Of a stretch of 22,363 nt of DNA, positions 1 through 22,363 are shown one piece after another. A program made the position numbers and the translations under genes. Source of the DNA: an uncultured bacterium (lineage in GTDB: Bacteria; Gemmatimonadota; Gemmatimonadetes; Gemmatimonadales; Gemmatimonadaceae); the NCBI GenBank assembly GCA_963978095.1, contig CAXBQP010000049.1, positions 1 through 22,363 on the forward strand. The letters run 5' to 3'. Within the stretch, counting starts at the first letter, position 1. Each line of letters opens with the position of its first letter. A model generated the notes under the pieces. That model saw nothing but the letters and a program-made list of their open reading frames with translations, was not told the origin of the DNA and searched no databases.

Positions 1-26
1 CTGATGCTGCTGGCATAGGAAGCCGT

Positions 27-42
27 TGGCACGGAGGTTGCT
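27..42 (+). promoter_or_regulatory. sigma54 (RpoN) -24/-12 promoter
   Basis: TGGCAC(27-32)-GGAGG-TTGCT(38-42) matches the TGGCAC-N5-TTGCW consensus, 28 nt upstream of the ATG at 71; GGAGG SD at 61-65. Confidence 0.75.
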
Positions 43-70
43 TCGCCCCTTCCGGAACAGGGAGGGTGAA

Positions 71-835
71 ATGATTCAACGCCGTCGACTTCTGATCGGA
101 GCGGGTCTGGTTGCGGCCGGCGCCATGGCCGCACCGGCCGTACTGCGTGCGCAGTCCAAGACCATCAAGATGGGCGCGCTGCGGCTGGTCCATTCGATGC
201 CGCCCTTCTTCTATGAGAAGTACGCGCCCGAGGGCGTCAAGATCGAGATCGTGATGTTCGACAGCCCGACCGACGGCAAGAACGCCGTGGTCACCAAGTC
301 GGTCGATTTCGGCACTTTCGGCATCGCCGCCGCCATCCTGGGCGGCGCGGCGGGCGAGCCGGTGGTGGTGGTCGGCGCGATGTCCAACAAGGGCATGGGC
401 GTGATCTCCAAGGCCGGCTCGGACATGAAGACCGTCAAGGATCTCAAGGGCCACAAGGTCGGCATCTGGCCGGGCTCGACGCAGGAGGTCTTCATCTTCG
501 AGCGGCTGAAGATGGAAGGCATGACGGTCAAGGACATCACGCCGGTGCGCGTGCCGTTCGGCGAGATGCCGGCGATGCTGGCGCGCGGCGACATCGACGC
601 CTATGTCGGCGCCGAGCCGGGACCGGCGCTGTCGATCACCTCGGGTGCGGGCCAGCTGGTCGAGTATCCCTATTCGACGCCGATGGGCGGCCTCAACATG
701 ATCCTCGGCACGCACGAGGAGACGGTCGCCAGGAACCCCGACCTCGTCCGCACCATGCTGAAGATCCAGCGCCAGGCGGCCGAGTACATGATGGCCAACA
801 AGCCGGCCGTCGTGGACGCCACGGTGCAGAAGCTC
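71..835 (+). CDS. ABC transporter substrate-binding protein, SsuA/TauA/NMT1 family, Tat signal; 3' end lost at an apparent chimeric junction
   Basis: MIQRRRLL..AAPAVLRAQ twin-Arg signal; VKDLKGHKVGIWPGSTQE and ARGDIDAYVGAEP family-like segments; SD GGAGG. Family similarity stops at ...DATVQKL (835). The ORF track's 26..1273 is a fused product. Confidence 0.8.
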
Positions 836-922
836 CTCACCGGGTACACGCGGGAAGCGGGGGTGCGCAACCTGGAGCGGCGCATCGCGGACATCTGCCG
901 GGCGGTGGCGGTGGACGTGGTG
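836..922 (+). pseudogene. lon: Lon protease AAA+ lid fragment (~30 codons)
   Basis: Translation LTGYTREAGVRNLERRIADICRAVAVDVV contains the Lon signature YTREAGVRxLERxI; no flanking Lon sequence. Confidence 0.7.
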
Positions 923-2652
923 GGGCGGCCGCGGCTGCTCCGGTTGGTGCGACGGTCGCTGGTGCTCCGGCCCCCGGCGCGGCCTTCCCGGGCGGTGGTC
1001 GTGGAGGCGCAGCGGCCGTGCCGACCGGGCGTGGCGGCGGGCAGGACCGCGAGTGGTATCGCGGCATCCAGTTCACCCAGGAAGACATCAACACGTTCAC
1101 GCGCCGCTCCAATACGAACTACATGGAAACGGGCGTACTCTCCTCGCTGCAGCTCACCGCGATGTTCCCCGCGATGGTGCTGGAGAACTTCTACATCAAG
1201 ACGCGCAACTCGATCGAGGAAGGCAAGCACAAAGCGCCGTACGGCTTCGTGGTCCCGGTGCAGCGCGACATGACCAAGGTCGCGGAGTTCATCAACATCC
1301 TGCGCATCCAGCGCATCGAGGTCGGCCAGGCCACGGCGGCATTCAAGATCGGCACCACCACGTATCCGGCGGGCTCGTACGTCATCAAGCGCGACCAGCC
1401 CTACGGTCGCCTCGCCAAGAACCTGATCGAGAAGCAGAACTATCCGGATCAGCGGTTGAACACGTACGACGACAGCGGCTGGTCGATGGGGATGGCCTTC
1501 AATATCGACTACGCGGAGATCGCGGATTCGGCGATCCTGAACGTTGCCGCGACGCCCGTCGAGAAGGTGAAGCTGGCGGGGAAGACCACCGGTGCCGGCA
1601 CGGCGGGGATCGCGGTCGCGCATCTGGGCTCCAACAACATGATCTCGCTGCGCTACAAGCTGAAGAACGTGCCGATGCAGATCGCCGAGAAGTCGTTCAC
1701 CGTCGACGGCGTCGAGTTCCCGGCGGGTTCGTTCATTATTGCTGACATGGCGCAGGCCAACGCCGTGCGCGCGGCGGTGCAGGAACTCGGCCTGACGGCC
1801 GCCAATCTCACCGCCAAGCCCTCGGTGCCGACGCACGATGCCGATGTGCCGCGCATCGCGATCTTCTCCACCTGGGGCGGCACGCAGAACCTCGGATGGT
1901 ACCGTCTGACCTTCGATCAGTTCGGCGTGCCGTACGACCTGATCTACAAGGAGCAGGTGAAGCTCGGGAATCTCCGCGCCAAGTACGATGTGATCCTGAT
2001 GGCGGAGCAGAACATGAGCAAGCAGACCGTGCTCGCCGCGCCCGCTGCCAAGCCGCAGCCGTACAAGAAGAGCGAGAAGTATCAGTTCCTCGGCATGTAC
2101 GGAGAGACCGATGACATGTCCGGCGGCATCGGCCAGGAGGGGGTCGATGCCTTTGCCGCCTTCCTCGACGCCGGCGGCACGCTGATCGCCGTCGGTGACG
2201 CGGCGCGCCTGCCAATCGACTTCGGCTGGGCGCGCAGCGTCGACAAGGCGCCGGTGCCCGGGCTGACGTCGCAGCGTCCGCTCGTGCAGGGCGAGATCGT
2301 GCGGCCGGAGCATCCGGTGTTCTATGGCTACTCGGCCACCAAGATGCCAGTCAAGTATGTCGGCGGCAGTCCGCTCAAGGTCGGCGTGGCCGACGAAGGG
2401 AATGTGCTCGCCCGCTATGTGGGCGGTGACGCTGCCGTCCTCTCCGGGCTCATGACGGGCGCCGATTCGCTCCGTGGGAAGCCGTACGCGGTGGACATCC
2501 CGCAGGCCTACAAGGGGCATGGACGGGTGGTGATGTTCTCCAACAATCCGATCTACCGGTGGCAGAACCACGGCGAGTTCAACATGATCTTCAACTCGGT
2601 GCTCAACTGGAACGACGAGCCCAAGCCCGAAGCGCCGAAGATCGTGCCGTAG
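901..2652 (+). CDS. C-terminal part of a large secreted M14 zinc-carboxypeptidase-like protein (5'-truncated; the GTG at 1018 is probably not the true start)
   Basis: Frame is open and coding-like from ~901 (GGGGGRGGAAAAAP...). It contains EWYR, YPAGSYVIKRDQPY, YDDSGWSMG, FLDAGGTLIAVGDA and NPIYRWQNHG, segments I recall from the C-terminal region of M14-like peptidases in Acidobacteria/Gemmatimonadota. Strong GC3 bias; no zinc-ligand motif in the visible part. Confidence 0.7.
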   Translation, partial: GGGGGRGGAAAAAPVGATVAGAPAPGAAFPGGGRGGAAAVPTGRGGGQDREWYRGIQFTQEDINTFTRRSNTNYMETGVLSSLQLTAMFPAMVLENFYIKTRNSIEEGKHKAPYGFVVPVQRDMTKVAEFINILRIQRIEVGQATAAFKIGTTTYPAGSYVIKRDQPYGRLAKNLIEKQNYPDQRLNTYDDSGWSMGMAFNIDYAEIADSAILNVAATPVEKVKLAGKTTGAGTAGIAVAHLGSNNMISLRYKLKNVPMQIAEKSFTVDGVEFPAGSFIIADMAQANAVRAAVQELGLTAANLTAKPSVPTHDADVPRIAIFSTWGGTQNLGWYRLTFDQFGVPYDLIYKEQVKLGNLRAKYDVILMAEQNMSKQTVLAAPAAKPQPYKKSEKYQFLGMYGETDDMSGGIGQEGVDAFAAFLDAGGTLIAVGDAARLPIDFGWARSVDKAPVPGLTSQRPLVQGEIVRPEHPVFYGYSATKMPVKYVGGSPLKVGVADEGNVLARYVGGDAAVLSGLMTGADSLRGKPYAVDIPQAYKGHGRVVMFSNNPIYRWQNHGEFNMIFNSVLNWNDEPKPEAPKIVP

Positions 2653-2670
2653 CGGCTCGACATCCGCGAA

Positions 2671-2711
2671 CGAAAGGGGCGGCGACTGATGCTCGGTCGC
2701 CGCCCCTTTCG
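2671..2711. terminator. Bidirectional intrinsic terminator-like hairpin between convergent genes
   Basis: CGAAAGGGGCGGCGAC...GTCGCCGCCCCTTTCG, a 16-bp perfect inverted repeat with A/T runs on both arms, 19 nt after the stop at 2652. Confidence 0.8.
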
Positions 2712-2729
2712 CTCTCGCTTCCTCGAGGT

Positions 2730-2840
2730 TCAGGCCACTGGTTCGATGGCGTACTTGAACAAACAGAGACGCCCCTGCTCGACGCCCGTGAACTGGAGCA
2801 AGCGGGTTCCGCGCGTCAGGCGTCCCGCGTTCGTGCTCAC
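2730..2840 (-). CDS. Possible 36-aa small protein (MSTNAGRLTRGTRLLQFTGVEQGRLCLFKYAIEPVA)
   Basis: GTG start overlaps the upstream TGA (GTGA, 2837-2840) and the ORF stops just before the terminator; no recognisable motif. Confidence 0.3.
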   Translation of the reverse strand: MSTNAGRLTRGTRLLQFTGVEQGRLCLFKYAIEPVA

Positions 2841-4288
2841 TGGCACTTCCCCAGATCGACCTTCGCCGTGGCGCCGCGCGCCACCGAGACGTCTGCCGAC
2901 ATCGACGTCCCCTTCAGCTTGCAGCTCACCGTCCACTGCTCGGGAATGAGTTCCTGCCCGTGCTGGCTCGGACGCGACGACGGGTTCACATGCCAGAGGA
3001 ATGGCCCACGCCCCTTGGGTACGACCGTCGTGGCGGTCAGCTCCATCGGTTGCTTGATGATCGGGCCGCGCGTGCTGTCGCGGTCGCTCAGCAACACTGG
3101 CGCCGATTCGAGCACGATCTTCTTGCGCAGCGTGAGCGTCGCACCGGCTGGCGCCTTGATCTCGAGCACGGCGTGCAAGGCTGGGTCGGCCGCGGCTTCG
3201 AGGAGGCGCAGGTAGCCGGCACGCGAGCTCGATCCGGGATACGCCCCGGTGCCGAAGTACTGATCGACGACGAACGAGTACGCTGGGTGGAACCCGCGAT
3301 TGCCGGGCGTATTCTCGAAGGTGAAGGCGTAGGTGCCGGCGGTGTAATACGCCTGTTCCTCCATCGTCCCGCTCGCGTTGTAGTAGACCTTGGGCCACGG
3401 GCCGGCGTCCCACTTGAGGTCCTTGCCGAGGAGCTGCGCGACCGAGTCGTACTGCGCCACATCGAACGGAGTCGGCTCATCGGTGGTGCTCGGCACGCGC
3501 AGCACCTTCGCGTCCGGCGTGTGATTGCTGAGCGCCACGACGACCTGATGCGAGGCGAAGAGGTCGCGCATATTCTGGATTTCGGGCTCCGAGAAGGGAG
3601 CCGCACCGCGGTAGCTTTGGCCGTTGGGTGCCGCGTTGGCGCCGATGCCGCCCCAGAAGGCACCATAGTTGCGGTTGAGATCGACGCCCGCCCCAGCGTT
3701 CAGCGGATTGGCGCACTCGGCGTACGTCGGATCCTTGCCGTCGGCGACGCGGCAGTTCTTCCGCTTCTGCTCGTTGATGAGCGTGCGCGAGAGGTCGAAC
3801 CCGTCGGGATTCACGATCGGCACGGCGATGAAGCGGACCTTGTCGAGCGCCGCCGTGATGCGAGGATCCTTGCCGTCGTTCTGCAGCAGGTCGTGGATGA
3901 ACTCGAGGGTGAGTTCGACCGTCGGCCACTCGCGGGAGTGGTGCAGCCCGGTCATCACGAACACCGGCTTCCCCGAGGGGGTCTTCACATCGTGCGTGAT
4001 CTCGAGCGCCCAGACGGTGCTCCCGAGGTTCGTCTTGTGCGGGAGGGCGAAGCGCTTGACCTTGGTGGGGAAGGACGCCTCGATCCGCTCCATCTCGAGG
4101 TTGGCCTCGGTGAGCGTGCGGTAGGTGACGCGCCCGGTCGGGAGGGGAGACGAGGTCAGCGGGGGCGTGGCGGGTTGCTGTTGTCCGCTTCGGCCTCCGC
4201 CCGGGGCACCCGCCGGCGGGCCACCCTGCGCGAGGAGGGAGGAGGAGAGCACGGTCAACAGCGCGGCAGCGGCACGTGAGCGGGTCAT
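2837..4288 (-). CDS. Secreted M14-family zinc carboxypeptidase
   Basis: Signal peptide; Zn motif GLHHSREW, PIVNPDG, RKN, GVDLNRNY, APFSEPE, third ligand in LSNHT, catalytic Glu in FTFEN. Confidence 0.9.
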   Translation of the reverse strand: MTRSRAAAALLTVLSSSLLAQGGPPAGAPGGGRSGQQQPATPPLTSSPLPTGRVTYRTLTEANLEMERIEASFPTKVKRFALPHKTNLGSTVWALEITHDVKTPSGKPVFVMTGLHHSREWPTVELTLEFIHDLLQNDGKDPRITAALDKVRFIAVPIVNPDGFDLSRTLINEQKRKNCRVADGKDPTYAECANPLNAGAGVDLNRNYGAFWGGIGANAAPNGQSYRGAAPFSEPEIQNMRDLFASHQVVVALSNHTPDAKVLRVPSTTDEPTPFDVAQYDSVAQLLGKDLKWDAGPWPKVYYNASGTMEEQAYYTAGTYAFTFENTPGNRGFHPAYSFVVDQYFGTGAYPGSSSRAGYLRLLEAAADPALHAVLEIKAPAGATLTLRKKIVLESAPVLLSDRDSTRGPIIKQPMELTATTVVPKGRGPFLWHVNPSSRPSQHGQELIPEQWTVSCKLKGTSMSADVSVARGATAKVDLGKCQ

Positions 4289-4374
4289 GAGCGTAGGTCA
4301 GGGGGCGTGGGGGAGACTCGGATATTCTACGCGACGGCGCGTGATGGCGCTGTCGGCCGGGAGGCTGAGCGGCC

Positions 4375-5505
4375 TCAGGCCGATCGCAATACCGCGGAGG
4401 CTTCCGGCGAGACCGTGCGCTCCAGTTCGGCCGGGAACTTCCGGAACCAGCTCGAGAGGATCAGCAACTCATCCACTTCATGCGCGGGAACGGTCGTCGG
4501 CGCCCGCTCGGTGCTGCCGAACACCTCCGCGGCGCGAGCGGCGAGCTGGGCCTCCGCCCGCGCGTCCTTCGCCGCCGGAAGCACCTCGCGCACCCGACCA
4601 CGCCGGATGATGTACGCCCGATCGTCGTCCCCCCACCCGGGCACGGTATACACGAACGAGAGCGACTCCACCGCGAACCGGAGTCGCGCGAACTGCTCGC
4701 GCAGCCCCTCCAACCGTTGGATCTTGTCACGCAGCAACGCCGCCCGCTCGAACTCCAGCCGGTCGCTCGACTCCTCCATCGCCCGCCGCAACGTCGCGAT
4801 CGGGGCCTCATGCGTCCCCTCGAGGAACTCCCGGGCCGCCGTGAACCGCTCCCGGTACTGCGCCACCGTCGTCGCCGCCACGCAGGGCCCGAGACATTTC
4901 CCGATCTCGTGGCGGATGCACCCGGGGGTCCTCGGCGGGACGTTCGGGAACTCCACCTGGTCGCTGAAGTGCATAGGCATGTCGTTGCGACAGTCCCGCA
5001 GCCCCAGCACATCGTTCAACTCCCGCAGCGCCTCCTCCAACTGGTGCGCGCCGTTGAACGGGCCGAAGTACACGCCGCTGTCATCACTCCCCGCGCTGCG
5101 TGCTACCGTCAGCTTGGGCGCGCTCCCTCGCGACATCCGGATGAAGGCATGATGCCGCGCATCGCGCTTCATCATCACATTGAAGCGTGGTCGCCACCGC
5201 TTGATGAGTCGCAACTCCGACAGCAGCGCCTCGAACTCGCTCGGGAGGTACTCCCACCGCACCTCCGCCGCTTCGCGCAGGATCCGCGCCCCCTTCTCGG
5301 CGGGGTACTCCGCGCGGAAGTAGCCCATGAGCCGCGTGCGCAGCTTCTTGCTCTTTCCCACGTAGATGATCTCCCCTTCGGGCGAGATCATGTGATAGAC
5401 GCCCGGACGATCCCTGAGCTCCGCCTTCACGGTCGCGTGCATCCGCTCCACACGCGCCTCGGCCTCGGGCGACGCCGAGCGCGGCGTGCGTCGGCGTCGA
5501 CTCAT
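4375..5505 (-). CDS. UvrC N-terminal-half (Cho-like) GIY-YIG endonuclease with UvrB/UvrC-interaction motif
   Basis: PGVYHM...IIYVGKSKKLRTRL, EALLSELRLIKRWRPRFN, YFGPF, four-Cys cluster, UVR motif LEFERAALLRDKI. The ATG at 5505 overlaps the mutM stop (ATGA). No RNase H-like or HhH domains. Confidence 0.85.
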   Translation of the reverse strand: MSRRRRTPRSASPEAEARVERMHATVKAELRDRPGVYHMISPEGEIIYVGKSKKLRTRLMGYFRAEYPAEKGARILREAAEVRWEYLPSEFEALLSELRLIKRWRPRFNVMMKRDARHHAFIRMSRGSAPKLTVARSAGSDDSGVYFGPFNGAHQLEEALRELNDVLGLRDCRNDMPMHFSDQVEFPNVPPRTPGCIRHEIGKCLGPCVAATTVAQYRERFTAAREFLEGTHEAPIATLRRAMEESSDRLEFERAALLRDKIQRLEGLREQFARLRFAVESLSFVYTVPGWGDDDRAYIIRRGRVREVLPAAKDARAEAQLAARAAEVFGSTERAPTTVPAHEVDELLILSSWFRKFPAELERTVSPEASAVLRSA

Positions 5506-6368
5506 CGTTGGCACTCCCGGCACCAGAAGGTCGCGCGCCGCTCGAGTCGATGGTGTGTTGCGATCGGCGTGCCACACCGCAGGCACGGGGCCTCCGCGCG
5601 ACCGTACACCTGCAGCTGTCCGGCGAAGCTGCCGCGATTCCCCGCCGGGTCGCGATAGTCGCGGAAGGTCGTCCCACCTGCCGCGATCGACGCGGTCAAC
5701 AAACGCCGGAGTTCGCCGAGGATGGCCGCCCCCTCCGCGTACGTCACCCGCGCACCCGCGCGCGACGGCGCCACCCGAGCCGCCCAGAGCGCCTCGTTCG
5801 CGTAGATGTTCCCGACCCCCGCCACCACTCGCTGGTCCATCAGCACCGTCTTGATCGCCCTCCGGGATGCCCGAATGGAAACCGAAAACGCGTGCGCTGT
5901 CAAATCGGCGTCGAGGGGCTCCGGGCCGATCCGCGCGTCCCACGCGGCGAACCGGTCAGGGTCCATCAGGGCGACGGTGCCGAGCCGCCGGACGTCACGG
6001 TATCGGAGCGGGCGGCCGTCATCGAGCATCAGGGTGAGTGCGGTGTAGTCGGCGGTCGGATCCTCCCCGGTGATCGCCGTCCGCGCCCCCTCGCCCGCTG
6101 CACGCTGCGGACGTGCATCGACGAACAGCCCGCCCGTGAACCGCGGGGTCACCACGATCCGGTCACCCGAGGAGAGATCGAGCACCACGCATTTCGCCCG
6201 TCGCCAGCAGCGATCGATGCGTGCGCCGGTCACCTGCGCGGTGAATGCCGGCGCTGTGGCCTCGCGCAGGATGTCCGCGCGCGCGACGATCGCCGCGGTG
6301 ATGGTCGTGCCCCGCACGCGCGCATCGAGGGCGCGTGCGATCGTTTCCGTCTCAGGGAGTTCCGGCAC
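5502..6368 (-). CDS. mutM: Formamidopyrimidine-DNA glycosylase / AP lyase
   Basis: N-terminal (M)PELPETE from the GTG at 6368, RRAK, H2TH motif LMDQRVVAGVGNIYANEAL, C-terminal Zn finger CLRC...WCRECQ. Confidence 0.95.
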   Translation of the reverse strand: MPELPETETIARALDARVRGTTITAAIVARADILREATAPAFTAQVTGARIDRCWRRAKCVVLDLSSGDRIVVTPRFTGGLFVDARPQRAAGEGARTAITGEDPTADYTALTLMLDDGRPLRYRDVRRLGTVALMDPDRFAAWDARIGPEPLDADLTAHAFSVSIRASRRAIKTVLMDQRVVAGVGNIYANEALWAARVAPSRAGARVTYAEGAAILGELRRLLTASIAAGGTTFRDYRDPAGNRGSFAGQLQVYGRAEAPCLRCGTPIATHHRLERRATFWCRECQR

Positions 6369-7638
6369 GCCGCGCGATCTCGCGCCAACCGATGTCGCGC
6401 CGCAGCTGGGCGCCCTCGAACCGGATGCGCGCCGCGTGCTGCACACTTCGCGCTTGCGCCTCCGCCACGGTGGCGCCGAGGGCGGTGACGGTCAGGACGC
6501 GCCCCCCCGCCGTGCGCAGGACTCCATCCGCGTCGCGGGTCGTCCCGGCGTGGAAGACGATCACGTCCTGCTCGGGCGCCGGCAGCGTGATCGCATCACC
6601 GCTCCGCACCTTGCCGGGATACCCGCCGGCCGCGACCACCGTCGTGACGGCGGCGCGCGGCGAGAAGCGGAGCGGCGTCGCGTTCGCCAGTGAACCCCCG
6701 GCCGCGATCTCGCGCATCGGGGCGAGCAGGCTCGAGGTCATGAGCGGGAGCACGACCTCCGTTTCCGGATCGCCGAAGCGGCAGTTGAACTCCACCACCT
6801 TCGGGCCAGCGGGGGTGAGCATCAGCCCCGCGTAGAGCAATCCGGTGAAGGGGCATCCCGCCTCGCGCAGGGCGACAAGCGTGGGGTGGAAGACGCGCTC
6901 CATGGTGATGTCGGCGATCTCGGCGGTCGCGATCCCCACCGGTGCATACGCCCCCATCCCGCCGGTGTTGGGGCCGGTGTCCCCCTCGCCGATGCGTTTG
7001 TGATCCTGCGCGGCGACCATCGGCAACACGTGCGTGCCGTCGGTGAGCGCGAAGACGGAGATCTCCTCTCCCGTCATGAACTCCTCGACGAGCACCTCAT
7101 GCCCTGCCTCGCCGAACGCGTTCCCCTCGAGCATCATCGCGATCGCCGCATCCGCCTCAGCGATCGACATCGCGACGACCACGCCCTTTCCCGCGGCGAG
7201 CCCCGAGGCCTTCACGACCACCGGCGCTCCGAGGCGCCGCACCTCCGCCTTGGCCTCGTCCGCGCGGGTGAAGGTACGCGCGCTCGCGGTCGGCACGCCC
7301 GCGGCGAGCATCAGCTCCTTGGCGAACCGCTTCGAGGTCTCGATCCGCGCCGCGTTGCGCGTGGGGCCGAAGATCGGGAGGCCCTCTCGGAGGAAGTGAT
7401 CCACGATCCCGAGGTCGAGCGGCGCTTCGGGCCCCACGATGGTGAGCCCCACCTGCTCGCGACGCGCGAGCGCCGCAAGTCCCGCGATGTCGGTCGCGGA
7501 GACAGAGGCGCAGCGTCCGAGTGTGGCGATCCCGGGGTTCCCAGGGGCGGCCACGATGTCGAGCGACCGATCGTCGGCGGCGAGCTTCCAGGCGATGGCA
7601 TGCTCGCGGCCGCCTCCGCCGATGATCAGGACCTTCAT
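6352..7638 (-). CDS. purD: Phosphoribosylamine--glycine ligase
   Basis: MKVLIIGGGGREHAIAW, GPEAPL, KASGLAAGKGV, QDHKRIGEGDTGPNTGGMGAY, EFNCRFGDPE, GGRVL. Confidence 0.97.
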   Translation of the reverse strand: MKVLIIGGGGREHAIAWKLAADDRSLDIVAAPGNPGIATLGRCASVSATDIAGLAALARREQVGLTIVGPEAPLDLGIVDHFLREGLPIFGPTRNAARIETSKRFAKELMLAAGVPTASARTFTRADEAKAEVRRLGAPVVVKASGLAAGKGVVVAMSIAEADAAIAMMLEGNAFGEAGHEVLVEEFMTGEEISVFALTDGTHVLPMVAAQDHKRIGEGDTGPNTGGMGAYAPVGIATAEIADITMERVFHPTLVALREAGCPFTGLLYAGLMLTPAGPKVVEFNCRFGDPETEVVLPLMTSSLLAPMREIAAGGSLANATPLRFSPRAAVTTVVAAGGYPGKVRSGDAITLPAPEQDVIVFHAGTTRDADGVLRTAGGRVLTVTALGATVAEAQARSVQHAARIRFEGAQLRRDIGWREIARRAGTP

Positions 7639-8615
7639 CGGCGGCCGCCCTTGAAGGCGTCGTCGAAGGCGTTGCGCGCGCGGCCGAGTACGTCGCCCAG
7701 CTTGTCCACCGCGGCCTTGGCCTGATCGCCGTAGTAGTGCGCGGCTTCGTTCATGTCGCGCGGCACATCCTGCTGCGCCTTGGCATCGGCACGGCGGAGG
7801 TACTCACCGCCGAGGATGCGCGCGTAGGCCCCGCTGTCGATCCAGCGCTGGAGCTCACCGGCGCGCACCGTCGCGAAGGGATGCGTGCGGCTCATCGTGT
7901 TGATGACCTTCCAGACGCGATCCACGACATCGCCTTCCGTCTCGTACTCCGCCGCCTGCGCCATGAAGGCGTCAAGATCGGTGGCATCACCGTAGTCGCG
8001 GCCGGCGGCGAGCCGCATCAGCGTGCGCATCGCGGCGTCGCGATCCTGGCAGGCGAGCAGCGCCCCGCGGTCGCTCGAGAGTTCGCTCTTGCGGTACCAC
8101 TCCATCAAGGCGACATGCACCGGGAAGAGCACCGCCGCCGCCACGAAGGGCAGGGCGGTGAAGCCTGCCAGCATGATGATTTCCGCGAGCGTGCGATACA
8201 CGACGTGTCCGCTGATGATATGCGCCACTTCGTGCGCGATCACCATGCGGAGCCCCTCGTGGTCCAGATGCTCGAGCGCGCCGGAGGTCACGACGATGAA
8301 CGGCGTGTCGAAGCCGATCGCCATGGCGTTGATCTCCGGGCTCTGCGTGACGTACAGCGGTGGCCGCTCCGGCCAATCGTAGACCGCGAGCACCTCGGTC
8401 AGGATCGCGTCGAGCTTCGGCCGCTGGGTCGGACCCACACGCACCGCGTTCGCGAGGAACAGCTGTCGGAGGCCGCGCTCGCCAAAGTACGAGAAGGTCT
8501 TGCGCGTGACCTCGTCGAAGAACGGGATCGTGCGCAGCGCGTTCAGGGCCGCGCGGTCGGCGGGGTGCTCCCACGACGGCGAGGCGATTTCGGTCAGGAC
8601 GATGCGGTCAGCCAC
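7635..8615 (-). CDS. M48-family (Ste24/HtpX-like) zinc metallopeptidase
   Basis: WEHPADRAAL N-terminus, INAMAIG, HEVAH zinc motif, WYRKSELSSDRG, RTHP; GTG at 8615 preceded by GGAG. Confidence 0.88.
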   Translation of the reverse strand: MADRIVLTEIASPSWEHPADRAALNALRTIPFFDEVTRKTFSYFGERGLRQLFLANAVRVGPTQRPKLDAILTEVLAVYDWPERPPLYVTQSPEINAMAIGFDTPFIVVTSGALEHLDHEGLRMVIAHEVAHIISGHVVYRTLAEIIMLAGFTALPFVAAAVLFPVHVALMEWYRKSELSSDRGALLACQDRDAAMRTLMRLAAGRDYGDATDLDAFMAQAAEYETEGDVVDRVWKVINTMSRTHPFATVRAGELQRWIDSGAYARILGGEYLRRADAKAQQDVPRDMNEAAHYYGDQAKAAVDKLGDVLGRARNAFDDAFKGGRR

Positions 8616-8707
8616 GTGTGCACTCCGGAAGGATGCGGTTGAGGGTGGAGCTGCTCTCCCACCCAACGGGGCGCGCCCTCGGAAGGTGTCGCGCCCCCCG
8701 GGACCGG

Positions 8708-9877
8708 TCAGAGGACCGAGAAGGCCTGTTCGAGGTCGGCGAGGAGGTCCTCGACGTCCTCGACCCCGCAGGAGAGCCGGATCAGCCCTTCGGTCACTCC
8801 GAGCTTCTGGCGCCGCTCGAGCTCCACCGAGGCATGCGTCATTGACGCCGGGTGGCTGATGAGCGACTCCACCCCGCCCAGCGACTCGGCGAGCGAGAAG
8901 ACCTTCACGCGGCGGAGCACCTTGTCGGCGTTCTCCTTGGTGCCCGTCTCCACCGAGATCATCCCACCGAACCCGGACATCTGCTTGCGCGCCAGCTCGT
9001 GCTGCGCGTGCGAGGGCAGCCCCGGATAGAACACCCGTTCCGCCCCCATCCGCTGCGCGAGCCAGCCGGCGATCTGGCGCCCGTTGGCATCGTGCTGCCG
9101 CATGCGGAGCGCGAGCGTCTTGGTGCCGCGGAGCGCGAGCCATGCGTCCATCGGCCCCGGGTTCGCGCCGCCGGCATTGAGGATGAACTGCAGCCGCGCG
9201 CCCAGATCGTCGTCGTTGAGCAGGACGATTCCGCCGATCATGTCGCTGTGGCCGTTCAGATACTTGGTGGTCGAATGGAAGACCAGGTCGGCGCCGAACT
9301 CGAGCGGGCGCTGGAAATACGGCGACGCGAAGGTGTTGTCGACGATCAGCAGCACCCCGCGCCGCTTCGCGATCTCGCCGGCGGCGGCGAGGTCGGTGAG
9401 GCGCATGAGCGGGTTCGTCGGCGTCTCGAGGAAGAGGGCCTTCGTGTTCGGCTGGATCGCCTCCTCGATCAGCTGCGGGTCGCGCGTGTCGACGAAGCTG
9501 AACGATACCCCGAATCGCGTGAGGACCTTGTCCATCAAGCGATACGTGCCACCGTACACGTTCTCGCCGACCACGAGGTGATCGCCCGCGCTGAAGAGCT
9601 TGAGGATCGCATCGGTGGCGCCCACGCCGCTCGAGAAGGCGAAGCCGTGGCGCGCCCCTTCCAGCGCCGCGACGTTGCGCTCGAGCGCCTCACGCGTGGG
9701 ATTCTTGCCCCGCGCGTACTCATATCCCTTGTTGACCCCCAGGCCATCCTGGACGTAGGTCGAGGTCTGCACGATCGGCGGCATGATGGCCCCGGTCGTC
9801 GGATCCGGGCGCTGCCCCGCATGGATGGTGCGGGTGGCGAACCGATAAGCGAAATCCTCGTCGAAGGCGCGGGTCAT
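8708..9877 (-). CDS. metB: Cystathionine gamma-synthase / gamma-lyase (PLP transsulfuration enzyme; exact specificity not resolvable from sequence)
   Basis: FATRTIHAGQ, YEYARGKNPTR, ETPTNP, VDNTFASP, PLP lysine in HSTTKYLNGHSD, LAESLGGVESL, LIRLSCGVED; start MTRAFDEDF at 9877. Confidence 0.88.
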   Translation of the reverse strand: MTRAFDEDFAYRFATRTIHAGQRPDPTTGAIMPPIVQTSTYVQDGLGVNKGYEYARGKNPTREALERNVAALEGARHGFAFSSGVGATDAILKLFSAGDHLVVGENVYGGTYRLMDKVLTRFGVSFSFVDTRDPQLIEEAIQPNTKALFLETPTNPLMRLTDLAAAGEIAKRRGVLLIVDNTFASPYFQRPLEFGADLVFHSTTKYLNGHSDMIGGIVLLNDDDLGARLQFILNAGGANPGPMDAWLALRGTKTLALRMRQHDANGRQIAGWLAQRMGAERVFYPGLPSHAQHELARKQMSGFGGMISVETGTKENADKVLRRVKVFSLAESLGGVESLISHPASMTHASVELERRQKLGVTEGLIRLSCGVEDVEDLLADLEQAFSVL

Positions 9878-9912
9878 GGGTCGTGGGCCGGGCGTGGGAG
9901 AGATGCCGGAAT

Positions 9913-11343
9913 CTAACGGGTGATGGTGATGACGCTCGGTTGCTTGTAGGCCGACAGGCGGGCCTCGCACCAGCGGCGGACCTCCGCTTCGGTGACGGCA
10001 CCGGCGATCTCGACCGCCACATCGTTCTCGCGTGACGGCTCGGGAACCGCCCAGGCGCGGACCGTGGTCACGCCGGGGAGCGCGCCGATCACCCGCTCCA
10101 CCTCGCGCGGATACACGTTAAATCCATTGCGCGTGAACATCGCCTTCAGGAGACCGAGGAAGCGGACGGTCCCGTCGCCGGCACGGACGCCGTGGTCCCC
10201 GGTGTGCAGCCAGCCGTCGCGCACGCGGAGACCGGTGGTGGCGTCCTGGAGGTACCCGCTGAACACATTGGGGCCGCGCACGCAGATCTCGCCGGGCGTG
10301 CCATCCGGCAGCTCGTGCCCCATCTCCGGATCGCGGATCGTCACGTCGCACCCGGGCATCGCGACCCCGAGAGTCCCGCGTCGGTTCGGGAGTCCGACCC
10401 GGTTGAAGAGCGCCACCGGAGCCGATTCCGTGAGCCCGTACCCCTGCCGCAGTTCCTGTCCGGTCGCCGCGAACCAGCGATCCTGCAACGCCTCCGCGAG
10501 CGGCGCCCCGCCGCAGATGCACAACAGCGAGTCGGGGAGGGGCACCGTGCCCCCTCGCCGCTCGATCACGGCCAGCAGCCCCGCGAAGATCGCCGGCACC
10601 CCACTCACGAAGGTGATCTCCCCGCTCGCCAGCCGATCGAGCACCACGATGGGGTTGAACCGTGGGACGGTGCTCACCGTGCCACCCGCGAGCAGGGGGC
10701 CCGTCAACGTCCCCGTCAGCCCGAAGAGATGGGCGAACGGGAGCACCGCGAGCACATGCGTCCGCCGCGTGAAGGCGGCGGCCTCCACGGTCTGCCGTGC
10801 GTTCGCGATGAGCGCCCGATGCGAGAGACGCGCACCCAGGGTGCGCCCCGCCATCCCCGAGGTGAACACCACGGCGCACTCCTCGTCGCGCCCTCCCGCG
10901 TCAGTCTCCACGTCGAGCGCCAGTCCGTGATGCGTCCCGAGGTCCACCGTTCGGGCGTCGCCCCCAATGCACACCTCGGCCGTGCGCGGCGCCTCATCGA
11001 GCAGAACGAAGGGAAATCCAGCCGGCAGGCGCTCCGCGAGCGCACGCACGGTGAACACGACGCCGACCTCCGCGTCCGCGATCTGTTCCGCGATCTCGGT
11101 CGGCGCTGCGAGCGGGTTGATCAGCACGGCCCCGCGGCCGTCGCTGGCGGCGAGGGCGGTGAGGAAGGCCGGGCTCGATGGGAGCAACAGCGCGGACCGC
11201 TTGCGCGACAGCGCTCGCACGAGCACGGCACTGCGCTGCAGCAGCGTGAACCCCGCCGCGACGAGCGCCTGCGCCGGGATCCCGTCGATGGACCCGCCAC
11301 CGGCGGCGATGGCGAGGGGAAGGAGCGTTTCCGAGTCTTTCAC
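9913..11343 (-). CDS. AMP-binding (class I adenylate-forming, acyl-CoA synthetase-like) protein with atypical motifs
   Basis: FTSGMAG (degenerate P-loop), LPFAHLFG, GGAPL, QGYGLTE, GEICVRGPNVFSGY, WLHTGD, NGFNVYPREVE, LSAYKQP. Start is either GTG 11343 (preferred; -10-like TACCTT 7 nt upstream) or ATG 11379. Confidence 0.85.
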   Translation of the reverse strand: MKDSETLLPLAIAAGGGSIDGIPAQALVAAGFTLLQRSAVLVRALSRKRSALLLPSSPAFLTALAASDGRGAVLINPLAAPTEIAEQIADAEVGVVFTVRALAERLPAGFPFVLLDEAPRTAEVCIGGDARTVDLGTHHGLALDVETDAGGRDEECAVVFTSGMAGRTLGARLSHRALIANARQTVEAAAFTRRTHVLAVLPFAHLFGLTGTLTGPLLAGGTVSTVPRFNPIVVLDRLASGEITFVSGVPAIFAGLLAVIERRGGTVPLPDSLLCICGGAPLAEALQDRWFAATGQELRQGYGLTESAPVALFNRVGLPNRRGTLGVAMPGCDVTIRDPEMGHELPDGTPGEICVRGPNVFSGYLQDATTGLRVRDGWLHTGDHGVRAGDGTVRFLGLLKAMFTRNGFNVYPREVERVIGALPGVTTVRAWAVPEPSRENDVAVEIAGAVTEAEVRRWCEARLSAYKQPSVITITR

Positions 11344-11414
11344 CGGGGGAAAGGTACCCTTCGGGGCGCACTTCGCCATCTGCCCAAACCCCGCCGCCAG
11401 CGGTAAATTCCGTC

Positions 11415-12791
11415 ATGGGCAACTCTACCGATCCGCGCCTCATGATCAGCGTCTCCGGCATCCGGGGACGCGTTGGCCACGGTCTCTCGCCGGAGGTCGT
11501 CGCACGCTACGCCGCGGCGTTCGGCGCCTGGGCGATCGCCACGGGACCGTCCAAGGCCGTCGTGCTCGGGCGCGACAGTCGGGTGTCCGGACCGATCTTC
11601 CATCAGATCGCCCGGGCCTCGCTCGAGGCCGCCGGGGCGAACGTGATCGACCTCGGGATGACCACGACCCCGACGCTCCAGATGGCGGTCGAACACCACC
11701 ACGCGGCGGGTGGGCTCTGCATCACCGCGAGCCACAATCCGATCGAGTGGAACGCCCTCAAATTCATCGGACCCTCGGGGCTCTTCCTGAGCGCCGACGA
11801 AGGTCGCGAGATGCGCGCCCTCGTCGAGAGCGGGATCCCGTACGCGACGTGGGACACCCTCGGCACCACGCAGTTCGACGGCGACGCGATCACGCGTCAT
11901 ATCCAGCAGGTGCTGAAGCTTCCGTTCATCAACGTCGAGGCGATCCGCGCCCGCGGCTTCCGTGTCGCGTACGACGCCTGCGCCGGGGCCGGAGGGGCCA
12001 TCATCCCGCACCTGCTCGAGCTGCTCGGCTGTGAGGTCCACGAGATCAACGTGCGGGCCGACGGGCGATTCCCGCGTCCGCCCGAGCCCGTCGCCGAGAA
12101 CCTGAAGGAGCTCGAAAAGCTGGTGAAGGACACGGGAGCGCAGGTCGGTTTCGCGACCGACCCGGATGTGGACCGCCTGGCGCTCGTTTCCGACACGGGC
12201 GAAGCGATCGGCGAGGACTACACGCTGGCCCTCGCGTCCCGGGTCGTTCTGCGACATCGGAAAGGACACGTCGTCACGAATCTCTCGACGAGCCGCGTGC
12301 TCGACGATGCCGCCGCCGAGTTCGGGCAGCGCGTCATCCGCGCCCCCGTCGGCGAGGTCAACGTGGCGCTGCGGATGAAGAAGGAGCACGCCGTGATCGG
12401 CGGCGAGGGCAACGGCGGTGTGATTCTCCCCGAGCTGCACTTGGGGCGCGATGCGCCACTCGGCGTGGCGCTGGTCTTGCAACTGATGCTGGAGGATTCG
12501 CGCCCGATCTCGCAGATGGTCGCGGATGCGCCGCGCTATGCCATTCTCAAGGACAAGCTCGACCTCCCCAACGCGCCGTTGGACACCGTCTACGCCGCGC
12601 TCCGCGCGGCGTTCCCCGAAGCTGAGGCCGACACGCAGGACGGCCTGCGCCTCGGCTGGCCGGATCGGTGGGTGCACGTGCGCCCGTCGGGGACGGAGCC
12701 GATCGTCCGGGTGATCGCCGAAGCCCCCACGCGCGACGAGGCGGCGCAGTTGGTGCAGCGCGGACGGCAGTTGCTGGCGCAACTCGCGTAA
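11415..12791 (+). CDS. glmM: Phosphoglucosamine mutase (alpha-D-phosphohexomutase family)
   Basis: SVSGIRG, GRDSR, catalytic TASHNP, metal-binding DPDVDR, GEGNGG, RPSGTEP; adjacent to glmS. Confidence 0.9.
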   Translation: MGNSTDPRLMISVSGIRGRVGHGLSPEVVARYAAAFGAWAIATGPSKAVVLGRDSRVSGPIFHQIARASLEAAGANVIDLGMTTTPTLQMAVEHHHAAGGLCITASHNPIEWNALKFIGPSGLFLSADEGREMRALVESGIPYATWDTLGTTQFDGDAITRHIQQVLKLPFINVEAIRARGFRVAYDACAGAGGAIIPHLLELLGCEVHEINVRADGRFPRPPEPVAENLKELEKLVKDTGAQVGFATDPDVDRLALVSDTGEAIGEDYTLALASRVVLRHRKGHVVTNLSTSRVLDDAAAEFGQRVIRAPVGEVNVALRMKKEHAVIGGEGNGGVILPELHLGRDAPLGVALVLQLMLEDSRPISQMVADAPRYAILKDKLDLPNAPLDTVYAALRAAFPEAEADTQDGLRLGWPDRWVHVRPSGTEPIVRVIAEAPTRDEAAQLVQRGRQLLAQLA

Positions 12792-12819
12792 TCCTCTCTT
12801 TCTCGAGACTCGCTATCGT

Positions 12820-14646
<1,827 letters not shown>

Positions 14647-14664
14647 TCCGGGAGACGCATCAGC

Positions 14665-14700
14665 ACCGGGGGCCTCGGCGTTCTCGTCGAGGCCCCCGGT
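14665..14700. terminator. Terminator-like hairpin between convergent glmS and the TPR-like gene
   Basis: ACCGGGGGCCTCG...CGAGGCCCCCGGT, a 13-bp perfect inverted repeat; no strong U-tract. Confidence 0.65.
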
Positions 14701-15341
14701 CAGCTCCGGGGACGGTGGTCGACGAACCGATCCGCCTTGATCGCGGTGATCGCTCGTCGTGCGGCCTCTGCCTCGCGGGTTCCGGGGGACGCGTCCACCA
14801 GCCGTCGCAACTCCACGAGCGCCCGCCCGTGGTCCTGCAGCGGACCGAGATAGAGATCGATCAGCTTCTGCGCAGCGTACAGGCGCAGTTCGGCGCCAGT
14901 CGCCGGCAGGTCGCGGGCCTGGAGGAACAGGTCGCGCGCCCGTTCCGGTTGGCCGAGTCGCTGACGGTAGAGTTCGCCCGCCCGAATCAGCGGCCACGGA
15001 TTGCCGGGTTGCTCGACGGCGACCGCTTCCCACGCCGCCACCGCCTCGAGGTAACGCTCCTGCACCTCGAGCGCCTGGATGGCGGAATGCCCGTGCGTGT
15101 ACGTGCCCGCGGCAGTCGGCAGCAGGGTTTCCCGGGCGACGACGCCCGAGGCACGAACCACGAAACCGCCGATCGCGGAGCCCGCGAGGAAGCCGACGAC
15201 CGCCAACACGGGGAGCAACGCCAAGCTGCCGCGCGACGTGCCGAGGCCGACGATACCCCAGACGACCATGATGCCCGCGCAGGTGCCTCCGGCGACGCCC
15301 CCGTCGTGGACCCAGCGCAGATAGCGTTCGCTCGTGGACAT
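14700..15341 (-). CDS. Hypothetical membrane protein with two N-terminal TM helices and a C-terminal TPR-like region
   Basis: Hydrophobic GGTCAGIMVVWGIVGL and LALLPVLAVVGFLAGSAIGGF; helical repeats YLEAVAAWEAV...PGNPWPLIRAGELY...PERARDLFLQAR. Fills the gap between glmS and dtd. Confidence 0.7.
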   Translation of the reverse strand: MSTSERYLRWVHDGGVAGGTCAGIMVVWGIVGLGTSRGSLALLPVLAVVGFLAGSAIGGFVVRASGVVARETLLPTAAGTYTHGHSAIQALEVQERYLEAVAAWEAVAVEQPGNPWPLIRAGELYRQRLGQPERARDLFLQARDLPATGAELRLYAAQKLIDLYLGPLQDHGRALVELRRLVDASPGTREAEAARRAITAIKADRFVDHRPRS

Positions 15342-15358
15342 GGTGTATCCTACGTCGC

Positions 15359-15796
15359 ATGCGCGTATTGCTCCAGCGGGTATCGCGGGCCGAGGTCCGC
15401 GTGGGTGACCGGCTGACCGGTCGCATCGGGGTCGGGTATCTGTTGCTCGTCGGCTTCAGCACGACCGACGTGCCGGCGTCTAGCGTCTGGATGGCCGACA
15501 AGATCGCCGGGCTCCGGCTCTTCTCCGACGGGGAGGGGAAGATGAACCTCGGCCTCGACGAGGTCGGAGGGGCGGTGCTCGTCGTGTCGCAGTTCACCCT
15601 GTACGGGGACGCGACCAAGGGACGGCGCCCGAGCTTCATCGAGGCGGCGCGCCCGGAGACGGCGATCCCGCTCTATGAGGGATTCCTGCGCCTGCTGCGC
15701 GAACGGGGAATCCCGGTGGAAACCGGGGAGTTCGGCGCCATGATGGATGTGGAGCTCGTGAACGACGGCCCGGTTACGCTCTGGCTCGAACGCTGA
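15359..15796 (+). CDS. dtd: D-aminoacyl-tRNA deacylase
   Basis: MRVLLQRVSRA, LVVSQFTLYGD, GRRPSF, GEFGAMMDVELVNDGPVT. Confidence 0.97.
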   Translation: MRVLLQRVSRAEVRVGDRLTGRIGVGYLLLVGFSTTDVPASSVWMADKIAGLRLFSDGEGKMNLGLDEVGGAVLVVSQFTLYGDATKGRRPSFIEAARPETAIPLYEGFLRLLRERGIPVETGEFGAMMDVELVNDGPVTLWLER

Positions 15797-15812
15797 GTTA
15801 TCGTTCCTCCCC

Positions 15813-16406
15813 ATGAGCATCCCCGTCATCCTCGCATCGGCGTCACCCCGTCGCCGAGAACTCCTGACGCTGATCGGCATCCCGCATGAGGTGCGTCCGG
15901 CAGACATCGATGAGACGCTCTTCCCGGGGGAGAGCCCGGTCGGGCACTCGGAGCGGCTTGCGCGCGGCAAGGCGCACGCGATCGCGGCGCGCGCTGGCGA
16001 CGCAGTGGTCATCGCGGCCGACACGATCGTCGTCGTCGACGGCGACATCCTCGGCAAGCCGCGCGACGTGGCGCATGCCGCCGAGATGTTGCGGCGACTG
16101 AGCGGCCGTCAGCACACCGTGTTCACCGCAGTCGCGGTCGCGCGCGGCGCGCAGACCGAATCGGCGGTGGAGTCGGTAGAGGTGGTGTTCCGGGCGCTGA
16201 CCGACGAGGAGATCAGCGCGTACATCGCGACGGGCGAGCCGATGGACAAGGCGGGGGCGTACGGCATCCAGGGCTACGGCGCGACGATTGTCGAGCGCGT
16301 CGAGGGCGACTACTTCAGTGTGATGGGGCTGGGGATGCGACGGCTCGTGGCGCTCCTGGAGCGGGTCGGCGTGCGCTATCGGTTCGGCGCACCGCTCGAG
16401 GGGTAG
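15813..16406 (+). CDS. maf: Maf-family nucleoside triphosphate pyrophosphatase (YhdE/dTTP-UTP type)
   Basis: ILASASPRRRELL, IAADTIV, ILGKP, LSGRQHTVFT, GEPMDKAGAYGIQG, GDYFSVMGL. Confidence 0.95.
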   Translation: MSIPVILASASPRRRELLTLIGIPHEVRPADIDETLFPGESPVGHSERLARGKAHAIAARAGDAVVIAADTIVVVDGDILGKPRDVAHAAEMLRRLSGRQHTVFTAVAVARGAQTESAVESVEVVFRALTDEEISAYIATGEPMDKAGAYGIQGYGATIVERVEGDYFSVMGLGMRRLVALLERVGVRYRFGAPLEG

Positions 16407-16463
16407 GGACCAACAGCGCCGCGCGCGCCGGACCGCGAAGGGCGCGCCGCGAGAGCCGATCGG

Positions 16464-16898
16464 TCAGGCTGGGAGCAGTCGCTCCAGCTCCGCTCGCTGC
16501 CGCACGAGGTCGGCGAGCGTGACGCCGTCGAGCACGGCGAGGAAGGCCGCGAGCGCGCGGTCGAGCGTTCCGGCGATCATGCAGGCCGGCGCGATCGGGC
16601 AGCTCACATCGGCGTCCTGCTCGAAGCACTCGACGAGCGCCATGCACTCTTCCGTGGCACGTACGACATCGCCGATGATGATGGCTTCGGGTGGCTTGGC
16701 CAGCCGCACACCACCCGACCGTCCGCGGGTGGTCTCGACGTAACCGAGTTGGGCGAGACGCCCGATCACCTTGAACAGGTGGTCTTCGGACATGCGCATG
16801 CGCCGGGAGATCTCGGGCACGGTGATCGACGCGCCGTCAGTGATGCCGAGGAAGGTCAAGCAGCGCAACGCGTTATCGGTATAACGAGTCAGTCGCAT
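16464..16898 (-). CDS. nsrR: Rrf2-family transcriptional regulator, NsrR-like (NO-sensing Fe-S repressor)
   Basis: MRLTRYTDNALRCL, SEDHLFKVI, ETTRGRSGGVRLAKPP, GDVVRATE, three-Cys cluster LVECF...SCPIAPAC; SD GGAG upstream. Confidence 0.85.
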   Translation of the reverse strand: MRLTRYTDNALRCLTFLGITDGASITVPEISRRMRMSEDHLFKVIGRLAQLGYVETTRGRSGGVRLAKPPEAIIIGDVVRATEECMALVECFEQDADVSCPIAPACMIAGTLDRALAAFLAVLDGVTLADLVRQRAELERLLPA

Positions 16899-16962
16899 GG
16901 GCTACTCCGTTGAGCAACGTAGGGGAAAGACGGACGGAACTTCGGGTTCTGTCGGACTTTTG

Positions 16963-16985
16963 AAGTTGCAGACAAGCTGCAGCTT
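16963..16985. promoter_or_regulatory. Putative NsrR/Rrf2 operator (11-1-11 inverted repeat)
   Basis: AAGTTGCA-GACAAGC-TGCAGCTT has the same 23-bp geometry and AAGnTGCA half-site as the known NsrR box (AAGATGCA-N7-TRCATCTT); it lies in the nsrR/nosZ divergent intergenic region. Confidence 0.7.
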
Positions 16986-17068
16986 TTGTGCGTTCCCGTC
17001 AGTCGGGTGATGTCCCGACACGGAGCAGGGGTTCCACGAAGCTCATTCCCCACGCACGAGGTACGAAG

Positions 17069-19087
17069 ATGGCCACATCTGTGAAGTCCCGCTGGATCGC
17101 CGGCGGTGCGCTGGTCGCGGCGACCGTGTTCATCCCTTATGCCTGCGCTCCTCGTGCGGGCAGCGGTGGGGGGGCGCTAGCCGTCGCGAGTGACGCGGCC
17201 CAACGGACTTACGTGGCGCCCGGCAGCTACGATGAGTTCTACGCCTTCATGTCCGGTGGGTTCAACGGGCAGATCGGCGTCTATGGCCTTCCCTCGGGTC
17301 GCCGGCTGAAGACGATCCCCGTCTTCTCGCAATATCCCGAGAACGGTTACGGCTACAACGAAGAGACGAAACCGATGCTCAACACGTCCTTCGGCTTCGT
17401 GCCGTGGGACGACACGCATCATCCGGCGCTCTCGCAGACGAAGGGCGAGGATGATGGCCGCTGGCTCTTCATCAATGCGAACAACACGCCCCGCATCGCG
17501 CGCATCGATCTGACGCGCATGGAGACGGACGAGATCCTCGAAATCCCGAACGCCGGCGGCAACCACGGCTCCCCCTTCGTCACGGCGAACAGCGAGTACG
17601 TGGTGAGCTCGACCCGCTTCTCGGTGCCGGTGCCCAACACCGACATGCCGATCAGCGACTTCAAGAAGAGCTTCAAGGGACAGATCTCCTTCATCAAGGC
17701 CGACGAGCCGGGCAAGATGGGTGTCGCGTTCCAGATGATCGTGCCGGGCTTCGACTACGACCTCGCCCGCGCGGGGAAGGGGCCGAGCCATGGGTGGATG
17801 TTCCTGAGCACGTACAACACCGAGCAGGCCAACTCGCTGCTCGAGGTGAACGCGTCCCAGAACGACAAGGACTTCGTCGCCGCCGTGAACTGGAAGGCGA
17901 TCGAGGCCTGCTCGAAGGCGGGGAAGTCGCGCAATGCCCCGGCCGACTATCTGCACAACTACGTCGATCCGTTCTCGCGCACGGCCAAGAGCGAGCACGT
18001 GAACTCGGTCAATCAACTCGTCGCCAAGGACTGCCCGGGCGCCATCTATCTCCTGCCGACCCCGAAGTCGCCGCACGGCGCCGACGTGGATCCGACGGGC
18101 GAGTACATCGTCGCCGGCGGCAAGCTCGCGACGGTCATCCCGGTGCACTCCTTCAGCAAGATGCTGAAGGCCATCGAAGCCAAGGACTTCGAAGGGGAGA
18201 TCGAGGGGATCCCGGTGCTCAAGTACGCCTCGACGCTCGCGGGTGAGGTCAAGAACCCGGGACTCGGACCGTTGCACACCGAGTTCGACGGCAAGGGCTA
18301 CGCCTACACCTCGTTCTTCATCTCGTCGGAAGTCGTGAAGTGGAAGCTCGGGACCTGGGAGGTCGTGGACCGCGTGCCGACGTACTACTCGGTCGGTCAC
18401 CTCATGATCCCCGGCGGCGGCACCACCAAGCCGAAGCCGAAGTATCTCGTCGCGATGGACAAGATCACGAAGGACCGCTATCTGCCAACGGGCCCGGAGC
18501 TCGCACAGAGCGCCCAGTTGTACGACATCTCGGGCGACAAGATGAAGCTCCTGCTCGACTTCCCGACCGAAGGCGAGCCGCACTACGCCCAAGCGATTGA
18601 GGCGAGCAAGATCCGCGAGCAGCAGGTGAAGTTCTACAAGCTCGCCGAGAACAAGCACGCGATGGTCACGCGCGCCGAGAAGGAGACGGGCGTGAGCCGC
18701 GAAGGGAAGAAGGTGCACGTGCGCATGACGGCCATCCGTTCGCACTTCGCTCCGGACAACATCGAGGGCGTGCAAGTCGGCGACACGGTGCTCTTCCACA
18801 TCACCAACCTCGAGCAGGACTGGGACGTCCCGCACGGCTTCGCCATCATGGGCAACCAGAACGGCGAACTGCTGATCATGCCGGGCGAGACGCGCACGCT
18901 GCGCTGGGTACCCGGGAAGCCGGGCGTCTACCCGATGTACTGCACCGACTTTTGCTCGGCGTTGCATCAGGAAATGCAGGGGTACGTTCGCGTGTCGCCG
19001 GTGGGCAGCAGCGTCGCGCTGAGCGGAACCCTCTCGAAGGGCCCAGGCGCTCCGGCGCCGGCCAAGGCCGACGAGAAGAAGAAGTGA
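17069..19087 (+). CDS. nosZ: Nitrous-oxide reductase, clade II (Sec-dependent)
   Basis: YAFMSGGFNGQ; all seven CuZ His (DTHH, GNHG, SPHG, GPLH, VGH, EPH); CuA site DVPHGF...YCTDFCSALHQEM (clade II form); no twin-Arg signal; GAGG SD before ATG 17069. Confidence 0.97.
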   Translation: MATSVKSRWIAGGALVAATVFIPYACAPRAGSGGGALAVASDAAQRTYVAPGSYDEFYAFMSGGFNGQIGVYGLPSGRRLKTIPVFSQYPENGYGYNEETKPMLNTSFGFVPWDDTHHPALSQTKGEDDGRWLFINANNTPRIARIDLTRMETDEILEIPNAGGNHGSPFVTANSEYVVSSTRFSVPVPNTDMPISDFKKSFKGQISFIKADEPGKMGVAFQMIVPGFDYDLARAGKGPSHGWMFLSTYNTEQANSLLEVNASQNDKDFVAAVNWKAIEACSKAGKSRNAPADYLHNYVDPFSRTAKSEHVNSVNQLVAKDCPGAIYLLPTPKSPHGADVDPTGEYIVAGGKLATVIPVHSFSKMLKAIEAKDFEGEIEGIPVLKYASTLAGEVKNPGLGPLHTEFDGKGYAYTSFFISSEVVKWKLGTWEVVDRVPTYYSVGHLMIPGGGTTKPKPKYLVAMDKITKDRYLPTGPELAQSAQLYDISGDKMKLLLDFPTEGEPHYAQAIEASKIREQQVKFYKLAENKHAMVTRAEKETGVSREGKKVHVRMTAIRSHFAPDNIEGVQVGDTVLFHITNLEQDWDVPHGFAIMGNQNGELLIMPGETRTLRWVPGKPGVYPMYCTDFCSALHQEMQGYVRVSPVGSSVALSGTLSKGPGAPAPAKADEKKK

Positions 19088-19092
19088 TGGTG

Positions 19093-19132
19093 CCGACGGC
19101 GGGCGGTGCCATCCGGTCCCGCCCGCCGTCGG
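19093..19132 (+). other. Intergenic GC-rich hairpin between nosZ and nosB-L
   Basis: CCGACGGCGGGCGG-N12-CCGCCCGCCGTCGG, a 14-bp perfect stem with no U-tract. Confidence 0.7.
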
Positions 19133-19152
19133 ATCTCCAAGGAGATGGCATC

Positions 19153-20214
19153 GTGTCACGCTACGCTCGAATCCTCATCGCGGTCGCCTCGCTCCTCCTG
19201 GCCTCGGGGTTCGTCCTGCCGCTCTGGCGGGTGGGGCTGATTGCCCCGCAGTACCCGGAGGGGCTCGGGATGCTGATCAAGGTCAACACCGTGGTCGGCA
19301 TGAAGGAGCAGGACCTGCATAGCATCAACGGGTTGAATCACTACATCGGCATGCAGAAGATCGAACCCGACACGATCCCCGAACTCAAGCTCATGCCCGT
19401 GATCCTCGGTGCGCTCGTTCTGACCGGACTTGGCGTCGCGGCCCTCGGCAAGAAGTGGCCGATGACCTTTTGGGCGGCGGCGCTCGGTGGATTGCAGGTG
19501 ACCGGGCTCATCGACTTCTGGAAGTGGGAGTACGATTACGGCCACGACCTCGACACCGTGAACGCCATCATCAAGATCCCCGGCATGAGCTACCAGCCTC
19601 CGGTGATCGGTTCCAAACAGTTGCTCAACTTCACCGCGACGTCCTGGCCCGCGGCGGGGGGATGGGCGTGGGTCGCGGCGGCGTTGCTCACGGCAGCGGC
19701 TTTGTGGATCACCTTCAAGCGGCCGCCGGCAGGCGGCCGCGCTGGTTCCGGGACCGCTCCTCGCGGTGCTGGGCTCGCGGCAGCGGCCGCCTTCCTCGTC
19801 ATGATCGGCGCGTGCGCGCAGGCCCAGCCTGAGCCGATCGCGCTTGGAAAGGACGCGTGCGACCAGTGTCGCATGACGATCTCCGACGCCCGCTTCGGCG
19901 GCGAGGCGATCACGACGAAAGGGCGCATCCTGCGCTTCGATTCCGTCGAGTGCCTCGCCGCATGGTCGCGCTCGGGCGATCTCGCGGCGGGCGCCCACTA
20001 CTACGTGATCGACCTGCAGCATCCCGGGACCTTCCTGCGCGCCGACTCCGCCGGCTTCCTGCGCGGCGTGATGATCGGCAGCCCGATGGGCGGGGCGGTG
20101 GTGGGGTTCGTCTCCGCCGCCGCGGCCGAGCAGGAGCGCGCGATGCTCGGCGGGGAGGTCGTCACCTGGGAGCAGCTCCGCGCCGCCCCCAAGTCGGCGG
20201 CGGGGCAGACCTGA
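19153..20214 (+). CDS. nosL: NosB-like membrane protein fused to a NosL copper-chaperone domain
   Basis: N-terminal PLW...APQYPEGL...INGLNHYIGM...YGHDLD...YQPPVIGSKQLLNF (clade II NosB). C-terminal CDQCRMTISD...FDSVECL...SPMG (NosL). GTG 19153 with AGGAGA SD. Confidence 0.88.
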   Translation: MSRYARILIAVASLLLASGFVLPLWRVGLIAPQYPEGLGMLIKVNTVVGMKEQDLHSINGLNHYIGMQKIEPDTIPELKLMPVILGALVLTGLGVAALGKKWPMTFWAAALGGLQVTGLIDFWKWEYDYGHDLDTVNAIIKIPGMSYQPPVIGSKQLLNFTATSWPAAGGWAWVAAALLTAAALWITFKRPPAGGRAGSGTAPRGAGLAAAAAFLVMIGACAQAQPEPIALGKDACDQCRMTISDARFGGEAITTKGRILRFDSVECLAAWSRSGDLAAGAHYYVIDLQHPGTFLRADSAGFLRGVMIGSPMGGAVVGFVSAAAAEQERAMLGGEVVTWEQLRAAPKSAAGQT

Positions 20215-20216
20215 GC

Positions 20217-21491
20217 ATGCGCGACCATCGCGGCCTGGCGATCCTGAGGGCGGCCAGGGGGCTCCTGCTCGGCGGCGCGTTCGCGATTGCAACGGCGGTC
20301 GCGACGGCGTCGGCACAGATCGTTGTCGATCCGCGCGGTCCCGTGCGGACGATCACCGAAGCGTTGGCCGCAGTGAAGCCGGGGGGGACCGTCACGATCC
20401 ACGCCGGGATGTATCGCGAGCCCACCGCGGTGATCCGCACCGCCGGCGTCACTGTGCAGGGCGAGGGATGGCCCACGCTCGACGGCGAGGGAGAGCGCGC
20501 CGTGCTGATCGTGGCCGCTGACGATGTGACCGTCCGCGGGCTCGAGGTCGCGCACACCGGAGTCTCGAACATCGAGGATCGCGCGGGGATACGCGTCCGC
20601 GACGCGGCCAATTGCCGCATCGAGCGGAACCGGCTCCGCGACAACCTGTTCGGCATCTATTTGCAACGCTCGCGTGGCTGTGTGGTGCGGGACAACGATG
20701 TCTCCGCCCACGGTGACGGGCAGTCCACCAGCGGGAACGGGATCCATATGTGGTACTCGCCGCACACCACGGTCGAGCACAATCACATCACCGGCCACCG
20801 CGACGGCATCTACTTCGAGTTCTCGCAGAACGGCCTGACCCGGGACAACACCAGCGAGCACAGTCAGCGCTACGGCCTGCACTTCATGTACTCCGACTCG
20901 TGCCGCTACGAGTCGAACATCTTCCGAGACAACAACTCGGGCGTCGCGGTGATGTACAGCCGGGGCATCACCATCCACCACAACCGGTTCGAGCGCTCGA
21001 TCGGCAGCGCCGCCTACGGGTTGCTGCTCAAGGAGATCCTCGGCGGTGAGGTCTCCGACAACGTGTTCAGTGAGAACTCCATCGGGCTCTACCTCGAGGG
21101 GTCCTCACACATGGTGATCCGCGACAATGATTTCCTCTCGAACGGCTGGGCCGCCAAGGTGCTCGCGAGCGCCATGGAGGATCGGTTCACCGGAAACCGG
21201 TTCGTGGGGAACGCGTTCGACGTGTCCACGAACTCGCGCTCGGCGAACTCCACCTTCGATCGCAACTGGTGGGACGCTTACAAGGGCTACGACCTCGACC
21301 GCGATGGCGTGGGGGACACCCCGTTCCATCCGGTGCGGCTCTTCGCGCTCGTGGTCGAGCAGCATCAGCCCACGCTCCTGTTGCTCCGCAGTCCCATCGT
21401 GGCGGTGCTCGATGCCGCCGAACGGGTGTTCCCGGTGCTGACGCCGGAAGCCCTGGTGGACAAGCGCCCGTTGATGAGATCGCCTCGATGA
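20217..21491 (+). CDS. nosD: Nitrous oxide reductase maturation protein NosD
   Basis: Signal peptide, parallel beta-helix repeats, GNGIHMWYS, RDGIYFEFS, RYGLHFMYS, VAVMYS, YKGYDLDRDGVGD, DKRPLM. Confidence 0.95.
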   Translation: MRDHRGLAILRAARGLLLGGAFAIATAVATASAQIVVDPRGPVRTITEALAAVKPGGTVTIHAGMYREPTAVIRTAGVTVQGEGWPTLDGEGERAVLIVAADDVTVRGLEVAHTGVSNIEDRAGIRVRDAANCRIERNRLRDNLFGIYLQRSRGCVVRDNDVSAHGDGQSTSGNGIHMWYSPHTTVEHNHITGHRDGIYFEFSQNGLTRDNTSEHSQRYGLHFMYSDSCRYESNIFRDNNSGVAVMYSRGITIHHNRFERSIGSAAYGLLLKEILGGEVSDNVFSENSIGLYLEGSSHMVIRDNDFLSNGWAAKVLASAMEDRFTGNRFVGNAFDVSTNSRSANSTFDRNWWDAYKGYDLDRDGVGDTPFHPVRLFALVVEQHQPTLLLLRSPIVAVLDAAERVFPVLTPEALVDKRPLMRSPR

Positions 21492-22255
21492 TCGCCGTGC
21501 GCGGGATCGACAAGCGATACGGCAGGCAGATCGCCCTCGACGACGTCACCTTCGAAGCGCGCACAGGTGCCGTGACGGCGCTGATTGGACCCAACGGCTC
21601 CGGCAAGACCACACTCATCAAGATCGTGCTCGGGCTCACGCGGGCCGACAAGGGCGCCGTCGCGCTCGCCGGCGTGCCGATCGATCGGGATGGCGACTAT
21701 CGCCGCCACCTCGGGTACATGCCGCAGGCGGGGCATTTCCCCGAGCATCTCACGATCGGCGAAGTGGTCGAGTTGGTCGATGCGCTGCGCCAAGGCACCG
21801 CCGTCGACGACGAACTGCTCCAGTCGTTCGCCCTCCCCGCCCTCTGGCACAAGAAGGTCGGCACGCTCTCCGGAGGCACGCGCCAGAAGCTGAGTGCGGC
21901 AATCGCCTTCCGGTACTTGCCCCGCTTGCTGATTCTCGACGAGCCCACCGCCGGGCTCGATCCGATCGCGTGCGGGATCCTCAAGGACAAGATCCGCGCG
22001 GTGCGCGCAGCGGGATGCACGGTGCTGATCACCTCGCACATCATGTCCGAACTCGAGGAACTCGCCGAGGACATCGCCTTCCTCTGCGATGCGCAGCTGC
22101 GCTACGACGGGACGGTGCAGGAGCTGTTGGTGCGCACGCGTCAGCCACGCTTGGAGGGCGCCGTGGCGGCGTTGCTCCGGCAGCGGAACGATCCCGTCCC
22201 CGAGCGCGCGGCCGGAACGGACGGCCAACCCGCACCCGCCGCGGAGGCACGATGA
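21488..22255 (+). CDS. nosF: ABC transporter ATP-binding protein NosF
   Basis: GPNGSGKT, YMPQ, LSGGTRQK, LILDEPTAGLDP, ITSH; ATGA overlap with nosD. Confidence 0.92.
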   Translation: MIAVRGIDKRYGRQIALDDVTFEARTGAVTALIGPNGSGKTTLIKIVLGLTRADKGAVALAGVPIDRDGDYRRHLGYMPQAGHFPEHLTIGEVVELVDALRQGTAVDDELLQSFALPALWHKKVGTLSGGTRQKLSAAIAFRYLPRLLILDEPTAGLDPIACGILKDKIRAVRAAGCTVLITSHIMSELEELAEDIAFLCDAQLRYDGTVQELLVRTRQPRLEGAVAALLRQRNDPVPERAAGTDGQPAPAAEAR

Positions 22256-22363
22256 GCACCACGCGACTCGTGGTCAGCGCCGGGATCCGCGACATGGCGG
22301 GGAACCGATGGCTCGCCGCCTATTTCGCGGCCTTCTTTGTGGTAGCCGAGGGGCTCTTCTGGT
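22252..22363 (+). CDS. nosY: ABC transporter permease NosY (partial, runs off the window)
   Basis: ATGA overlap with nosF; MSTTRLVVSAGIRDMAGNRWLAAYFAAFFVVAEGLFW resembles the NosY N-terminus (R-D-x-x-x-NRW then a TM helix); nosDFY order. Confidence 0.8.
   Translation, partial: MSTTRLVVSAGIRDMAGNRWLAAYFAAFFVVAEGLFW

Follow-up and report, generated by a model that had tools for sequence, protein, structure and literature searches.

The 22,363-nucleotide stretch of DNA analysed here, which we refer to as the window, comes from an uncultured member of the Gemmatimonadota and carries a nos cluster next to a gene for an Rrf2-family regulator. As listed in Table 1, and as claimed in the original prediction, the regulator gene is divergent from nosZ, the two being separated by 170 bp. 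Downstream of nosZ follow, in this order, a membrane region with a NosL domain, nosD, a gene for an ABC ATPase resembling NosF and the beginning of one more ORF, and in this part of the cluster the NCBIfam model for NosD reached 421 bits. Judged from its sequence, the NosZ protein is of the Sec-dependent clade II type. With the clade II model it scored 936.9 bits, well above the cut-off of 625, compared to 367 bits for the model of the TAT-type enzyme, and inspection of residues 1-30 revealed no twin-arginine motif. In an alignment of 31 loci, the columns of the ribosome-binding site (G81, A82 and G84) were invariant or nearly so, and because the GAGG columns are conserved, we take the ATG at 17069-17071 as the start codon of nosZ and not the in-frame GTG at 16988. 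Pfam and NCBIfam scans detected no NO-producing or NO-detoxifying genes in the window itself, and none of the window ORFs scanned with Pfam matched the Crp/Fnr family.

Table 1. Positions of genes and sequence elements at the nosZ locus, numbered from the first nucleotide of the window
Feature	Position	Strand	Basis
Rrf2-family regulator gene, NsrR-type, 144 aa (P0001)	16464..16898	-	Pfam PF02082, 116.5 bits
Divergent control region common to regulator gene and nosZ, 170 bp	16899..17068	.	Coordinates
Degenerate copy of second conserved element, GGGGAATCCCC-like	16919..16935	.	Second optimum of de novo search, 13.7 bits
Predicted operator, 23-bp NsrR-type box (11-1-11 inverted repeat)	16963..16985	.	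Top matrix match, de novo motif, co-variation
Stem GTCGGG/CCCGAC between box and nosZ, possible 5' leader hairpin	17002..17019	+	Minimum-energy fold; weak
nosZ ribosome-binding site GAGG	17058..17061	+	ATG 7 nt downstream
nosZ, Sec-dependent (clade II) nitrous oxide reductase, 672 aa (P0002)	17069..19087	+	TIGR04246
Rest of nos cluster	19153..22362	+	Approximate boundaries; Pfam NosL, NosD, ABC_tran and NCBIfam NosD TIGR04247

The predicted operator and its conservation

The divergent gap contains an inverted repeat that reads AAGTTGCAGACAAGCTGCAGCTT, and its location agrees with what had been claimed for it, 83 nt before the ATG of nosZ and 64 nt before the ATG of the regulator gene. The symmetry is imperfect. 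Read as 8-N7-8, the arms match at 7 of 8 positions (AAGTTGCA versus the complement of TGCAGCTT), and read as 11-1-11, they match at 8 of 11. Overlapping sequence can be read symmetrically in two more ways, as a perfect 12-mer (AAGCTGCAGCTT, 16975-16986) and as a repeat at 16968-16991 with 83% complementarity, and of the three registers only the one listed in Table 1 is kept in distant relatives. A search with a pattern derived from the site itself was circular and was replaced by an independent palindromic weight matrix, which was built from 53 related Gemmatimonadota loci and excluded the window and its two closest relatives. With this matrix, the window box scored 25.4 bits versus 8.15 bits for the runner-up in 22 kb, and this score was reached in none of 300 windows simulated with a first-order Markov model (maxima with a mean of 8.8, a standard deviation of 2.6 and a largest value of 18.1), thus the box is beyond chance.

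The consensus of the box in the whole family, AAG(G/T)TGCA-N7-TGCA(C/A)CTT, shares its frame with the 11-1-11 motif of NsrR, which has been published as gATGyAT-N5-ATrCATc. The same 23-bp frame is found in E. coli NsrR sites identified by ChIP, such as that of ytfE (PMC5320621), and, counted by hand, the window box is identical to the ytfE site at 16 of 23 positions. An NsrR-type 11-1-11 register of the predicted box is supported by these comparisons. The absence of a TTGAT-N4-ATCAA box, which had been noted before, was confirmed for the gap. When up to 3 mismatches were allowed, this pattern matched 53 times in the window and not once within 16899-17068.

Gene order was compared in the best 80 of 119 relatives of the regulator in reference genomes. 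The nosZ gene is divergent and adjacent in 65 of these 80 loci, with a gap of 129-251 bp, and lies ~2.07 kb off in another six, while the DNA examined for the remaining nine holds no nosZ. The unit of regulator, box and nosZ is conserved in 71 of the 80. One locus (L025) encodes a 449-aa membrane protein without a family match between the regulator gene and nosZ. The nearest cultured name among the matches listed was Pseudogemmatithrix spongiicola, with 93% identity to L079.

A de novo palindromic search in 55 distinct gaps, from which the window was left out, recovered the same motif from 2 of the 8 seeds, and this solution had the highest information (19.25 bits). In 52 of the 55 gaps, 53-100 nt separate the box from the nosZ ATG, and in the remaining three, nosZ is preceded by a second box at a distance of 75-78 nt. 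Thus, conservation of the palindrome in orthologous loci, which had been singled out beforehand as a test of the prediction, was found without any contribution from the window. In a leave-one-out analysis, the top match of the whole locus fell in the gap for 48 of 55 loci, and the seven failures all came from clades with divergent half-sites. Nine adjacent loci, in which the nosZ alignment began at residue 45-48, were excluded from the motif set, and seven of these nine have a gap box of 24-31 bits. The motif also stands in front of the regulator gene in loci that lack nosZ or have it further away. This applies to L021 and L069 and to the six loci with nosZ 2 kb away, in which nosZ has its own box ~70 nt upstream and a second box stands before the regulator gene. 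Near the regulator gene of five loci (L006, L008, L015, L038 and L074) there was no box of at least 10 bits; their neighbours are unrelated genes, including those for TonB-dependent receptors (L038 and L074), and the sole match in L074, of 11.0 bits, lies ~1.8 kb downstream.

The two arms of the box vary together. Mirrored positions 4/20 and 5/19 were complementary beyond shuffled columns (p<0.001), with three pair types at 4/20, where it should be kept in mind that the loci are mutually related, so that these shuffles and the counts given above overstate independence. The half-site classes track the clades of the regulator, and the class AATCT..GAGATT pairs with an altered recognition helix, MS(Y/H)EHLVKI. 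The sequence comparisons support the view that regulator and palindrome form a conserved pair before clade II nosZ.

Other elements of the gap are conserved as well. An element resembling GGGGAATCCCC is visible in most gaps of the related loci, a conserved CYGACT is located near the box, and a conserved CGT just downstream of it. Because of the second element and the CYGACT beside the box, other factors probably act in the gap. The stem between box and nosZ recurs in the same place in related loci with different inner pairs. Over the 50 nt that follow the box, the folding energy was modestly below that of shuffled sequences (mean z of -0.88, with 8 of 55 below -2), and in a crude test of own versus swapped arms, at least 7 of 8 pairs were found in 54% versus 24% (26 loci). 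A scan for sigma-70 promoters and terminators from 16400 to 17200 gave no match. Two promoter readings made by eye, one taking CYGACT for the -35 element and TAnnAT in the centre of the box for the -10 element, the other combining TTGAAG with the T-rich stretch after the box, were rejected, as their spacing varied between loci (14-19 nt).

Class of the regulator

The best solved relative of the regulator is NsrR of Streptomyces coelicolor (ScNsrR; 5n07, E 1e-16), and in the alignment D8, C91, C100 and C106 of the regulator coincide with Asp8, Cys93, Cys99 and Cys105. These four residues are invariant in 30 homologues, and the three cysteines noted in the original prediction are therefore the conserved ones among the five that the protein contains. 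In ScNsrR, the cluster is bound by three cysteines and Asp8 of the partner subunit (excerpt of PMC5411485), and by alignment the regulator has the same predicted ligand set. The regulator is also predicted to adopt the Rrf2 winged-helix fold. Its AlphaFold model (pLDDT 90) fitted best to chain A of the NsrR-DNA structure 7b0c, with a TM of 0.80 and an rmsd of 2.2, compared to a TM of about 0.7 and an rmsd of 3-5 for other Rrf2 types. Sequence identity amounts to 37% with ScNsrR and 39.9% with E. coli NsrR. The cysteine spacing differs from both, being C-X8-C-X5-C in the regulator, C-X5-C-X5-C in ScNsrR and C-X4-C-X5-C in E. coli NsrR, and most homologues show C-X7-C-X5-C, the same as the Sinorhizobium RirA reference.

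The proposal of an NsrR-like repressor with a matching operator is backed by the ligand set, the predicted fold, the neighbours of the relatives and the 11-1-11 register, but not by the NCBIfam equivalog model for NsrR (NF008240), which rejected the regulator with 113 bits against a cut-off of 182 (E. coli NsrR, 293 bits). The model is narrow and built around enterobacterial NsrR, and hmpA-linked homologues also stay below this cut-off (Roseomonas, 129.5; Embleya, 91.7). Among the NCBIfam scores, that of the RirA model NF008886 was highest, and this equivalog rejected the regulator as well (137.4 bits, with a cut-off of 193 and 288.6 for Sinorhizobium RirA). RirA has Asn8 and lacks a fourth ligand from the protein (PMC10510648), as seen also in the Sinorhizobium reference, compared to an invariant Asp8 in the regulator, and together with the score below cut-off this speaks against a RirA identity. 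After exchange of this residue (N8D), RirA was NsrR-like, its cluster withstood O2 and low iron better, and iron was no longer sensed. The IscR model TIGR02010 gave 49.7 bits, far from its cut-off of 207.6, and no isc or suf genes adjoin the regulator gene; the fourth ligand in IscR is His107. RsrR has Glu8 and His12 as ligands. The regulator has D8 and R12, and its match to 6hsd (E 6e-7) came with a fold TM of ~0.70 and an rmsd of 4.6, which also speaks against an RsrR identity. In a phylogenetic tree the Gemmatimonadota sequences grouped with an SH-aLRT of 85, but the tree placed this group with neither NsrR nor RirA and did not separate the two, a result from 143 columns and six references, including E. 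coli NsrR, hmpA-linked homologues and RirA, with several long reference branches.

In the window, nosZ is the sole candidate target. Relatives of the regulator are linked to NO-related genes. In L063 and L076, the relative is located beside nirK (352.6 bits, cut-off 296.3) and a gene for an FGE-sulfatase. In the six loci with a distant nosZ, the adjoining gene encodes DUF2249 and the N-terminal domain of RIC/YtfE, and the closest homologues on plasmids adjoin hmpA (Roseomonas, 55% identity; Priestia, 46%).

A proposed model for nosZ control

We consider it fairly probable that the locus exemplifies a regulator-operator-target unit typical of Gemmatimonadota, in which an NsrR-type Rrf2 protein, a single 23-bp box and a divergent clade II nosZ are combined and repression is released by NO. 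In such a unit, the protein would form a homodimer in which one subunit contributes Cys91, Cys100 and Cys106, and its partner Asp8, to the binding of a [4Fe-4S] cluster. The cluster-bearing dimer would sit on the box and block transcription of nosZ, and probably also of its own gene. Nitrosylation of the cluster by NO would then take the protein off the DNA, allowing expression of nosZ and the accessory genes. The presence of a cluster, the direction of repression, autoregulation and NO as the signal are steps that we infer. By analogy with ScNsrR, which has a site at its own gene, autoregulation is likely, and it is likely that a stress signal, probably NO, controls N2O removal via the box.

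The same regulator and box might instead respond to O2, redox state or iron, in which case O2 or a lack of iron would cause the cluster to be lost or altered, as in RirA, and nosZ to be switched on. The RirA model gives the top NCBIfam score (137 bits), the cysteine spacing is RirA-like, and two relatives (L038 and L074) have TonB-dependent receptor genes beside them. In addition, Gemmatimonas aurantiaca T-27 is stated to have 'needed oxygen for nosZ transcription' (excerpt of PMC6264515, citing Park 2017), and partly oxic conditions were described as essential for the onset of N2O reduction (excerpt of PMC9530729, citing Park 2017). A holo-repressor with an O2-labile cluster would produce exactly this behaviour, whereas a switch that responds to NO only predicts no need for O2. 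However, strain T-27 is absent from the 80 loci and from the best 120 homologue names listed. Moreover, Asp8 is invariant, and introduction of Asp at this position made the RirA cluster more stable towards O2 and low iron and put an end to iron sensing; the box has the NsrR register; nirK, hmpA and a RIC-domain gene lie beside relatives; and RsrR-type ligands are absent, since the regulator has Asp and Arg at the two positions. We regard a signal of this kind as unlikely, yet as the strongest competitor of NO.

It seems improbable that the box-bound protein activates nosZ, or that it is a dual regulator like IscR. In favour of this reading, the sigma-70 scan gave no promoter, the fixed distance of 53-100 nt between box and ATG would suit an activator if the leader is short, and NsrR of Magnetospirillum is reported to activate some genes (excerpt of PMC11014258). 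Against this, the cases of NsrR control considered here, at hmp, ytfE, nir, nor and nosZ, are repression, and the conserved stem and the CGT just past the box weakly suggest a transcript start close to the box. It is very improbable that this protein does not bind the palindrome and that the sequence is instead a promoter element, a site for some other factor or a repeat that arose by chance. The window sequence does allow two further overlapping palindromes, and the second element and CYGACT lie close by. However, the box has no equal in the window (25.4 bits), its arms co-vary symmetrically, its half-site class shifts together with the regulator clade and the recognition helix, and the motif is also found before the regulator gene in L021, in L069 and in the six 2-kb loci, all of which lack nosZ or have it at a distance.

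Beyond NO-released repression at this type of locus, we tentatively propose a wider scheme, which is possible but doubtful in its full extent. Across the Gemmatimonadota, clade II nosZ might be licensed by a dedicated, adjacent NsrR-type Fe-S switch, so that transient O2, or NO supplied by denitrifiers nearby or by NirK of the same cell, would start N2O scavenging. This could explain the oxygen requirement reported for G. aurantiaca. Regulator and box might also have co-diversified into at least four specificity classes.

Gemmatimonadota are abundant N2O consumers in soil, where bacteria with clade II nosZ from outside the Proteobacteria and Campylobacteria are counted on as N2O sinks. The locus provides a concrete and testable control unit, in which the protein is named, the site spans 23 bp and its position relative to nosZ is fixed. 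With NO as the signal, these bacteria would depend on NO made nearby for removing N2O, and with O2 as the signal, the unit would account for the oxygen that a cultured relative requires to begin transcribing nosZ. The co-varying classes of operators and regulators within one phylum also offer a natural series for studying the recognition of DNA by Rrf2 proteins.

Comparison with known systems

The original prediction had raised the possibility that a switch of this kind is uncharacterised in this lineage. Among the papers searched, none describes regulation by Rrf2 or NsrR in Gemmatimonadota. The general idea is not new, since Rrf2 neighbours of clade II nos genes were noted in 2013 and 2018 and binding of NsrR to a nosZ promoter was reported in 2024. 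Outside Proteobacteria and Campylobacteria, the regulators of clade II nosZ appear to be largely uncharacterised, and the searches gave only notes of neighbouring Rrf2 genes.

The Crp/Fnr-type regulators DNR, NnrR and Nss resemble the proposed system in that they control nosZ transcription in response to NO. Unlike the proposed repressor, they are activators with a different fold, and they bind TTGAT-N4-ATCAA, the box that is absent from the gap of the window. Rhizobial RirA has the same length as the regulator, a similar cysteine loop (VECF...C-X5-C) and the best NCBIfam score, and it is an Fe-S-dependent repressor. It differs in having Asn8, where the regulator and all 30 aligned homologues have Asp8, and in targeting iron uptake genes, whereas the regulator sits at nosZ.

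A BadM/Rrf2 gene beside the clade II genes nosZ-nosL-nosD-nosF-nosY was proposed as their controller in Melioribacter roseus in 2013 (excerpt of PMC3534657), and the same was proposed for a BadM/Rrf2 gene beside a clade II nos cluster on marine sediment scaffolds in 2018 (excerpt of PMC6264515). In the excerpts of both reports (PMC3534657, PMC6264515), the neighbouring gene is noted without an operator, a ligand analysis or a survey of a phylum. The lineages concerned are of the Ignavibacteria/Bacteroidetes type and not Gemmatimonadota, and the likeness is one of gene neighbourhood.

A functional parallel to NO-released repression of nosZ comes from Magnetospirillum gryphiswaldense, where NsrR binds and represses the nosZ promoter, deletion of the regulator raises nosZ mRNA, and binding becomes weaker with an NO donor (2024; excerpt of PMC11014258). 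In that organism, nosZ is of clade I and belongs to a proteobacterial full denitrifier with nap, nir, nor and nos, compared to the clade II gene studied here, and NsrR is a global regulator with 14 target promoters and degenerate motifs (excerpt of PMC11014258), whereas the regulator of the window is predicted to be dedicated, is adjacent to nosZ and has a sharp motif. In protein and operator, the regulator resembles NsrR of S. coelicolor (5n07, 7b0c) and E. coli. These proteins have the Rrf2 fold, three cysteines with Asp8, and a 23-bp operator of the same register, which there too is flanked by the gene of the regulator and a target gene divergent from it. The centre of the box is GTA-rich here, compared to TTT/AAA there, and the targets of these two regulators are hmp, ytfE or hcp, whereas the gene that would be controlled here is a clade II nosZ.

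Anatomy of the regulator-nosZ gap

The Rrf2-family regulator gene and nosZ are divergently oriented in a window of ~68% G+C, and the 170-bp gap between them contains the palindrome AAGTTGCAGACAAGCTGCAGCTT where the original prediction had placed it, 64 nt from the ATG of the regulator gene and 83 nt from that of nosZ. Taken as an 8-N7-8 repeat, this box has 7 of 8 arm positions paired, and as 11-1-11 it has 8 of 11. Two further symmetric readings overlap the box in the window and are not kept in distant relatives. The reported absence of an FNR-type box from the gap also holds when up to 3 mismatches are allowed. When scored with a matrix of 53 related loci, from which the window and its two nearest relatives had been excluded, the box reached 25.4 bits and the next-best match in the window 8.15 bits, while in 300 simulated windows the mean maximum was 8.8 and none exceeded 18.1. 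A weak match to this matrix recurs within nosZ, ~650-740 nt past the ATG, in the window (8.15 bits) and in relatives (up to 13.8 bits in locus L075), and probably represents conserved coding sequence with a resemblance to the motif.

Features of the window around the predicted operator
Feature	Position	Strand
Housekeeping genes on the upstream side of the regulator (maf, glmS, phosphoglucomutase-family gene, others)		
Rrf2-family regulator gene (P0001, 144 aa)	16464-16898	minus
Divergent gap	16899-17068	
Second conserved element	within 16919-16958	
CGGACT	16953-16958	
Box	16963-16985	
Region between box and nosZ	16986-17068	
CGT	16991-16993	
Stem GTCGGG/CCCGAC	17002-17019	
nosZ	17069-19087	plus
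Weak box-matrix match within nosZ	17714-17736	
ORF with membrane region (from ~19153) and NosL domain	18952-20214	
nosD, nosF-like ABC ATPase, start of another ORF (in this order)	3' of the NosL-domain ORF	

NosZ scored 936.9 bits with the NCBIfam model for Sec-dependent nitrous oxide reductases (cut-off 625) versus 367 with the TAT-type model, and there is no twin arginine in its N-terminus, therefore this nosZ belongs to clade II. An in-frame GTG at 16988 was disfavoured as its start, because a conserved GAGG 7 nt before the ATG at 17069 supports the latter. In the ORF that follows, a multi-helix membrane region without a Pfam family match continues into a lipobox-like LVMIGAC and the NosL domain; no stop codon separates the membrane region from this domain, and the ORF represents a gene fusion or else a pair of genes sharing one frame.

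The gap contains other conserved elements. A CGT directly after the box is nearly invariant, and the stem between box and nosZ is found in the equivalent place in related loci, starting 8-10 nt past the box, often as GTCC..GCAAG..GGAC with differing inner pairs. The mean folding-energy z was -0.88, and the arms of the stem did better with their own partner than when swapped (54% versus 24%); tentatively, the nosZ mRNA may carry the stem as a 5' leader hairpin. A second element is situated approximately 45 bp from the box in the direction of the regulator gene, near-palindromic in relatives (GTCGGGGAATCCCCGAC) and degenerate in the window (GTAGGGGAAAGACGGAC), and a conserved CYGACT is located just before the box. 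Both may be part of a promoter or serve as a binding site for another factor.

Conservation of gene order and box among relatives

Homologues of the regulator are Gemmatimonadota proteins, many of them labelled NO-sensitive Rrf2 repressors by one source. An alignment of 30 homologues was used to retrieve loci from reference genomes, and among the best 80 of 119 relatives 65 have an adjacent, divergent nosZ and 6 have it ~2.07 kb away, and it was not found in the retrieved DNA of 9, one of which has just 194 bp upstream. The best solution of a de novo palindromic search in 55 distinct gaps, not including that of the window, was the 23-bp motif AAGTTGCATCTAACATGCAACTT (19.25 bits, reached in 2 of 8 seeds). 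This motif lies 53-100 nt upstream of the nosZ ATG in 52 of the 55 gaps, and the remaining 3 have a second copy 75-78 nt upstream of nosZ. In a leave-one-out analysis, the top match of the entire 2-8 kb locus fell within the gap for 48 of 55 loci; the 7 loci that failed belong to clades with divergent half-sites. Nine adjacent loci were outside the motif set because their nosZ alignment began at residue 45-48, and in 7 of these the gap contains a box scoring 24-31 bits.

In the six loci with a distant nosZ (L017, L025, L027, L030, L032 and L039), two genes lie in between (~2000-4000): one for a membrane protein of 449 aa without a family assignment, the other for a protein that combines DUF2249 with the RIC/YtfE/ScdA-family N-terminal domain. 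Boxes flank this stretch at either end, at ~70 nt upstream of nosZ and at ~100-130 bp upstream of the regulator gene. In L021 and L069, which lack an adjacent nosZ, the motif is likewise present ahead of the regulator gene, and five relatives with unrelated neighbour genes have no box near the regulator gene. One clade (L012, L013, L016, L040, L054, L059, L064 and relatives) has long gaps of 228-251 bp with two or three boxes, one of them 24-27 nt before the regulator ATG in L012, L013 and L054, and one or two 70-95 nt before nosZ, which suggests separate operators for the regulator and nosZ promoters. The L016 and L018 contigs have identical gap and regulator sequences, yet are assigned to different phyla (a Gemmatimonadetes and an Armatimonadota MAG), likely owing to a binning error or a very recent transfer.

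Other neighbours were found as well. In two loci (L063, stretch 3969-5603, and L076, stretch 3969-5631), nirK, encoding a copper nitrite reductase (352.6 bits, cut-off 296.3), comes after the regulator gene, and in L063 an FGE-sulfatase (nirV-like) gene is next. Both loci have a distinct palindrome, TATCGGCAT..ATGCCGATA, upstream of the regulator gene, and L063 has it again between the regulator gene and nirK. Among the closest plasmid-borne homologues, that of Roseomonas (55% identity) is divergent from hmpA, that of Priestia (46%) adjoins hmpA, and that of Azospirillum (50%) has an alternative oxidase and a truncated haemoglobin on its divergent side.

Within the box, complementarity between the mirrored positions 4/20 and 5/19 is more frequent than in shuffled columns (p<0.001), 4/20 with three pair types. 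The half-site classes AAGGTGCA..TGCACCTT, AAGTGGYAT..ATRCCACTT, AATCTGGTAT..CCGAGATT and ATAGCTGCAG..GAAGCTAT track regulator clades, and in the AATCT class the recognition helix is altered to MS(Y/H)EHLVKI versus MSEDHL.KV, which is essentially one event; since the loci are related to one another, locus counts are not independent events. This covariation argues for the box as the predicted site of the adjacent regulator.

Relation of the regulator to NsrR and RirA

The closest solved relative of the regulator is Streptomyces coelicolor NsrR (5n07, E 1e-16), whose cluster is ligated by three Cys and Asp8 (PMC5411485). D8, C91, C100 and C106 of the regulator align with the ligands Asp8, Cys93, Cys99 and Cys105, and are invariant among the 30 homologues. 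The AlphaFold model (pLDDT 90) had operator-bound NsrR (7b0c) as top match, with TM 0.80 and rmsd 2.2, versus TM ~0.7 for RsrR, IscR and CymR. RirA has a conserved Asn8 and lacks a protein fourth ligand, and its N8D variant is spectroscopically NsrR-like and has lost iron sensing (PMC10510648). Asp8 separates NsrR from RirA, and D8 is shared by the regulator and the references from E. coli, Roseomonas, Azospirillum and Embleya, whereas Sinorhizobium RirA has N8. The regulator scored below the NCBIfam cut-offs for both NsrR (113 versus 182 bits) and RirA (137 versus 193 bits), but the NsrR model also rejected hmpA-linked homologues (129.5 and 91.7 bits), so that this failure says little. A tree of the regulator group with six named references did not settle its position between NsrR and RirA.

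The Rodionov NsrR consensus is gATGyAT-N5-ATrCATc, and E. coli NsrR ChIP sites, e.g. ytfE, have the 11-1-11 form (PMC5320621). Counted by hand, identity to the ytfE site extends to 16 of 23 positions for the window box and to 19 of 23 for the L065 site.

Proposed control of nosZ and known systems

The original prediction of an NO-derepressed (or O2/redox-sensing) switch is partly supported: the analysis shows the anatomy and the NsrR family likeness, and we infer binding, direction of control and signal. Most likely, the holo-dimer would bind the box and repress nosZ, and probably also its own gene, until NO damages the cluster and the protein is released. The main rival keeps the same regulator and box, with O2, redox state or iron as signal. 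Gemmatimonas aurantiaca is reported second-hand to need O2 for the start of nosZ transcription or N2O reduction (PMC6264515, PMC9530729), which an O2-labile holo-repressor would fit.

Literature searches for Gemmatimonadota together with NsrR or Rrf2 yielded no regulatory description. What appears to be new is the conserved operator, along with the ligand argument and the survey across the phylum. Systems of this kind are already known: in 2013, the genome paper on Melioribacter put forward a BadM/Rrf2 regulator as controlling its clade II nos operon (PMC3534657), a 2018 metagenome study reported that Rrf2 regulators are enriched on clade II nos scaffolds (PMC6264515), and in Magnetospirillum nosZ is reported to be bound and repressed by NsrR (PMC11014258).
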